From positions 31,826 to 95,825 of the forward strand of contig CAXPTH010000021.1 in the NCBI GenBank assembly GCA_964220215.1: 64,000 bases of DNA, in the 5' to 3' direction. The notes below the pieces were generated by a model, which saw only the letters and a list, made by a program, of their open reading frames with translations, was not told where the DNA came from and did no database searches. The stretch is from Alteromonas sp. (GTDB lineage Bacteria; Margulisbacteria; Marinamargulisbacteria; UBA6595). A program made the position numbers and the translations under genes. Positions 1-64,000 of the stretch are shown in pieces (positions within the stretch are counted from its first letter, which is position 1; the number at the start of each line of letters is the position of its first letter).

Positions 1-959
1 ATACCGATCCGGTTACCCACATGCTGAACCAGCATAAATCGGATTTAGCCGCCATTGGGACCCACTTTGACCACTGGTTTCGGGAACACACCTTGCATGC
101 CGACACAGCCATCCCAGATGCCCTGGCGCATCTCAACACCCATTGCTACACCCACGATGAAGCGGTTTGGTTCAAAAGCACCGCATTCGGGGACGATAAA
201 GACCGTGTTTTGGTCAAATCGGATGGGTCCTTGACGTATTTTGCCGTTGACATTGCCTACCATTGGAACAAACTGCAACGCGATTATGACCAACTGATTA
301 ATATTTGGGGGGCGGACCACCACGGGTATGTGCCCCGTGTATCGGCAGCGGTTCAAGCCCTTCAAAACGGCCACGATCAGACTGAATTAACCGTCTTAAT
401 TGGACAATTGGTCAGTTTAGTTCGAGACGGCGAACCGGTTCGCATGAGCAAGCGCAGCGGCGATATGATTTATTTCCGGGACGTCATTGACGATATTGGC
501 GCCGATGCCACCCGCTTTTTCCTCATTCATAAAAGCAGCGACTCCCACATTGAATTGGACTTGGATTTGGCCCATCAAAAAACAGCTGAAAACCCAATTT
601 TTTATATTCAATACGCCCATGCACGCATTTGCCAACTGCTCCAAAAAGTAGGGGAAATTCCCGACGCAAGTGTCCATCACATTGCCGACGCCTATGCCGA
701 GGCAGACCGGCCCTTATTGCAATGTTTAATGCACAGCGGCGATACGATCTTGGATGCCGCAAACGCCTATGCCCCCCACCAGTTGGCAACCTATGCCTTG
801 GAACTGGCCCGGCACTTTCATCGGTTTTATGAAACCAACCCCGTCTTAACCAGCACCGGGGTTCAGAAAGCCTACCGATTATGGGTCATTGGGCAGGTCC
901 AGCAGACCCTGCAACGGGTATTGGGCATTTTGGGTATTTCAGCCCCCACACGCATGTAA
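1..959 (+). CDS. argS: Arginine--tRNA ligase, 5'-truncated by window edge
   Basis: GDDKDRVLVKSDG, WGADHHGY, RMSKRSG, YIQYAHAR and C-terminal SAPxRM motifs; frame is open upstream of ATG 21. Confidence 0.95.
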   Translation, partial: TDPVTHMLNQHKSDLAAIGTHFDHWFREHTLHADTAIPDALAHLNTHCYTHDEAVWFKSTAFGDDKDRVLVKSDGSLTYFAVDIAYHWNKLQRDYDQLINIWGADHHGYVPRVSAAVQALQNGHDQTELTVLIGQLVSLVRDGEPVRMSKRSGDMIYFRDVIDDIGADATRFFLIHKSSDSHIELDLDLAHQKTAENPIFYIQYAHARICQLLQKVGEIPDASVHHIADAYAEADRPLLQCLMHSGDTILDAANAYAPHQLATYALELARHFHRFYETNPVLTSTGVQKAYRLWVIGQVQQTLQRVLGILGISAPTRM

Positions 960-961
960 CC

Positions 962-1924
962 ATGCATCCGTTTGTGTATGCCGTGCATCAATCGGTGCTT
1001 CGTGATGACCTGATTGATTTTGATGCACCCATACTTGTGGGATTTTCAACCGGACCGGACTCAGAATTTTTATATCACTACCTGAATCATGTGTATCGCC
1101 CAGATCTCTTGCATTTGGTCTATGTCAATCATCACCTTCGTCCAGCCACAGACTTGGCCCATGAACTAAGCCGGGTCGCCGCATTGGGGCAGCGCCATCC
1201 CGTGCATAGTGTGGATGCGCCCATTACAGGCTCCAGCGGCATTGAAGCGCGCGCACGCGAGGCCCGGTATACCGAGTTTGAGCGAATTGCCCGCGAGCAG
1301 GGTATTGCGCAAATTAGCACCGGCCATCATTACGATGATCACATCGAAACCATTTTGCTCCAGCTCATTCGAGGCACCCAACGGGGGTTGCGAGGCATTG
1401 CCCAAACAAAGCCCTGGGGACCTGGGGTCTTGATTCGGCCGTTAATCCACTGCTACAAAGCCGATATTTTGGCCTATTTAGACGCCCACCAACTCCCCTA
1501 TACCTGCGATAGCACAAATACAGACACCCAGTTTACCCGCAATAAAATTCGCCACACCCTGCTGCCCCTGTTGCAAAGCCTCAACCCCAAGATTCACGAC
1601 CGGCTCAACACCTTCGCCACCTATCACGAACGGGTTCATGATTTTTTAGACCAGCACCATGCCGATGCCTATGCCCGCATTATTAAGCAGCACCAGCACT
1701 GCCAGATTGACCGCCACTACTTGATTCAGCAACCCAACATTACCCAACGCTACCTGCTCTTGCACATGGCTCAGCACGTAACACAAACACCCGCCAATCA
1801 TCAGCATATCCAAACAATACTGGCCCTCGCCAACACACCGCCCTTCCCCAAATACACCCAATTACCCGGCCATGTCCACGTGACCATTCAAACCGAAACA
1901 GTCTCGCTGAAACGTACACGTTGA
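962..1924 (+). CDS. tilS: tRNA(Ile)-lysidine synthetase (short form)
   Basis: PP-loop variant FSTGPDS, NHHLR, EARAREARY, TGHHYDDHIET, LIRPL, DSTN..TRNKIR; ATG 962 directly after argS stop. Confidence 0.9.
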   Translation: MHPFVYAVHQSVLRDDLIDFDAPILVGFSTGPDSEFLYHYLNHVYRPDLLHLVYVNHHLRPATDLAHELSRVAALGQRHPVHSVDAPITGSSGIEARAREARYTEFERIAREQGIAQISTGHHYDDHIETILLQLIRGTQRGLRGIAQTKPWGPGVLIRPLIHCYKADILAYLDAHQLPYTCDSTNTDTQFTRNKIRHTLLPLLQSLNPKIHDRLNTFATYHERVHDFLDQHHADAYARIIKQHQHCQIDRHYLIQQPNITQRYLLLHMAQHVTQTPANHQHIQTILALANTPPFPKYTQLPGHVHVTIQTETVSLKRTR

Positions 1925-1950
1925 CACACTGTACTGAGATTCAGTATCAT
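1921..1950 (+). promoter_or_regulatory. sigma70 promoter overlapped by a Fur-box-like palindrome
   Basis: TTGACA(1921)-18 nt-TATCAT(1945); dyad TACTGA-GAT-TCAGTA; 13/19 match to GATAATGATAATCATTATC; lies upstream of a TonB-dependent receptor. Confidence 0.6.
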
Positions 1951-1995
1951 TTAATCAAGTAACGAATTGTATTTAAATTAAGGATATCGAATCAC

Positions 1996-4032
1996 ATGAA
2001 TTATCGACACATATTTCTATTGGCCCTTGGCTTCAGTATTGCGCTTCAGGGCACGACGTTGTCGGAAGTTGAGGTCATTGGGCATTCCCCAACATCCACC
2101 CAGGAACTACCTGGATCGGCCGACGTGATTAGCGAAGAAACCTTGCAGCGGGCCCAGCCCTTAACCACAGGGGAAGCCTTGATGCGGGTCCCTGGTGTAT
2201 CGGTACGCAACGAAGACGGGTTGGGCTTGCGGCCCAATATTAGCATTCGGGGGATCAATGGAAACCGAAGCAAAAAAGTATTATTGCTTGAAGATGGTCT
2301 CCCCATTGCCCTAGCACCATATGGTGAAAGCAGTGCGTATTATTCCCCACAAATTGACCGGATTGCACGCATTGAGGTCTTAAAAGGCAGTGGCAGCATT
2401 TTATATGGCCCCCAAACGATTGGAGGCGTGGTCAATTTTATCACCGCCGAGCCCCCAAGCAGCCGAACGGTCAAAACAACCCTAGCCATGAGTAGTTTTG
2501 ATACCAATAAGGCTCAGGTTCAATACGGAAACCGATGGGGGGATCACGGACTCTTGGTCAATTACTTGCGCCGATCCGGCCAAGGGTTCCGAAGCCCCAT
2601 GCCCTTTGACATTCACGATGTAAGCATTAAATATGGCCTTACCCAGTCGGAGCGATCTGAGCTGAGCCTGCGGACCCATTACTACACGGAGCGATCCGCA
2701 TCGACGTATACGGGACTGACCGAGCCTATGTTTCAAGAAGACCCCCGCCAAAACCCCGCCATTTATGACCGATTGTATGTGGAACGAGCGGGTATTCGCC
2801 TCGGGCATCGGTATTATACAGACTCCGCCTTAATTAACACGGCCGTTTATGGCTACCACACCAGCCGAAATTGGTGGCGACAAAAGTTTCATCGATCCAA
2901 TACCGGTGTACTTACACCTTTAATGACAAACGAAGGCAACAATCGGTACTACACCGTTGCCGGATTGGAAAACCGCATTGAGTGGGATGCATTAACCGTT
3001 GGCGCACGCGTGCACCACGAATTTGAAGACAGAAAAAAAATTAAAGGTTCATCTCCAACTGCTCGCAGTGGCAATCTAAACAGCCATGAGCACCGCAGTA
3101 CCGATGCCGTGGCCACCTATGCCCAGTACCGGTATGCTGTGAATGACCGCATCGACATTATCCCCGGGTTACGACTGGAACATTACCAGCAACGCCGGGC
3201 CATTTTAGTTTCAAGTGACCAGGCAAAACATAAAAGCGGGACCACCCAAACCACCGCCTGGATTCCTGGCATCGGTGCGACGGCCTATGTAACGGATCAG
3301 GTTCAAGTTTTTGGGGGCGTGCACCGCGGCTTTGCGCCGGCATCGTTTAGTGATGCGTTAAACAGTAATGGCCAAGACCAGCAACTCGACCCTGAAGAAA
3401 GCTGGAATTATGAAGCCGGTATCCGAGGCGCTTTATCTGAGCATACGCATTTTACCAGCACCGCCTTTTTTACGGACTACTTCAATCAAATCGTTGATAA
3501 TTCATCAGCCGTGTACACAAGAGCCAATGGTGGGCGCTCCCAGACCACCGGGGTTGAGCTTGGGCTTCAGTATGCCCGGCCATTACCCAATGGCTTTCGG
3601 CTCACGTCATCGGCTGGGCTAACCCTACAAACAGCGATTTATACGGCTGATTCTGAGTTCGATTCAGACACAGAAACTACTCATGCGAAATCTGGCAACC
3701 GGGTGCAGTACACACCCAGCGAGCAGTACCAAGCGTCTGTAGGGCTTGAAACCGCCAAAGGGTTTTCCGTGGAGGTCTCCGGTGTGCACACTGGCATGAT
3801 GTATTCGGATGCCGCCAATACTGAATCCGGCAGTGCCGATGGTCAAACGGGGGTTATTCCGGCGCACACCGTCTACAACATCAGTGCCAGCCAGGCCTTT
3901 ACCCCCCGACTCACCGGCTTTGCCAGCATTAAAAATCTATTTGATTTAAGCTACATAGCCTCCCGACACCCCACAGGCATTATGCCGGGCAATAGCCGTA
4001 TTATTGAAGCCGGGATAACCTACCACTATTAA
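1996..4032 (+). CDS. TonB-dependent receptor (FecA-like)
   Basis: Signal peptide; plug motifs PNISIRG, LLLEDG, RIEVLKGSGSILYGPQTIGGVVN; barrel motif LDPEESWNYEAG; NLFD near the C-terminus. Confidence 0.93.
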   Translation: MNYRHIFLLALGFSIALQGTTLSEVEVIGHSPTSTQELPGSADVISEETLQRAQPLTTGEALMRVPGVSVRNEDGLGLRPNISIRGINGNRSKKVLLLEDGLPIALAPYGESSAYYSPQIDRIARIEVLKGSGSILYGPQTIGGVVNFITAEPPSSRTVKTTLAMSSFDTNKAQVQYGNRWGDHGLLVNYLRRSGQGFRSPMPFDIHDVSIKYGLTQSERSELSLRTHYYTERSASTYTGLTEPMFQEDPRQNPAIYDRLYVERAGIRLGHRYYTDSALINTAVYGYHTSRNWWRQKFHRSNTGVLTPLMTNEGNNRYYTVAGLENRIEWDALTVGARVHHEFEDRKKIKGSSPTARSGNLNSHEHRSTDAVATYAQYRYAVNDRIDIIPGLRLEHYQQRRAILVSSDQAKHKSGTTQTTAWIPGIGATAYVTDQVQVFGGVHRGFAPASFSDALNSNGQDQQLDPEESWNYEAGIRGALSEHTHFTSTAFFTDYFNQIVDNSSAVYTRANGGRSQTTGVELGLQYARPLPNGFRLTSSAGLTLQTAIYTADSEFDSDTETTHAKSGNRVQYTPSEQYQASVGLETAKGFSVEVSGVHTGMMYSDAANTESGSADGQTGVIPAHTVYNISASQAFTPRLTGFASIKNLFDLSYIASRHPTGIMPGNSRIIEAGITYHY

Positions 4033-4033
4033 A

Positions 4034-4648
4034 ATGCCTGTATCTTTAGCCAGTATCATTGAACCGGTGGGGGTATTAATTTACCCCCTTGCTGTGTGCT
4101 CCTTGGTATCCGTTTGGGTAATTTTGGATAAGTCTGTTTTTTGGATTCAGTATTTGCGGCGGCGCAATCGGCCCTACTTAACCCAATGCTTAGCGGCGGT
4201 GCAGCGCAATGATAACGCAGGAGCCTTGGCCATTGTTAAGCAACATGCCCACCCCGTGTTGCGGGTGTTTGGCACGGCGTTGCATTGCCATACCCGGCAT
4301 CAGAGCAGCCAATTGCACTATGCCTGTTCCCGTGAATTGCGGGGCATGCGCAGTCGCCTGAATGCCCTAGTCACGATTATTACCATATCCCCATTGTTGG
4401 GTATTTTGGGTACGATTGTGGGTATTATAAAAGCCTTTCAAGGCCTGTCAATTGAAGCGGGGCTCGACCCAACGGTGATGATTCAGGGCATTTCCAGCGC
4501 CTTGTGGACCACGGCCATTGGATTAAGCATTACCATTGTGACGTTTATCCCCTATTATTTTTTTCAATCTCGGGTTGAAAAAGCCGGGCATGACTTGGAA
4601 GACTGGGCGACCCAATTCGAATTGGCGCGAGCCGGGGAGTTGGGATGA
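4034..4648 (+). CDS. exbB: ExbB/TolQ/MotA proton channel
   Basis: SPLLGILGTIVGIIKAF...GISSALWTTAIGL. Confidence 0.9.
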   Translation: MPVSLASIIEPVGVLIYPLAVCSLVSVWVILDKSVFWIQYLRRRNRPYLTQCLAAVQRNDNAGALAIVKQHAHPVLRVFGTALHCHTRHQSSQLHYACSRELRGMRSRLNALVTIITISPLLGILGTIVGIIKAFQGLSIEAGLDPTVMIQGISSALWTTAIGLSITIVTFIPYYFFQSRVEKAGHDLEDWATQFELARAGELG

Positions 4649-5022
4649 TTTTGCACACGGAGAAAAAACCAGCGGTGCATGTGGACATGATTCCCTTAAT
4701 TGATAGCTTGTTTGTGCTACTGGCTTTTTTTCTTATTGCGGTGTCTACCATGGTGATTCAAAAAACCTTGCCCATTCAATTGCCCACCGCAGCTACGGCA
4801 GTGACGGTTACTGACCCGATTCCCACAATTAGCATTGACGCCAACGAGCAACTCTATTGGTCCGGGCAACCCATTGCCTTGAATGCCCTCACGGGAGTTC
4901 TACCCGAAACCGACCGCGTGATTATTCAAGCCGATGAAAACGTCCGCCAAAAAGTTATTGTGCAAGTGTTAGACCAAGTCAAACGCAATCAGATTCAAAC
5001 CGTCATGGTGCAAACCCGATGA
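4645..5022 (+). CDS. exbD: ExbD/TolR
   Basis: DMIPLIDSLFVLLAFFLI, IQLP, IIQAD. Confidence 0.9.
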   Translation: MILHTEKKPAVHVDMIPLIDSLFVLLAFFLIAVSTMVIQKTLPIQLPTAATAVTVTDPIPTISIDANEQLYWSGQPIALNALTGVLPETDRVIIQADENVRQKVIVQVLDQVKRNQIQTVMVQTR

Positions 5023-5555
5023 AACTGAGCAGTATACTGATTACGGCCACCACAATTGCCCTGCACATGGCCGGTGGATTGGCGGTCAACAGCTGGCTGG
5101 CCAATCATGCGGGGAACACCCCACAGCTTGGGATTCAGCCGTCGGTGATTGAATATGTTCAATTGGCCGAGGAGCCCATCACGCAACAGGCTGTTGAACC
5201 CGTTAGTACTGCGCCTGCACCCATCGCTCTAAAACCCAGTGCTCCTGCGACTCCGGCCCCGGCGCCCTTAAGCATTGTCAAAGCGAGTCCGATTGCAGCG
5301 GAAAACAAGCCCCCCCACTACCCCCGCATGGCCCTCCGGCGGCAACAGGCTGGAACGGTCTTGTTGCGGGTGCATGTCTTGGCGAATGGCACGCTTGATA
5401 CCGTCCAACTGCACGAATCATCGGGCCACCGGTTGCTGGATCAAGCCGCCATTGCCGCAGTTTCTGATTGGCAGTTTTCACCCCAAACAGCCAATGGGCA
5501 ATTCGAAAACAGCTGGGTGAACATCCCCATTACCTTTAAGTTAAAAGATAGCTAA
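5019..5555 (+). CDS. tonB: TonB energy transducer
   Basis: N-terminal TM with LH, Pro/Ala linker, YP...GTV..SSGHRLLDQAA..W.F.P. Confidence 0.9.
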   Translation: MKLSSILITATTIALHMAGGLAVNSWLANHAGNTPQLGIQPSVIEYVQLAEEPITQQAVEPVSTAPAPIALKPSAPATPAPAPLSIVKASPIAAENKPPHYPRMALRRQQAGTVLLRVHVLANGTLDTVQLHESSGHRLLDQAAIAAVSDWQFSPQTANGQFENSWVNIPITFKLKDS

Positions 5556-6181
5556 CCCTTACGCTTTCGTAAAAAAACCTCACGCGTTTCGCTTTGTAAA
5601 AACCGATTGGTTTGCTTTTGATTGCCCCAGGTATCCGTGGGTGTGGGGCCATAGTCATGCCCGGGGTAGATCACCGTATCATCGGGCAAGGGCCACAGGG
5701 TTTCGAATAACGCCGTATAGAGCTGCGCCACATCGCTATGGGGAAAATCCGCACGACCACACCCATCCACAAACACAGTATCCCCGGTGATCAACTGCTT
5801 CCCTAGTTGATAACACACCCCGCCGGGGGAATGACCCGGTGTATGCAATACCGCAATGGTATGCCCCGCAAAGGGTATCGTTGCCCCCACAGCCAATCGA
5901 TTCAAAACCATGGGAACAGGCGGATCATAGTGGGCGTACTCCGAAATATAGACAGGTACCTTGTTCAATGCCAGACACTCCGGCACACCCGATACATGAT
6001 CATAATGCTCATGGGTCAACAAAATCCCCACAACCGTTAACCCATGCTGAGTCACAATCGCTTGAAGCTCCGGAATGTCCCAAGCCGGATCCACAATAAG
6101 CGCCTCAGACCCCGACTGAATCACATATTGCATATTGCCCATCGGCCCCGCCCAATGGGTATGAATCACACAATCACTCAT
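5552..6181 (-). CDS. MBL-fold metallohydrolase (glyoxalase II-like)
   Basis: THEHYDHV, HTPGHSPG, TGDTVF, YPGHDY. Confidence 0.9.
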   Translation of the reverse strand: MSDCVIHTHWAGPMGNMQYVIQSGSEALIVDPAWDIPELQAIVTQHGLTVVGILLTHEHYDHVSGVPECLALNKVPVYISEYAHYDPPVPMVLNRLAVGATIPFAGHTIAVLHTPGHSPGGVCYQLGKQLITGDTVFVDGCGRADFPHSDVAQLYTALFETLWPLPDDTVIYPGHDYGPTPTDTWGNQKQTNRFLQSETREVFLRKRKG

Positions 6182-6810
6182 GCCAATTGCCGTTTTAAAT
6201 AGTTGTATTCTCGCAAAATATCCCGAACGTACGCGCGAGTCTTACGCGCCAAGCGTCGAGACGCCCGAACCGATGAATACCCCTGATAATACGACGCCAA
6301 CGCCATGGTATTCACTTCTGCATGGCCGGCCCAATTGTTGCGCATTTGGGTGAAATACGCCACGGTTCCGGATACATTTTGCCGAATATCAAACGGATCG
6401 GTAATCCCCAAAAGCTCGTAGTTAAAATCTTTAATCTGGCCCAAGCCTCGGGCCGATGTTGCGCTGACAGCATACCGATTAAACCCCGACTCGCGCGCAA
6501 TCAAGGCCGCAATTAACTTGGGATCCACCGAATAGGTTCGGCTATAATCCACAATAGCCTGCGCAATGCGCCGGGCTTCTTCATACTCAACGGTGGTATA
6601 CCGGTCGGTTATATACGTGTAGATAACCTCAAAATCAGCCTCAAATTGCTGCAACGATTTGCCATAGTCATTGGACGTGCGCGGTGTTGGGGATGCGGTT
6701 GATTGCGTCGATTGGGATACTGCCGGGGCAGAATCTCGCACATCGTTTGGGGTCTTGTTCCCCCCAAGCAATAAATACAAAATAACAATGGCAACCGGAA
6801 CTATTGCCAT
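6178..6810 (-). CDS. SLT-domain lytic transglycosylase with N-terminal anchor
   Basis: ARESGF (catalytic Glu), GLGQI, ALASY, TRAYV. Confidence 0.85.
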   Translation of the reverse strand: MAIVPVAIVILYLLLGGNKTPNDVRDSAPAVSQSTQSTASPTPRTSNDYGKSLQQFEADFEVIYTYITDRYTTVEYEEARRIAQAIVDYSRTYSVDPKLIAALIARESGFNRYAVSATSARGLGQIKDFNYELLGITDPFDIRQNVSGTVAYFTQMRNNWAGHAEVNTMALASYYQGYSSVRASRRLARKTRAYVRDILREYNYLKRQLA

Positions 6811-7940
6811 GCTTGAACCACCGTTTGAATATAGGCATCAATGCCGCTGAGCGGCACCTGAGTACTGGCACGGGATCGCCGATCAATCACCTCAACCGCC
6901 TGGGCTTCGATATGCTTGCCCACCACAACTTGAAGGGGATAGCCAATCAAATTGGCATCTTTAAACTTAGCCCCCACAGAGCTATCTCGATCATCCAACA
7001 CAACCGAATATTGGGCGTTTAATCGATCATACAACGCCTGAGCTTCCGTCATTTGCGTGGTGTTTTTGGTATTGGCTACAATGATCACCAACTGAAACGG
7101 CGCAACGGCTGGCGGCCAACACATGCCATCCGCATCGTGATGCGCTTCAATAATCGCTGCCATGGTCCGGCCAATGCCAATGCCATAACAGCCCATAAAA
7201 AACGGTTGTTGCTGCCCATTGCTGGCATGAAACTCAGCCTGCATGGGCGCTGAATACACATGACCCAGTTTAAAAATATGCCCCAATTCAATGGGCTCCT
7301 CGGTTTGTGTGACAAATTCAGCCGATTGATCCCCCCCAATGGCGCCCGAATCAGCCGGTACACAGGTGGTGGCCAATCCAAGCGCTTCAAATAATGCATG
7401 GTAAATCCCCATCATGGTATCGTACTGACGGTCCAAACACTCGGCTGTTGCATGAAATGAGTACGCATCTTTCATGCTAAACTCACGCCCACGCATGAGC
7501 CCCGACCGAGGCCGAATTTCATCCCGAAACTTAGTCTGAATTTGATACAAAGTCACGGGCAATTGTTTGTAGGATCGAATGCCGTAACTGGCCAACGAAC
7601 AAATCACTTCCTCATGGGTTGGCCCCAAACAAAAGTCATTGTTGTGCCGATCTACAATACGAAACAACTCCGGACCATATTTATCCCAGCGGCCCGATTG
7701 CTGCCAAAGCCCACTGGGAATTAACACCGGCAAGAGCACTTCTTGTGCGACGGGGTCGAGATACTGGCGAACGATGGCTTCAATTCGCTTGAGCACACGC
7801 ACGCCCATGGGCAAATAACTATAGATTCCGGCGGATATTTGATGAATGAGCCCAGCCCGAATCATCAGCTGGTGACTGGGCATAACGGCATCGTTGGGTG
7901 CCTCTTTTAATGTTGGACAAAACAACTGTGTTGCACGCAT
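6801..7940 (-). CDS. proS: Proline--tRNA ligase lacking the INS editing domain
   Basis: LGPTHEE, KFRDEIRPR, MKDAYSF, IELGHIFKLG, MGCYGIGIGR; ATG 7940 chosen as start. Confidence 0.93.
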   Translation of the reverse strand: MRATQLFCPTLKEAPNDAVMPSHQLMIRAGLIHQISAGIYSYLPMGVRVLKRIEAIVRQYLDPVAQEVLLPVLIPSGLWQQSGRWDKYGPELFRIVDRHNNDFCLGPTHEEVICSLASYGIRSYKQLPVTLYQIQTKFRDEIRPRSGLMRGREFSMKDAYSFHATAECLDRQYDTMMGIYHALFEALGLATTCVPADSGAIGGDQSAEFVTQTEEPIELGHIFKLGHVYSAPMQAEFHASNGQQQPFFMGCYGIGIGRTMAAIIEAHHDADGMCWPPAVAPFQLVIIVANTKNTTQMTEAQALYDRLNAQYSVVLDDRDSSVGAKFKDANLIGYPLQVVVGKHIEAQAVEVIDRRSRASTQVPLSGIDAYIQTVVQAWQ

Positions 7941-7989
7941 GGTGTTTAGTATAGCGAAATTCATCAAAATCTGCTACAATTTCCTGTCT

Positions 7990-9237
7990 ATGGGCACCTA
8001 TCAAACACCGCGGGGAACCGTTGATTACCTTCCCGATAAAACCCCCTTATGGCAAACAATTGAACGGACGGCTCGGCACATTTTTGAGCTGTACAATTAC
8101 CAAGAAATCAAGACCCCTATTTTTGAATCTACCGAGCTGTTTACCAGTAGCATTGGTGGCGATACTGACATTGTATCCAAAGAAATGTATACATTCTTAG
8201 ACAAAAAAGGCCGCTCGTTAACCCTTCGGCCCGAAGGCACTGCCGCCATTGCGCGTTCGTACATTCAGCATGCGTTGCACCGAAAAGGCAAGCACCACTT
8301 GCTCTTTTATGTGGGGCCCATGTTTCGGTATGAGCGTCCCCAAGCGGGCCGATTTCGTCAATTTACTCAAATTGGGGTTGAAAATATCGGGTCCCCAGAC
8401 CCCGCCTGCGATGCCGAAGTCATTATTATGGGCATTCAGTTGTTTAAAGCCCTGGGGATCCAAGGGATCGTTCCCCAGCTCAATACCGTGGGCTGCCCCA
8501 TTTGTCGGCCCGTCATTGAAGAACGGCTCAAACAATTTTTAGAATCCAGCCTTCGCGCGTTGTGTGGCGATTGCCAAACACGCTTTGATACCAACCCGCT
8601 GCGCATTTTAGACTGTAAAAAAGGTAGTTGCACCCCCTATTTTTCAGCCATGCCGGATATCCGACAGTCCATTTGTCAGGCTTGCCATGATCACTTTGAC
8701 CAAGTGCTAACCTACTTAGACACCCATGGCGTAACCGTTGAAATTAATCCCAACCTAGTGCGTGGCCTGGATTATTACAATCGAACGGCCTTTGAGCTGG
8801 TATCCAACCATTTGGGCTCACAAAATGCCATTTGTGGTGGGGGGCGCTATGACAGCTTAATTTCGCGATTGGGTGGGCCCAACAGTCCCGCTGTCGGGTT
8901 TGCCTTTGGGATGGAACGACTCATGGCCCTAGTCGACACAGCCATACCCCCCGTCCCCATGGTCTACATTGGCTGTTTGGATGATGATCACTACAGCCAC
9001 TGTTTTTCATTGGCCCACCAACTGCGTGACCATCGCATCAAAGCCATCCATCACCGGGATGCCTTGAGCATCAACGGGCATTTAAAGCGGGCATCCAAAT
9101 CCAATGCGGCCCTGTCCGTGATTATTCAACCCGATGGGCAATCGGCCACGGTGTACGCATCAGGCCAAACCACACTGCCAATGACCGATGTCTTGGCCCA
9201 TATTATTGAGCATACTCCCCAAACACCAATGATGTGA
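7990..9237 (+). CDS. hisS: Histidine--tRNA ligase
   Basis: LRPEGTA, FRYERPQAGRFRQF, LVRGLDYY, GGGRYD, GFAFGMER. Confidence 0.96.
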   Translation: MGTYQTPRGTVDYLPDKTPLWQTIERTARHIFELYNYQEIKTPIFESTELFTSSIGGDTDIVSKEMYTFLDKKGRSLTLRPEGTAAIARSYIQHALHRKGKHHLLFYVGPMFRYERPQAGRFRQFTQIGVENIGSPDPACDAEVIIMGIQLFKALGIQGIVPQLNTVGCPICRPVIEERLKQFLESSLRALCGDCQTRFDTNPLRILDCKKGSCTPYFSAMPDIRQSICQACHDHFDQVLTYLDTHGVTVEINPNLVRGLDYYNRTAFELVSNHLGSQNAICGGGRYDSLISRLGGPNSPAVGFAFGMERLMALVDTAIPPVPMVYIGCLDDDHYSHCFSLAHQLRDHRIKAIHHRDALSINGHLKRASKSNAALSVIIQPDGQSATVYASGQTTLPMTDVLAHIIEHTPQTPMM

Positions 9238-9255
9238 TACACTAACGAGAGAATT

Positions 9256-10005
9256 ATGTCAGCCTTGAAGTCTTTTGAAGCATTTACCGTTATTCCAGCC
9301 ATTGATTTGTTATCCGGTTGCGTGGTTCGGCTAAAACAAGGCGATTATGCACGTGTCACCCAGTATACTACCGATCCCGTATCGGTGGCTCAAGCATTTG
9401 AAGCGGCTGGGGCCACCCATTTGCACATTGTGGATTTGGATGGCGCCAAGTCTGGGTCAACGGACAATGCCGCTGCCATTGCGGCCATTCGGGATACCAC
9501 CCAGTTAACCATTGATGTTGGGGGTGGCATTCGCAGTCCTGAAGCCATTGAGCATTATGCAGCGATTGGGATTGATCATTTTGTTTTGGGGTCGTGCTTA
9601 ATTGATAATTTAGACTATGCGCGTGACCTCATTCAGGCCTACCCCCATCGCATTATTGCCGGCCTCGATCACAAAAACAATTTATTATGCGGCTCGGGCT
9701 GGACCCAAACCTCCAGCATTGACGTTGATACTATGATTCAATCCCTCAATGCCCTACCGTTGCATAGTATTATTTTAACGGATATCGCGACCGACGGCAT
9801 GATGGCGGGTCCCAATTTAGAGCACCTTGCGCAGTGCATCCGCATTAGCCAACACCCCATTATTTTATCCGGGGGTGTTCACAATGCCGAAGCCGTGATT
9901 CAAGCCAAACAGATTGGTGCTGCCGGATGCATTATTGGAAAAGCCTTGTTGTCCGGCGCCTTATCCCTCAATGAAATTTATGCCATACTAAGCCCATCAT
10001 GTTAG
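9256..10005 (+). CDS. hisA: ProFAR isomerase
   Basis: IPAIDL..VRLKQG, HIVDLDGA, GGGIR, TDIATDGMMAGPN. Confidence 0.93.
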   Translation: MSALKSFEAFTVIPAIDLLSGCVVRLKQGDYARVTQYTTDPVSVAQAFEAAGATHLHIVDLDGAKSGSTDNAAAIAAIRDTTQLTIDVGGGIRSPEAIEHYAAIGIDHFVLGSCLIDNLDYARDLIQAYPHRIIAGLDHKNNLLCGSGWTQTSSIDVDTMIQSLNALPLHSIILTDIATDGMMAGPNLEHLAQCIRISQHPIILSGGVHNAEAVIQAKQIGAAGCIIGKALLSGALSLNEIYAILSPSC

Positions 10006-11657
10006 TACTAAATATTTTGGGTGGTTTGGGGGTTTTCTTGTACGGGCTAAAACTCATGTCCGATACGTTGCAAAAAATATCCTCCTCCAAACTGCGTTCG
10101 TTTTTTAACAAGTTTACCAAGAACAAATTAATTGGCATTGGGCTTGGGGCTGTGGTCACCAGTATTTTGCAAAGCAGTTCGGCCACAACGGTGATTTTAG
10201 TGGGATTTGCCAATGCGGGGGTCATTAAGCTCACCCAGTGCATTAGCATTATTTTTGGGGCCAATATTGGTACCACAATTACGGCACAAATTATTGCGTT
10301 TAAAAGCAGCACCTTAGCATTGCCGCTCATTGGAGTAAGCGCTTTGTTTTTGCTATTGGCCAAAAAACCCAAAACACGGCGTATTGGTGAATTGTTGCTG
10401 GGCTTGGGCCTGTTATTTTTGGGACTCAAGCTGATGGGATCGTATTTAAAGCCATTGAAAGAAATTCCGTTATTTTCTGAATTGTTTGTTAGTTTTGGGA
10501 CCAACCCGTTGCTGGGAATTTTAGTCGGCACCCTCGTCACCATGGTGTTGCAAAGTAGTTCGGCGACTACAGGGATGATTATTGCCCTGGCCAGTATGGA
10601 TGCAATTAACTTTCAATCGGCCTTTGCTTTGGAACTGGGTGGAAATATTGGCACAACAATTACCGCACAAATCGCCTCCATCAATACCAATATCACCGCT
10701 CGGCGAACGGCCTGGGCGCACACCTTATTTAATGTTATTGGGGCCACGTATATGTTAATTTTGTTTTATATTAAGGTCCATGGGCAACCCATTTTCTTGC
10801 ATCTCATTAATCTATGCACACCTGGAAACGTCTTTGCTGGTGAAAATTTAGCCCGGCATATTGCCAATGCCCACACGGTATTTAATGTCTTCAATGCCAT
10901 CATTATGTTTCCCTTTATTGGCAAGCTGGCCAAATTAACCCAATACATTGTTCCAGGAGAAATTACCAGTCAAGCTCAAACCAAATCGTACATTGATGAT
11001 CGGTTTTCTACCTCCCCGCCCATTTCCCTCATGCAAGCCCGCAAAGAACTTACTCAAATGAACCACCATGTGCATCAGCTCACCACAACGGCCTACAACA
11101 AACTACTGGGCAAATCCAAGCCCTCGCTATCCAATCAAGAAACAGAAAATACCGAGCAAACCGTCAATCAAATGCACAATAAACTCACGCAGTTTTTAGT
11201 TGGCCTCAATGTGAATATTTTAACGGAATCGCAGCACATTAAAAGCAACAAGCTTATTCATACCACCGGGCATTTGGAGCGCGTGGGGGATTATGCCAAC
11301 ACCATTATTAAACGCATTGATGACCAAAATATTCGATTGCCCGAATCCCTCACGCGGATTATTGAGCCCTTATTTGATAAAATCAACCATCAGCACCGGC
11401 TCATTGATCAGATTTTATTGGGGCAACCCAGCGCCCAAAACTCTGAAACGGTCAACCAGCGGGCCATTGAGTTGGAGCAAATGCTACGGCGGGAGCACTT
11501 GAGTGCCATGCGAACCAAAAAATTAAGCACCCAGCAGGGCTTGGCAATTGTGGGCCTTATTCACAATTTAGAGCGGATTTCATCGCATTTAAAGCAAGCC
11601 GCTCAGTCGATCCCGCATACGCAACATGCCTCTTCGGTCGACGTCGAAACGGACTAG
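9999..11657 (+). CDS. Na+/Pi cotransporter with PhoU-like C-terminal domains
   Basis: Two QSSSA repeats, GANIGTT/GGNIGTT, IANAHT.FN, LERVGD and LERIS. Confidence 0.9.
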   Translation: MLVLNILGGLGVFLYGLKLMSDTLQKISSSKLRSFFNKFTKNKLIGIGLGAVVTSILQSSSATTVILVGFANAGVIKLTQCISIIFGANIGTTITAQIIAFKSSTLALPLIGVSALFLLLAKKPKTRRIGELLLGLGLLFLGLKLMGSYLKPLKEIPLFSELFVSFGTNPLLGILVGTLVTMVLQSSSATTGMIIALASMDAINFQSAFALELGGNIGTTITAQIASINTNITARRTAWAHTLFNVIGATYMLILFYIKVHGQPIFLHLINLCTPGNVFAGENLARHIANAHTVFNVFNAIIMFPFIGKLAKLTQYIVPGEITSQAQTKSYIDDRFSTSPPISLMQARKELTQMNHHVHQLTTTAYNKLLGKSKPSLSNQETENTEQTVNQMHNKLTQFLVGLNVNILTESQHIKSNKLIHTTGHLERVGDYANTIIKRIDDQNIRLPESLTRIIEPLFDKINHQHRLIDQILLGQPSAQNSETVNQRAIELEQMLRREHLSAMRTKKLSTQQGLAIVGLIHNLERISSHLKQAAQSIPHTQHASSVDVETD

Positions 11658-11660
11658 ACC

Positions 11661-12860
11661 GTGAATACCTTAACGATTATTGGCATGGCACTGGGTTTGG
11701 GACTCATGGCCAGTGTTCTGATTCGCAAGCTACGCTTACCCCAAGTCATTGGGCATATTATCATCGGAACTGTCTTGGGTTTATCGGGCTTAAATATCTT
11801 TAACCTGGATAATATTCATGATTTTTTACCCATTTCTAGCATTGCTTTGGGCATGATTGGCTTTTTGATTGGTGGTGAATTGCGGTGGTCGCGTTTGAAA
11901 AAAATTGGACGATCCATCGTCATTATTACGGCATTTGAAACGGTATGTTCGTTATTGGCGGTATTTTTAATTGTGTGGCTCATCACGCGTAGCATTCCCT
12001 TTGCCTTGATTTTAGGGTCTCTGGCGAGTGCCACGGCTCCCGGTGGAACGACGACGGTGATTCAGGAATACCGGGCCCGGGGGCGACTCACGTCAACTTT
12101 ATTTGGGGTCGTGGGCATGGACGATGCCTTTGCCATTATTTTGTATGCCTTTTCCTTTAACCTAGCCAAATCCATGTTAATTCCAAATGCTGTATTTAGC
12201 TGGTCCTCGATTATTCATGCGGGGATTCATGAAATTGGGGGAGCGTTGCTATTGGGTAGTGTCATGGCCAGCATTATTTTACTTACTATTCGTTTATTTA
12301 AGAATGATGATGCTAAAAACGTATTGTTGCTCAGCGGCTTATTTTTATGTGTGGGCATTGGCACCCATTATCAGTGTTCGATTATTTTAACGACCATGTG
12401 CATGGGCATTATTATTGCCAATCGAAAACCCAACCAATCTCGGCATTATTTTACGTTATTGAGTCAATTCACCCCGCCCATTTATATTCTATTTTTTATT
12501 CTAGTCGGTGCTCGGCTGCAAGCCAATATTCTGATCACCATGGGCAGTGTGGGCGTGGCGTATGTTGTGTTTCGAACTTTGGGCAAATTGGTGGGTAGCT
12601 GGCTGGGTGCTGTGTTGGCCAAAGCGCCGGCTAAGGTATCCAAAAATTTGGGGCTGTGTTTGCTCAGCCAAGCGGGGGTGGCCTTGGGGTTGGCCATTTC
12701 AACGTATCACGAACTGTCCACACTATCACCATTGGCGAATACAACCGGTTTGTATATACTAAATATCATCACCGGTAGTACGCTGTTGTTTCAAATTGTT
12801 GGCCCAATATTAACCAAATTAGCCTTACAGCGGGCGGGTGAAATTCAAGGAGATGCATAA
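11661..12860 (+). CDS. Cation:proton antiporter (CPA family)
   Basis: About 12 TM segments, ATAP, GMDDA, QAGVALGLA, GPILTK. Confidence 0.85.
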   Translation: MNTLTIIGMALGLGLMASVLIRKLRLPQVIGHIIIGTVLGLSGLNIFNLDNIHDFLPISSIALGMIGFLIGGELRWSRLKKIGRSIVIITAFETVCSLLAVFLIVWLITRSIPFALILGSLASATAPGGTTTVIQEYRARGRLTSTLFGVVGMDDAFAIILYAFSFNLAKSMLIPNAVFSWSSIIHAGIHEIGGALLLGSVMASIILLTIRLFKNDDAKNVLLLSGLFLCVGIGTHYQCSIILTTMCMGIIIANRKPNQSRHYFTLLSQFTPPIYILFFILVGARLQANILITMGSVGVAYVVFRTLGKLVGSWLGAVLAKAPAKVSKNLGLCLLSQAGVALGLAISTYHELSTLSPLANTTGLYILNIITGSTLLFQIVGPILTKLALQRAGEIQGDA

Positions 12861-13544
12861 ATGCTAGATAAATATTTTGGATTTATTAACCTAAGTTTGG
12901 ATACCGAAGAGGCGGTAGTTGAGGCGTTCATTGAGCATACGGCTCTGGACAAAACGGAGCATCAGCACTTGGTGGCGATGTTGCGCGGGTTGTACCAAAA
13001 TTCGGGGGATCTGGTGGAGGTGGAATACGGTAAAATTCGGACCATTACGTTGGAATCCTCAGCGGAGTTTGAGCAGATGGCTGAGCAAATTATTACCAGT
13101 GACTTTTCAGCCAACAAACAAGCACGTTTGTTGACCATTTATACCCGAATTTGCAATATATCCACAGCGATTATTGCATGTGCAAAACGGATGTTGATTT
13201 TGAAACGCATTGGGGGCACCATCCCGGAGTCTTTGCATCCTGAATTGCTCGCAATGATGGATAGTCTTGAAACGATTAATGATCGGTTTAAAGATACGTT
13301 GTCGGCATTATTGGGAAACCGAAAAACCATTGCGACGGCGATCCATGCCGTGAAAGAAATTGAGCAAACGGTGGATCACCAACGTGGGGAATGCTTGACG
13401 CATTTGTATCAGCTAGCCAATACAACGGACATCCCAGCGGGGACGTTTCGTTGTATTGAAAATATTATTGAACATATTGAAACAATTGCCGATACCGTCG
13501 AATCAGCGACGATTTCTATCGAATGGCTGCTACTGGCAGAGTAG
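12861..13544 (+). CDS. DUF47 family (PhoU-like phosphate transport regulator)
   Basis: Duplicated helical unit with E..D and IE.IAD..E motifs; downstream of a phosphate transporter. Confidence 0.65.
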   Translation: MLDKYFGFINLSLDTEEAVVEAFIEHTALDKTEHQHLVAMLRGLYQNSGDLVEVEYGKIRTITLESSAEFEQMAEQIITSDFSANKQARLLTIYTRICNISTAIIACAKRMLILKRIGGTIPESLHPELLAMMDSLETINDRFKDTLSALLGNRKTIATAIHAVKEIEQTVDHQRGECLTHLYQLANTTDIPAGTFRCIENIIEHIETIADTVESATISIEWLLLAE

Positions 13545-13566
13545 TCCCCCGCCAGCAATGGCTAAC

Positions 13567-14163
13567 TTATCCCGAATAGCGACTGGATACAAACGCCCAG
13601 TTTACATGATTCCAAAATGCAGCCACATAATCTGGACGGCGATTCTGGTAATGCAAATAATACGCATGCTCCCACACATCCAAGCCCAACAACGGCTGAT
13701 GCCCATCCATCAGCGGATTGTCTTGATTGGGGGTTGAGCTAACAACCAATTGCCCATTATTCACCGACAACCACGCCCAGCCACTCCCAAACCGTGTTTT
13801 GGCCGCTGTTTCAAACGCCGTTTTAAATTCTTCAAAACTACCAAACTGCTGCGCAATCGCATCCGCCAAGGCTCCCGATGGCGCCTGACCCGATTCCGGT
13901 GATAAACATTGCCAAAATAACGCATGATTGTAATGACCACCCCCGTTGTTGCGGACGGCTGTTCGCTTCGCTTCCGGCACCTCATGCAACCGCCCCATCA
14001 AATCCTCAACCGATACACTGGCCAAGGCCGTACCCGCCAAGGCATCATTCACGTTGGTCACATACGCTTGATGATGCTTCCCATGGTGAATTTGCATGGT
14101 GTTCGCATCAATAAATCCAGCCAACGCATCGGGTGCATAGGGCAATTCTGGCAATGTATACAT
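13567..14163 (-). CDS. sodA: Superoxide dismutase, Mn type
   Basis: [30 protein letters not shown]. Confidence 0.93.
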
Positions 14164-14318
14164 ACCGTTTATCTCCTTCCTTTAATTTGATTACTACGTC
14201 TTCAAATTTTAGTGTACCGTAAAACCGATTGGCTTGCAAAATATTGTGTAAAATATTGACAAAAACCCCCAATTATTGCTATTTTTTAGTCAGTAATCCA
14301 CCCCATAATGATGACACA

Positions 14319-16958
14319 ATGACCCTATCACTTTCTGATCCAGACGGCTACCACCACAGTGCCCTAGACGTCTTTTATGAAACCATTCGGGAAACCCCCT
14401 ATGCCCATGAATTGGATCGTGTTTTGCGTGTCATTGAGGCCCCTTCCCCAGCGGAGCGCCACACAATTCTCATGGGCATTCCGGCCAATGAATTTGATGC
14501 CTTTATTCATGTGTTTCACATTACCATGTTTGTGCATCACAGCCTTGAAAACCCCACCCCAGCCACGGATCCAACGCCCGTAACCCATGCCCTTCAAACA
14601 CTATTAAACACCGTGCCCTTGGAAGATGCCTTGGCCCTACTTCCCGGGGCAATTACCGACGTGCTCACCACCCACCCCGTGGACATGGACCGCGGATTGG
14701 TGGTCTCACACAAGCAAGATTTTGAGCAATTGTGCCAAACCTGGGAACACACCAAGCGCACCTACGCGCATGTGACAGACACCCACGATACACTCCTCAT
14801 TCGCGCCACATTAAATAATACCTACCAGCAATTAAAGCACGTCATTTTATTGCTCATCTATACCCCGAATTATCGGCAAAATCGTATTCACGCAGAATCC
14901 GAGCAACGGCATTTGTCTCGGGCCATCAAAGACCATGAAATGGCGATTTTAACCCATTGGCGAAAACTCATTACCGTCGTACAAGTCTTGTGCCTTCAGC
15001 ACGTATTACGCACACTGGATGACCCAGCCTATGCCCAATACACCCAACTGCCGCCCATCCAAGCCAGCTATGTCACATTGGCCGCACTGCCTGTACTGAA
15101 TCGCCATGCCTTATTCCCAACCATTGCCAATTTATCCCATACCCTGTATTACCATTTAGAAACATGGCGGGGCGACATGGACGGAAACCCGTATGTCAAC
15201 GCCAACACCGTGGCTCTGAGCCTTGCCTATGGCCGAAAACGCTGTTTTGAGCGACTCTCCGCCGATGATGCCGTAATTCGGTATCGGTACAACACGCCGG
15301 CATTTTTGCGCATTGAAGCGGAGCTGTCGGATCGCTTATCTACTTTAGAAACAACTGGAGACCCAGCCTGGGTAGCCTATATTCAGGACCGACACGCCGC
15401 CGGTTGGCCCCCCGTACAAATCTACAGTGGACTGGCCTATTACCGCATGGTTGAAATGACCGAAGCGGCGGAGTTGTTTTCACGCACCCCAGACACCCCA
15501 GCAATGCTGCATACTGGCTATGCAACCGATGCGGATTTTTTAGCCGTCACAGAGCCTTTGGAAGCCTTAGAGGCCAGCTTGGGCTTCACCCATGGGTTTT
15601 GGCACACGCAACGCCAATTGATTCAACTGCGTGGATTATCTCTGGGGCATCCCCACATTCGGCACAGCGAACACGCCAATCACACACTGGCTTTAGAACT
15701 CATGGGCATGACCCCAACCGCATGGGCGGCGTTATCCGAACCCGAGCAATGTGCCCAATTGCTCCATTGGCTAGACACGGCTACCCCGATTACCCAGATC
15801 CCCGATGCATTATCCCCGGCCAGCCATGCCTTGTTGAATAATTATTTGGGCATGATGGCCGTGGCACCCACGAGCCGACTCATTCAAAGTGATTCCATGG
15901 AATATTTGCCATCACTGAGGGCCAGTTTGACCCTACTGCGGTTGGTGAGTGTGTGGATTGGGCATACTGGAACTTGGGTAATTTTGTGTGAAAACGAAGC
16001 CAGCATGGCCACCAGCATTGCCGCTATGAACGACCCCACCCAACGCGCCTTATTTCACAATGTAATTATGATGTGTGCCGGTTCTGATAATCAAAAAAAA
16101 CTAGGGCCCTTTTATTCAGCCTATCTGAATACCACGTTTCTGAAAACCGCCCAAGCCAATGGTATTGACAGCTTTTTTGGCGTTGGCGACTCGCCCTTGC
16201 GATCGGCCTTGCACACGCCATTTTGTACGTTTAAAACCCTGCAGCCGGGCAGTCGAAAGCATCATTTTTTTGCACAGCGCATTCAGCAATATGTGTCGCA
16301 TCGCTTAGCCACGCATATCCAAAATTGTACCCACTATTGGGTATCTCAGCATAGGCCGTCCCCCATGTCCGATTCTATTTTTCAGCTATTGGGCGCATCG
16401 ATGTACCCCCCCTACAAAGCCGCTGTGCAACACAATACAGCGCTTCATGCGGCCATCCAATCCATTGCAAGCATTGCCACCACCTATTTTTCACGCCCCG
16501 CCACAAAACCGGCCTCAAACGATTCGGTGTTAACCCAAATTCGTGCGATTGATAGCGGACGCGCGCAGTTAATTTTGAATACCTGCGACCCCCAATTGGC
16601 GGGCTTATCGGTTGGCATTGCGGACTTTTTGGATGCGTTAGCCACGGCTAACATTGAAACCGATGCTTGCTATGACTTTTTTAATCACACCCCAACTGGC
16701 CAGGCACTATTAAATACTTTGGCCTATTTTCATACGATTTTAGATGATCGCCTGGACACCCCGGCAGCGATTCGAACGGTCACACAAGCCGATGTTCAAG
16801 CCGCTTATGCAGCACTGAGTGGCCAAACGCTACTGGGTCAATCGGACCCCACATTGGCCATTGTCCGGTGCATCTGGCAGTGCGTCACCAACCGAACGGA
16901 TTTGCACGAACACAAGGCCAACACCCTCTTGCTCTTTGGCGCCAATTGGATGGTTTAA
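14319..16958 (+). CDS. Highly divergent phosphoenolpyruvate carboxylase-like protein
   Basis: PEPC motifs in order but degenerate: VLTTHP, WRGDMDGNPYV, HIRH, ILCE, AGSDNQK, FFGVGDSPLRS, TLQPG, SRPATK, IRAI. Confidence 0.7.
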   Translation: MTLSLSDPDGYHHSALDVFYETIRETPYAHELDRVLRVIEAPSPAERHTILMGIPANEFDAFIHVFHITMFVHHSLENPTPATDPTPVTHALQTLLNTVPLEDALALLPGAITDVLTTHPVDMDRGLVVSHKQDFEQLCQTWEHTKRTYAHVTDTHDTLLIRATLNNTYQQLKHVILLLIYTPNYRQNRIHAESEQRHLSRAIKDHEMAILTHWRKLITVVQVLCLQHVLRTLDDPAYAQYTQLPPIQASYVTLAALPVLNRHALFPTIANLSHTLYYHLETWRGDMDGNPYVNANTVALSLAYGRKRCFERLSADDAVIRYRYNTPAFLRIEAELSDRLSTLETTGDPAWVAYIQDRHAAGWPPVQIYSGLAYYRMVEMTEAAELFSRTPDTPAMLHTGYATDADFLAVTEPLEALEASLGFTHGFWHTQRQLIQLRGLSLGHPHIRHSEHANHTLALELMGMTPTAWAALSEPEQCAQLLHWLDTATPITQIPDALSPASHALLNNYLGMMAVAPTSRLIQSDSMEYLPSLRASLTLLRLVSVWIGHTGTWVILCENEASMATSIAAMNDPTQRALFHNVIMMCAGSDNQKKLGPFYSAYLNTTFLKTAQANGIDSFFGVGDSPLRSALHTPFCTFKTLQPGSRKHHFFAQRIQQYVSHRLATHIQNCTHYWVSQHRPSPMSDSIFQLLGASMYPPYKAAVQHNTALHAAIQSIASIATTYFSRPATKPASNDSVLTQIRAIDSGRAQLILNTCDPQLAGLSVGIADFLDALATANIETDACYDFFNHTPTGQALLNTLAYFHTILDDRLDTPAAIRTVTQADVQAAYAALSGQTLLGQSDPTLAIVRCIWQCVTNRTDLHEHKANTLLLFGANWMV

Positions 16959-19900
16959 TGCGTCATCCAAACGGACGCTTTGCCCAAAATTGCCTGAAGA
17001 ACCGGCACGCATTCCGCTGAAACCCCGTACTGCATGCCCGCTAAAATCACGGTATCCTGGGCGTGTATCAACACCCGGCAGTCCCCCGGATGCATTTTAA
17101 TCATGCTATGCACTTGATGCACCATCGCAGGGGAATACAAAACGGCATTCACATCCACATGCATCGCCTGCTTGGATGCATGGGCCTGCATGGGAGTAAT
17201 GGCTCGGGCCGTTAGGGTACGTTCATCATCGGATTTGGTTCGAATCGTCCCCATAATTGTCACCACAGCGTCATCGTGAAACGATTCAAAAATTGCCGGG
17301 GAATCGGCTTGCTCAAACACCAAAACATCCAGGCTATGCGTTTGATCCGACACGATCCCGACACCCATTTTCTTGCCCGATTTGCTTTGCACCACCCGGC
17401 ACCCCGTTAATACCCCAACCACCTGAACCGAGGCATTGCCGGATGCCGATTGCAACACCGTTTCTAACCGATGCTCCGGTTGAATAACCACCGAATCCAA
17501 CGGATGCCCAGACAAATACACCCCCAGCATTTCTTTTTCAAACCCCAACAATTGTTCCGGTGGTATCGCCGGCACGCGCACATCGACGCTCGCATCGGGC
17601 TGGGTCTCCGTCCAACTAAACAAACTTTGTTGGCCATTTTTTTGAGCCTTAACCTGGCGCTGGGCCCACTCCAAATCCGCCGCATACCGATGCAATAAAA
17701 CATCCCGGGTGTCCCAGTCTAAAAAACACCCGCTCTTAATTAAACTTTCCACCACCCGTTTGTTGACCTGCCGCAAATCCACCCGCATCAAAAAATCCCG
17801 CAAATCGGTATACGGTCCCAATGCCCGTTCAGCTAAAATCGACTCAATGGCTTGCTCCCCCACGTTGCGAATCCCCCCGAGTCCAAATTGTATGGCAGCC
17901 TGCGACCTTTGGGCAACCGTTGCGCCCAACTGCGAGGTGTTAATATTGGGCAAGTGTATGGCGATGCCCAAACGCCGAGCCTCATGGACATACAAGGCCG
18001 TTTTATCGCTATCGGATTGGACGCTGTTGAGCAACGCAATCATGTAGGGCACCGGATAATGGGCTTTTAAATACGCCGTTTGATACGACAACAAGGCATA
18101 GGCCACACTATGCGATTTGTTAAAGCCATATTCGGAAAATTTATAACACAATTGAAAAATAGCCTCCGCTTTGTCTGCCGCAAAGCCCCGCGCCTCAGCC
18201 CCAGATAAAAACTGCGCTTGCAACTCATCCATGACCGATTTTTTCTTTTTACCCATAGCCCGACGCAACATGTCCGCTTGGCTCAGGGTAAACCCACCAA
18301 TCACACTGGCAATTTGCATGACCTGTTCTTGGTATAAAATCATGCCATAGGTATCGGCCAAAATGGGGGCCAACTCCGGTACGCTGTACGTGGTTTCAGT
18401 CTCACCTTTTTTATTGGAAATAAACTCACTCACCATGCCCGATCCCAACGGCCCAGGTCGATATAGCGCCAATAAGGCCACCACATCCTCAAACGTGCTG
18501 GGGGCCAAGTCCACAATCAATTGCCGCATGCCTTGGCTTTCCAATTGAAAAATACCCGTGGTATGCCCCGATGCCAAGAGCGCATAGGTGTCCGAATCCG
18601 TTAAAGGTACCGTCGCGATATCAAAGTCCGTCCCTGTGGCTCGAATTAACTCCACGGTTTCTTGGATAACCGTCAGGTTTCTCAACCCCAAAATATCCAT
18701 TTTTAACAACCCAATCGTTTCCAAATCCCCCATCGAATATTGGGTGGCAATTTGATCATCATTGCGCATCAACGGCACCGTTTCGGACAACGGGTCTCTC
18801 GAAATGACCACCCCCGCCGCATGGGTTGAGGTATGCCGAGGCACCCCCTCCAAGGGCTTGGCTTGCTCCAACAAATCCGCCAATTCTGGCTTTTCCCGAC
18901 ACAAGGCCTGCAAATCCGTCACCTGCTCCAGCGCCTCCGCAATCGACACATAATGCCCCGGCTGCGAAGGAATCAACTTAGCCAATCGATCCACATCCGC
19001 CAACGGAATATTGAGCACACGCCCCACATCCCGAACCACCCCCCGAGGGGCCATGGTTCCAAACGTCGCAATCTGAGCCACGTGAGCAGCCCCATAGCGT
19101 TCCACCAAATACGCCACCACTTCATGCCGGCGCTTGATACAAAAGTCCAGGTCGATATCGGGCATGGATATCCGATCGGGGTTCAAAAACCGCTCAAATA
19201 GCAAATTGTACGGCAACGGATCCACTTGAGTAATGTCCAAGGCATACGCCACAATCGAGCCGGCTGCCGACCCCCGACCAGGCCCAACTGGAATGGATTG
19301 ATCATAACAATACACTAAAAAATCGTAAATAATTAAGAAATAAAACGAAAACCCCATGCGTTGAATAACCTGAAGCTCATGCGCCACCCGATCTTCAATT
19401 TCTTGGGTTACGGTATCGTATTTTTTTCGAATTCCCGTCCACACCAACTGGGACAAGTAGTCCTCTTTTGACAACCCATCCGGGCATTCAAATACTGGCA
19501 ACAAGACTTGGTCAGTTTCAATGCTGATCTGAATCCGATTGGCAATCGTTGCCGTTGCAGCAAGCGCATCGGGGTAATCGGGGAACAAGGCATCCATGGC
19601 CTCAACCGATTTGAAATCATGCGCCTCACTGCGCAACGCAAGCCGCGTATTGGCTTCCAACGTCTTGCCCTGCTGAATGCAATTCACAATGGTTCGCAAC
19701 CGCGCATCCGATGGCTGTGCATAATACACATCGTTGGTCACCACCAACGGAATATCCAAGGTTTTTCCCAACTGAGCCGTTCCCTGAATAATGCTTTCTT
19801 CCTGAGACTCCCCCAATCGCTGAATCCCCAAATAAAACCGGTCCCCCAGCAACGCTTTGAACCGTGTCGCCATAGCATGAGCCGCGTCGTCCTGATGCTG

Positions 19901-20326
19901 CTTGATGCAATTGGCCACCGGACCGTGATACCCATGGGCAATCACAATCAAATCCTCATGGCATTGTTCCAGCAGGTCCCAATCCATGCGCGGGGTATAG
20001 TAAAACCCATCAATATTCGCTGCCGATACCAATCGCACCACGTGTTGGTACCCCCGATCCGACATTGCCAACAGAATCACCCGATCCCGTGCCCGAACTT
20101 TTTTAGAGATTGTTTCGGTAAAGGCCAATTCACACCCAATAATGGGGGTAATACCAGCCGCTTTAGCCGCCATGTAAAAGCCAATGGCCCCATGCATAAC
20201 CCCATTGTCCGTTAGGGCGACAGCGGACATCCCGGCGGCTTTGGCTCGCTCCACCAAATCAGCGGGTGAGAGCAAGCCGTCCAGTAATGAGTAGTAACTA
20301 TGACAATGTAAGTGTGCCGAAAAAAT
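16955..20326 (-). CDS. dnaE: DNA polymerase III alpha subunit (probable ATT/ATA start)
   Basis: PHP motif HLHCHSYYSLLDG lies upstream of the track's TTG; GPGRGSAAGS, MPDIDLDF, HAAGVVI, YGFNKSH. Confidence 0.95.
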   Translation of the reverse strand: MFSAHLHCHSYYSLLDGLLSPADLVERAKAAGMSAVALTDNGVMHGAIGFYMAAKAAGITPIIGCELAFTETISKKVRARDRVILLAMSDRGYQHVVRLVSAANIDGFYYTPRMDWDLLEQCHEDLIVIAHGYHGPVANCIKQHQDDAAHAMATRFKALLGDRFYLGIQRLGESQEESIIQGTAQLGKTLDIPLVVTNDVYYAQPSDARLRTIVNCIQQGKTLEANTRLALRSEAHDFKSVEAMDALFPDYPDALAATATIANRIQISIETDQVLLPVFECPDGLSKEDYLSQLVWTGIRKKYDTVTQEIEDRVAHELQVIQRMGFSFYFLIIYDFLVYCYDQSIPVGPGRGSAAGSIVAYALDITQVDPLPYNLLFERFLNPDRISMPDIDLDFCIKRRHEVVAYLVERYGAAHVAQIATFGTMAPRGVVRDVGRVLNIPLADVDRLAKLIPSQPGHYVSIAEALEQVTDLQALCREKPELADLLEQAKPLEGVPRHTSTHAAGVVISRDPLSETVPLMRNDDQIATQYSMGDLETIGLLKMDILGLRNLTVIQETVELIRATGTDFDIATVPLTDSDTYALLASGHTTGIFQLESQGMRQLIVDLAPSTFEDVVALLALYRPGPLGSGMVSEFISNKKGETETTYSVPELAPILADTYGMILYQEQVMQIASVIGGFTLSQADMLRRAMGKKKKSVMDELQAQFLSGAEARGFAADKAEAIFQLCYKFSEYGFNKSHSVAYALLSYQTAYLKAHYPVPYMIALLNSVQSDSDKTALYVHEARRLGIAIHLPNINTSQLGATVAQRSQAAIQFGLGGIRNVGEQAIESILAERALGPYTDLRDFLMRVDLRQVNKRVVESLIKSGCFLDWDTRDVLLHRYAADLEWAQRQVKAQKNGQQSLFSWTETQPDASVDVRVPAIPPEQLLGFEKEMLGVYLSGHPLDSVVIQPEHRLETVLQSASGNASVQVVGVLTGCRVVQSKSGKKMGVGIVSDQTHSLDVLVFEQADSPAIFESFHDDAVVTIMGTIRTKSDDERTLTARAITPMQAHASKQAMHVDVNAVLYSPAMVHQVHSMIKMHPGDCRVLIHAQDTVILAGMQYGVSAECVPVLQAILGKASVWMTH

Positions 20327-20328
20327 GG

Positions 20329-20958
20329 CTATTTTGTCTTATTATAATACTCAGCAATAAAGCTCTTATCTAAGACAAATGGAATGTCTTCATACGTGGG
20401 TTTGGTGGTCACAGTTCCCACAGGCTTTTCACTGTCCGTTACGGTTAAGTAATCAGGCAATTCCAATCGTGGGGATTGGCGGGTTTGTTGCACAATAGCA
20501 TTGGCATAATAAGCCTCTACCAATTGCACCGTTGAGCCCACACGAACAACGTACGATGGAATCGTCACCCGTTGCCCATTGACCAATACTTTTTTGTGAA
20601 CAATCATTTGACGCGCCGCCAAAATACTCGGAGCAAATCCCAATCGAAACACAATGTTGTCCAATCGGCTTTCAAGCAAGGTAAAAAAGTCTTCAACCCA
20701 GTTCAAGTGCGTGCCTTTTTTGGACCGCTTCACGAACAATTTAATTTGTCCCTCACGCATCATGTAGTGAAACCGCAATTTTTGTTTCTCAGCCAATCGC
20801 TTGCCAAACTCAGAGGTTGACTGGCGGCTTTTAGGCCCGTGATGCCCCGGTGGATACTTGCGCTTGGCCAACGCCCCCGGGCGGCCCATGCCGGGAAGCT
20901 CAATGCCCAACCGACGTTGTACTTTAAATTTTCGTTTTTTGTTGCCTGAATTTGCCAA
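20329..20958 (-). CDS. rpsD: 30S ribosomal protein S4 (no Zn-binding cysteines)
   Basis: PPGHHG, EKQKLRFHY, LESRLDNIVFRLGFA, ARQ, VNG..V.IPSY; AAGGAG SD then TTG at 20958. Confidence 0.93.
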   Translation of the reverse strand: MANSGNKKRKFKVQRRLGIELPGMGRPGALAKRKYPPGHHGPKSRQSTSEFGKRLAEKQKLRFHYMMREGQIKLFVKRSKKGTHLNWVEDFFTLLESRLDNIVFRLGFAPSILAARQMIVHKKVLVNGQRVTIPSYVVRVGSTVQLVEAYYANAIVQQTRQSPRLELPDYLTVTDSEKPVGTVTTKPTYEDIPFVLDKSFIAEYYNKTK

Positions 20959-21110
20959 AATACACTCCTTATAACTCTTAATTATATAATCCCAAATAGT
21001 CTTGGGTGTTTGTCTGTTTCCATTCAATGAACAGTTGGTAGCAGCCTAGAAAGAACCAATTGCATTGCATTATTGGCTTTATTATGGCATCTTTTACTCA
21101 ATTTTTCAAG

Positions 21111-21596
21111 TTACGACCAACGCGGCCAAATCTCTCGCTTATTGGCATTAAATAGCGAAAACACTAAGTCCTCACACAGTCTTGAATCGCTCAAATACCC
21201 CTGGTAGCCATTCTCAAAGCTACCGGTATTATTCATTATTTTATTAAAAATTAATTCAACCATTGTATTAAACTCATGATCTGGCATTGTTTTGGGGCCT
21301 TCCTGACGCACGCAGTTTTCAATGATTAATTTAATCGCCTGAGTGCTTAAAGTATTACTCAGTGCTTGTGTTGAATATTGTACCGGGATCGGATTCGATA
21401 GCGGTTGCAACGAAAAAGCTCCCGATTCGGACTGTACTTCGGACTGTACTCCAGACTGCACTTCGGACTGTACTTCAATCGACGTACATGGCTTATAGAC
21501 TCGATGATTTCGGATACGTTTAGCCCCCCCCTTGGGCATACCCTTAGGGGCTGCTATAGGCACTGATGGCTTAAATGAGTTAGATACGCTTGGCAT
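21111..21596 (-). CDS. Orphan hypothetical protein with EVQS repeats
   Basis: 161-aa ORF filling the intergenic gap; no family recognised. Confidence 0.5.
   Translation of the reverse strand: MPSVSNSFKPSVPIAAPKGMPKGGAKRIRNHRVYKPCTSIEVQSEVQSGVQSEVQSESGAFSLQPLSNPIPVQYSTQALSNTLSTQAIKLIIENCVRQEGPKTMPDHEFNTMVELIFNKIMNNTGSFENGYQGYLSDSRLCEDLVFSLFNANKREIWPRWS
21426..21476. repeat. 12-bp tandem repeat TTCGGACTGTAC x4 (one variant copy)
   Basis: Read directly; encodes EVQS/GVQS on the minus strand. Confidence 0.9.
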
Positions 21597-21729
21597 AGAA
21601 TAGTTGTTATAAAGTATTTAAAAAATAAGAATTAATGAAAAACGAAATTATAGCAGTGGATCCAGTCGATTTGCAACCCAGCCTCCACCCGAAATAAATG
21701 GCCGTGCATGGTATACTAAACAAAGCATA

Positions 21730-22686
21730 ATGATGACCGACACTTCCTCAGCAATGGCAGCAATTATTGATGCCAATATCAATCGATTAGCCGAAGGGCT
21801 GCGTGCCATTGAAGAATACACTCGGTTTGTGGCTAAAAACAAAGCGTTAACCGATCAATTGGCTGACCTGCGGCATTGCATCCGCCAGCACCCATGCAAT
21901 CATGTGGCGCATTTATCCGCCCGGCGGACCGGCCAGGACCAGCGGGCTGCAGAACCCCCGCCCAAACGCACCGATTGGACCGCCTTGCTTCGGGCCAATT
22001 TCAGCCGCGTGACTGAAGCCTGCCGGGTCTTGGAAGAGTACACCAATGCCGCCCTATTTACGGAAGTCCGGTACGCCGTGTATGACCTTGAAAAAACCAT
22101 TGTGCTCACCCTGCTAAAGCCAACCCTATCGCGCGGGGTTTATGTTATTGCCGATACGGTTGACCCCTTGCTCAAGGCTGCCGCTGAGGGTGCGTGTATG
22201 ATTCAACTGCGGGATAAACACGCTGAAAAACGAACCCTATTTGAAAGAACCCACGCCTTAATGGCACAAAAGCCGTCGATTCCGGTCATTGTGAATGACC
22301 ATATTGACATTGCCATTGCATGCAACGCCGATGGTCTGCATACGGGGCAAGACGACCTTCCCCTCGAAATTATCCGGGATCAGCTGGGCCCCCACAAGCT
22401 GATTGGGCGAACCTGCCATTCGGTTGCGCAGGCCAAGGCGGCTGAAGCCGCCGGTGCAGATTATGTGAGCCTGGGCCCGATTTACGAAACCCCATCCAAA
22501 CCCGGACGCCCCGGCATTGGCCCGGATGCCCTGGCAGATGCCCAGCAATTGCGCATTCCATTTGTGGTCATTGGGGGGATTAATCAAGACACCCTGTCAA
22601 GCATATTGGCCTACAACCCGCCCATGATTGGTGTCATCCGAGACCATGCGCATGTCCGAGAATTAACCCGTCAATTACTGACATGA
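21730..22686 (+). CDS. thiE: Thiamine-phosphate synthase with N-terminal ThiD2-like domain (cyanobacterial type)
   Basis: IIDANINRLAEGLRAIEE...ANFSRVTEACRVLEEY, then QLRDK, VNDH, HTGQDD, TPSKP, IGGI. Confidence 0.9.
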   Translation: MMTDTSSAMAAIIDANINRLAEGLRAIEEYTRFVAKNKALTDQLADLRHCIRQHPCNHVAHLSARRTGQDQRAAEPPPKRTDWTALLRANFSRVTEACRVLEEYTNAALFTEVRYAVYDLEKTIVLTLLKPTLSRGVYVIADTVDPLLKAAAEGACMIQLRDKHAEKRTLFERTHALMAQKPSIPVIVNDHIDIAIACNADGLHTGQDDLPLEIIRDQLGPHKLIGRTCHSVAQAKAAEAAGADYVSLGPIYETPSKPGRPGIGPDALADAQQLRIPFVVIGGINQDTLSSILAYNPPMIGVIRDHAHVRELTRQLLT

Positions 22687-23168
22687 CGACCCAATATTAT
22701 TATATTGCCGACCGAATCTTTCCCAAAGCGCCCATCACATCGGCATGGGTCGCCAGCATTCGCCAACACGCCAATGCAACGCCCCATGGCGACGCCCTGA
22801 TTATCTATCACGTGTCGCACGAACCCACGACAACGCAACTGCGCATTGTCTTGGACTATGCCACACAAACACCCGAAGAGAGCCTGGCGTATTACCATCG
22901 ATTTTTGCAAGCCCTAGCTGAATTTTTTAATGCAGCCCTACCCATCAAATCCCTCAATTTAATTCGAGAGGGCGATGCCTTTGGAACCACCCATGCCGTG
23001 GGGTCAACCTGGGTCCTAGACTTAGCTCTGGACCACTACGACGGGGCCTTGTTTTCAGCCTATGGCGATTGTTATGGCGAGGCCAAAAGCGTCGTGGTTC
23101 AACTCAATGAATTGCACACTGTCGCTCAATTGGCTTGGCAATCGGTTATCGAGACGTATATCCCATGA
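22683..23168 (+). CDS. Hypothetical protein
   Basis: ATGA overlaps on both sides within the operon; no family recognised. Confidence 0.65.
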   Translation: MTTQYYYIADRIFPKAPITSAWVASIRQHANATPHGDALIIYHVSHEPTTTQLRIVLDYATQTPEESLAYYHRFLQALAEFFNAALPIKSLNLIREGDAFGTTHAVGSTWVLDLALDHYDGALFSAYGDCYGEAKSVVVQLNELHTVAQLAWQSVIETYIP

Positions 23169-23989
23169 CCAGTTTATTCATTGTTTGCCTATTTACTGGC
23201 TTAATTCATTTAACTGAAAGTTTGGTTTATTCGTTTCGATTGGCGGGCATCCGAACCCGACAATTGGCCATTGCCCTGTCTTTTGTTACTTCGACGCTAC
23301 TGGTATCTCGATTGTCAAACTTATTTCAAGCGCCGTTGTTGGGCGCCATGGTGGACCGGGCGATTTTAAACCAAGCGGCACCCACCCTGGCCCTCACCTT
23401 TCGGATCGTGATTCTTGCGGCAACCCTGGGGGCCTTGATCGGCCTGATGCTGACACCAACGGCCGTTCGGGTATTTCAAACAGCCGTTGTGTCGTTTCGC
23501 CAACACGGATCGATTATTCGACTGATGCTTAAACTCCGGCATGGGCGCACGTGGACACGGCTCTGGCATCAGTGCCAACGCCCCAAATTTCGCCCAATGC
23601 TTGCGCTACTGGCCCGGTGGCGCTATTTACCCAAGTCCTTTTTATACCTTAATATTTTTGTCACAGCCATCTATACGATTGGGGTTTTATGCGCCCTGTA
23701 TGCGGGAGCCTTGTTGCCTGAATTCCGAGCAACGGCCATTCAATTATCGGGATTAATTAATGGCATGGCAACGATCTTGCTGACGCTCTTTGTGGACCCT
23801 GCCGGTGCCCGAATCACAGACCAAACCTTTCACAATCATCGCCCCGAAGCCGATGTCAAAGCCACGATTGTGTACTTGCTACTGGGTCGACTCATCGGCA
23901 CGGCCATGGTTGCCCAGCTCCTGTTTTTGCCCTTTAGTCATTATTTAGCGACGGTAACCCGGTGGCTTTCCACCTGGTTGGTTCTATGA
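23165..23989 (+). CDS. amj: Amj-family lipid II flippase (DUF2837)
   Basis: RLAGIRT..LA, VSRLSNLFQAP, RATAIQLSGLINGMATILLTLFVDP. Confidence 0.8.
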   Translation: MTSLFIVCLFTGLIHLTESLVYSFRLAGIRTRQLAIALSFVTSTLLVSRLSNLFQAPLLGAMVDRAILNQAAPTLALTFRIVILAATLGALIGLMLTPTAVRVFQTAVVSFRQHGSIIRLMLKLRHGRTWTRLWHQCQRPKFRPMLALLARWRYLPKSFLYLNIFVTAIYTIGVLCALYAGALLPEFRATAIQLSGLINGMATILLTLFVDPAGARITDQTFHNHRPEADVKATIVYLLLGRLIGTAMVAQLLFLPFSHYLATVTRWLSTWLVL

Positions 23990-25956
23990 TTACCAACCCC
24001 TTGGCCTATACCGAAGCCATTCATCAGTTAATTGCGTATACCCTGGCCTATGAATTGGGTACACCAATGGTATCGGATGCGGCGTATGATCAGCTGTATC
24101 AACAAGTTCAACTGTATGAACGCAACAACCCCACCCACATTGCCGAAAACTCCCCCACCCAAACATTTCCCCACACCAATTTATTCCAGCCCTTTCAGCA
24201 TGATCCCAACACCCCCATGATCTCCTTGGCCAATGCCTACACGCGGGATGATTTGACTGCGTTTGACACCCGTATCAAAAAAACCATTCAAGCGCCGGTC
24301 ACCTACTGCCTAGAGCCCAAGCTAGACGGGGTGGCCGTCTCCGTGCATTACGACGCTGGGCGATTGCGTGTGGCCGCCACGCGTGGCAACGGCACCCAGG
24401 GGGACGTGATTACCGCCCATGTTCGAACCATTGATCATTTACCCAAAACGCTACCCGAACCCGTGACCCTGGAATGTCGGGGTGAGTTGTTTATGACCCA
24501 TGCGGACTTTCACGACCTAAATGCACGCAGCGACACCCCCTTTTCAAACCCACGCAATACGGTTGCGGGCACATTGCGACAATTGGATCCGGCGGTCAGC
24601 CAAGACCGGCGACTGTCGATTATCATCTACCAAGGCCTGCCCCAAACGGGGCCATCGATTGACACGCATCATGCCATGATTCAGTGGTTAACCGAGTTGG
24701 GGCTTCCCACCAATCTGCCGCATGTGTCCGTGCACCATACGATTGAATCCGCCTATGCGGGGGTTCAAAATTTCTTTCAGCATGCATCGCTGGGCTATGA
24801 CACCGATGGGTGTGTGATTAAAGTCAATGAATTGGCCGCCCATGCCGAGCTGGGACGAACGGCCAAAAGTGTCCGGTGGGCGGTTGCCTACAAACCTGTG
24901 GCCAAGCGCGCCCTCACCACGGTCACAGCCATTGAGCCGCAGGTGGGTCGAACGGGGGTATTAACACCCGTGGCCCATCTGGAACCCGTGGCAGTTCAAG
25001 GCGTGGTTATTCAACGGGTCTCGTTATACAACTACGATGAAATTGAGCGCTTGAACATTCGTCCGGGGGATCGGGTTGAAGTGGCTCGTGCGGGGGATGT
25101 GATTCCCAAAATTATGGCCGTCGTTTGCCCCAGCTCGGATCCATTGCCCCCACTGCCCACTCAGTGCCCGGTATGTTCCAGCGATGTCCTTCACGATGGG
25201 GCGGCGTTGCGGTGCCCCAATGTGGGCTGCTTGGCCCAGCTCAAGGCCCGCCTCACCCACTACGCAAGTCGGGATGCGCTGAATATTGATGGGTTGGGAC
25301 CGGCCATTATTGAGCAATTGGTGGATACCCAGTTGGTGCATCGATTATGCGACTTATACACGGTGTCGGTGGACCAATTCATGCAGTTGGATAAGTTGGC
25401 CGAAAAATCAAGCCGGCAGTTGGTGGATGCGATTGCGGCCACCCAAACGCCCACCTTGGGCACGTTTTTATATGCCATGGGCTTGCCGGGTGTGGGAGCA
25501 ACCGTAGCGCGGCAATTGGCCCACCACTTTCAAACCCTGGATGCCCTATTGGCCACCCAGGCTGAGGCGTTGGTTGAATTGGACGGCATTGGGGAGCGGC
25601 TGGCCAGCGCCATTGTCAGCCAATTGCCAACCCTGCGTCAGGTATCCGATGAACTGTATGCGGTAGGCCTTCGAATTCAATCCCCCACAGCATCAACCCC
25701 TACGCCAGAGACACCGTTTACCAATAAAACCGTGGTGATTACCGGAACATTGGCCACCCTAAGCCGCAAAGACGCTGAGGCGATGGTGCTAAACTTGGGG
25801 GGACAGATCGGCCAAACCGTGAGCAAAAAAACCGATATCGTGGTGGTTGGCGAATCCGCCGGAAGCAAAGCCAAAAAAGCCGCCGATCTGCAAGCCGCCG
25901 GGGTTCCTATCGTCATCTGGGATGACGCAACGTTTTGTCAGAAACTAAACAGTTAA
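23986..25956 (+). CDS. ligA: NAD-dependent DNA ligase
   Basis: EPKLDG, TRGNG, NPRN, QVGRTG, AGDVIP, Zn finger, HhH and BRCT domains. Confidence 0.96.
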   Translation: MITNPLAYTEAIHQLIAYTLAYELGTPMVSDAAYDQLYQQVQLYERNNPTHIAENSPTQTFPHTNLFQPFQHDPNTPMISLANAYTRDDLTAFDTRIKKTIQAPVTYCLEPKLDGVAVSVHYDAGRLRVAATRGNGTQGDVITAHVRTIDHLPKTLPEPVTLECRGELFMTHADFHDLNARSDTPFSNPRNTVAGTLRQLDPAVSQDRRLSIIIYQGLPQTGPSIDTHHAMIQWLTELGLPTNLPHVSVHHTIESAYAGVQNFFQHASLGYDTDGCVIKVNELAAHAELGRTAKSVRWAVAYKPVAKRALTTVTAIEPQVGRTGVLTPVAHLEPVAVQGVVIQRVSLYNYDEIERLNIRPGDRVEVARAGDVIPKIMAVVCPSSDPLPPLPTQCPVCSSDVLHDGAALRCPNVGCLAQLKARLTHYASRDALNIDGLGPAIIEQLVDTQLVHRLCDLYTVSVDQFMQLDKLAEKSSRQLVDAIAATQTPTLGTFLYAMGLPGVGATVARQLAHHFQTLDALLATQAEALVELDGIGERLASAIVSQLPTLRQVSDELYAVGLRIQSPTASTPTPETPFTNKTVVITGTLATLSRKDAEAMVLNLGGQIGQTVSKKTDIVVVGESAGSKAKKAADLQAAGVPIVIWDDATFCQKLNS

Positions 25957-26119
25957 GGAACCACTGCTCGTTACTATACGGCTTCCCCTTCGATACACTT
26001 GCTGCCGCAATCACTCAGGGAGCGGACTCACTTGTTTGAATTTTTCAATTTAAATCACCCGTTTCGCAACAGTCCCCATATTGGCTTAGTGTGTTGTGGC
26101 ATGGTGGGGGGGGTCATAG

Positions 26120-26158
26120 ACCACCCCGCCCTTCGGGCACCCCTCCACGGGAGGGGAA
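26120..26158 (+). repeat. REP-like GC-rich double hairpin, copy 1
   Basis: ACCACCCCGCCCTTCGGGCACCCCTCCACGGGAGGGGAA. Confidence 0.9.
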
Positions 26159-26284
26159 TTTTTTTTAAGTGGTACACCAACGTTAATCATTAACTCCCAC
26201 TCCATTTATTATTCCCATCCCATGGAGGGGATTTTTTTTAAGTGGTACACCAACGTTAATCATTAACTCCCACTTCATTTATTA
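26159..26284. repeat. Two copies of the ~74-bp tandem unit
   Basis: AAGTGGTACACCAACGTTAATCATTAACTCCCAC begins at 26167 and 26240. Confidence 0.92.
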
Positions 26285-26678
26285 TTCCCCTCCCATGGAG
26301 GGGTGCCCGAAGGGCGGGGTGGTTCTTTAAAACCGCCAAAACTGTATCCATATCTTGCAAAATGTCTTTTACGTTAATACGGATCACCGTTAATCCTAAA
26401 CCATTTAGAAACGCATCACGCTCGGCATCGTAATCTTCACGGCCTTGGTGTGAGGCGCCATCGGCTTCTATAACTAACGATTTTTCAGCACAATAGAAAT
26501 CAACAATATAGTGACCTATAATTTTTTGGCGATCAAAATCTAGCCCTTTTAATTGCTTTTTCTTGAGTTGATTCCACAGTAAGGCTTCGTGCAACATGCC
26601 CGATTTACGAAGTTCTTTAGCGCGTTCTTTGAGTTTGGGGTTATAGGGGAGAGATTTGTAGTTTTTTGTTTGTCTCAT
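26256..26678 (-). CDS. DUF559 / Vsr-like endonuclease domain protein
   Basis: LPYNPKLKERAKELRK, EALLW, FDRQKIIGHYIVDFYC, IEADGASH, DAERDAFL..LGL.VIR. Confidence 0.88.
   Translation of the reverse strand: MRQTKNYKSLPYNPKLKERAKELRKSGMLHEALLWNQLKKKQLKGLDFDRQKIIGHYIVDFYCAEKSLVIEADGASHQGREDYDAERDAFLNGLGLTVIRINVKDILQDMDTVLAVLKNHPALRAPLHGRGIINEVGVND
26285..26323 (-). repeat. REP-like double hairpin, inverted copy inside the DUF559 3' end
   Basis: TTCCCCTCCCATGGAGGGGTGCCCGAAGGGCGGGGTGGT is the reverse complement of copy 1 apart from one loop base. Confidence 0.9.
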
Positions 26679-26680
26679 AG

Positions 26681-26719
26681 ACCACCCCGCCCTTCGGGCA
26701 CCCCTCCACAGGAGGGGAA
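26681..26719 (+). repeat. REP-like double hairpin, copy 3, abutting the DUF559 start codon
   Basis: ACCACCCCGCCCTTCGGGCACCCCTCCACAGGAGGGGAA. Confidence 0.9.
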
Positions 26720-27024
26720 TTTTTTTTTAAGTGGTACACCAACGTTAATCATTAACTCCCACCCCATTTATTATTCCATCCCATGGAGGGGAATTTTTTT
26801 TAAGTGGTACACCAACGTTAATCATTAACTCCCACTCCATTTATTATTCTCCTCCGATGGAGGGGAATTTTTTTTTAAGTGGTACACCAACGTTAATCAT
26901 TAACTCCCACCCCATTTATTATTCCCTCCGATGGAGGGGAATTTTTTTTTAAGTGGTACACCAACGTTAATCATTAACTCCCACTCCATTTATTATTCCC
27001 TCCGATGGAGGGAAATTTTTTTTT
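26720..27024. repeat. Four tandem copies of a 73-75-bp multi-palindromic unit
   Basis: Core begins at 26729, 26802, 26877 and 26951; each unit ends in an (imperfect) CCTCC-N3-GGAGGG hairpin plus a T run. Confidence 0.95.
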
Positions 27025-27145
27025 GAATCCAGCTCGATGACCCACTGGAAACTGCGACTTTGCGCAGTGTGACGAATAAAAAAGGTCTTCTTCTGCACAG
27101 TGTGACGCGAGGCGGTTATTTTTAGTCCAGTCAATGCCATCCATG

Positions 27146-27751
27146 CTACAGGTCCTCCGTCTTGAATTCGCTATAGCCTTCGTAAAAATAACTCACATCA
27201 ATGCCCTCCATAAACAAAGAACGATCATCAACTTGGCCGGTGAGTGCGGTTTTTAGCAGGGCTTTGATTTCCAGATCTTTCACCACACTGCGCTCCATGG
27301 CTGAAAGATAGTTTTCTTTGTCGGCTTGGTTCCAATCGATAACCTGTTTTATTTCTTGCTTGAGTATTAAATCTAGCCAAATGCGAGTCGTTCGGCCATT
27401 TCCTTCTCTGAACGGGTGCGCAATATTCATTTCGACATATTTTTGGATGATCTCATCAAAATGACTCTGGGGCATAGCATCAATATGGTCTAAGGAAGCG
27501 CTAAGGTACATCACTGGCACAAATCGAAAGCTACCCTTTGAAATATTTACGTCGCGCATTTTTCCTGCAAAGTCGTAAATGTCTTCAAAAAGATAGGCAT
27601 GAATAGTAGATAGCCCCTTGAACGACCCGACTTCTACATTGTTGATATCACCAGAGTCAAAAAGCTGTTTGGCCTTTTGTTTGCTTATTTTTTCTTCTAA
27701 TTTGGCTAGTTCAACCTGATTCGTGATGCCTAATTTATTTTTCAGTATCAT
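27146..27751 (-). CDS. fic: Fic-domain AMPylase, class III (NmFic-like)
   Basis: Active site HPFREGNGRTTR; C-terminal inhibitory motif SYFYEG. Confidence 0.9.
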   Translation of the reverse strand: MILKNKLGITNQVELAKLEEKISKQKAKQLFDSGDINNVEVGSFKGLSTIHAYLFEDIYDFAGKMRDVNISKGSFRFVPVMYLSASLDHIDAMPQSHFDEIIQKYVEMNIAHPFREGNGRTTRIWLDLILKQEIKQVIDWNQADKENYLSAMERSVVKDLEIKALLKTALTGQVDDRSLFMEGIDVSYFYEGYSEFKTEDL

Positions 27752-27924
27752 GCGGGTTCTCCCTCAATCTCCACTACAATCGCATCAATATCCGCACGCA
27801 GGTGATAAAACAGGGTACCTAAAACATATTGCTTAAAATCCCAGCCATCAACAGCACCGCGAACATCGTTCGCAATTTTCCATATCTGGCTTTGTAGTGA
27901 GGCTCGTTGCTGTGTATTTGTCAT
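27748..27924 (-). pseudogene. hsdM: Internally deleted type I R-M methyltransferase (58 aa, N- and C-termini fused in frame)
   Basis: My translation: MTNTQQRASLQSQIWKIANDVRGAVDGWDFKQYVLGTLFY|HLRADIDAIVVEIEGEPA*; AAGGAG SD; ATGA overlap with fic. Confidence 0.85.
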
Positions 27925-28096
27925 GGTCTTTCTCCTTATTATTGGCTCGGTTGACTACCCGTTAGATTTAGCATGGCTTTAGACACCGCAATTTCCTAAA
28001 CATTATATCCTAGTTTACATTAAATAATTGGCAGTCGTAAGTGTTTTTACTTTAGCCTAAACGCGGCCCCAATCAGATTTTCAATCTGAACAAAAG

Positions 28097-28522
28097 CTAA
28101 ACAATATCAAATGGAATATAGCCGTTGTATTTAAATGCGGTCATCAAGTCGGGGTTCACAAATAAATAGCTATGGCGTTGAATACGGTACTGGCCCCAAT
28201 CGCATTGGGAAATTTCTTGAAAGGACTCGCACCGAACCGCCACACAATCATTGGTAAACGGACTGTGGACCACCAGCGCATCCAGACTCTCACCACTGGT
28301 TTTATGGGTCATTTTAATCAAATCCCACTCAAAAATATACTGACTATTTTTGTCTTTAACCGTGCTATACGCATCTTTGTGTTCATACGCAATGGCATCC
28401 CCCGCCCACCACAGCAAATCCGTCGAATAATAGTGCAGGGTGGGCGATACATAGCGCATATAACCCACAATATGATCCCCATTGCGCAACCGAAACAACG
28501 AGTACGCTTGTGTATCCAGCAT
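28097..28522 (-). CDS. Hypothetical protein with a YopX-like motif
   Basis: YSTVKDKNSQYIFEWDLI resembles the YopX motif QYTGLKDKNGKEIYEGDIV. Confidence 0.5.
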   Translation of the reverse strand: MLDTQAYSLFRLRNGDHIVGYMRYVSPTLHYYSTDLLWWAGDAIAYEHKDAYSTVKDKNSQYIFEWDLIKMTHKTSGESLDALVVHSPFTNDCVAVRCESFQEISQCDWGQYRIQRHSYLFVNPDLMTAFKYNGYIPFDIV

Positions 28523-28526
28523 CCGG

Positions 28527-29300
28527 CTACGCCGCCTCCATTTTAAAAAATGCATCCGGATTTGCCATAATGTGCTTCAGAAAGGCAACGGGTCGCGCCA
28601 AGTCCGCCCCATCCACATACCGGTGATCCAATGTGGCATTAATCACCACGGTAAACCGGCCATCGGGTCGACGCTCGGGCTTTCCTACCGCAACGATACA
28701 CGCATTACGCGCCGTGGGATACAACGGAATATACGCATCCGATAATCCCAACGACCCCAATGACGTGAGAATGAACGATCCAAACGGATCCACCGGATAC
28801 CCGGGCACCGGCACGCGCAGTGTATTGGTCACAAAATCCAACAGTCGCACCGTCGGCCGCATCATAAACGATGGAACAAACTGAAGCCGCCGATACGTTT
28901 GTCGCATCAGCGTGTCGGGATTTTGCTTCAAATCCGCAACCGCAGCATGCACCGTTTGGGATAAGTCCGCCAGGTGCATCGACGCAATATCACGGATGCT
29001 CACCCCCGATAATTCATAGCCATACGCCATCGACAAATGTGTGGTTAAAAATGCATCCACTTGGTTGCGCTGCACCAAGCGGCCACAATGCAACCGCCGG
29101 TTTAAGTTGGGGTATCGGTCCATCACACGCGCTAACGCCCACGTCATAACATGATTGACCGTAATACTCTGCGCATTGTGACGAGCCAAATAAGCTTTAA
29201 CCGCTGTGTAATCCAACTCTAAACGGGCGTAAATGGCCGGTTGATTGGGCGCCGACCATGTATGAATGGCTAATTTTCGAAAGACACTTAGCGATGGCAT
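28527..29300 (-). CDS. Stand-alone 2-oxoacid dehydrogenase E2-type acyltransferase catalytic domain
   Basis: GSFILTSLGSLG, ATLDHRYVDG; no lipoyl or E3-binding domain. Confidence 0.8.
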   Translation of the reverse strand: MPSLSVFRKLAIHTWSAPNQPAIYARLELDYTAVKAYLARHNAQSITVNHVMTWALARVMDRYPNLNRRLHCGRLVQRNQVDAFLTTHLSMAYGYELSGVSIRDIASMHLADLSQTVHAAVADLKQNPDTLMRQTYRRLQFVPSFMMRPTVRLLDFVTNTLRVPVPGYPVDPFGSFILTSLGSLGLSDAYIPLYPTARNACIVAVGKPERRPDGRFTVVINATLDHRYVDGADLARPVAFLKHIMANPDAFFKMEAA

Positions 29301-30259
29301 GCCGCTCCACATAAAAAATACAGCAGCTGTGTAGCATTGATAATCCCTGTGCTTGTTGCAGCACCGGCCGCTTCCACACAATCAAAGCCAATAATCTGTC
29401 GCCCAGACGCCACCACCTGTTGAATTAAATACGTCACGTGCGGGTAGTGAAGCCCACCCGGAACTGGGGTCCCCGTATCGGGCACAAACCCCGGCTCTAA
29501 GCCGTCCACATCCACGGTAATATACACCTGCTCCGGCAACGGATCCACCATGCGCTGACACAGCGATTGCCACGACTGCCCCTCGAATAATGCCGTTTGC
29601 AAATCCCAATCAAACCAGGTATGAAACCCCTGATCATTCGCAAATGCCACTTCATCCAAACAATAATCCCGAATCCCCACTTGAACAACCGTATCCACGG
29701 CCGATACGCCCGCACATCGCCGCATGACGCTGGCATGAGAATGCTGCAAACCTTGATAGGCATCCCGGCAGTCCATATGGGCATCCACTTGCAAAATCCC
29801 AAACTGAGTGCGATGCTGGGCAATCCCAGCCACAACTCCAGCAGTAATGCTGTGCTCCCCACCCACAACCCCCATGCACGTTGTGTAGTTCGCCGATACG
29901 GTGTTCGCAATGGCGGCATGCACCGCTTCACACGCTGCATTTAAATCATCCGCTGCAGGCGAATTATCCAACCCATGCCACTCGGCCATATACGCACGCG
30001 CCGCTGGCGCATACATGCGTTGATACGTTGTCACCCGCTCAGGAGTCGGGATTGACTGAATCCCACGATCCACCACCGCCGTGCCAAACCAGGGATGGTG
30101 CACATCCACTTGATGCGACACCGCAAGCATATGCAGGGGTGCTTCGGCCGTTCCCGCTCGAAAGCTGGTGGTTAAATCCCAGCCAAGTGCCAAGATTGGC
30201 AGGGGATGGGCGGAACATTTGGGTAAATCAAACCAGGTTAAATTTGGGGTTGCGCTCAT
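29288..30259 (-). CDS. speB: Agmatinase / ureohydrolase family
   Basis: GGEHSIT, DAHMD, SHAS, DVDGL, TGTPVPGG. Confidence 0.82.
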   Translation of the reverse strand: MSATPNLTWFDLPKCSAHPLPILALGWDLTTSFRAGTAEAPLHMLAVSHQVDVHHPWFGTAVVDRGIQSIPTPERVTTYQRMYAPAARAYMAEWHGLDNSPAADDLNAACEAVHAAIANTVSANYTTCMGVVGGEHSITAGVVAGIAQHRTQFGILQVDAHMDCRDAYQGLQHSHASVMRRCAGVSAVDTVVQVGIRDYCLDEVAFANDQGFHTWFDWDLQTALFEGQSWQSLCQRMVDPLPEQVYITVDVDGLEPGFVPDTGTPVPGGLHYPHVTYLIQQVVASGRQIIGFDCVEAAGAATSTGIINATQLLYFLCGAACHR

Positions 30260-30311
30260 AAGTATGTATAATACCATGTTTAAAATTATTCGTATGGAGG
30301 TATTGATATAC

Positions 30312-30389
30312 CCATGTGGTCTAGAAGCTGCTGACAACCCAGCTTCTAATGGGGAGCCACATGGCTGAGCTATTCGTAGCTCAGCCCCC
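30312..30389. other. Structured intergenic element (nested stem plus 10-bp hairpin)
   Basis: CCATGTGG/CCACATGG, TAGAAGCTG/CAGCTTCTA, GGCTGAGCTA-TTCG-TAGCTCAGCC. Confidence 0.6.
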
Positions 30390-30391
30390 TA

Positions 30392-33300
30392 TCAGCTGGC
30401 GTAAAACCTTTGGATGGACTGAACATCAAAGGATGACTGGGCGTCCACAACCGCTTGAACCAGCATAGCAAACCCTTCAATAGTGGATATAAAGGGAATC
30501 TGATGCTCCAAAACGGCTCGGCGCAAAATACGCTCATCCTCCACATGGTGATGCGCACTGGTATTGACCACCCAGTCAACCCGCTCATGCTCAACCAACG
30601 TCAAGGACGAGGTATCGTTTTGATCGGCAATTTTATGCACACACTCACTCGCAATCCCATGCGTATTTAAATAATCATGCGTGCCTTGTGTTGCATAAAT
30701 ACGCACACCCAACTGCACCAGTTGGTTCACGTACGGCAATATAAATGGCTTATCCCGATCATTCACCGTGACAAACACCGCTTTAGGCGTTGGATTTTCC
30801 AACGATAGCGTACTTTGACGCGTCGCGACCTGCGCTTTTAAAAACGCCTGCGATACCGTTTTATCAATACCCATCACCTCTCCGGTTGACTTCATTTCTG
30901 GGCTGAGCAAGGTATCGGTATCTGAAAACTTGTTAAACGGAAACACCGCTTCTTTGACCGTATAATAACTCGGGATCACTTCAGACAATCCCATCGACTG
31001 AATCATTTCTCCCAACATCACCCGCGTGGCATACTTGACCCAAGGGACCCCAGCCGCTTTGGCAATGAAGGGTACCGTGCGAGACGCCCGAGGGTTCACT
31101 TCCAATACATAAAGCTGGTCATCTTTAATGGCAAATTGGACATTCATTAAGCCCACAACACGCAACGCTTTTGCCAAGGCAATAGCCGCTGCACGCATGG
31201 TGTCTTGCATCGCTTCGGATATTGAAAACGGTGGAAATACACAGGTTGAGTCTCCAGAATGCACCCCCGCTGGTTCAACATGCTGCAAAATACCAATCAC
31301 AATAGCATCCGTGCCATCCCCAATACAGTCAACATCCGCCTCAATCGAGCGATCCAAATATTGGTCGATGAGGACCGGTTTATCCCGCATGGGCCCAGCC
31401 ATATAGTAGCGCATATACTCAATCAAATCCGATTCGGTATAAATTACCCGCATTGAGGTTCCCCCAATCACGTAAGACGGACGAACTAAAACTGGATACT
31501 GAACCGATTCAGCCGCTGCAATCGCTGCCTCCAACGACGACGCCATAGCACTGTTGGGTTGTTTTAACCCACACTGGTCCAAAAGCTGCTTGGTTCGTTC
31601 ACGATCTTCACACCAGTCAATGCTATCCGGCGATGTGCCCAAAATAGGGATGCCCGCCGCATGCAATTCCGATACCAAGTTTAATGGGGTTTGCCCACCC
31701 AATTGAACAATGACCCCTTTGGGTTTTTCAGCCTTGTAAATGGCCAACACATCCTCAACCGTGATTGGCTCAAAAAACAAGCGATCGGAACAGTCAAAAT
31801 CCGTTGATACTGTTTCCGGGTTGGAATTAACCATAATGCTGGTGTAGCCCGCTTCACGCACTGCAAACGATGCATGCACACAGCAGTAATCAAATTCAAT
31901 GCCCTGGCCAATGCGGTTGGGGCCACTGCCCAAAATCATCACGGATTCTTTTGAATTGTCTTGACGCTCATCGCAGGTTTCATAGGTTGAATAATAATAC
32001 GGAGTTTGCGCTTCAAACTCAGCCGCACAGGTATCGACCAAACTGTAGGTCGGCGTCACCCCAAAGACCTCGCGACGCTCCCGAATGGTATCCACAGACT
32101 CACCAGAAATTCGGGCCAATTGCACATCCGAAAACCCATTGCGTTTCGCCAATAGAAGACCCGCTTTTGACGTAACGTCCAGCGTTTTACCCAGGTGAAC
32201 AATGGCTTCAAACTGCCACAAAAACCACCGATCAATATGCGTGAGGGTGTGAATCCTATCCACGGACCAACCTTGAGCCAAGGCTGTATACACATCCAAC
32301 AACCGATGGGCATGGGGGATAGCCAATCGCTGGGTCAATGTTTGGTCATCCAAAGTTTGGGGTTCCTGATCAAACCCAAATCCAAAACGCCCCAATTCTA
32401 AGGACCGCAAGCCTTTTTGCAAAGCTTCTTTAAAGGTACGGCCAATTGCCATCGCCTCACCAACCGATTTCATGCTAGTGCCCAAACTAACGATCGCATT
32501 CTTGCTAAATTTTTGCGTATCAAATCGGGGCAATTTGATCACACAGTAATCAAGAGCCGGCTCAAAACAAGCCGGTGTGGTTTGGGTAATATCATTGGTT
32601 AATTCATCCAGCGTATACCCAACGGATAACTTGGCCGCTAGTTTGGCGATGGGAAACCCCGTCGCTTTCGAGGCCAACGCTGAGCTGCGTGATACCCGTG
32701 GATTCATTTCAATAACAATAATTCGCCCATCGGCTGGGTTTAAGGCAAATTGAACATTGGCACCACCGGTATTCACCCCAATTTCGCGCATAATATCAAT
32801 GGCTGCATTGCGCAAACGCTGGTAATCTTTATCGGTTAATGTTTGCGCCGGGGCTACCGTAATTGAATCCCCAGTATGCACACCCATGGCGTCAATGTTT
32901 TCAATTGAACACACAATCACAACATTATCACTGTGATCGCGCATGACTTCCAATTCAAATTCCTTCCAGCCCACAATGGACTCTTCAATTAACACTTCGG
33001 TCATAATGCTGTTGCGCAACCCACTGTCTACAATGGCACACAATTCCTCTGGATTTGCCGCAATACCCCCACCGGTCCCCCCCAAGGTAAATGCAGGACG
33101 CACAACCACCGGATAGCCCAACGCTTCCGCTTGCTCTAAGGCTGATTCTCGGGTGTAGGCCACACTGGACCGGGCAGACTCTAAACCAATGCGCGCCATG
33201 GCCGCTTTAAATTCCCCCCGATCCTCCGCCTTGTGAATGACAGCTGGATCCGCACCAATAAGCGAGACATTGTACCGGTCTAAAATGCCTTCGTGATCCA

Positions 33301-33604
33301 AGGCTAACGCCAAGTTTAATGCTGTTTGCCCGCCTACCGTGGGCAATATGGCGCAGGGGCGCTCTTTTTGGATAATTTTTTCAACGACGGATACCGTCAG
33401 CGGTTCAATATAAGTTTGATCGGCCATAATGGGATCGGTCATAATGGTTGCGGGATTTGAGTTGACCAAGATAACGCGATAGCCTTCTTCTTTCAAGGCC
33501 TTGCAAGCTTGAGTCCCTGAATAGTCAAATTCACACGCCTGACCAATAACAATAGGGCCTGCGCCAATCACTAAAATTGTATGAATGTCGGTTCGTTTTG
33601 GCAT
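30392..33604 (-). CDS. carB: Carbamoyl-phosphate synthase large subunit
   Basis: [36 protein letters not shown]. Confidence 0.98.
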
Positions 33605-33606
33605 AC

Positions 33607-34701
33607 TTATTGCACCACGGCGACTTGCATCGCTTGAATAAACTGATCAAAGAACCCAACACTATCGTGCGGGCCCGGTCCCGCTTCTGGGTGAAACTGA
33701 ACGGATCGAATCGACCCATCTTGGTTGCGAATACCCGCTACCGTTTGGTCATTCAGGTTGGTATGCGTAATCGAAAACCCAGCGGCAGCAATGCCATCGG
33801 GATCCACCGCAAACCCATGATTTTGGGCCGTAATTTCAATTTTGTTTCTTTCAACATTCCAAACCGGGTGATTGGAGCCATGGTGACCAAACGTTAGCTT
33901 ATACGTTTTAATACCATGCGCCAAGGCAATCAGTTGATGACCCAAGCAAATACCATAAATTGGCAATTTACCTCGCAAGGCTTGAATCAAGGTAATGACA
34001 CTCGTCACCGGCTCTGGATCGCCCGGTCCGTTTGAAACCATCACCCCATTGTAATCCCCATTTAAAATCACATCTGGCGTTACTGTAACTGGGTAGATAT
34101 CACATAAACACCCATGCTGAGTCAAATAATTCAATGTAGAGGACTTAACGCCACAGTCCACAATCGCCACCCGGTACTGAACGGTATCCGGCTGATCCCA
34201 GGTATACGCCGCTGAGCAGCTGACTCGGCTGGCTAAATCCTGGCCTTCCACACTGGATACCAAGGGCAATCGACTCACTATAGTATCGACCGAATCGGTC
34301 GAATCGGTAATCACCGCCGGCTTTGCGCCAAACGCACGAATATACCGGGTTAGCGCACGGGTATCAACATCGGTAATGCCCCAAATACTAGACGCTGCCA
34401 AATACTCTTTCAAGGACTGCGTCGCTTGGTAATGCGAATACTGGTCCACATAATCACGAACAATTAGGGCACTCAGGTGGATGGCCTTGGACTCGCCATC
34501 CGCCGAATTAATGCCATAGTTGCCAATCATCGGGTAGGTCATAACAACCCCTTGGCCCGCATACGATGGATCCGTTAAAACTTCCTGGTACCCTTGCATC
34601 GCTGTATTAAAAACCAGCTCCGCAACCTGCTCGGATCCTGTCGAAAACGCCACCCCGTGAAATACCGTTTTGTCGTCAAATATGAGACGAACGGCACTCA
34701 C
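33607..34701 (-). CDS. carA: Carbamoyl-phosphate synthase small subunit
   Basis: FNTAM.GYQE.LTDPSY, SNGPGDP, GICLGHQ, QFHPEA; GTG start overlaps the glnII stop. Confidence 0.97.
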
Positions 34702-35771
34702 AGATTTGGAAAGCTGTAACCGCAAATGGTTGCTAGAAGCCGAGCTGCGACTAAATACGGATCCACATTTGCACCCGGCCGACGATCTTCCAAGTACCCA
34801 TAGCCCTTTTCAGACGTTGCCATTGGCACACGAATCGATGCGCCACGGTCTGAATCCCCTACTTTAAACGTATTAATGTCACAGGTTTCATGCAACCCCG
34901 TGAGTCGCTGATCCAAATTGGCGCCATACACTTGAATATGCTCAGCATGCTTGGCTTCAAACGCTTGAATTACACGGGCAATCTCGGCTTTGCCAGACGC
35001 TGCATCGCGCATCAGCTTGGTAGAAAAATTAGTGTGGCATCCAGCGCCATTCCAATCCCCTTTTATGGGTTTGTTGTCATAGGAAACGCGAACCCCATAG
35101 GTTTCACTGAGTCGATCCATCAACCAGGTGGCCAACCACATGTGGTCAGTAACCAACAACGGGTCCGATGGCTCATCAAAGCCACGGTATCCAATTTGAA
35201 ATTCCCATTGTCCCAACATCACTTCAGCGTTGGTGCCGTAAATTAACAATCCGGCGTCCAAACAGGCTTCTAAGTGATCTTCAGACAAATCGCGTCCCGC
35301 TACGCGTGTTCCACCAACACCGCAGTAGTATGGCCCTTGAGGACCCGGGTACCCACCCTCTGGCCAGCCGTACGGATGTCCGGATTCATCCAACAAGGTG
35401 TACTCTTGCTCAAAGCCAAACCAAGCATCTTGCTGATCCGCCCCTTGGTCTAAAATATCGCGCAACACCGCGCGGGTATTGGTTTTATGGGGTTTGCCTG
35501 ATCGATCGTACACTTCACACAACACCAAATAATTACCCTCTCCCCGAATCGGATCATGAACAAATCGAACCGGCTTCAAAATACAATCGGAGTTGTCCCC
35601 AGTGGCTTGATTGGTCGAGGATCCATCAAATCCCCAGTCCGGAAACTGATCAACCGACGTAATGGGCTTGTCTTCGATAACCCGTGTCTTCGAGCGAACC
35701 AATTTCATCGGTTCTGAACCGTCTAACCATATATACTCAGCCACCATACAGTTTTTGTAGTCGATTGTCAT
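34698..35771 (-). CDS. glnII: Glutamine synthetase type II
   Basis: AEYIWLDG, WGFDGSST, QGPYYCGVG, NAEVM.GQWEFQ, WNGAGCHTNFST, YLEDRRP. Confidence 0.93.
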   Translation of the reverse strand: MTIDYKNCMVAEYIWLDGSEPMKLVRSKTRVIEDKPITSVDQFPDWGFDGSSTNQATGDNSDCILKPVRFVHDPIRGEGNYLVLCEVYDRSGKPHKTNTRAVLRDILDQGADQQDAWFGFEQEYTLLDESGHPYGWPEGGYPGPQGPYYCGVGGTRVAGRDLSEDHLEACLDAGLLIYGTNAEVMLGQWEFQIGYRGFDEPSDPLLVTDHMWLATWLMDRLSETYGVRVSYDNKPIKGDWNGAGCHTNFSTKLMRDAASGKAEIARVIQAFEAKHAEHIQVYGANLDQRLTGLHETCDINTFKVGDSDRGASIRVPMATSEKGYGYLEDRRPGANVDPYLVAARLLATICGYSFPNL

Positions 35772-35852
35772 TGTTTTGTTCCTATTTGATTTAAATTATG
35801 CCTTAATAAAATATAGCTATAATTGTACCAAACCCCCACAATTTGTGTCTAG

Positions 35853-35898
35853 AAAAAAACTGGCCACCCCCGCTATTGAGTCTGCAGGAAGTGGCCAG
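35853..35898 (-). terminator. Probable intrinsic terminator of groEL
   Basis: CTGGCCAC/GTGGCCAG stem with a long loop, followed by U7 on the minus strand. Confidence 0.5.
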
Positions 35899-35929
35899 AA
35901 AACTTGGATTTACAATCCAAATGTTTTGT

Positions 35930-37564
35930 TTAGTAAGGCATTTCCGGATGACCGCCGGCAGCTACCTCTTTTTTCTCTTCTGGCTTGTCTGCCATTAAGA
36001 CCGATGTAGTTAAGATTAGCCCAACAATAGACCCTGCGTTTTGCAAAGCCAAGATTGTTACTTTAGCCGGATCTACAACACCTGCTTCAAATAGGTTTTC
36101 AAACTGCCCTTTACGTGCATTGTAGCCAACGTTTTCATCGGTTTGGTTTTTAGCTTCAGCCAAAATAACGGCTGGCTCTTGACCCGAATTGGCCGCAATG
36201 ATAGACAATGGATCATTAAGCGCATCCGCAACAATTTTGTAACCCACACGAACATCATCATGCCCTTGCGTCTCTAGTTTTTTATTCAAAGCTTTTTGAA
36301 CCAGAAGCAAGATCATACCACCACCGATAACAATACCGTCTTCAACAGCAGCTTTCGTAGCGGCAAGCGCATCCTCAACTCGGAATTTCTTCTCTTTTTG
36401 CTCCGTTTCAGTTGCGGCACCAATGCGCAATACGGCAACACCACCGGATAAACGCGCCAATCGCTCTTGCAATTTTTCTTTATCGTAGGATGAATCTGTA
36501 TTGTCGATTTCATATCGAATTTGAGCAATACGATCGGTAATTTCTGATTTTTGACCTTTACCTTGAACGATTGTTGTATTTTCTTTGTCTGCTTTAACTT
36601 TATCAGCCGAACCCAAATCTTCAATGGTCACATCTTCTAACGATTGTCCCAACTCACTCAGTACGGCTTGCGCACCCACCAACGTGGCAATGTCTTTCAA
36701 CATTTCTTTTCTTCGATCACCAAAACCAGGGGCTTTAACCGCCAATACGTTTAGTGCTCCACGAAGCTTATTCACAACCAATGTTGATAAGGCTTCGCCA
36801 TCCACATCTTCAGCAATAATAACAAGGGGTCGAGATGCCTGCGCTACTTTTTCTAGTACTGGCAAAATATCTTTAATAGCTGAAATCTTTTTGTCGGTAA
36901 CTAAAATGAATGGGTTGTCAAATTCAGCAACCATGCGCTCTTTATCGGTTACCATGTAGGGTGATACATAGCCCTTGTCAAACTGCATGCCTTCAACCAC
37001 TTCCAATTCTGTTTTCATCCCTTTGGATTCTTCAACAGTAATGACACCGTCATTGCCAACTTTTTCCATAGCATCCGCAATCAACTGACCAATTTCTTCA
37101 TCATTGTTTCCAGAAATTGTTGCGACTTGCTGCTTGGCTTCTTTGGTTTTAACGGCTTGGCTGCGCTGCTTAATTTCTTCAACAGCATCGGCTACCGCAG
37201 CTGAAATCCCTTGTTTGATTTTTACTGGGTTGTGACCGGCCACAATGGCTTTTAGTCCTTGTTTGAAAATGGCACGACCCAACACCGTGGCGGTTGTTGT
37301 TCCATCACCGGCACCATCATTGGTTTTGGATGCAATTTCTTTAATTAATTGCGCACCCATGTTTTCAAATGGGTCTTCAAGCTCAACTTCCTTGGCAATA
37401 GTCACACCATCATTAGTAATAACTGGCGATCCCCATTTCTTTTCTAAAACTACGTTGTTCCCGTTAGGACCCAATGTAGAGCCCACAGCTTGAGCGACTT
37501 TTTCAATCCCTTCGGCTAACGCCACCCAGGCTTCTTGATCTGACTTAAATTGTTTTGCTGACAT
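35930..37564 (-). CDS. groL: Chaperonin GroEL
   Basis: [35 protein letters not shown]. Confidence 0.98.
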
Positions 37565-37586
37565 TTTAAACTCCCTATCTATACTA

Positions 37587-37886
37587 TTACGACTGTTGAA
37601 CCGCTAACACATCATCTTCTGACAAGATAATTAGTGTTTCACCATCCACTTCCACTTCTGTACCACCATACTTTGAATGCAAGACAATATCGCCCACATT
37701 CACAGACAATTTGATCACATCCCCAGCATCGTTGGCTTTTCCAGGCCCAACGGCAATCACTTCACCCAATGTTGGCTTTTCATTGGAAGACCCGGGCAAG
37801 ACGATACCCGATGCGGTAATTTTTTCTTCTTCTTTTGGTTTAACAATTACCCGATTGGACAATGGCTTAAACGTACGTTTCGACAT
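37587..37886 (-). CDS. groS: Co-chaperonin GroES
   Basis: [34 protein letters not shown]. Confidence 0.97.
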
Positions 37887-38038
37887 TATTTCTCCTTTTT
37901 AAAAACTATGATTAACACGAATCAAACCCAATAAGACAACAATAATACTAGTATACCAACGAATTCAAAATCATGCGACACGAGTTGCGAGACAACCGCA
38001 CTGATTTGCAATAACGTTGCTATACGATTGCAAAATAG

Positions 38039-38055
38039 TGCACCAAGTGTGCCAA
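38039..38055 (-). promoter_or_regulatory. Possible sigma54 -24/-12 promoter upstream of groES
   Basis: Minus strand TTGGCACACTTGGTGCA (GG-N10-GC). Confidence 0.4.
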
Positions 38056-38232
38056 TTGCACACGGCGGCTCTCCTTCGCATAAACGACCAGAAGCAGGCA
38101 GCGCCCAGCGTCTTCAAGCGTTTAAAAAATAAACAATACGGTCCTTAATTTGTTTAAATACTGTACAGTTGACAGTGAAACGATAAACCGGGGATACTAA
38201 TGTACTTAAGATTAAAACTTATGGAGAAACAA

Positions 38233-38703
38233 ATGGGATACGAATTTAAAGAACGCAAAAGCATTGAGCAAGTTGAAGAATCCAATGATTTGGCCCCTAA
38301 ATTTGATGCGCATGGGCTCATCCCGGTTATTACAACCGATGCCACATCCGGCGAAGTTTTAATGCATGGGTATATGAATGCGGAGGCCTTCCAACAAACA
38401 CTAAAAACAGGGGAAGCTGTTTATTATTCAAGAAGCCGAAAGACACTATGGCACAAAGGAAAAACCAGCGGGCTAATCCAAACCGTTCGGTCTATTCGTA
38501 TTGATGATGACCAAGATTGCCTCTGGCTGCAGGTGGATGTCGCCGGTTCAGCCAGTTGTCATGTGGGATACCGATCCTGCTTTTACCGCGAAATTGCCGT
38601 GAATCCCAATAACCAAACCGCTAGTCTTGTTTTCCTAGAAAGCGAAAAAGTATTTGACCCCAAAGCCGTCTACGGCGACGCTCCAAACCCCACACAACTA
38701 TAA
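38233..38703 (+). CDS. hisI: Phosphoribosyl-AMP cyclohydrolase
   Basis: GLIPVI, YYSRSR..LWHKG.TSG, DDDQD, CHVGYRSCFY; GGAG SD. Confidence 0.93.
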   Translation: MGYEFKERKSIEQVEESNDLAPKFDAHGLIPVITTDATSGEVLMHGYMNAEAFQQTLKTGEAVYYSRSRKTLWHKGKTSGLIQTVRSIRIDDDQDCLWLQVDVAGSASCHVGYRSCFYREIAVNPNNQTASLVFLESEKVFDPKAVYGDAPNPTQL

Positions 38704-38714
38704 TATATAAAAAC

Positions 38715-38745
38715 AAAAAGGCCTCTAAATTTAGAGGCCTTTTTT
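38715..38745. terminator. Bidirectional intrinsic terminator
   Basis: AAAAAGGCCTCTAAATTTAGAGGCCTTTTTT between convergent genes. Confidence 0.85.
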
Positions 38746-38776
38746 AACTAAGCTTAAGCAAGAAATGCTATGTACT

Positions 38777-38980
38777 TTATGCTTTAGTTTCAGGTGCTGC
38801 TGACGCGTTCCAGTCTTTTTCAGAACAAAACTTCGTTAGTTTTGTACCATCGTCTTCGCATCGAAATGCGTACCGGTATTGAACACCGTTGTCGGTTGTT
38901 CGTGGGTACTTTACTTTTGTGTAATTACTAATTTTGACTTTTTTTCTTTTTTTTACATTATAAAATTCAACTTCAACCAT
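38777..38980 (-). CDS. Small basic protein, CC1/DUF5679-like
   Basis: 67 aa with GGAG SD; VEFYNVKKRKKV...GTKLTKF pattern. Confidence 0.7.
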   Translation of the reverse strand: MVEVEFYNVKKRKKVKISNYTKVKYPRTTDNGVQYRYAFRCEDDGTKLTKFCSEKDWNASAAPETKA

Positions 38981-39132
38981 ACTGAACTCCTTCATTCGTT
39001 TTAAACCAATACAAATACAACAAGACAAACTATACCAATAATTCAACGCTCAAATCAAGCGTACGTCTGTATCAAAATAAATGAGCGACCAATTGGTCAG
39101 TGTCGGATTGACTGCGTTACAATACCAGTACG

Positions 39133-41598
39133 ATGTCTGAAACACGCTACGCATTCATTGATACTGAGGGAACCAGTCGCGGGCAAAACGAAAACGAAAT
39201 GATTGAGTTTTCAATTCTTATTGCATCATCCGAACACATCCATAGCACCACGACCAGCTTGGTAAAACCCACGTTATCGATCCCCCCATTTGTGGAACAA
39301 CTCACCGGAATTTACAATCATACTGTTGTCTCTGCCCCCAATTTTGAATCGATCGCCGATACCCTTTATACCGCAATTGGGGACCATTGCATTGTGGGTC
39401 ACAACGTTGCGTTTGACATTGATCTGATTAATACAAGCCTCGACCGAATCAACCGACCCCGCATCAACAATCCCTGCATCGATACACAAGATTTATGCAA
39501 AATGCTATTGCCACATACAATCAGTCATCAGCTCTCAACTCTTGCAACGGTTCTCAATTTTCCGGTCGATGCCAGCCATCGAGCCACCAACGATGCCACC
39601 GCAACGTGGTATTTGTTTCGTTATTGCTGTGAACAACTCACCCATTGCCCAAAAGTTCTGCTCAAAACCATGCTCAGCCTACTCAATGGCTCCAACTACC
39701 AAGCCGTACACGATTGGGTTTACGAGTACTATTGTCACCACAATCATACCGAACTGCACCCCTACACCCATTATCTCAATGGATTTTGTGGCCAGAAAAC
39801 CAATGATGCCCATACCAATCCGGTCTACACGATTTCTGAATTATTTTCGGACACATTATGCCAGCTCCCCAACTACACGTATCGAACCATTCAAGCGGAA
39901 ATGGCTCAAGAATGCCTGGAAGCCTTTGAATCCGGCACCCATACCGTTATTGAATCCCCGACCGGGACGGGAAAATCACTCGCCTATTTAATTCCAGCGA
40001 TTTTAACCGCCGTTCGCCAACAAGCGCCGATTATTTTATCCACCAAGACAAAACTGCTCCAAACTCAACTGGTTAATACGCTCGAAACCCTCCGAAGCAT
40101 TCCCTTGCCGTCATTTTCTTATTTAATTATGAAGGGCAAACAAAATTACATTGATGTCACCGAATTTGATGCGCTCTTGCACCGATACTTAAGCCACGCA
40201 CAAACAGGGAAATCTATTGAATTTATTGGCTTGTTTTATTGGATACTGCATACCCAAACGGGGGATTTGTCTGAGCTGCACAACGCTATTTTTTCAGCAT
40301 TTTATGACGCCGTTCATTATCGAGCCAAAGCCCCCCAGCCAGTGCCCCATTGTTTTGTGCATACATTACGCAAATGCGCAAAAAATACGGACTTGGTTGT
40401 TACCAATCACGCGTTGCTTTTCTCCGATTACCAAGCCAAAACACACTTGCTCCCCAAATCAGCGGGCATTGTTTTTGACGAGGCGCACGATTTAGACAGC
40501 GTGATTCAGTCGTGTTTTGAAGCTAGCTTAATCTTCCGCCCGTTGGCACATTACACGGTGCTTGCGCCTATTATTTATGATATTGACGACCGGATCATGG
40601 CCGCCATTCCCAAAACCTATGATCGAAGCACCGACTTTTCGATATCCCATGCCTGGTTGGCCGATAACGAAATACTCCCGCAACTCCATGCGCTGCGCCA
40701 GGAACTTAGCGAACTGACCGTGCACGACACCGAGGGTCAAACGCGCCTGGACAATGCCCTGGACACATTATCCAAACTATTGGAAGATCGCCCCAATTAC
40801 ACCCATTGGCTGAGTTTTCACAAACGCCATGGGGCTACCTGGCATAGTGCCCCGATTGATTGCGCCCCTGTTATAGCCCCCTTTATTCAAAAGGCTCCGC
40901 CATTAATTTTTACATCCGCCACCCTCTGTATTGGCGACTCATTCAATTATTTTTTAAGCACCCTAGGGCTCCCAACCCGCACAAACACCCTAAAACTGCC
41001 GACTTTATTTGATTACACCAATCAAGCAACCGCCTACATGTGCACTCGGGATGTGTCGTTGGATGAATTGGCCGATTACTTGGATCAAACCACTAAAAAA
41101 ACATTGGTACTCTTTACCGCCTTTGCCACACTCAAACAAGCGTATGCCCATTGCAACAAACTGGCCCCTAAACGGATTTTGGCCCAGCGCATTCATGGCA
41201 CCCATGATACGGTTCTTAAACGATTTTTAAGCCAAGACAGCCCCCCCATACTGTTTGGCTTGGACAGCTTCTGGGAGGGCATCGACTTGCCCGGATTGCA
41301 ATTGGAAACCGTCATTATTCAAAAGCTTCCCTTCGCCCCACCCACACATCCCTTAATTGAGGCTAAACTGGCTCAAATTGAATCTGACAACGGCAATGGG
41401 TTTATGGACTTTTTACTTCCAAAATCTATTTTAAAATTTCGGCAAGGCATCGGACGGCTCATTCGAACCACCCACGATTCTGGCACATTGATTGTCCTGG
41501 ATTCCCGGGTCCTATCCAAGTCGTATGGGCGACTCTTTCGTCAAGAATTATCAACTTGGACATGCGAACAATTCGAAAATGTGATACCCTACCAATAA
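39133..41598 (+). CDS. dinG: DEDDh exonuclease-DinG helicase fusion
   Basis: DTEGT, GHNVAFD, HRA..DA, SPTGTGKS, DEAH, TSATL, FWEGIDLPG, QGIGRLIR. Confidence 0.9.
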   Translation: MSETRYAFIDTEGTSRGQNENEMIEFSILIASSEHIHSTTTSLVKPTLSIPPFVEQLTGIYNHTVVSAPNFESIADTLYTAIGDHCIVGHNVAFDIDLINTSLDRINRPRINNPCIDTQDLCKMLLPHTISHQLSTLATVLNFPVDASHRATNDATATWYLFRYCCEQLTHCPKVLLKTMLSLLNGSNYQAVHDWVYEYYCHHNHTELHPYTHYLNGFCGQKTNDAHTNPVYTISELFSDTLCQLPNYTYRTIQAEMAQECLEAFESGTHTVIESPTGTGKSLAYLIPAILTAVRQQAPIILSTKTKLLQTQLVNTLETLRSIPLPSFSYLIMKGKQNYIDVTEFDALLHRYLSHAQTGKSIEFIGLFYWILHTQTGDLSELHNAIFSAFYDAVHYRAKAPQPVPHCFVHTLRKCAKNTDLVVTNHALLFSDYQAKTHLLPKSAGIVFDEAHDLDSVIQSCFEASLIFRPLAHYTVLAPIIYDIDDRIMAAIPKTYDRSTDFSISHAWLADNEILPQLHALRQELSELTVHDTEGQTRLDNALDTLSKLLEDRPNYTHWLSFHKRHGATWHSAPIDCAPVIAPFIQKAPPLIFTSATLCIGDSFNYFLSTLGLPTRTNTLKLPTLFDYTNQATAYMCTRDVSLDELADYLDQTTKKTLVLFTAFATLKQAYAHCNKLAPKRILAQRIHGTHDTVLKRFLSQDSPPILFGLDSFWEGIDLPGLQLETVIIQKLPFAPPTHPLIEAKLAQIESDNGNGFMDFLLPKSILKFRQGIGRLIRTTHDSGTLIVLDSRVLSKSYGRLFRQELSTWTCEQFENVIPYQ

Positions 41599-41600
41599 TC

Positions 41601-42218
41601 ATGGGAATTGCACGAGACGGATATCCATTTATTCTTGGCTTTTTTATTGTTAGCTCCATTTTAGATTATGTCTTACCGGCAGTTGCCTTGCCATTTTGGT
41701 TGTTAACCGCTTTAATTGTGTGGTTTTTTCGGGATCCTAACCGAACCATTACCCCGGATTCATCGCAATTTCTATCCCCTGCCGATGGCACCATTCAATC
41801 CGTAACTCAGGTTGAGTTGAATGGGCAGAAGTACCATCACATCGTTATCTTTTTATCGGTGTTTAATGTGCATATCAATCGAATTCCATATGATGGCACC
41901 GTTGTCAGCACCCAGCACAAGCCCGGTCTGTTTAAAGCGGCGTTTGACCCCACTATTCATGAAAAAAACGAACGCATGGAAATTGACATTGATACGGTGC
42001 ATGGCCGTATTCGAGTGGTTCAAATTGCCGGATTACTGGCCCGACGCATTGTGTGCCGGCTATCGCCCAAACAAACGGTTACCCAAGGGGATCGCTTTGG
42101 CATGATCAAATTCAGCTCACGAACTGATCTATATGTTCCTGCCGACACAACCACAGTGTTGGTCGCTAAGAAAGACAAAGTTAAAGGTGGATTAACCGTA
42201 TTAGCCACGGTGAATTAA
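41601..42218 (+). CDS. psd: Phosphatidylserine decarboxylase proenzyme
   Basis: FFRDP, SPADG, FLSVFNVH.NR.P, QIAG..ARRI, GMIKFSSRTD. Confidence 0.9.
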   Translation: MGIARDGYPFILGFFIVSSILDYVLPAVALPFWLLTALIVWFFRDPNRTITPDSSQFLSPADGTIQSVTQVELNGQKYHHIVIFLSVFNVHINRIPYDGTVVSTQHKPGLFKAAFDPTIHEKNERMEIDIDTVHGRIRVVQIAGLLARRIVCRLSPKQTVTQGDRFGMIKFSSRTDLYVPADTTTVLVAKKDKVKGGLTVLATVN

Positions 42219-42262
42219 TTGGCCTTACGTTGCCAATGTTTACTTTATTGTTTGCGTTATTG

Positions 42263-42339
42263 TGGGGTGAACGATGGGGCTCGAACCCACGGCCGCCGGA
42301 ACCACAATCCGGAGCTCTACCAACTGAGCTACGCTCACC
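42263..42339 (-). tRNA. tRNA-His (GTG)
   Basis: G-1 GTGAGCG...CGTTCAC C CCA; D arm AGCTCAGTTGGTAGAGC; anticodon loop TTGTGGT; T loop GTTCGAG. Confidence 0.97.
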
Positions 42340-42399
42340 ATAACGCTAAACGTAAATCTTTTTATAGCATTTTTTAGAAAATCTAGCAATAATGAAGTT

Positions 42400-43692
42400 A
42401 TGATCAAAGTGCTTGTTCAACGTGCAGACCGCCTCGGCGATGTGTTATTTTCATTGCCAATTATTGATCAATTGAAAACGTTGCCCTATCCGGTTCAGAT
42501 TGATTACTTGGTATCCCCATCGGGAAAAGACCTGGTGGCTCAGCACCCCGACATTCATGCTTATCATGTCTACACACCCGACAATCGGACCCAATTAACT
42601 CAAACAATTCGAGACAACCACTATGCCATTTACCTGTGTTTGTGGAACCACCCGCACTTGCTGGCACTGGGCAAAGCGGCCAAAATCCCAATGCGCATTG
42701 GGCATGCGGGTCGTTGGCAAGAAACCCGATACTTCACGCACACAGTCCCCACCCGAGGGGACAACCTCATCACACACATGATCGAGCACAATACAGCGCT
42801 CTTAGCGCCCTTAGGACTCCCCACCGTGTGTCAACCCGGATCCCTGCCGATACCCAGTAAAAACCCATGGCCCAATGCCAAACAAAAAATTGTCCTATTC
42901 ACCCAAACGGGGGGTAGCAATATTCCGTTTCCAAAACCCATTATTGATGCCTTTATTCATCGCATGAACCGTCAAGAACCCGATACTAAACTTGTATTAT
43001 TGGGCCATGACCCGCATTCGCCTTTTTTAAACACAACGGGCCCCAATATTATTAATGCCATTAACCAAACGTCATTTGAAACATTGCTGGCATGGATCGC
43101 CCATTGTGACACCTACATTGGCCCCGATACAGGCCCCACGCATGTGGCATCATTCTACAACAAACCCACGGTCTTCTTTTCACCCTTAAAACCCAATCCT
43201 CCTGGAACATTTGGTTCGTTATCCGACCGGCAAGTTATTATTCGCCACGATACGCATTATCCCAAGCTGCGGCTAACAGCCGATGATTACCTCCATTATT
43301 TGGATTACTTGACGGATGAATACCTATACACCGCCTATCAGCAATTGCGTGCATTACGCCCCATGACACCCACTGAAATTCGAACACTACATGGGCATAC
43401 AACGCTAAGAATTTTATATTTCCCATTTCCAGGTGAAACCCCAGACTACACGGCATATACCCATGCCCATTTCCCTGTGTTTACCGCAGAAAAATCCTGG
43501 CAAGCCTTGTGTCGTCAACTGGTCACCCACAACATTTCAGTGCTATACGGCAATGTGCCACGAACTTTGGGGAAATGCCTGCAATGGTATATGGGCATTG
43601 TACAACAAATTGTCCAGCCCGTAATTATTCGACACCCATTACCTGAAAGCCCCCAGGATGTTCTTTATAACTACCGGCAAGCCCGATCATGA
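42400..43692 (+). CDS. Glycosyltransferase family 9 with C-terminal extension
   Basis: RADRLGDV, IGPDTGPTHVA. Confidence 0.88.
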   Translation: MIKVLVQRADRLGDVLFSLPIIDQLKTLPYPVQIDYLVSPSGKDLVAQHPDIHAYHVYTPDNRTQLTQTIRDNHYAIYLCLWNHPHLLALGKAAKIPMRIGHAGRWQETRYFTHTVPTRGDNLITHMIEHNTALLAPLGLPTVCQPGSLPIPSKNPWPNAKQKIVLFTQTGGSNIPFPKPIIDAFIHRMNRQEPDTKLVLLGHDPHSPFLNTTGPNIINAINQTSFETLLAWIAHCDTYIGPDTGPTHVASFYNKPTVFFSPLKPNPPGTFGSLSDRQVIIRHDTHYPKLRLTADDYLHYLDYLTDEYLYTAYQQLRALRPMTPTEIRTLHGHTTLRILYFPFPGETPDYTAYTHAHFPVFTAEKSWQALCRQLVTHNISVLYGNVPRTLGKCLQWYMGIVQQIVQPVIIRHPLPESPQDVLYNYRQARS

Positions 43693-45098
43693 CACCCACA
43701 ATCTGTGTCATTCGAAATGATGCACTGGGGGATGCCATATTAAGCTGTCCACTCATGGCCAATATCAAAGCCACATGGCCAGAAGCCACCCTCACGGTGA
43801 TTGCACAACCCAGCATTGGCCATTTACTTCGCTATCACACGGCTGTTGACACCGTTCTTGATGCACCAAAAACCTCCGGCCTTTCCGGGTTTTTTAGCGT
43901 ATACCGATTGTTTAAACAGCACCAGTTTAGTCATGTTTTTTTTGCGCACTTAGACCCCATCTATGTGTGGGCCGCTTGGTTCGCGCGTTGCCCCCATCGC
44001 ATTGGCATGGGAAATAACTTCATACTGTCCCCCCTGTTGACCCACACGCATACACAATCCTTGTTTTTAAAGCATGAAACCCAGATCCAGTGCCAGCTGC
44101 TGCGCCCATTTACATCCCATATTGACTATACGCTACCCCAGTTCAATCTGCCGCAATCTCGGAACGACCTGGCCAAAACCTATGGGTTGAATGCCGATCA
44201 ACCCTGGGGCATCATTCACCCGGGATTTGGAGAAAAAAACCGGGGATGGCCCGCCCACCAATATGCTGCGTTAATTGCGCCATTGAGTCAGTCGCATCAA
44301 GTGATTTTAACCGGAACCCCAAACGAATCTGAGTTAACAACAGCGATTGAACAACAGGCCACGCAGTCGGTCATCAATGTATGCGGCAAAACCGACTTAG
44401 TGGATCTGGCCGCTCTCATTCATCACGCCGATATCGTCATTGGACCGGATACTGGCCCCGTGCATTTAGCCGCATTGGCTGGTCGAAACGTGGTTTGCAT
44501 ATCCCCCATTAAATACATTCGCGGATTTCGCTGGGGGCCCTTCAATACGCATCATCGGCTTCTCAAAGACACCCAAACATGCCCTTACATTTGCGTGCCC
44601 TATCGAACGCCTTGCCAACAGCCCAACTGCATCGATACCCTAACGCAAGACCGTGTGGCTACTGCTGTTCAAGAACTGATTAACATCCCCAGCACAACAC
44701 CTATTCCCACACACGATGACACGGTGACTGCTTGGTTGAACATTGAAGGCGTTGTGTGTATTGATATTGCATCGCATGCACACTGGGCATCTGGCATGGC
44801 CATGTATACACGGCTAAAGCCTCACATGCGCCAATGTTGGATCACCACACGCAAAAAAACCGTTGCCAGCCAGGCCACTGCGCATGGCGTAAACTGTTTG
44901 TATTTTCCAGCGTACCGCATGGATCAATGGATCCAACGCATGAGCCAAATACACGCCCTAGTGTGGCATGCAAACGCATCGCTGTGGCATCAAGCCGTTG
45001 TGCATGGAACAGCATTAAAAAGCGATCACAAACCCGTCCTAGCCCCTTTGAATTCAACTCAAACACTACCTGAGTGGCTCAACACTCTGAAGCATTAA
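43689..45098 (+). CDS. Glycosyltransferase family 9 with C-terminal extension
   Basis: RNDALGDA, HPG....RGWP, IGPDTGPVHLAA, RWGP. Confidence 0.9.
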   Translation: MTPTICVIRNDALGDAILSCPLMANIKATWPEATLTVIAQPSIGHLLRYHTAVDTVLDAPKTSGLSGFFSVYRLFKQHQFSHVFFAHLDPIYVWAAWFARCPHRIGMGNNFILSPLLTHTHTQSLFLKHETQIQCQLLRPFTSHIDYTLPQFNLPQSRNDLAKTYGLNADQPWGIIHPGFGEKNRGWPAHQYAALIAPLSQSHQVILTGTPNESELTTAIEQQATQSVINVCGKTDLVDLAALIHHADIVIGPDTGPVHLAALAGRNVVCISPIKYIRGFRWGPFNTHHRLLKDTQTCPYICVPYRTPCQQPNCIDTLTQDRVATAVQELINIPSTTPIPTHDDTVTAWLNIEGVVCIDIASHAHWASGMAMYTRLKPHMRQCWITTRKKTVASQATAHGVNCLYFPAYRMDQWIQRMSQIHALVWHANASLWHQAVVHGTALKSDHKPVLAPLNSTQTLPEWLNTLKH

Positions 45099-46428
45099 AC
45101 GGCTGGATGTTGGATTGAATTAAGGAATCGAATGCGTCTGGATGAACAATGACGGGCGTCGGCTTGCATTGCACATGAAAATAATAAGCCAAACAATAAT
45201 GCCACCAGGATTTTTTCGGTGCAACAAAGACATTAACCTGACGCTGACTTATTTTTCGCTTTAATCGGATCCACTGCTTGATACCAGGGCGACGAATATG
45301 CGGAACAACCACCCAGCCCTGCGCACGCATTCGGGCGATAGCGTGTCGATCCGCAACCGTATTGGTTATTTCAACACACAGCCTTAAACTCGTTTGACAA
45401 TGGTGGTATCGTTTTTGCGTATGCGTCCACGGAGCTTCCGTTTGAATAGCAATCATGGCATCAACAATCGCATCCACGTCGATGGATTCGCCTGCCTCCC
45501 CCCCAAACCGAGATCGAATGCAGCGAAATTGATCCGACTGCGGGCCCCATCGAATGGGTAAGTTTTGATGATTTCTAAACACAACAACAGCCGGTTTATT
45601 AAACAAAGCAGCCAAATGCGATGGGCCTGTATCCGGGCCAATGTACACGTCCGCTTGCTGAATACACGCAACCAACGCATCCAATGACAGGGGTTGCGTC
45701 TTATTGATTATGGATGGACCAGTTAGTGTTAGCAATTCGGAATTCTCCGAAATTGACCCATACGTTAGAACAACACGGTAAGACGGCATGTCTAAAATTC
45801 GCTCAACCAACGCCTGAATCATCCGGTCAGACAACGCCAAATTACTATCCCCTGCACTACAAAAAATTAATACGGTCTTCCCGGACTCGTCTTCTTTTTT
45901 AATGGAACATGGCAAAGACAAGCTGGGGCTCCCTACGACTCGTAATGGTGCTACCAACATCAAATTATAGTCTGTTTCATGATGAAACACGTGACTCCAT
46001 GGCAACGCCACAGGATGGGAATAGACCCAAGATGATCGCATCCCTGTAATCGGGCCTATTGATACCGAGGGGTTCAAAAAACTAACCAACTGCTCAAAGA
46101 ATGAATGCCCCCAAAAATTAATCATTATTGTGTAATTTTCATTGCGTAACTGTTGCTTGAATTGGCGCTTCTCTTGGGTTGAGCACCGGTCTATGTCAAT
46201 ACTCAGATGTTTAGAGACAATTGGGATCATACGAACCAATTGTTCATTTTTAGGTGAGCAGATCATATGAATATCCGCCAAGGGGAACGCTGCTTTTAGT
46301 GCATAAATAGCCGGCAGGCACAGAGCCATATCCCCTAAACGATCCGCACGTTGGCAAACAATCTTAATTGGACGTGACTGAAGTTGCTTTAGCGCATTAA
46401 TAGGGAGTATATGATTTTTCCTCAACAA
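45079..46428 (-). CDS. Glycosyltransferase family 9 with C-terminal extension
   Basis: RADRLGDM, IGPDTGPSHLAA, RWGP. Confidence 0.88.
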   Translation of the reverse strand: MLRKNHILPINALKQLQSRPIKIVCQRADRLGDMALCLPAIYALKAAFPLADIHMICSPKNEQLVRMIPIVSKHLSIDIDRCSTQEKRQFKQQLRNENYTIMINFWGHSFFEQLVSFLNPSVSIGPITGMRSSWVYSHPVALPWSHVFHHETDYNLMLVAPLRVVGSPSLSLPCSIKKEDESGKTVLIFCSAGDSNLALSDRMIQALVERILDMPSYRVVLTYGSISENSELLTLTGPSIINKTQPLSLDALVACIQQADVYIGPDTGPSHLAALFNKPAVVVFRNHQNLPIRWGPQSDQFRCIRSRFGGEAGESIDVDAIVDAMIAIQTEAPWTHTQKRYHHCQTSLRLCVEITNTVADRHAIARMRAQGWVVVPHIRRPGIKQWIRLKRKISQRQVNVFVAPKKSWWHYCLAYYFHVQCKPTPVIVHPDAFDSLIQSNIQPFNASEC

Positions 46429-46825
46429 TGATCGAACCCAAATGCTGGTTAATTTCTTTTTTTAGTTGCGCACGTTGATCATTGGTGATGTAGACCGAGC
46501 GTGCCAGCTCAATAAATTGATCTGAAAAGTCTTTGTCTCGTTCACAGTCGCGAATTGCATCTTCAATGTCCCAAAGTGTCTGGTTAACCGTTTTTAATTG
46601 TTGGTAAAATAACTGGATTTTTTTCGTATCTGGAATATGCTGCCGACGTGCGTCATTCAGAGCATCGAGCTCAATCATAACATTATGCCGTTTTTCATTA
46701 TCTGTGATTGCGGCTTGCTTAATGTCTAATATGGAAATTTTATCTAACAATTCACCCGGTGATATGGGAATTTGAATGGTAGATTGACTGTTTTTTATAT
46801 TATTGTTCATCTTACTATTGCTCAC
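46397..46825 (-). CDS. DUF6165-like protein
   Basis: IPISPGELLDKISIL, LWDIED.IR, FIELARSVY.TND.R, EEKSY; start uncertain (ATG 46810 possible). Confidence 0.75.
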   Translation of the reverse strand: MSNSKMNNNIKNSQSTIQIPISPGELLDKISILDIKQAAITDNEKRHNVMIELDALNDARRQHIPDTKKIQLFYQQLKTVNQTLWDIEDAIRDCERDKDFSDQFIELARSVYITNDQRAQLKKEINQHLGSIIVEEKSYTPY

Positions 46826-46980
46826 ATTTTATTCAACTAACTATAGGATATCACAGCATTACGGATAATTTCCAACTATGGCAATGATGATTAAGCGGTT
46901 TCTATGGGGCTTTATACACACACATCCGTTACCCAGTAACGCTGTTGTCATCTGTGACGACGATGCTTTACTATTAAACT

Positions 46981-47907
46981 ATTATCAAATCCCCCCTTTA
47001 TTTATGGCTATATTGTCTAGGCGTGTTGGCGTGCGTGCTATCTGCTCATGCCCAATTTTCAACGGATCGGGCGCATATTCACGTATCCCTTAACCACACA
47101 AACTTACAGGGATTTATCCCATTATCCAACCCAAATGCCATGCGTGTCCTGACCGAAGAAACACTCAAAAACCTGGATGGCGATTCCAGCACAATCTCAG
47201 GAAATGATTTAAGAACACTCCGGAACACTGACTATATATTAGCATCCGACACCGAGGACATCGCGGACACCTTGGGGCCATGGATCCGTCACCGTATTGA
47301 TGATCCGTTTTCATTGAGCATTTCCGGGGATTACACCCGCCCCCATTGGCCCATTAATCTTGTGATTGGCTATGCGTACCGAGATGTCCCAAATACCAAT
47401 ACAGCATTGTTTGATCAACGATTGGCGCCATTAGAATTTGATCATCATACCCAAGTCTTTACAAAAAAAAACCCAACGAATTACGCCCCCATTTTGCCAA
47501 GCGTAGACATCCAAGAAACCCAATGGCACTTGGGTGTTCGCCGCTATGTCGATATAAACCCTACACTTGCTCTATACTATGGATTGGGCAACCAAACGAC
47601 CCAACTGACACTGCGTGGACACTATGCAGCGAATGGAAACCAATACATTCACCATACTTCAGATGCATTGCATGAAACTATAAAATCCGAGCAAGGGGCC
47701 GAGCGAGTCCCCTTTTCATCAACGGCCACAATGTCCCAACTGTATCTTGAAACAGCCGGATTGTATCGATTGGCAAATGCTATGTTTATTAGCCTTGCCG
47801 CACGCTATCAACCCGAAACCCAAATTCAACTGCCGGTTGGTGATCAAATGGCGACCTTAACCGAGTCATCCATGCAGTATACACTGAGCATGGGCTATGC
47901 CTTATGA
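46981..47907 (+). CDS. Secreted / outer-membrane hypothetical protein (probable ATT start)
   Basis: Frame opens after TAA 46975 and gives signal-peptide-like IIKSPLYLWLYCLGVLACVLSAHA|Q; amphipathic beta-strand-like C-terminus YTLSMGYAL. Confidence 0.6.
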   Translation: MIKSPLYLWLYCLGVLACVLSAHAQFSTDRAHIHVSLNHTNLQGFIPLSNPNAMRVLTEETLKNLDGDSSTISGNDLRTLRNTDYILASDTEDIADTLGPWIRHRIDDPFSLSISGDYTRPHWPINLVIGYAYRDVPNTNTALFDQRLAPLEFDHHTQVFTKKNPTNYAPILPSVDIQETQWHLGVRRYVDINPTLALYYGLGNQTTQLTLRGHYAANGNQYIHHTSDALHETIKSEQGAERVPFSSTATMSQLYLETAGLYRLANAMFISLAARYQPETQIQLPVGDQMATLTESSMQYTLSMGYAL

Positions 47908-47927
47908 ATTTTGGTATAATTAAGTAT

Positions 47928-48746
47928 ATGATGAAGCAATGCCTGTGGGGATTTCTATTAAATTTAGTGGTATTTGGCCAAATTGTCACCCAAGAGTCTG
48001 TCATTCGAAACCGATCCATTGTGCCAGACCCGCAAAATACACGGCCGGTACTTGAAACCGGATTAAAAATTAATCAAAATGCCATGGAAATGGGCGCCGA
48101 TGGAGCCATGGTATGGCTGTTATATTCTGCCAATAAAATGACCCCCGGCTATAAACGCGTGAAACCCTATACCGTACTAAAAAATGGTGAAGTAACGCTA
48201 GAAACCTACCCCTTGTTTGTTCCCGGCCCACCCCTATCATCCAACCGAGACTACGATTTATATATTCAAAATCCACGCGGGTACTTTTTTGTAGAGTCTG
48301 AATCCGGCATGCGATTTTTAATGCGAGACGGCCGATTCAAAAAAGACCCAACAACCCAATACTTAGTGACCGTATCCGGTCAGCATCGTGTACTCAGTGA
48401 AGATCTCACCCCCATTCAGATACCGGATGCCGACATCTACGTGACCCATTCCGGAGACATTATTGCCGGCGGGGAGCCCATCGCAACCTTGCGCATTGTT
48501 TTTGTATCCGATCTTAACCAATTGAATATTGTTGATGGCATGCGCTTGTATACAGATCCTGAGTTCATTCGTGTTGTGCCACCCCACCAACGCTTAATCC
48601 AACAAGGGTTTTATGAAGGCTCCGCCGTTCCAAAGGCCTTACCACCCGATACCCGAGGAATATACCGACACATTTATTTATCCTCCAGCTATGCTGCGAA
48701 GCGGAACATTCGCATGATGAAAAACAGTATCCGGCTTAATCCGTAA
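47928..48746 (+). CDS. Divergent FlgF/FlgG-like protein with an apparent signal peptide
   Basis: SANKMTPGYKR, DLYIQ..GYFFV, RDGRF, LVTVSG..VL...TPIQIP, QGFYEGSAV; TGgTATAAT 7 nt before ATG 47928. Confidence 0.65.
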   Translation: MMKQCLWGFLLNLVVFGQIVTQESVIRNRSIVPDPQNTRPVLETGLKINQNAMEMGADGAMVWLLYSANKMTPGYKRVKPYTVLKNGEVTLETYPLFVPGPPLSSNRDYDLYIQNPRGYFFVESESGMRFLMRDGRFKKDPTTQYLVTVSGQHRVLSEDLTPIQIPDADIYVTHSGDIIAGGEPIATLRIVFVSDLNQLNIVDGMRLYTDPEFIRVVPPHQRLIQQGFYEGSAVPKALPPDTRGIYRHIYLSSSYAAKRNIRMMKNSIRLNP

Positions 48747-50253
48747 TTGGGTATTTATTCTGCAAATAGTTTAAAAACGGGGTGGCGCTCAACCGTTCCC
48801 CTGTTGCGCGGTGAATAAGCGTTTCAGCATCGTACAACTGACCATGACAATGAATGGTTTCATTCAACCATTGCGTGAATGATGTAAATTCTAAGTTGGC
48901 CATACAGTCCATTAAATTTGGGATTGCCCGTTGGGCGGCTTCAAATACCATAACGCTATACAAATTGCCGAGTGTGTATGTTGGAAAATACCCAATAAGA
49001 CCGGCGGACCAATGAACATCTTGTAAAATACCCGTTCGATCATCACGCACGTGAACGCCCAATTCCTGTTGGTATTGCGCATTCCACAAATCCCGCAAGG
49101 CCATGGCATCGATTGACCCCTGAAGCATCTGTTGTTCAAGCTCAAATCGAATCATAATATGCATGTTATAACTCACCTCATCTGCAGATACTCGAATGGG
49201 CCCAGGTGCCACGTGATTAACATACCGGTACATCGTCTTGGGATCAATGTTTGCAAAGTTTTCTGGAAACACGGCCTGCAAATGAGGATGGATTCCCTCC
49301 CAAAAGGCAGCATGACGCCCAATAACAACCTCCCACACCCGGGATTGGCTCTCATGAATACCCAAAGAACAAGCCATCCCCAGCGGGGTATCCGACCATT
49401 GCGCTTTAAGGCCTTGTTCATACAAGGCATGCCCGCCTTCGTGAATGGTGCTGGACAACCCCTCTAAGATATCGGTTGGGCTAAACCGTGTGGTAATACG
49501 CACATCGTCTACACCAAATGTGGTGGTGAATGGATGCGCAGACCGATCCTGACGCCCACGATTAAAATCAAACCCCATTTTTTTCAAAATCATAACCCCC
49601 AAGTCCCACTGCTTATCCTCATCAAAGAGGCCCGGCAGTGTTGGCCGATCTTCACGAAATGAACACTGGTCTAATTGTTGCCGAAGCCCGTGTTTCAGCG
49701 GTTCAAAAACAGACGTTAGCCGCTGCGTTGTCATGCCCGGCTCAAAACAATCCAGCAGGGCATCATAGGGGTGCTGAGAATATCCCAAATACTGTGCTTT
49801 TTCACGGACAGCGCCCAAAATTTGATCCAAGTGCGGGGCAAATTGCCTATAATCATTGTGGTCTCGAGCCATTTGCCAACAATGCTGAGCTTCGGCTACC
49901 AAGGCTGCCCAACGGGTGGCAAATGCCGTGGGGATGGCCATTTTTTTTCGCCATTGGCGATACGTCTCAGACACCAACCGCGATTCTTCTAGTGTGTAAT
50001 CCGGATTCACCACGCCTGTTGTTAAATCAATGTGCGGCGCAAGCGCATTGCGCAATTCAGCTGAGTGCCATCGCTCATGCGTCATTTGGGCCAAGACTGC
50101 CGATTGCTCGGCCCGTCGATGAATCCCGCTTGGCGGCATCCCTGTTTCTTCGTCCCAGCTTAACACCGATGCAATGCTGTCCAAAACGCCCAATGGTTTT
50201 ATGACTTGAATAAGGGAATTGAGTGAAGACCGAATGACTTGAGTTGCTGTCAT
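48736..50253 (-). CDS. Carboxypeptidase Taq (M32)
   Basis: HPF, DVRITTR, HEGGHALYEQ, HESQS, IRVSADE, LQDVHW, GYFPTYTLG. Confidence 0.95.
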   Translation of the reverse strand: MTATQVIRSSLNSLIQVIKPLGVLDSIASVLSWDEETGMPPSGIHRRAEQSAVLAQMTHERWHSAELRNALAPHIDLTTGVVNPDYTLEESRLVSETYRQWRKKMAIPTAFATRWAALVAEAQHCWQMARDHNDYRQFAPHLDQILGAVREKAQYLGYSQHPYDALLDCFEPGMTTQRLTSVFEPLKHGLRQQLDQCSFREDRPTLPGLFDEDKQWDLGVMILKKMGFDFNRGRQDRSAHPFTTTFGVDDVRITTRFSPTDILEGLSSTIHEGGHALYEQGLKAQWSDTPLGMACSLGIHESQSRVWEVVIGRHAAFWEGIHPHLQAVFPENFANIDPKTMYRYVNHVAPGPIRVSADEVSYNMHIMIRFELEQQMLQGSIDAMALRDLWNAQYQQELGVHVRDDRTGILQDVHWSAGLIGYFPTYTLGNLYSVMVFEAAQRAIPNLMDCMANLEFTSFTQWLNETIHCHGQLYDAETLIHRATGERLSATPFLNYLQNKYPITD

Positions 50254-50275
50254 TGTATGGTATAATGACATCTTA

Positions 50276-51574
50276 ATGGCTGTTCTTCAATCCATTCTTC
50301 ACCAACTAAGCGAAACATTATCCGAAACCTATGGGATTTCAGACGATGTGTTTACGCAGTTGGATGTTAAACGCGGATTGCGCAATGCCGATGGGACCGG
50401 TGTATTAGCCGGCTTAACCCGAATATCGTCCGTCAAAGGGGTTGAAAAAACCGAGCATGGTGTCCAACCCTGCCACGGGGTTCTTGCCTATCGAGGGACT
50501 TCATTGGATGAATTGGTTCGCCAACTATCCCCTGATTATCAATTTGAACAAACGGTTTTTTTATTGCTCATGGGTCGATTACCAGATCCCACGGAGCTCG
50601 CTGAGCTAGTCGCCTGGATGGGCGAAAACCGCCAGCTTGATCCCAGCATTATTCGAGTCATTCAGGATCACCCCTCAACCAGTGTGATGAATACGGCTCA
50701 AACCATTATTAGTCTGTTGTATACCGTTGATGCCAATCCCCTGGCCACTGAACCGGAGGCGTTGTTTGAAAAAAGCTTAGGAATTATTGCCAAATTTCCC
50801 ATGATTGTTGCGTATGCGTATTTGTCTCAGCATAAAGGAGCCAACGCACACTACGTCACCCCAACCAACACCATGGGAACCGCAGAAGCCTTTTTATACA
50901 TGTTGCATGAAGGCAAGCCAGTACAAGAACTGGATAAAAAAACATTGGATTTAACGTTGGTTATTCATGCTGAGCATGGGGGGGGCAATAACTCATCGTT
51001 TACCACACGGGTCATTGGATCCAGCGCATCGGATTTGTATTCTACATTAGCGGGTGCCATCGGCAGCCTCAAAGGGCCTTTGCATGGAGCGGCCAATCAA
51101 AAAGTTTGCGACATGATTGACCACATCCAAGCCACGCTCCCAAACTGGGATCAACGATCCGCTGTATGCGATTACTTAACCCAAATTTTAGAAAAAAAAG
51201 CATACGACAAAACCGGCAAAATCTACGGGCTCGGGCATGCCGTTTATACATTATCCGATCCAAGAGCTATTTTGATTAAAGAAAAAGCAGAGCAATTGGC
51301 TGTCCAGTACGGAAAATCAACCGATTACCAATTATATTTGACCATTGAAATCGAAGGGCCACGTTTGTTTCAAACCGTTAAAAAAACTACCAAAGTTATT
51401 TCCCCCAATGTTGATTTTTTTAGTGGCTTTGTCTACCAATGTTTGGGGATACCCGTATCGGTATTTACCAGCATGTTTGCCATGGCACGCGTATCGGGAT
51501 GGTGCACACACTACATTGAGGAAGGGCTGTCTGGACGACGCATTATTCGACCCAAATATCAATATATTAGCTAG
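50276..51574 (+). CDS. gltA: Citrate synthase
   Basis: KRGLRN.DGTGV, HAEHGGGNNS, GPLHGAAN, GLGHAVY, NVDFFSG. Confidence 0.93.
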   Translation: MAVLQSILHQLSETLSETYGISDDVFTQLDVKRGLRNADGTGVLAGLTRISSVKGVEKTEHGVQPCHGVLAYRGTSLDELVRQLSPDYQFEQTVFLLLMGRLPDPTELAELVAWMGENRQLDPSIIRVIQDHPSTSVMNTAQTIISLLYTVDANPLATEPEALFEKSLGIIAKFPMIVAYAYLSQHKGANAHYVTPTNTMGTAEAFLYMLHEGKPVQELDKKTLDLTLVIHAEHGGGNNSSFTTRVIGSSASDLYSTLAGAIGSLKGPLHGAANQKVCDMIDHIQATLPNWDQRSAVCDYLTQILEKKAYDKTGKIYGLGHAVYTLSDPRAILIKEKAEQLAVQYGKSTDYQLYLTIEIEGPRLFQTVKKTTKVISPNVDFFSGFVYQCLGIPVSVFTSMFAMARVSGWCTHYIEEGLSGRRIIRPKYQYIS

Positions 51575-51599
51575 ATAGTCGCGCATGCATACCAACCGT

Positions 51600-51627
51600 G
51601 CAAGTTTTTATAAACACTTAACGATAT
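51600..51627 (+). promoter_or_regulatory. sigma28 (FliA/SigD)-like promoter
   Basis: GCAAGTTT-N12-AACGATAT versus consensus TAAAGTTT-N11-GCCGATAA; 40 nt upstream of ATG 51668. Confidence 0.45.
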
Positions 51628-51667
51628 AGATAATAGTATGAAAACTGTAGTCTATGGGAGTGCATAA

Positions 51668-52003
51668 ATGTCTGAAATAACAAAACCAGTCCTTCAATTT
51701 AATCCACAAATACAACGCAATGCGAGTGACTTGGATGCAGCTAAAGCGTATTTTAGTGAGTTACTGGCCTTTCAAACGGGTGTTGTGGATGCAACCGTTC
51801 GAAACTTAAATAATGATGAGAGTGATGACCTGTTGGTATTCGTTGAAGGCTTAGGCCCGGTATCGCCCGGTGACCCTGAAACATTGCGGGCCATTACGTT
51901 TCAAGAAGAATTTTATGAGCGTGGTAGTGAGATTATCTCAATAATGCTTCAAAAGACCACACAAATTATGGAAAATACGAGCAAAGCTGCCGCTGGAATG
52001 TAA
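51668..52003 (+). CDS. Small helical protein, possibly T3SS needle/inner-rod-like
   Basis: 111 aa with GGAG SD; PGDP turn followed by a ~41-aa C-terminal helix. Confidence 0.6.
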   Translation: MSEITKPVLQFNPQIQRNASDLDAAKAYFSELLAFQTGVVDATVRNLNNDESDDLLVFVEGLGPVSPGDPETLRAITFQEEFYERGSEIISIMLQKTTQIMENTSKAAAGM

Positions 52004-52941
52004 TGCTAACCCCCAATCAATCACCACAAACGGCGGCTCATTCAGCGGCTAAACAGTCTGTACACGCCAAACAAGAGGCGCCCCCAAAGCAATCAAGCCC
52101 TGATGTTCAACATTACTTTTGTGATACTGTTGATTTTAGCGTTGCGTTCAAGTGGGATTCCGTTAATCAAAGTCCTGAAGGTTTTTTCTCAACGATTGTC
52201 TCTTATATTGGAAAAACCATTCGTCCGGCTATTCAAATACTATTTGATGAATCTAAAATTAATCAGTTACTATCTGAATACGATCACATGGTCATGCAAT
52301 CAAAGTCACCGAATGTGTTAGTGGCCAATTATAGCTTAGCAAAGTTAAATGGCCTGATCACTGTGCTGCTGGGTGCTGGGATTGAACCCGCTGATTTACA
52401 TCAACGCCGTCGGGACATTATAAAAAAAGCAATTGAAGACAATCAAGCTAAATTTGCAGAAAATGAATACAATTTAGAGCTATTGGGAATTGTATCAACC
52501 ACCAAATCCAAAAAAAGTAGAAAGCTCACGCGATCTTTGATCCAAATACGCAAAGAATTGTCTGTGCATATGGAAAAATTGGGGCAATCCGATTGGTATA
52601 CCCCCCTACGCCAAACGGGTATTCAATTGGAACAACTGGACCGTATTCACGCCAATTTTACCGATGAGCACACCCAAACAGAGGATCAACTAACCTATTG
52701 GCACCATTCCGATGCTACCACTGGCATTCAGGTTCGGCTTTCAGATTTTGAGGTAGACTCTCGCAATGACTTAGAAAAAAAGAAGGCCCAATTAATGGTC
52801 TATTTCAATAAAATTCACACCCGGACCCTTTACTTAAAGCAACAACTGACTTATTGGCAGCATGCCAACCGAATTACTGACGAAGAAGCGGTGCTTCATC
52901 AAGATGTATTGGGTCTAAAGCCACAAGGGGTTGTGCAATGA
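52003..52941 (+). CDS. Hypothetical helical protein
   Basis: 312 aa, TAATG overlap with the upstream gene; two QLTYW-containing segments. Confidence 0.75.
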   Translation: MLTPNQSPQTAAHSAAKQSVHAKQEAPPKQSSPDVQHYFCDTVDFSVAFKWDSVNQSPEGFFSTIVSYIGKTIRPAIQILFDESKINQLLSEYDHMVMQSKSPNVLVANYSLAKLNGLITVLLGAGIEPADLHQRRRDIIKKAIEDNQAKFAENEYNLELLGIVSTTKSKKSRKLTRSLIQIRKELSVHMEKLGQSDWYTPLRQTGIQLEQLDRIHANFTDEHTQTEDQLTYWHHSDATTGIQVRLSDFEVDSRNDLEKKKAQLMVYFNKIHTRTLYLKQQLTYWQHANRITDEEAVLHQDVLGLKPQGVVQ

Positions 52942-54668
52942 ATACGATCAATCGATCCCATGTGTTGGATGAGCTGGAAAAGCAGCAACAACAAACCGAA
53001 CAAGAGAAACGGGTTCAAGAGATGCTTGAGAAACAGCTGCTTGAAAAAAAACAACGAGAAAAAATACTTGAAGAACTGGCCATGAAAAATACCGAGCGTG
53101 CACGACAAACCGCGCAAACTCTCGACTCAGTTTTTCAAGAATCGAAACGGCTATCCACTCAGCAGTCCGACATTGTTGCCAAGCATAAGCAAACAATTGA
53201 AACCGCCCATTTAAAACAAAAAATTCACCAATTGACACAGGCGATTGAAGCTTCAATTATACGCGCTTTAAAAACACACGAATTCAAAAATCAAGATCTA
53301 ATGCAAACCTTGGACCAAACACACGAGCATGAGCAACTCAAGGATCCTGAACACGCAAAAAGAATTGAGCAACTCAAAAACAACATTAAAAATAAAACAA
53401 CCACACCCAAAGCTATCGTTCAGCAATACATCGCCCATGTCTTTGACTTAACCCCGATTCGCAAGCAAACCAATACAGACCCGAGCAAACAAAAATCCGA
53501 ACCCCTAACTAAAGTTGATATGCTGGCATTGGGGGTAACAGAGTCCGATCTGGATTCTCTCTCACATTTAAGCGAATCCATTATTAAACAGTCGATGAAA
53601 CAGACGATGAAACAAAATTTGAAGCAATTGGTCGTTCAAAGCTTATTGGCCACGATTAACAATCAAACGGTGTCCGATCAACTGGATGCCAAAGCGCTCG
53701 AGTCCAGCTACGTATCTGTAATCAATTCATTAAAATCATCCCGAAAATTGGGGCATTCCGATACCATTGATGCTTTACACACCACTATTTTAGAGGAAGC
53801 CAAAGAAGAGGTTCGCTATGCCTTACAAACAATCGTTAGACAAAACCAGTCCGATTCGAATGGCTCAGAGGGGCAGCCGAAGGATTCAGACGCTCTGACT
53901 ATCGATAGAATGTTTGAACGGGCTCAACAAATGGGAATTATTTCGGATACTACCCAACACGGAGTCCAAAACTCCATGACTGTGGATCTATTTGACTTGG
54001 GGCACATGCTATTGGATTTTGGCAACTCTACCGATTCCGATGACACCCATTCAAACACCCATGCGTATAGCTATACCCCAGACGACGAGCATAACATTGT
54101 TTTAGACCGTATCCGAGCGAATCTAATGCAATTGGCTATTTCAGGGTCATTTATCGCCGGGCTTGTTGCCAAATTTAAACTCACTGTAGATAAACGCAGG
54201 GGCGTTAAACTAGGCATTTATAACAAAAAAATGGAACATAAACTGACTACAGAAGCCAAACAACAAGCCATCACACAGCTTCAAGCCATGTTAAATGAAG
54301 CCTTGCTAGAACGTGCATCTTTTCATACTGAATTTGGAACCGACTGGGACAACAACGCCACCAAAATCAAAGGTATTATCCGAAACTTGCAGCGACTGGA
54401 TGTGGGAATTGATGCAGACACTTTATTGCACAAAATCACCCAAGCCAATCGGGCTATGAAACCCATTGTTGAACTAGAACAGGCAAGCATTCAGACAATA
54501 CTAGACGAACCCCAAGTCCCGTCACATGTTCGGCATGCATTAAGCGAGCGATTGGCTCAAATTAAGCGGGTTCACCAACGAATTCAATCGGCAGAACCAG
54601 TGCCAGTTGAATCCAAACAAGCGGATATTTCCGCAAATCAATATCGGTCTATTTGTACAAACGTATAG
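52938..54668 (+). CDS. Hypothetical coiled-coil protein
   Basis: 576 aa, ATGA overlap; Q/E/K-rich N-terminus. Confidence 0.75.
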   Translation: MNTINRSHVLDELEKQQQQTEQEKRVQEMLEKQLLEKKQREKILEELAMKNTERARQTAQTLDSVFQESKRLSTQQSDIVAKHKQTIETAHLKQKIHQLTQAIEASIIRALKTHEFKNQDLMQTLDQTHEHEQLKDPEHAKRIEQLKNNIKNKTTTPKAIVQQYIAHVFDLTPIRKQTNTDPSKQKSEPLTKVDMLALGVTESDLDSLSHLSESIIKQSMKQTMKQNLKQLVVQSLLATINNQTVSDQLDAKALESSYVSVINSLKSSRKLGHSDTIDALHTTILEEAKEEVRYALQTIVRQNQSDSNGSEGQPKDSDALTIDRMFERAQQMGIISDTTQHGVQNSMTVDLFDLGHMLLDFGNSTDSDDTHSNTHAYSYTPDDEHNIVLDRIRANLMQLAISGSFIAGLVAKFKLTVDKRRGVKLGIYNKKMEHKLTTEAKQQAITQLQAMLNEALLERASFHTEFGTDWDNNATKIKGIIRNLQRLDVGIDADTLLHKITQANRAMKPIVELEQASIQTILDEPQVPSHVRHALSERLAQIKRVHQRIQSAEPVPVESKQADISANQYRSICTNV

Positions 54669-54678
54669 GAGAAAAAAA

Positions 54679-55485
54679 ATGAATAGTTACAATGCATCCA
54701 CATTACCCATGGCCACATTTTCATCCATGCTGGCCCAATCATCGCAAAGCTTAATCATGGCTCAACAACAAATTGATGTATTGCAGCGCAATGCCAGCAA
54801 CATGTCTACGGCGGGATTTAAAGAAATGATCACCACCATGCTACCCGACAAAACGGGCGGTATTATGTCAGCCGTTAAACTGAATTTTAGTCAAGGCGAC
54901 ATGGGTGCGGGTTCCAAAAACGATGCGGCTATTCAAGGTAATGCCCTATTTATCACACAATCCAATACCAATGACTTGATCTACACCCGTGCCGGCGAAT
55001 TTTCAGTCATTCAGCAAAATGGAAAAATCTTTTACGGCATTCGGGGCAGAAAAGCGCTGGGATTCAAAATTATCAATGGCGTTACCCGTTCAACAGCCGA
55101 GGTGATTGATATTACAGATAGCACCAACGTTGGCATTTTACCCAATGGAACGGTTGTCGCCGATGTCGATTCCGATACCCCTACCCCACTCTATCAATTG
55201 GCTTTAGCGGAATTTCACAACCCAGAGCATCTGGAAATCGAAGATGCCCTATCGTATCGGCCATCCAGAATTACCGGCCAACCCCATAAAATCGAAGCTG
55301 CCAATAGCCCATCAGGTACTATCAAGAGCGCTGTTATTGGCCAACAACGGGAACTATCCAACGTGAACGCTGCCGCCACCAATATTGAAATGGTGAATAT
55401 TAATCGCCTATTAACCATGGTCCAAAACACCGGCTTTAAAGCCATTGATACCGCCTATAAAGAAGCCATGAAAATTTTAGGTTAA
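54679..55485 (+). CDS. Flagellar rod/hook family protein (FlgG/FlgE-like, divergent)
   Basis: DVLQRNASNMSTAGFK, FSQG, DAAIQGNALF, YTRAGEF, LALAEFHNP, ELSNV; AGGAG SD. Confidence 0.8.
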   Translation: MNSYNASTLPMATFSSMLAQSSQSLIMAQQQIDVLQRNASNMSTAGFKEMITTMLPDKTGGIMSAVKLNFSQGDMGAGSKNDAAIQGNALFITQSNTNDLIYTRAGEFSVIQQNGKIFYGIRGRKALGFKIINGVTRSTAEVIDITDSTNVGILPNGTVVADVDSDTPTPLYQLALAEFHNPEHLEIEDALSYRPSRITGQPHKIEAANSPSGTIKSAVIGQQRELSNVNAAATNIEMVNINRLLTMVQNTGFKAIDTAYKEAMKILG

Positions 55486-57089
55486 GCCTTTATCTCAATT
55501 CGCTTAATAATGTGATAATAATCTTGGATCCGATGCCCAGCTGTTAATGGCGTCTCTAAATCAGCCCACGTTAACGTGTCAACCGCTAGAATATCTTTAA
55601 TTTTACCCGTTAATTCGGGCAACACCGGTTGCAAATAAATCGCTAAATAGCGCCACGCATGGATGGCCGTTGTGCAAACGGCCTGTGCAGCGACTGGATC
55701 TGTTTTAACCAAGGCCCAGGGTTCAGCCTCATGAATATACCCATTCACTTGCTCAGCCAACCGCATGATTACCGACATGGCTTTATTGTAATTTAACTGA
55801 TTGTAATACTCTGCAAGCGTATGTTTTTGATCTAAAATCGCCGCAATAATATCAGCGCCCGCTGCATCGGGTGTTGATAATTCATTATTGAGGGATTTTT
55901 TTAGAATAGAGCCTGTTCGACTCCCTATATTCACAAATTTGCCCAACACATCGGCATTAATGCGATGCACAAAATCCACATCATTAAAATCGATGTCTCG
56001 CATATCCCCCGATAATTTAACCGCATAGTAATACCGCAACAATTCTGGCTCATACCGCTGGGCAAAGTCATGGGCCAAAATAAAGGTCCCCCGGCTCTTG
56101 GACATCTTCTCGCCATTAACCGTCAAAAACCCATGTACATGCAACTGCGTGGGCAAATTAGCACCCAAAACCGATAGCATCGCCGGCCAAAATAATCCAT
56201 GAAAATACAAAATGTCTTTCCCAATAAAATGATGAATTTCAACTGAATCTTGAAACCAAATGGTACTTAATGCACGATCATTCGGGTGTTCCATTGCCAA
56301 TTGATCCGTCATTGCCATGTACCCGAATGGGGCATCCACCCAGACATAGAAATACTGATCCGAACCCGGAATTTTAAACCCAAAATACGGACCCTCTCGT
56401 GAGATATCCCAGTCGTTTAACCCCCCATCAAACCACTCGCTTAATTTGTTTTTAACATCATCGCGAAACGCCGACTGGTTCAGCCAATGTTGCAAAAAAT
56501 CTTGATACGATTGCAATGAAAAAAAATAATGATCACTATCTTTCAGCATAGGCGTTGCTGAACAATGCGAACATTGCGGGTCTATCAAATCACTGGGTTT
56601 GTACGTAATCCCACATTGCTCACACACGTCCCCATATTGATCCGGTGCTTGGCACTTTGGGCAGGTGCCCTTTACCAATCGATCCGGCAAAAACAACGAA
56701 CACGCCGCACAATACATTTGAACAATGGTTTTTTTGTATATCGCCTTGGCCTGAGTAGCCGCTTGAAAAAATTGCTCACTGCGGACACGATTGGCCTCAC
56801 AATGGGTTTGCCCATAATAATCAAACTGAACATGATACCGTTCAAAATCCGCACGGTGTTCGTGATATATTGTCTGAATATAGTCTTCCGGGGCAACCCC
56901 TTGTTTTTGAGCACTAAGCATAATTGGTGTTCCATGCGCATCATCCGCACACACGTAATGACAGGTTCGGCCCATGCTGCGCTGAAATCGAACAAAAATA
57001 TCCGTCTGAATGTATTCCACCATATGCCCCAAATGCAACGGGCCATTCGCATAAGGCAACGCACTGGTAACCAACATTGTATTTTTCAT
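55482..57089 (-). CDS. metG: Methionine--tRNA ligase (no C-terminal tRNA-binding domain)
   Basis: ALPYANGPLHLGH, DDAHGT, WDISR, YVWVDAP, GKDI, KMSKS. Confidence 0.96.
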   Translation of the reverse strand: MKNTMLVTSALPYANGPLHLGHMVEYIQTDIFVRFQRSMGRTCHYVCADDAHGTPIMLSAQKQGVAPEDYIQTIYHEHRADFERYHVQFDYYGQTHCEANRVRSEQFFQAATQAKAIYKKTIVQMYCAACSLFLPDRLVKGTCPKCQAPDQYGDVCEQCGITYKPSDLIDPQCSHCSATPMLKDSDHYFFSLQSYQDFLQHWLNQSAFRDDVKNKLSEWFDGGLNDWDISREGPYFGFKIPGSDQYFYVWVDAPFGYMAMTDQLAMEHPNDRALSTIWFQDSVEIHHFIGKDILYFHGLFWPAMLSVLGANLPTQLHVHGFLTVNGEKMSKSRGTFILAHDFAQRYEPELLRYYYAVKLSGDMRDIDFNDVDFVHRINADVLGKFVNIGSRTGSILKKSLNNELSTPDAAGADIIAAILDQKHTLAEYYNQLNYNKAMSVIMRLAEQVNGYIHEAEPWALVKTDPVAAQAVCTTAIHAWRYLAIYLQPVLPELTGKIKDILAVDTLTWADLETPLTAGHRIQDYYHIIKRIEIKA

Positions 57090-57119
57090 TATCTGTTTAG
57101 CATACACCACGCTAGGCAG

Positions 57120-58151
57120 CTAGGCAATTAAATCTTGATTGTATTGCTCTAAGGCAAATCCAGATAAACTGGCCGTTAAGCCAATCATAACCGGACCAAT
57201 AACCAAGCCAGAAATACCAAATAACGGCAACCCAACAATAATACCAAAAATAGTCGTTAATGGATGAATTTTTCCGATTCGCTTTTGAACCCACGGCCGA
57301 ATTAAGTTATCCAAATTGCTAATTAACACCCCCATCACTAGAACAATAACCGCCTGAATGGGTTGCTGATGAATGAGATGATACACCGCCACCGGCACCC
57401 AAATAAAGGGCACTCCAATCATGGGAATAAACGACAAAACACAGGCAATTAACATCAACACAAAGGCATTCGGCGTTGCCGTACCAAACAGAACAGCGCC
57501 CAATGACAATCCTTGAAACAAGGCCACAACCACCGTGCTAATGACAAACGAGCGAATGGTTTTTTGAAAAATATCCGTAATTTTATCTAAGTAAATGCGC
57601 TTGCTGGGCCAATAGGCCATCACGCCACTAATCCAACGGGTTTGCTCTGTAAACGCAAAAAATAAAATAACATACATAATAATAATATTAATAAAAAATC
57701 CACCCACGTTGGTAATGGCCGCCAAGACAAAATCCCCACTTTTGGATACCAATTGCCCCACAGCGCCGGGTAACAATTGATTCACTAAAAAGGTATTAGA
57801 CTGAACAAATACTTGCAAAAATCCGGGCCATTCCACCGGCTGACTCAAAAACCACATTAAACTTTTATAAAATCGGGGCACATTAGAAATTAATGTTGGG
57901 ATCACAAATAGTATGGGAACAATAATTATAATAAACGTTAGTAGAATCACACCCAATGCGGCCACCATGCGGGAGCTGGTTAACCGCTCGGCTTTGAGAT
58001 ACAAGGCATTAAATAAAACAAACAAAACAACCGCTTCAAAAAATGACGCTACAAACGGCCATAAATTGATTAATGAAAACCAAACCAAGCCAATAGTAGC
58101 AGCATATAAAAATATGGGGCGCGGAGGGGTTTTATCGTGCACTGGCCACAT
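57120..58151 (-). CDS. AI-2E (PerM) family transporter
   Basis: SFIPMIG, DNLIRP, IHPL, FGISGLVIGP; start uncertain. Confidence 0.85.
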   Translation of the reverse strand: MWPVHDKTPPRPIFLYAATIGLVWFSLINLWPFVASFFEAVVLFVLFNALYLKAERLTSSRMVAALGVILLTFIIIIVPILFVIPTLISNVPRFYKSLMWFLSQPVEWPGFLQVFVQSNTFLVNQLLPGAVGQLVSKSGDFVLAAITNVGGFFINIIIMYVILFFAFTEQTRWISGVMAYWPSKRIYLDKITDIFQKTIRSFVISTVVVALFQGLSLGAVLFGTATPNAFVLMLIACVLSFIPMIGVPFIWVPVAVYHLIHQQPIQAVIVLVMGVLISNLDNLIRPWVQKRIGKIHPLTTIFGIIVGLPLFGISGLVIGPVMIGLTASLSGFALEQYNQDLIA

Positions 58152-59538
58152 GGGTACAATGACCCAAAAAGACTTCTGCCGCTTCAAGCATACTTTCTGA
58201 AAGCGTTGGATGTGGGTGGACAATATGCGCAATATCTTCAACCGTTGCTTGCATTTCAATGGCCATCGCCGCTTCGCTAATCAAATCACCCGCATGTGGC
58301 CCCACAATACCAACACCCAAAACCCGATGGGTATCTGGCTCAACAATTAATTTAGTCAGGCCATCCGTTCGGCCCAATGTCATGGCACGGCCCGATGCTG
58401 TCCAAGGAAACTTCGCGACTTTAACCGCTCGTTTTTCCGCTTTGGCTTCGGTTTCAGTTAGCCCCACCCAAGCCAATTCAGGATCCGTAAAGACAACGGC
58501 CGGAACGGTGAATGCGGTTGTTGGCTGACGCCCGCTCAGGGCCTCTACGGCAATACGCGCCTCTTTGCTGGCTTTATGCGCTAGCAACAAACCACCGGCA
58601 CAGTCTCCAATGGCTAAAATATTCGGATCATCGGTTTGCTGATAGTCATGCGTAATCACATAGCCTTGATCATTGCATTTTACCCCTGTATTTTCCAAAC
58701 CCAACCCATCGGTATTGGGTGCTCGACCCACCGATACTAAAACGGAATCAAACGCATGGGTACTTAGGGATCCGTTGTCATCCAACACAACCTCAATTTT
58801 TTTGCCTTTGGTCGCCATTTCTTTGACTTTGACTGATTTTTGAATACTCTTAAACATGGCGTTTGCCATTTTTTCAACGGGTCGAACCAAATCCGGATCT
58901 GCACCCGATAGCAATTGCCCGGCAGCTTCAACCACACTCACGGATGCTCCCAAACGGGCATACACAATCCCTAGCTCCATCCCAATATAGCCGCCGCCAA
59001 TCACCAAGAGAGTCTCTGGAACCTGTTGAATATCCAAGGCCTCTGTCGAGGTCATGACCCGAGGACTTCCCAAATCAAATGCGCGGGGCATAGCCGGCCG
59101 AGAGCCTGTCGCAATAATCGCCTTATCGTATTCAATAAACTGTTGACCATCCGCCGTTTCAACTCGAAGCAGTTGAGACTCTTCAAAATAACCACGGCCA
59201 GAAATCACCGTAACCTTTCGGGCCGCCGCCAACTGGCGAACGCCCCCACCCAAACGCTCAACAACCCCATTTTTCCAAGTGCGCAGTTGATCCAGGTCTA
59301 GCTTAGCATCCCCAAAATGAATCCCCATATCGCGGGCATGCTGCCCACCATGATACACCTCCGTCGCATGCAGTAGGGCTTTGGATGGGATACATCCCCG
59401 ATTCAAACAAACGCCGCCCAATGCGGGCTCTTTCTCAACCAAGATAACATTAAACCCCAGATCTGCCGCATAAAACGCTGCCGCATACCCACCCGGGCCA
59501 GCCCCCAATACAACAACATCTGTCTTTACTTTATTCAT
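58132..59538 (-). CDS. lpdA: Dihydrolipoyl dehydrogenase
   Basis: GAGPGG, GGVCLNRGCIPSK, GGGYIG.E, HPHPTLSE. Confidence 0.97.
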   Translation of the reverse strand: MNKVKTDVVVLGAGPGGYAAAFYAADLGFNVILVEKEPALGGVCLNRGCIPSKALLHATEVYHGGQHARDMGIHFGDAKLDLDQLRTWKNGVVERLGGGVRQLAAARKVTVISGRGYFEESQLLRVETADGQQFIEYDKAIIATGSRPAMPRAFDLGSPRVMTSTEALDIQQVPETLLVIGGGYIGMELGIVYARLGASVSVVEAAGQLLSGADPDLVRPVEKMANAMFKSIQKSVKVKEMATKGKKIEVVLDDNGSLSTHAFDSVLVSVGRAPNTDGLGLENTGVKCNDQGYVITHDYQQTDDPNILAIGDCAGGLLLAHKASKEARIAVEALSGRQPTTAFTVPAVVFTDPELAWVGLTETEAKAEKRAVKVAKFPWTASGRAMTLGRTDGLTKLIVEPDTHRVLGVGIVGPHAGDLISEAAMAIEMQATVEDIAHIVHPHPTLSESMLEAAEVFLGHCTHVASAR

Positions 59539-60815
59539 AATGACTCCTTCACCGCCGCTTCTTCTAAATTGGCCAATGCATCCGACAAATGGGTCATAAA
59601 TCGGGCACCATCGGCACCATCAATGACCCGATGATCATACGACAAGGCCAAGGGCTGCATTAATCCCACCCCAATATCACCCTCAGCGGTCACAATGGGG
59701 CGCTTAACCCCACGACCCAAGCCCAAAATAGCCACTTCTGGCGTATTAATAATCGGCGTAAATGGGCCAACGCCTAGGCCACCTAAATTTGAAATTGTAA
59801 ACGTGCCACCCTGCAAATCGGCTGCCGTCAGGGTACGATCCCGGGCTTTATCCGCCACCACACCAATCTGAACAGCTAATTCAAATAAGGACAGTTGATC
59901 CGCATCTCGAATCACCGGAACAATCAAACCTGAGGGCGTGTCCACCGCAATTCCAATGTGATAATATGCTTTTTTGACCAATTGCTTGCCATCAAAACTG
60001 GCATTAAACGCTGGAAACGCTTGCAAGGCCGAAACAGCGGCTTTCACCGCCATCGCCGTCACCGTTAAATTAGCCCCTTTCTTCTTGTACTTGTCATTCC
60101 ACTGCTTGCGCAACCCCATGGGCTGGGTAATATCCACCTCATGAAACTGCGTAACATGCGGAATGCGCCACGCACTGCTCATCTTGTCCGCTATTTTAAC
60201 ACGCAAGGATGACACCGTTTCAGACTCAACCGGCCCCCATTTTGAGAAGTCCGGCATGGACTCGGCCACCGGCTTCGATTCTGACTGAACCGGAGCCGCA
60301 GCAACCGGTTGCTGCAACTGAGCGACATAGCGTCGGATATCATCCAACACCACACGCCCACCACGACCCGTTGGCACGACACGCGCCAAATCCAACCCAA
60401 TCTGGGTGCACAAAGACCGGATCCATGGGGATGTCACCACCGCCGAAGCATCCCCAACCGGCTGAGCCACCACGGCTGCTGGAACAGGCGCTTGAGGTAC
60501 TGGCACACTGGGCGCAACCGCCACCGGTGCCACCGGTGCGGCCGGTGCCGCGCCCGCGGTAGCGGGCGCGGTTGCGCCAGTGCTACCACCGGATAATTGG
60601 CCAATCACTTGGCCTTCACGCACCACATCACCGACAGCTACGGATATAGAATCCACCGTACCAGCACTAGTCGCTGGAACCGGTGCAACGGCTTTGTCGG
60701 TTTCAAGCTCTAAAATCACATCATCCACAGCAACTGTGTCCCCGGGTTGAACCCCGATACTTAATATATTGGCTGACTCAATGCCATCACCTAGAAACGG
60801 AATTTTGATATCCAT
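59535..60815 (-). CDS. aceF: Dihydrolipoamide acetyltransferase E2 (one lipoyl domain)
   Basis: LETDKA, PTGRGGRV, TFTISNLG, YDHRVIDGA. Confidence 0.93.
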   Translation of the reverse strand: MDIKIPFLGDGIESANILSIGVQPGDTVAVDDVILELETDKAVAPVPATSAGTVDSISVAVGDVVREGQVIGQLSGGSTGATAPATAGAAPAAPVAPVAVAPSVPVPQAPVPAAVVAQPVGDASAVVTSPWIRSLCTQIGLDLARVVPTGRGGRVVLDDIRRYVAQLQQPVAAAPVQSESKPVAESMPDFSKWGPVESETVSSLRVKIADKMSSAWRIPHVTQFHEVDITQPMGLRKQWNDKYKKKGANLTVTAMAVKAAVSALQAFPAFNASFDGKQLVKKAYYHIGIAVDTPSGLIVPVIRDADQLSLFELAVQIGVVADKARDRTLTAADLQGGTFTISNLGGLGVGPFTPIINTPEVAILGLGRGVKRPIVTAEGDIGVGLMQPLALSYDHRVIDGADGARFMTHLSDALANLEEAAVKESL

Positions 60816-63478
60816 TAGATTACTGTTCTCCCATACGTTTTATTTGGATCAATGGCGTATTGTGCCATCGCTTTTTTGACTAGATCCACCGATACATCAC
60901 CACGCCGATACAACGTATACACCGTTGTGTACACAATAAATCCAGTATCGACTTCAAAAAATCGTCTCAACTGTTCCCGGGTATCGCTGCGGCCAAACCC
61001 ATCGGTTCCCAAGCTGGTTAAGCCCCCGGGTACCCAAGCAGAAATTTGATCCGATACCACTTTCATATTATCCGATGCCGCAATAAACACCCCGGTTTCA
61101 TGCTCAAAACAGCGTTGAACATAGGGAGTCTCGGGCTCTGCTTCGGGATTCAATCGATTGCGTCGCTCGACATCCAGAGCATCCCGTCGCAATTGTTGGT
61201 AACTGGTGACACTCCAAACATGGGTGGGAATGTCGTATTCAGACTCTAAGACCGATTGCGCATCCAAAACCGATGGCATAATGGCTCCGCTGCCCAGCAA
61301 ATGGGCCTGACCGGTTGGGGTCTTGGCCGCAACACTCGCTGGCTTAAATTTATAAAGCCCCCGCATAATGCTATCGGTGCTTGCAGAGTCTGGCCGAGCG
61401 GGCATCGCATAGTTTTCATTGCCAACGGTGATATAGTAGAACAAATCTTCATTATCAGCATACATTCGTTGCATGCCTTGTTGAATCATCACGGCAATTT
61501 CAAATCGAAATGATGGATCATAGGCCACACAGGCTGGATTCGTACTGGCAATTAGATGGCTATGGCCGTCTTGATGCTGCAAGCCTTCCCCATTCAACGT
61601 TGTTCGGCCGGCTGTTCCGCCCAACAAAAAGCCTTTGGCCCGAATATCACCGGCTAACCACATCATATCCCCAACCCGTTGAAATCCAAACATTGAATAA
61701 TAAATATAAAATGGAATTGTTGTCACTCCGTGGGTTGCGTAACTGGTTCCGGATGCTAAGAAAGAGGCCATACCCCCAGCTTCTGAGATACCTTCTTCCA
61801 GCATTTGGCCATCACTGGCTTCCCGGTAATACAACAACGAATCGCGGTCAACAGGTTCATACTTTTGACCCTCTGAAGCGTAAATACCAATTTGCCGAAA
61901 CAAGGCCTCCATCCCAAATGTCCGGCATTCATCCGGGACAATTGGTACAATGTACCGCCCCATTGTTTTGTCTTTCAACAACATGGTTAGAATACGGACA
62001 AACGCCATCGTTGTGGACATTTTTGAATCCCCAGAATCCCCAAAAAACGAGTCAAATGCCGCTTCATCAGGCAAAGCAAATTCTGTTTTTTGGGTCCGGC
62101 GTTCTGGCAAAAACCCACCCAACTGTTCCCGTTGCTTTAATAAGTACTGAATTTCTGGTGAGTTTGGATCTGGCTTGTAAAATGGGGCATTGGCTACTTC
62201 ATCTTCATCCAACGGAATGTCCAACCACTTTTTGAATTGCCGCAACTCTTTTTCATTCATCTTCTTTTGTTGGTGGGAAATATTGCGCCCTTCACCCGCC
62301 TCACCCAGCCCGTATCCTTTGACAGTTTTAGCTAAAATAACGGTAGGCTGCCCCTCATGAGACACAGCGGCCTGATAGGCGGCATAAATCTTATTCAAAT
62401 CATGGCCCCCGCGCCGCATGTCTAAAATCTGTTGATCGGTTAATTGATTGGCTAGTTCCGCTAATTCTGGGTACTTACCAAAAAAGTGTTTTCGAGTATA
62501 GCTCCCAGGCGCAACGGAGTATTTTTGATATTGGCCATCGACCGTTTCATTTAACAGTTTTACCAACGTCTCTTTTTGATCCGATGCCAACAATGGATCC
62601 CAGTCACTGCCCCAAATGAGTTTAATGACGTTCCACCCGGCACCACTAAACACCGATTCCAGTTCTTGAATAATTTTACCGTTTCCATTAACCGGGCCAT
62701 CCAAGCGTTGCAAATTGCAGTTCACAACAAAAATCAAATTGTCTAATTTTTCCCGAGACGCCATAAACAAAGCCCCCAGTGTTTCTGGTTCACCGGTTTC
62801 CCCATCGCCGATAAAACACCACACCCGGCTATCGTCTTGAGACAAAATACCGCGGGCCACTAAATATCGATTAAACCGGGCCTGATAAATTGCCATAATG
62901 GGCCCAAGTCCCATGGACACAGTTGGGAATTGCCAAAAGTCGGGCATTAAATACGGATGCGGGTAACTGGACAGCCCGCCACCATCGGCCAACTCTTGGC
63001 GAAAGTGATGCAAATGCTTAGCCGACAACCGGCCTTCAACATAGGCTCGTGCATAAATACCCGGAGAAGCATGACCTTGAAAATACACTTGGTCTGCATT
63101 GTGGTTTTTCCCATATCCACGGAAAAAATGGTTAAATGCCACTTCATACAAATGTACGCTGGATGCATACGAGGAAATATGTCCCCCAATCCCATCGTTT
63201 TCACGATTGGCTTTAACCACCATGGCCATCGCATTCCATTGAATAATGTTTTGCAATCGCGTTTCCAACTCAATGTCCCCTGGGTACTCCGGCTGCTTAT
63301 CGGCTGGGATTGTATTAATATACGGCGTATTGGTGACTTTAATGGGCAACCCTAACAAATGGGCTTGGTCCATAACGGTTCGAAGCAAATGTTCCGCTTC
63401 GGCTTCGGTTTTAAATTGAAGAATATAAGCCAGCGATTCTAGGCACCGCTGTATTTCTGTTGCTGTTGATGATTCCAT
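60815..63478 (-). CDS. aceE: Pyruvate dehydrogenase E1, homodimeric type
   Basis: QGHASPG, SSYPHP, PTVSMGLG, GDGE..EPE, NCNLQRLDGPV, GEGLQH. Confidence 0.97.
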   Translation of the reverse strand: MESSTATEIQRCLESLAYILQFKTEAEAEHLLRTVMDQAHLLGLPIKVTNTPYINTIPADKQPEYPGDIELETRLQNIIQWNAMAMVVKANRENDGIGGHISSYASSVHLYEVAFNHFFRGYGKNHNADQVYFQGHASPGIYARAYVEGRLSAKHLHHFRQELADGGGLSSYPHPYLMPDFWQFPTVSMGLGPIMAIYQARFNRYLVARGILSQDDSRVWCFIGDGETGEPETLGALFMASREKLDNLIFVVNCNLQRLDGPVNGNGKIIQELESVFSGAGWNVIKLIWGSDWDPLLASDQKETLVKLLNETVDGQYQKYSVAPGSYTRKHFFGKYPELAELANQLTDQQILDMRRGGHDLNKIYAAYQAAVSHEGQPTVILAKTVKGYGLGEAGEGRNISHQQKKMNEKELRQFKKWLDIPLDEDEVANAPFYKPDPNSPEIQYLLKQREQLGGFLPERRTQKTEFALPDEAAFDSFFGDSGDSKMSTTMAFVRILTMLLKDKTMGRYIVPIVPDECRTFGMEALFRQIGIYASEGQKYEPVDRDSLLYYREASDGQMLEEGISEAGGMASFLASGTSYATHGVTTIPFYIYYSMFGFQRVGDMMWLAGDIRAKGFLLGGTAGRTTLNGEGLQHQDGHSHLIASTNPACVAYDPSFRFEIAVMIQQGMQRMYADNEDLFYYITVGNENYAMPARPDSASTDSIMRGLYKFKPASVAAKTPTGQAHLLGSGAIMPSVLDAQSVLESEYDIPTHVWSVTSYQQLRRDALDVERRNRLNPEAEPETPYVQRCFEHETGVFIAASDNMKVVSDQISAWVPGGLTSLGTDGFGRSDTREQLRRFFEVDTGFIVYTTVYTLYRRGDVSVDLVKKAMAQYAIDPNKTYGRTVI

Positions 63479-63526
63479 GGTCTTAGTGTAGCGAATTTTG
63501 ACTTAAATGTATATACATCTTTAGGC

Positions 63527-63927
63527 TTACTGACGAACGTGACCCGTGCCGTAGACGATATATTTTGTGGTTGTTAAGTGATGCAGACCCACCGGTCCAC
63601 GAACATGGAGCTTTTGCGTTGAAATGCCCATTTCAGTGCCAAATCCAAATTCGCCGCCATCGGTAAACCGACTGGACGCATTCACCAACACCGCTGAAGC
63701 ATCCACACGATTGGTAAACGCCGTAATGGACGCATAGGCATCGCTAACAATCACTTCCGAATGCTTGGATCCATAGTGATTAATATGCTGGATCGCTGCG
63801 TCACAACTGGGGACCAACTTCATCGCCACAATCAAATCCAAATACTCCGTGCCCCAATCCGAATCCTGCGCCGGAACCACTTGCTGATGACAAGCTTGAA
63901 CGCCTGGGCACCCCCGAACGGTGACCC
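63527..63927 (-). CDS. proA: Gamma-glutamyl phosphate reductase, 3' fragment
   Basis: VTVRGC..DWGTEYLD, HINHYGS.HSE, NASSRFTDG, GISTQKLHVRGP; cut off by adapter. Confidence 0.93.
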
Positions 63928-64000
63928 AGATCGGAAGAGCGTCGTGTAGGGAAAGAGTGTGAAGTAGTGTGTAGATCTCGGTGGTCGCCGTATCATTAAA
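63928..64000 (+). other. Illumina TruSeq adapter contamination
   Basis: AGATCGGAAGAGCGTCGTGTAGGGAAAGAGTGT-[GAAGTAGT]-GTGTAGATCTCGGTGGTCGCCGTATCATT-AAA. Confidence 0.99.

Follow-up and report, generated by a model that had tools for sequence, protein, structure and literature searches.

The locus raises the question of whether a nuclease gene and the palindromic repeats among which it lies constitute a single mobile unit, and whether the nuclease acts on those repeats. The window, i.e. the whole 64,000-nt stretch of DNA that was analysed, contains such a gene, of the DUF559 family. The explanation that fits best, to which a probability of about 0.6 is given, is a cassette that crosses phyla and consists of the DUF559 gene and inverted BoxC-like repeats, a Vsr-fold analogue of Ssn-SRM and RAYT-REP. 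One DUF559 gene would be carried between two inverted BoxC-like repeats, and the three would move between phyla as a unit.

The gene (26256..26678, minus strand) is intact and encodes a Vsr-fold, PD-(D/E)xK nuclease of 140 amino acids. The three 39-nt repeat copies described in a sequence-only reading of the window are present at 26120-26158, 26285-26323 (inverted) and 26681-26719, with differences confined to the 3-nt loop; as delimited here, they span 26120..26158 (copy 1, plus strand), 26284..26323 (copy 2, minus strand) and 26681..26720 (copy 3, plus strand). The ATG of the gene lies, as had been pointed out, inside the hexamer TCATAG, which also precedes copy 1, and copy 1 with this adjoining start-codon hexamer (26114-26119) is a duplicate of copy 3. 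The gene is boxed by an inverted pair in which copy 3, the upstream arm, stops 2 nt short of the ATG and copy 2, the downstream arm, codes for the first part of the C-terminal tail. These 40-nt arms are 95% alike and constitute terminal inverted repeats. The hairpin arrangement that had been noted is real, but the conserved frame is formed by copies 2 and 3 and not by copies 1 and 3. In the closest homologs (L022, L146 and L147) one inverted arm is found on each side and the ATG follows a few bases after the upstream arm; the core unit, as judged from the sequences, is therefore copy 3, gene, copy 2. The long direct repeat that had been described around the gene (26114-26303 and 26675-26865) does match at 95.8% over 192 nt; it does not mark the ends of an element and, like the 74-nt arrays described below, is a local duplication.

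Downstream of the gene, 2.1 units of 73 nt (core hairpin plus spacer) form a tandem array at 26150..26303, and a second array of 4.2 units of 74 nt lies upstream at 26711..27024. The same layout was found on three independent metagenome contigs of the same species (L144, L145 and L209; proteins 94-98% identical), where the downstream array has 7 units (L144) versus 2 in the window and the upstream array 3 units (L145 and L209) versus 4. The array spacers are near-identical to each other and an Rfam search of the array region returned no match, so that a CRISPR-like or RNA reading of the arrays was dropped. Segments 27025-27145 and 26077-26113 and the 74-nt spacer had matches in conspecific contigs only. 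The first of these, 121 nt between fic and the array, contains a short imperfect direct repeat, and an ATG follows immediately after the stop codon of fic.

In contigs from all four runs searched, which belong to four studies and one of which is possibly the source sample, the gene is adjoined by repeat DNA on at least one side. That the duplication and the arrays are assembly artefacts is extremely improbable: contigs do break at the repeats, no single one from the four runs covers the entire stretch, and short reads leave the precise copy numbers uncertain, yet the repeat units are distinguishable by their own variants and recur in the same order, with other copy numbers, in independent assemblies. 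The arrays are accordingly real and variable between strains, and the long direct duplication, for which an assembly artefact had been named as a possible refutation, is shared by the three independent contigs. In run X1, though not in X5-X7, read depth over the gene was approximately double (22.9 versus 11.5-12.2), which may reflect the collapse of a duplicated gene. The claim that the end of the gene is supplied by repeat DNA holds for the window, where copy 2 and spacer DNA encode the final 21 residues and the stop codon, but the tail is not conserved in conspecific strains. In L144 and L145 the loop is one base longer, and the resulting frameshift leads to a tail that is shorter and of different sequence, in the frame also used by L022 and L023. 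The repeat-encoded tail is thus not a conserved part of the protein, and the importance attached to it earlier is not sustained.

The surroundings are those of a decayed type I restriction-modification operon; the features listed by the sequence-only reading were all present, but it had missed the hsdM, hsdR and IS remnants as well as the mirror-repeat third tract of the repeat. The conserved left border of the variable slot is ligA (23962..25956, plus strand). A second palindrome family, found also around a GIY-YIG gene on contig C14, has one copy here (25983..26021, plus strand); this copy, at least partly present in both congeners, supplies the stop codon of a deleted type I hsdR, whose last codons and stop remain at 26011..26048 (minus strand), where a long hsdR reading frame ends in congener G002. 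An isolated DDE IS end (26039..26076, plus strand) is joined to this hsdR tail through a 10-nt microhomology at 26039-26048; the corresponding transposase (DUF772/DDE_Tnp_1) is encoded on contig C7 and has an apparent frameshift near its end. Eleven related IS ends occur in the genome (the one in the window and others on contigs C6, C7, C8, C13, C14, C22 and C25). On the other side of the cassette, an intact Fic-family gene of 201 amino acids (27146..27751, minus strand; PADLOC model PDC-S04) is an operon passenger, and next to it an hsdM remnant (27748..27924, minus strand) retains the first 40 and last 18 codons on either side of an internal deletion. No hsdS is present in the operon remains at the locus. 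Over 27804-27970, runs X5, X6 and X7 yielded variant contigs. One of them, from X7, diverges from the window where hsdM is deleted and continues beyond that point, so that strains in which hsdM is longer are probably present alongside. Further to the left, at 21426-21476, a 12-nt tandem repeat of 4.2 copies lies within a 161-aa ORF.

The likely ancestral order is preserved at locus L023 as hsdM-fic-hsdS-cassette-gene-hsdR, and the cassette of the window would have arrived inside an operon of the form hsdM-fic-[hsdS]-cassette-...-hsdR that later collapsed. Being palindromic, the core hairpin doubles as a direct repeat, and slippage between cores would generate the 74-nt arrays. Very probably such slippage amplified the 74-nt unit and also placed a second copy of the upstream arm, including its ATG, downstream of the gene, which would have produced copy 1 and the 192-nt direct repeat, after which a second gene copy and most of hsdR would have been lost in deletions next to the IS end. 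The clean empty site downstream of ligA that had been suggested as a check was not found in the two congeners, which have other genes there: hsdM and hsdR at the two borders of an unassembled middle in G002, and a PLD-domain gene and a gap in G001. DUF559 is absent from the assemblies of both G002 and G001 (77% and 89% complete), and neither of the two other genomes of the genus of L022, the closest homolog, provided a matching empty site. A clean empty site for a gene-bearing cassette was thus not found at the compared loci, which counts against the best reading.

In the Pfam search the protein matched DUF559 (PF04480) with 116 bits against a cut-off of 20.6 and otherwise only MTES_1575; no GIY-YIG domain (cd10448) was detected in it by Pfam, and no HUH Y1 transposase was detected at the gene by Pfam or Foldseek. 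Its structure model is a confident single domain (pLDDT 90), for which Foldseek returned Neisseria NGO0050 (3HRL, E 2e-6) and the catalytic domain of I-Bth0305I (3R3P, E 6e-4), with Vsr (1VSR) only at E 0.11. The acidic and histidine residues of the catalytic site (Vsr/EDxHD type), E31, D60, E71, D73, H77 and D84, are invariant across 79 aligned sequences, the invariance of residues 56-63, D60 included, being partly forced by the pattern used to find the sequences. Compared with seven distant homologs, dN was approximately 0.23-0.30 and dS was 1.9 or saturated. A second DUF559 gene was not found by Pfam or a custom profile in the same assembly, which is 82% complete and has no contig below 5 kb.

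The pairing of gene and repeat was evaluated at the best 80 of 220 homologous loci found in genomes, of which 73 had full flanks and seven with short flanks were left out of the hairpin counts. The density of strict CCC...GGG hairpins was 3.3 and 2.7 per kb in the 250 nt next to the gene core and 0.04-0.22 per kb at distances above 500 nt (best 80 of 220 loci). Within 250 nt, 49/73 of these best loci had a hairpin on at least one side and 27/73 on both sides, versus 23/1091 control windows, which bears out the expectation that the flanks of DUF559 homologs are enriched in hairpins; ligA loci used as a control had 2 hairpins in 78.7 kb. The figures for Ssn that can be set against these are 71% and 42%, within 5-kb flanks, according to the main text of PMC11893778. 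The remaining 24/73 loci (best 80 of 220) have no strict hairpin, and at L028 fic is followed directly by a truncated DUF559 without hairpins; both observations count against the best reading.

Linkage of gene and repeat is also evident from the flanks themselves. A pooled set of 157 proteins came down to 142 distinct ones, 117 of them with full flanks; in 92/117 of these loci the upstream flank matches the downstream one, versus 20/117 after cross-pairing. The more alike two proteins are, the more similar are their flanks (Mantel rho 0.36, higher than in any of 999 permutations), and this also holds across phyla (13/48 pairs at 55% or higher protein identity versus 13/792 pairs below 45%). 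In a tree of 68 rows, which does not include L022, the window protein falls into a supported clade of five members from four phyla, together with a gammaproteobacterium, a spirochaete and two cyanobacteria, all five of which carry the same repeat as the window. The repeat subtype thus tracks the protein tree, as had been predicted, but covariation of this kind is expected from linkage alone and shows co-transfer and not recognition. The end of E. coli ycjD, whose product is 34% identical, is formed by a BoxC-like hairpin, and a near-consensus BoxC copy lies approximately 170 nt downstream, with none seen upstream; in some E. coli lineages ycjD replaces eefRABCD, as reported in the part of PMC12817139 that concerns this locus. 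No paper pairing DUF559 with these repeats was found in a literature search whose coverage mostly excluded subscription journals.

On its G-rich strand the repeat consists of the purine arm of the stem, a 12-nt loop, and then the mirror image of the arm with T opposite A; the 12-nt second loop is itself a hairpin. By the established triplet rules for purine-motif triplexes, seven canonical triplets are possible in all three copies. The third tract covaries with the stem: G stands opposite G in 59/75 and 45/59 cases and A or T opposite A in 70/80 and 52/59, in 155 hairpins from 83 loci that were anchored by the G-run only; some anchors are wrong, and the p-values are inflated by related loci. 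Even so, at least four types of stem occur, each with its own matched tail. A mirror third tract that covaries with the stem is the signature of the BoxC/PIT intrastrand-triplex repeats, and a triplex is predicted for the window repeat. The TM_ECO consensus had no match in 26001-27100 at up to 6 mismatches, and, with 12 nt, the loop is longer than either published search setting allows (1-6 and 0-10 nt); the repeat would thus work like the TM_ECO class without being filed there. The window repeat may also be similar to the RIME repeats of Rhizobium and the CIR repeats of Caulobacter. At one site shared by two close cyanobacteria (L025 and L026, downstream dimers near 3370-3490), the outer arms and the spacer are inverted with the core loops in place, which suggests template switching.

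Whether the repeats spread is a separate matter, on which the observations are mixed. The proposal of a non-HUH nuclease-plus-palindrome system is a sound analogy, a GIY-YIG case (Ssn) being described in the main text of PMC11893778, but the 39-mer is not spread in this genome: the 1.19-Mb assembly contains three copies, all at the locus, and no further copy at 10 or fewer mismatches. Across the five genomes with close homologs, the same repeat occurs in 22 and 22 (two cyanobacteria), 5, 2 and 1 copies. The lack of high-copy dispersal here and the 1 and 2 copies in two of the five close-homolog genomes count against spreading. In the host's class, at least 11 hairpins were found in 7/15 genomes with a strong DUF559 match versus 4/40 others (p 0.005), a modest link, since a reversed-pattern control leans the same way (p 0.052), kin are not independent, and the pattern misses some subtypes.

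A BoxC-like sister repeat is present in the same genome in 34 copies, which form 11 clusters, mostly inverted dimers with long spacers, on contigs C6, C8, C12, C18, C21, C27, C28 and C29; with 1 copy per congener, this points to a recent bloom. The sister subtype flanks DUF559 genes in genomes G014 and G007. Two observations made here count against the best reading, namely that the 34-copy family has no cognate DUF559 gene in its own assembly (82% complete) and that genome G005 has 24 sister-subtype copies and no DUF559 that was found. For four of the 11 sister clusters an empty-site comparison was made, of which one was clean, one had a copy or trace already in the congeners, and two lacked synteny. 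In the clean case (L250, contig C8, approximately 33550-34010, versus L273 on contig C6 of G001), the cluster lies between two divergent genes, the G001 site is empty, and an imperfect duplication of approximately 67 nt covers both start regions on either side of the insert. Among 11 clusters or regions, including the window and the GIY-YIG locus, nine had no flanking duplication above shuffles, one had a duplication of approximately 67 nt and one of approximately 190 nt; in the sister family no short target duplication was recognised, duplications under approximately 15 nt being invisible to the test, and the window flanks are rearranged. Long irregular duplications such as these, of which there are very few cases, fit break repair better than DDE transposition. 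The GIY-YIG gene on contig C14 (L254, approximately 5930-6830; Pfam 65 bits) is flanked by its own tandemly amplified palindromes and is probably an Ssn-type system in the same genome.

If the cassette works by analogy with Ssn, the DUF559 protein would bind its cognate repeat when the latter is single-stranded and folded, as a hairpin onto which the third G-tract probably folds back in a purine-motif triplex; it would nick nearby, as Ssn does at SRM repeats. Such recognition and nicking is considered probable. Host repair of the nicks might then copy, invert and amplify the repeats and occasionally move the cassette without a transposase, a route by which both could spread but to which rather less than even odds are assigned. 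More tentatively still, DUF559 may represent a very large family of structure-specific nucleases that read an intramolecular triplex in their own repeats, and may be the missing enzymes that generate BoxC/PIT-type repeats and disperse them among bacteria.

Among the other explanations, the one with most in its favour, although unlikely, is that DUF559 proteins are Vsr-like repair or restriction-accessory nucleases that do not act on the repeats, and that the latter are linked terminators, RNA-stability elements or recombination elements hitchhiking with the gene by way of defence loci. The fold is Vsr-like, and Caulobacter VsrA, the only genetically studied DUF559 protein, is interpreted in the pertinent sections of PMC12907096 as a T:G mismatch nuclease that damages DNA when the cytosine methylase is absent, an interpretation that counts against the best reading. 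In a neighbour scan that covered 92/145 neighbour pieces and 60/80 loci (best 80 of 220), 19/60 loci were beside or inside restriction-modification genes, as this explanation would have it, but the other 41/60 had different neighbours, e.g. thyA, polA, pnp and transporter operons. The protein has no match among the PADLOC models, and the gene in the window has no cytosine methylase beside it, its neighbours being fic and the hsdM and hsdR remnants. Ten of the 80 loci (best 80 of 220) lie inside reading frames of more than 300 codons, five of which are hsdR. In these five (L027, L084, L094, L097 and L101) DUF559 and its repeats are inserted in frame in type I hsdR, between the HSDR_N and helicase domains, with the frames intact, and repeats are thus retained where terminator action is impossible; nor would a terminator need the mirror tract that is conserved across subtypes.

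The in-frame hsdR insertions belong to more than one protein clade (L027 versus L084, L094, L097 and L101), and this repeated occupation of one hsdR region by two clades is what would be expected of a free-standing homing endonuclease that cuts cassette-free alleles (e.g. of hsdR or hsdS) and is copied by gene conversion, with the repeats protecting or marking the occupied allele. The closest characterised fold is indeed that of an EDxHD homing enzyme, I-Bth0305I, but the model of the window protein lacks a separate DNA-binding domain such as I-Bth0305I has (according to the enzyme description in PMC3239194), the insertion sites are many and unrelated, and no intron (Rfam) or intein family match (Pfam) was found; homing is the least probable of the three functional alternatives. 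Hardly more probable is that an unrelated transposase acts in trans on a non-autonomous element of which the repeats are the ends and DUF559 the cargo. A gene between inverted repeats does resemble a mobile cassette, gene-less repeat dimers exist, and the cassette has an IS end at a distance of 37 nt; the sequence of that IS end is unrelated to the repeat, however, no fixed short target duplication was seen in the 11 clusters above the detection limit of approximately 15 nt, and a lasting pairing with one repeat subtype across phyla is not expected of cargo. The main text of Holder et al. (PMC4666352) likewise reports no transposase remnants near BoxC/TM motifs.

The cassette reading would, if true, provide a function for a widespread DUF and mean that the Ssn/RAYT architecture has arisen in a third fold, after HUH and GIY-YIG; it would also imply nucleases with clade-dependent specificity, and the more tentative reading would add a naturally occurring enzyme that reads triplexes. 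For BoxC/PIT repeats, known since the 1990s, neither a protein partner nor a mode of dissemination has been established, according to the main text of PMC4666352, and with DUF559, a 14-kDa protein, as candidate partner enzyme their origin becomes testable. The window locus is a decayed, locally amplified example, the value of which lies in its close strain series and in a genome that has both DUF559 and GIY-YIG repeat systems.

The nearest known system is Ssn-SRM/NTS (Chenal et al. 2025, PMC11893778), for which the main text of that paper already demonstrates a non-HUH nuclease that cuts at the palindromes by which it is flanked. Shared features are a small single-domain nuclease gene within its own palindromes, found across phyla at similar rates, repeats that are also dispersed, and no transposase. 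Ssn is a GIY-YIG enzyme whereas the DUF559 protein is a Vsr-fold PD-(D/E)xK enzyme, and the main text has no occurrence of Vsr; the mirror third tract sets the DUF559 repeat apart from SRM as described there, and the activity of Ssn on single-stranded repeats has been shown experimentally whereas the DUF559-repeat relation is known here at sequence level. With BoxC/PIT/TM_ECO (Holder et al. 2015, PMC4666352) the window repeat shares the C-tract/G-tract hairpin followed by a mirror G-tract and local instability, as well as inverted dimers (in relatives, of two subtypes) and an adjoining DUF559 gene in the case of E. coli ycjD; it differs in not matching the TM_ECO consensus, in its seven triplets, and in having a hairpin as its 12-nt second loop. 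The main text of that paper, as distinct from its supplement of motif-adjoining genes, has no occurrence of nuclease and names no partner nuclease. From Vsr, Caulobacter VsrA and Neisseria NGO0050, the latter two being DUF559-type proteins with which fold and catalytic residues are shared, the window gene is set apart, as regards the Vsr repair endonuclease, by its lack of a neighbouring cytosine methylase; the VsrA paper (PMC12907096) treats its DUF559 protein as Vsr-like, and its pertinent sections have no occurrence of palindrom. The EDxHD homing endonucleases (I-Bth0305I, 3R3P) share the fold of the catalytic domain and the E-D-x-H-D residues, whereas DUF559 lacks an N-terminal DNA-binding domain, an intron or intein, and a single target gene. 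REP/REPIN/BIME sequences with RAYT (TnpA-REP) have in common with the locus the inverted palindromes around a gene, dimers with spacers, and tandem amplification. In contrast to RAYT-REP and REPINs, which show high-copy dispersal, only three copies occur here, and the DUF559 cassette has no HUH/Y1 transposase, carries a repeat without a GTAG or CGTC tag, and apparently crosses phyla.

Follow-up and report, generated by a model that had tools for sequence, protein, structure and literature searches.

Why should a small protein with the outline of a type III secretion needle subunit stand at the head of an operon whose last gene is of the flagellar rod type? The question is raised by an open reading frame in the window, by which we mean the whole 64,000-nucleotide stretch of DNA analyzed here, from a genome of the Margulisbacteria. 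On the strength of a PGDP turn followed by a long helix, the original prediction took the 111-aa product for a remote homologue of the needle (SctF) or inner-rod (SctI) subunits. Our analysis suggests, with a probability of roughly 0.6, that the protein belongs, as a remote member, to the SctF/SctI hairpin group and serves as a type III-exported axial subunit of a flagellum-type export machine without flagellin, here called M2, that is nearly universal in the phylum. The features on which the argument draws are as follows.

51657..51660, plus strand: Shine-Dalgarno-like GGAG, recognized by sequence, 7 bases 5' of the ATG of the 111-aa gene.
51668..52003, plus strand: 111-aa needle- or inner-rod-like hairpin protein, most likely of operon class B (helix 21-47, small beta-hairpin 56-65, turn, helix 70-108).
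51866..51877, plus strand: PGDP turn, residues 67-70, its last proline invariant in 8/8 close homologues and its first proline variable.
52003..52941, plus strand: 312-aa helical protein of no known family, found in the operon phylum-wide, translationally coupled and weakly related to the 576-aa protein.
52938..54668, plus strand: 576-aa helical protein of no known family, with homologues in 89/146 genomes and a second copy at G000:C9:423-2003 (G000 being the source genome).
54679..55485, plus strand: short FlgE/F/G-type axial protein, 268 aa from its ATG (frame open from 54607), the last gene of the operon in this taxonomic class.
47904..48746, plus strand: second FlgE/F/G D1-domain protein, outside the operon; a homologue matches a 290-aa rod-like gene in a basal-body cluster.

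The reading frame, its PGDP motif and a 41-residue tail are present in the sequence as first described. The frame opens a set of four closely spaced genes (111, 312, 576, and 268 aa), of which the first three overlap stop to start; the stop codon of the 111-aa frame overlaps the start of the 312-aa gene in the sequence TAATG. The operon had been expected to end in a flagellar-rod homologue, and its last gene indeed carries a FlgE/F/G D1 domain, but the accompanying statement that the window holds no other recognizable type III gene overlooked the FlgE/F/G-domain gene at 47904-48746. Gene order is identical in a relative at 85% identity (UBP8_UBA6595). In four of four metatranscriptomes, from four studies, RNA contigs start between 51645 and 51680 and span the 3' end of the frame into the 312-aa gene; because these metatranscriptomes were picked for containing the operon, the coverage speaks to the presence of the RNA and not to its level. 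Among the differences listed in these contigs, three fall inside the frame, and all three are synonymous. Seven of 19 candidate homologues of the 111-aa protein proved genuine, and a search of 1.8 billion entries returned four matches, of which two were real and two, P0009 and P0011, were discarded as spurious repeat proteins. The protein's own profile finds matches in 3 of 146 genomes of the phylum, all from a single genus, and the named homologues belong to Marinamargulisbacteria or Margulisbacteria.

To place the gene in its wider setting, we fetched 40 loci around homologues of the 576-aa protein or of the rod-like gene. Their order is a first small hairpin (class A), a second hairpin (class B, doubled in four loci), a large variable protein, the 312-aa homologue, a coiled coil of about 70-100 aa, the 576-aa homologue and, in this taxonomic class, a flgE/G-like gene. 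Upstream of the 312- and 576-aa homologues, class B was assigned in 30 of the 40 loci (34 members) and class A in 22 (22 members), by position and size, the other loci being cut by contig ends, rearranged or interrupted by ambiguous bases. Profiles of the two classes match each other at probabilities of 60-83, and by this comparison the classes are paralogues. Set against class B, the query gives a probability of 7-13 (E 0.002-0.005 over 57-64 columns; reversed control 0.4), in an alignment that covers helix, beta-hairpin, turn, and helix, and the 111-aa protein most likely belongs to this second family. Run against the source genome at E <= 5, the class-B HMM missed the query, and a six-frame search of that genome found no homologue of class A or of the large gene.

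Several other properties of the operon were recorded. The 312-aa and 576-aa families, neither of known family, are possible distant paralogues (probability 19, E 0.0012, 144 columns) and in this respect resemble a translocon pair; Pfam searches with the 576-aa family yielded no consistent match. Each of the three genomes of the genus carries a second 576-aa gene copy (G000:C9:423-2003, L056:298-1827, and L057:330-1910), always as the first gene of a contig, so the assemblies stop short of whatever precedes it, perhaps including the class-A and large genes missing here. The gene that follows class B is very variable (177-1021 aa in loci L016-L055), with a conserved proline-rich N terminus and a lysine/alanine-rich C terminus, and its product is a candidate tip, adhesin or cap protein. 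A glycosyltransferase-like gene, recognized by eye from its N terminus, sometimes lies between the coiled coil and the 576-aa homologue and occurs inside the operon in many lineages (for example, L016:4210-5343, L038:5443-6495, and L052:5315-6427), which suggests glycosylation of the filament. Three heptosyltransferase-like genes (by eye) and a DUF6165 gene occupy positions 42400-46825 of the window, 5-9 kb upstream of the operon. No EscE/EscG-type chaperone gene was recognized beside the 111-aa frame.

The source genome (1.19 Mb, 82% complete) does encode a type III export apparatus, including the export gate, and it is of flagellar type, with rod, L/P rings, FliF, and FliO. One contig (C12) carries flhA, flhB, fliR, fliQ, fliP, fliO, and fliN, a ParA-like gene, a fliM-like gene, and a sigma factor gene; a second (C8) carries a fliK-like gene, a lone FlhB C-domain, three flgF/G-like genes, flgA, flgH, and flgI, flgB, flgC, fliE, and fliF, and a half-size fliG of 150 aa; and a third (C4) carries fliH, fliI, and fliJ. 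The MS ring, the rod, and the L/P rings are thus represented by FliF, FlgB/C/F/G-like proteins, and FlgA/H/I. For every export protein tested, the flagellar model gives a better score than the Sct model (FlhA 754 versus HrcV 650 bits), so no export gate or ATPase of the canonical injectisome kind was encountered, and no secretin SctC, SctD, gatekeeper SctW, translocon or chaperone was seen in the gene clusters scanned. Single-sequence phmmer searches of this 82% complete genome, which have limited reach and also miss its short FliG, found no fliC, flgL, flgK, fliD, flgD, motA, motB, or full-length FlgE. By eye, the N termini of three rod-like proteins (window 47904-48746, G000:C8:17001-17873, and C8:22381-22818) resemble Sec signals, which is unusual for type III-exported rod subunits.

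Across the phylum, FlhA/SctV was found in 135 of 146 genomes (70 of the 72 of high quality) and FlgI in 136. Flagellin_N is confined to 15 of the 146 (11 of the 72 of high quality), with 1 of 55 genomes in the taxonomic class of the source genome and 0 of 3 in its genus. In thirteen of the 15 flagellin genomes (G057-G069), FlhA is matched at least twice and FlgI twice, and two of these genomes, G069 and G058, were resolved into two systems, one with true-flagellum genes (M1) and the other orthologous to the set of the source genome (M2; FlhA E 2e-294 versus 2e-165). Among the M1 genes, fliA occurs in both genomes and cheW in G058; in G069, flgD/E and motAB lie next to flhA, and flgK/L are on a separate contig. 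M2 sits beside a true flagellum in 13 of the 15 flagellin-bearing genomes. In five of the six genomes of family f38 (G081, G082, G084, G085, and G086), the FlgI match is split in two (best piece 1-265 to 1-269 of 343), which suggests a large insert or a split P-ring gene. Single Flagellin_N matches in short frames (245 and 253 aa) outside the flagellated group, at G007:C64:1277-1687 and G126:C4:62270-62632, may reflect contamination, transfer or a flagellin remnant.

Such a gene complement invites a rival reading, in which the hairpins are flagellar axial proteins reduced to an extreme degree (a D0-only flagellin, a junction or a rod subunit), their likeness to needles is convergence on the D0 coiled coil, and the flagellum, an unusual one, still rotates in lineages with the separate FliG-MotAB module. 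The rod, L/P ring, FliE, FliO, and FliK-like genes are all flagellar, as this reading would have it. It would also account for stand-alone modules of a long fliG with motA and motB in flagellin-less genomes (L192:4095-8206 in G040, L194:3734-6667 in G015, and L196:5372-7872 in G008), whose FliG measures 345-491 aa, in some cases with an N-terminal extension of roughly 250 aa, and which often occur several to a genome; in G040, one lies about 5 kb from the ring genes. Judged from the sequences, the modules could drive M2 or another machine, and their presence in many relatives means that M2 may rotate in those lineages. Within the taxonomic class, a MotB plug was found in 42 and FliG_C in 45 of 55 genomes. 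Outside it, the plug occurs in 17 of 91 genomes, 13 of them flagellated, and neither domain was found in the three genomes of the genus (77-89% complete), which counts against the rival. The FliG encoded beside fliF is 150 aa in the source genome, 159 aa in G129 (on a single contig), and 181 aa in the M2 system of G069; with a 150-aa FliG that lacks the torque domain and no MotB found, M2 probably cannot rotate in this genus. Searches of the source genome with E. coli CheA, CheW, CheR, and MCP queries returned nothing except a weak CheA match (E 0.016), again at odds with a working flagellum. We consider the rival unlikely, and the profile comparisons described below bear on it further.

Needle likeness was approached first through a protein language model. 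Fifteen of the 30 nearest neighbours of the 111-aa protein carry T3SS_needle_F (0.91, 175/256 shared, rank 3), as do 24 of the 30 neighbours of one class-A member (0.93, 207 shared, rank 1), values to be read against shuffled proteins, which reach 0.9 in 4-10 of 100 cases (the Atlas). The tested class-A member is thus more needle-like than the 111-aa protein. In profile comparisons, the query combined with class B matched SctF at a probability of 20 (E 0.0011, 43 columns), near the level of the SctF-SctI positive control (27.6, E 0.00065), whereas FliE, FlgB, FliJ, FlgL, FliC, and the operon's coiled coil scored no more than 0.6 against the hairpin profile, the FliC and FlgL profiles comprising only one and three sequences. 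This better fit to SctF than to FliC, FlgL, FliE or FlgB speaks against reduced flagellar axial proteins. The same rival draws on a similarity of SctF to FliC/FlgL reported by Abby and Rocha (PMC3459982), and because of that similarity the needle and reduced-flagellar readings grade into each other. By itself, the query family reached 2.6 with SctF (1.9 with FliE), and in that comparison hhalign matched SctF to its first helix instead of to the helix after the turn; class A reached 2.9 with a larger SctF profile. A seven-sequence SctI profile gave 2.5 with the query and 0.6 with query plus class B, and the resemblance of ITFQEE...KTTQ in the 111-aa protein to one YscI-type sequence requires a seven-residue gap. 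No match to the Pfam needle family (PF09392) was found for the 111-aa protein at E <= 1, nor any in NCBIfam, and none of the 22 class-A or 34 class-B members matched the needle Pfam models at E <= 0.1. On these sequence comparisons, the link of the 111-aa protein to SctF appears weak but specific.

The turn and the register that follows it were also compared with SctF. Against a reference of 13 nonredundant SctF sequences, the ungapped alignment anchored on the turn proline was the best of 12 slides (p = 0.02 versus 5000 shuffles). Of the five coincidences claimed for this register, L+3, Y+13, S+21, and I+30 hold, but A+5 does not, SctF having E, K or Q at that position. The post-turn tail is 41 residues long in the 111-aa protein versus 38-39 in SctF, and the beta-hairpin and an eight-residue insert at the turn are absent from the SctF alignment. 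Conservation of PxxP, on which the original prediction also relied, extends to six of the eight close homologues (P70 to all eight) but not to the wider families, where it is present in one class-B member out of 34 and in none of the 22 class-A members. Since 10 of 170 small ORF calls of the source genome likewise have a PxxP 30-45 residues from the end, the motif alone is not diagnostic.

The predicted fold is an alpha-hairpin, as anticipated, with helices at residues 21-47 and 70-108 (pLDDT 86, pTM 0.73). A first model, built from an alignment of eight sequences, had a pLDDT of 64 and a pTM of 0.42, and neither of the two fold searches run with it was informative. Once class B joined the alignment, these values rose to 86 and 0.73, with no control alignment alongside. 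With the better model, Foldseek placed five needle chains (PrgI and MxiH) among the 40 matches listed, none of them significant (ranks 7, 9, 24, 30, and 41; TM by target 0.35-0.54; E 2-5). A wide structural search had no needle chain among the 50 matches listed and returned generic hairpins only, matched across both helices and tied at Z 5.6-6.7, including a YscO-like protein (Z 6.3) and CFP10-ESAT6 (Z 6.0). Sequence searches of solved structures with the query, class-A, class-B, 312-aa, and 576-aa profiles gave nothing meaningful. The results of the wide search (best Z 6.7), together with the beta-hairpin and turn insert, would suit a second alternative, namely that the protein is a secreted substrate, a chaperone or a WXG100-like hairpin that is co-transcribed with M2 genes without being a filament subunit. 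We regard this as distinctly improbable, given that the post-turn register fits SctF, that a paralogous class-A member is strongly needle-like, and that the five Foldseek needle chains, while not significant, point in the same direction. Least credible of all, and very improbable in our estimation, is that the frame shares no ancestry with classes A and B and took their place as first gene of what is, in this genus, a reduced operon: the single-genus reach of its profile, the lack of class-A and large genes from the operon here, and the weak sequence link to class B are what it would predict, but position and size are those of class B, helix, beta-hairpin, and turn align over 57-64 columns, and the model became strongly better once class B was added, again with no control alignment.

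What survives of the predicted remote homology, then, is a needle-family signal (profile E 0.001) but no demonstration of SctF membership, there being no Pfam, NCBIfam or significant fold match. We judge it rather probable that the hairpins are homologous to the needle group, and we do not file the 111-aa protein as SctF.

The ancestry of the export proteins that accompany the hairpins was examined in two unrooted trees, in a sample without Myxococcales, Chlamydiae, spirochaetes, and most phyla. The FlhA/SctV tree (LG+C20, 685 columns) used 25 of 43 rows, leaving out a long Bacillus N5 branch, 16 Margulisbacteria rows, and a Ralstonia sequence. In it, M2 forms one group (100/100), six SctV form another (100/100), and the eight reference FlhA join M1 to the exclusion of both M2 and SctV (97/97). 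A single clade of M1 and M2, as an in-phylum duplication would produce, was rejected (AU p 0.005). A tree of FliP, FliQ, FliR, and FlhB, without FlhA (12 taxa, 912 columns), recovered the identical split (99/99; AU p 0.006). The M2 export proteins thus lie between the flagellar proteins and the Sct proteins of injectisomes in both trees, and we conclude firmly that M2 did not arise as a recent duplicate of the flagellum that the phylum itself possesses. In quick trees built with M2 and SctV each in the absence of the other, the two join the same edge, between Bacillota plus M1 and the rest (support 91, and 64/90); both stems are long, so attraction is possible. A scan of viral contigs for further FlhA diversity found none, and 80 metagenome loci, all close relatives, were set aside. 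For M2 to be sister to the injectisomes, the root must fall within the flagella, the position argued for in PMC3459982.

From the genes present, their order in the operon, the hairpin model, and the place of M2 in the trees, together with what is known of flagellar and injectisome assembly, we infer the following course of assembly. FliPQR and FlhAB, with FliHIJ, would export FliE, FlgB/C, and an FlgF/G-like rod through FliF and the FlgH/FlgI rings, much as in a flagellum. The short FlgE/G-like protein and the small hairpins would then polymerize into a hollow needle that takes the place of hook and filament. Class A would likely be the main needle subunit and class B, including the 111-aa protein, a minor adaptor, inner-rod or tip-proximal subunit, although in its own genus the 111-aa protein may be the sole subunit, class A not having been found in the source genome. 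A FliK-like ruler would act with FlhB to switch export to late substrates, for which the 312-aa, 576-aa, and large variable proteins are candidates, whether as tip components or as delivered proteins. The assembled machine may secrete to, or attach to, another cell and would not propel the bacterium.

M2 can accordingly be pictured as a flagellar base topped by a needle, and it is possibly sister to the injectisomes. More tentatively still, M2 could be a living intermediate between flagellum and injectisome, sister to the latter, with an SctF-like needle, in place of hook and filament, on a rod and L/P rings, no secretin, inheritance throughout this phylum of small-genome bacteria, and a role in contact with host or prey. 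The accepted model, as set out in PMC3459982, derives injectisomes from flagella through an ancestor that had an SctF-based needle structure and lacked a secretin, and the early branch named there, the Myxococcales, has lost the needle. A system that has flagellar rod, rings, and needle-like subunits, and whose branch falls between those of flagella and injectisomes, would fill this gap and, if this is true, would open the sequence of events to testing (needle before secretin, flagellin loss before ring loss). It would point as well to a contact-dependent way of life common to the Margulisbacteria, the sister phylum of the Cyanobacteria; one member is an intracellular symbiont, according to PMC6784892. 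Annotation pipelines would label the M2 genes flagellar and predict swimming. A word search found no paper on type III secretion in Margulisbacteria, though supplements or subscription papers may describe it; the main text of PMC6349859 has no mention of "flagell," "secretion" or "motil," and PMC13277936 has none of "Margulis." We regard the feature as real, and the system to which it would belong as a variant form of type III machinery that we did not find described.

Several known systems invite comparison. With the flagellum (E. coli, Bacillus, and M1 of G057-G069), M2 shares FliPQR, FlhAB, FliO, FliN/M-like proteins, FliHIJ, FliF, and FliE, as well as FlgB/C/F/G, FlgA/H/I, and FliK-like genes; it differs in the source genome in that FliC/FlgL, FlgK, FliD, FlgD, and full-length FlgE were not detected and FliG is without its C-terminal domain. 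The hook-basal bodies of Buchnera derive from the recent reduction of a gamma-proteobacterial flagellum and are not known to include a needle-like subunit. They and M2 both combine a flagellar basal body and export gate with the lack of filament and motor, but M2 is phylum-wide, coexists with a full flagellum in 13 genomes, and falls outside all sampled flagellar FlhA. The inner-rod protein SctI is paralogous to SctF, giving injectisomes two paralogous hairpin families per system, as classes A and B would give M2. The 111-aa protein has in common with SctF (PrgI, MxiH, YscF, and EscF; PF09392) its size, helix-turn-helix plan, turn proline, and pattern of L/M+3, Y+13, S+21, and a hydrophobic residue at +30, and it differs in lacking an HMM-level match, in the beta-hairpin and insert at its turn, in its longer tail (41 versus 38-39), and in being paired with a flagellar rod and L/P rings where SctF systems have SctC, SctD, and SctJ. 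With the ancestral nonflagellar and Myxococcales type III systems, as described in PMC3459982, M2 shares a flagellum-derived export core without flagellin. The Myxococcales system is reported there to be without FlgBCDEK, FliEG, FlgH, MotAB, and SctF, whereas M2 keeps FlgB/C, FliE, a short FliG, FlgH/FlgI, and FliO along with its needle-like genes, and would for that reason sit one step nearer the flagellum.
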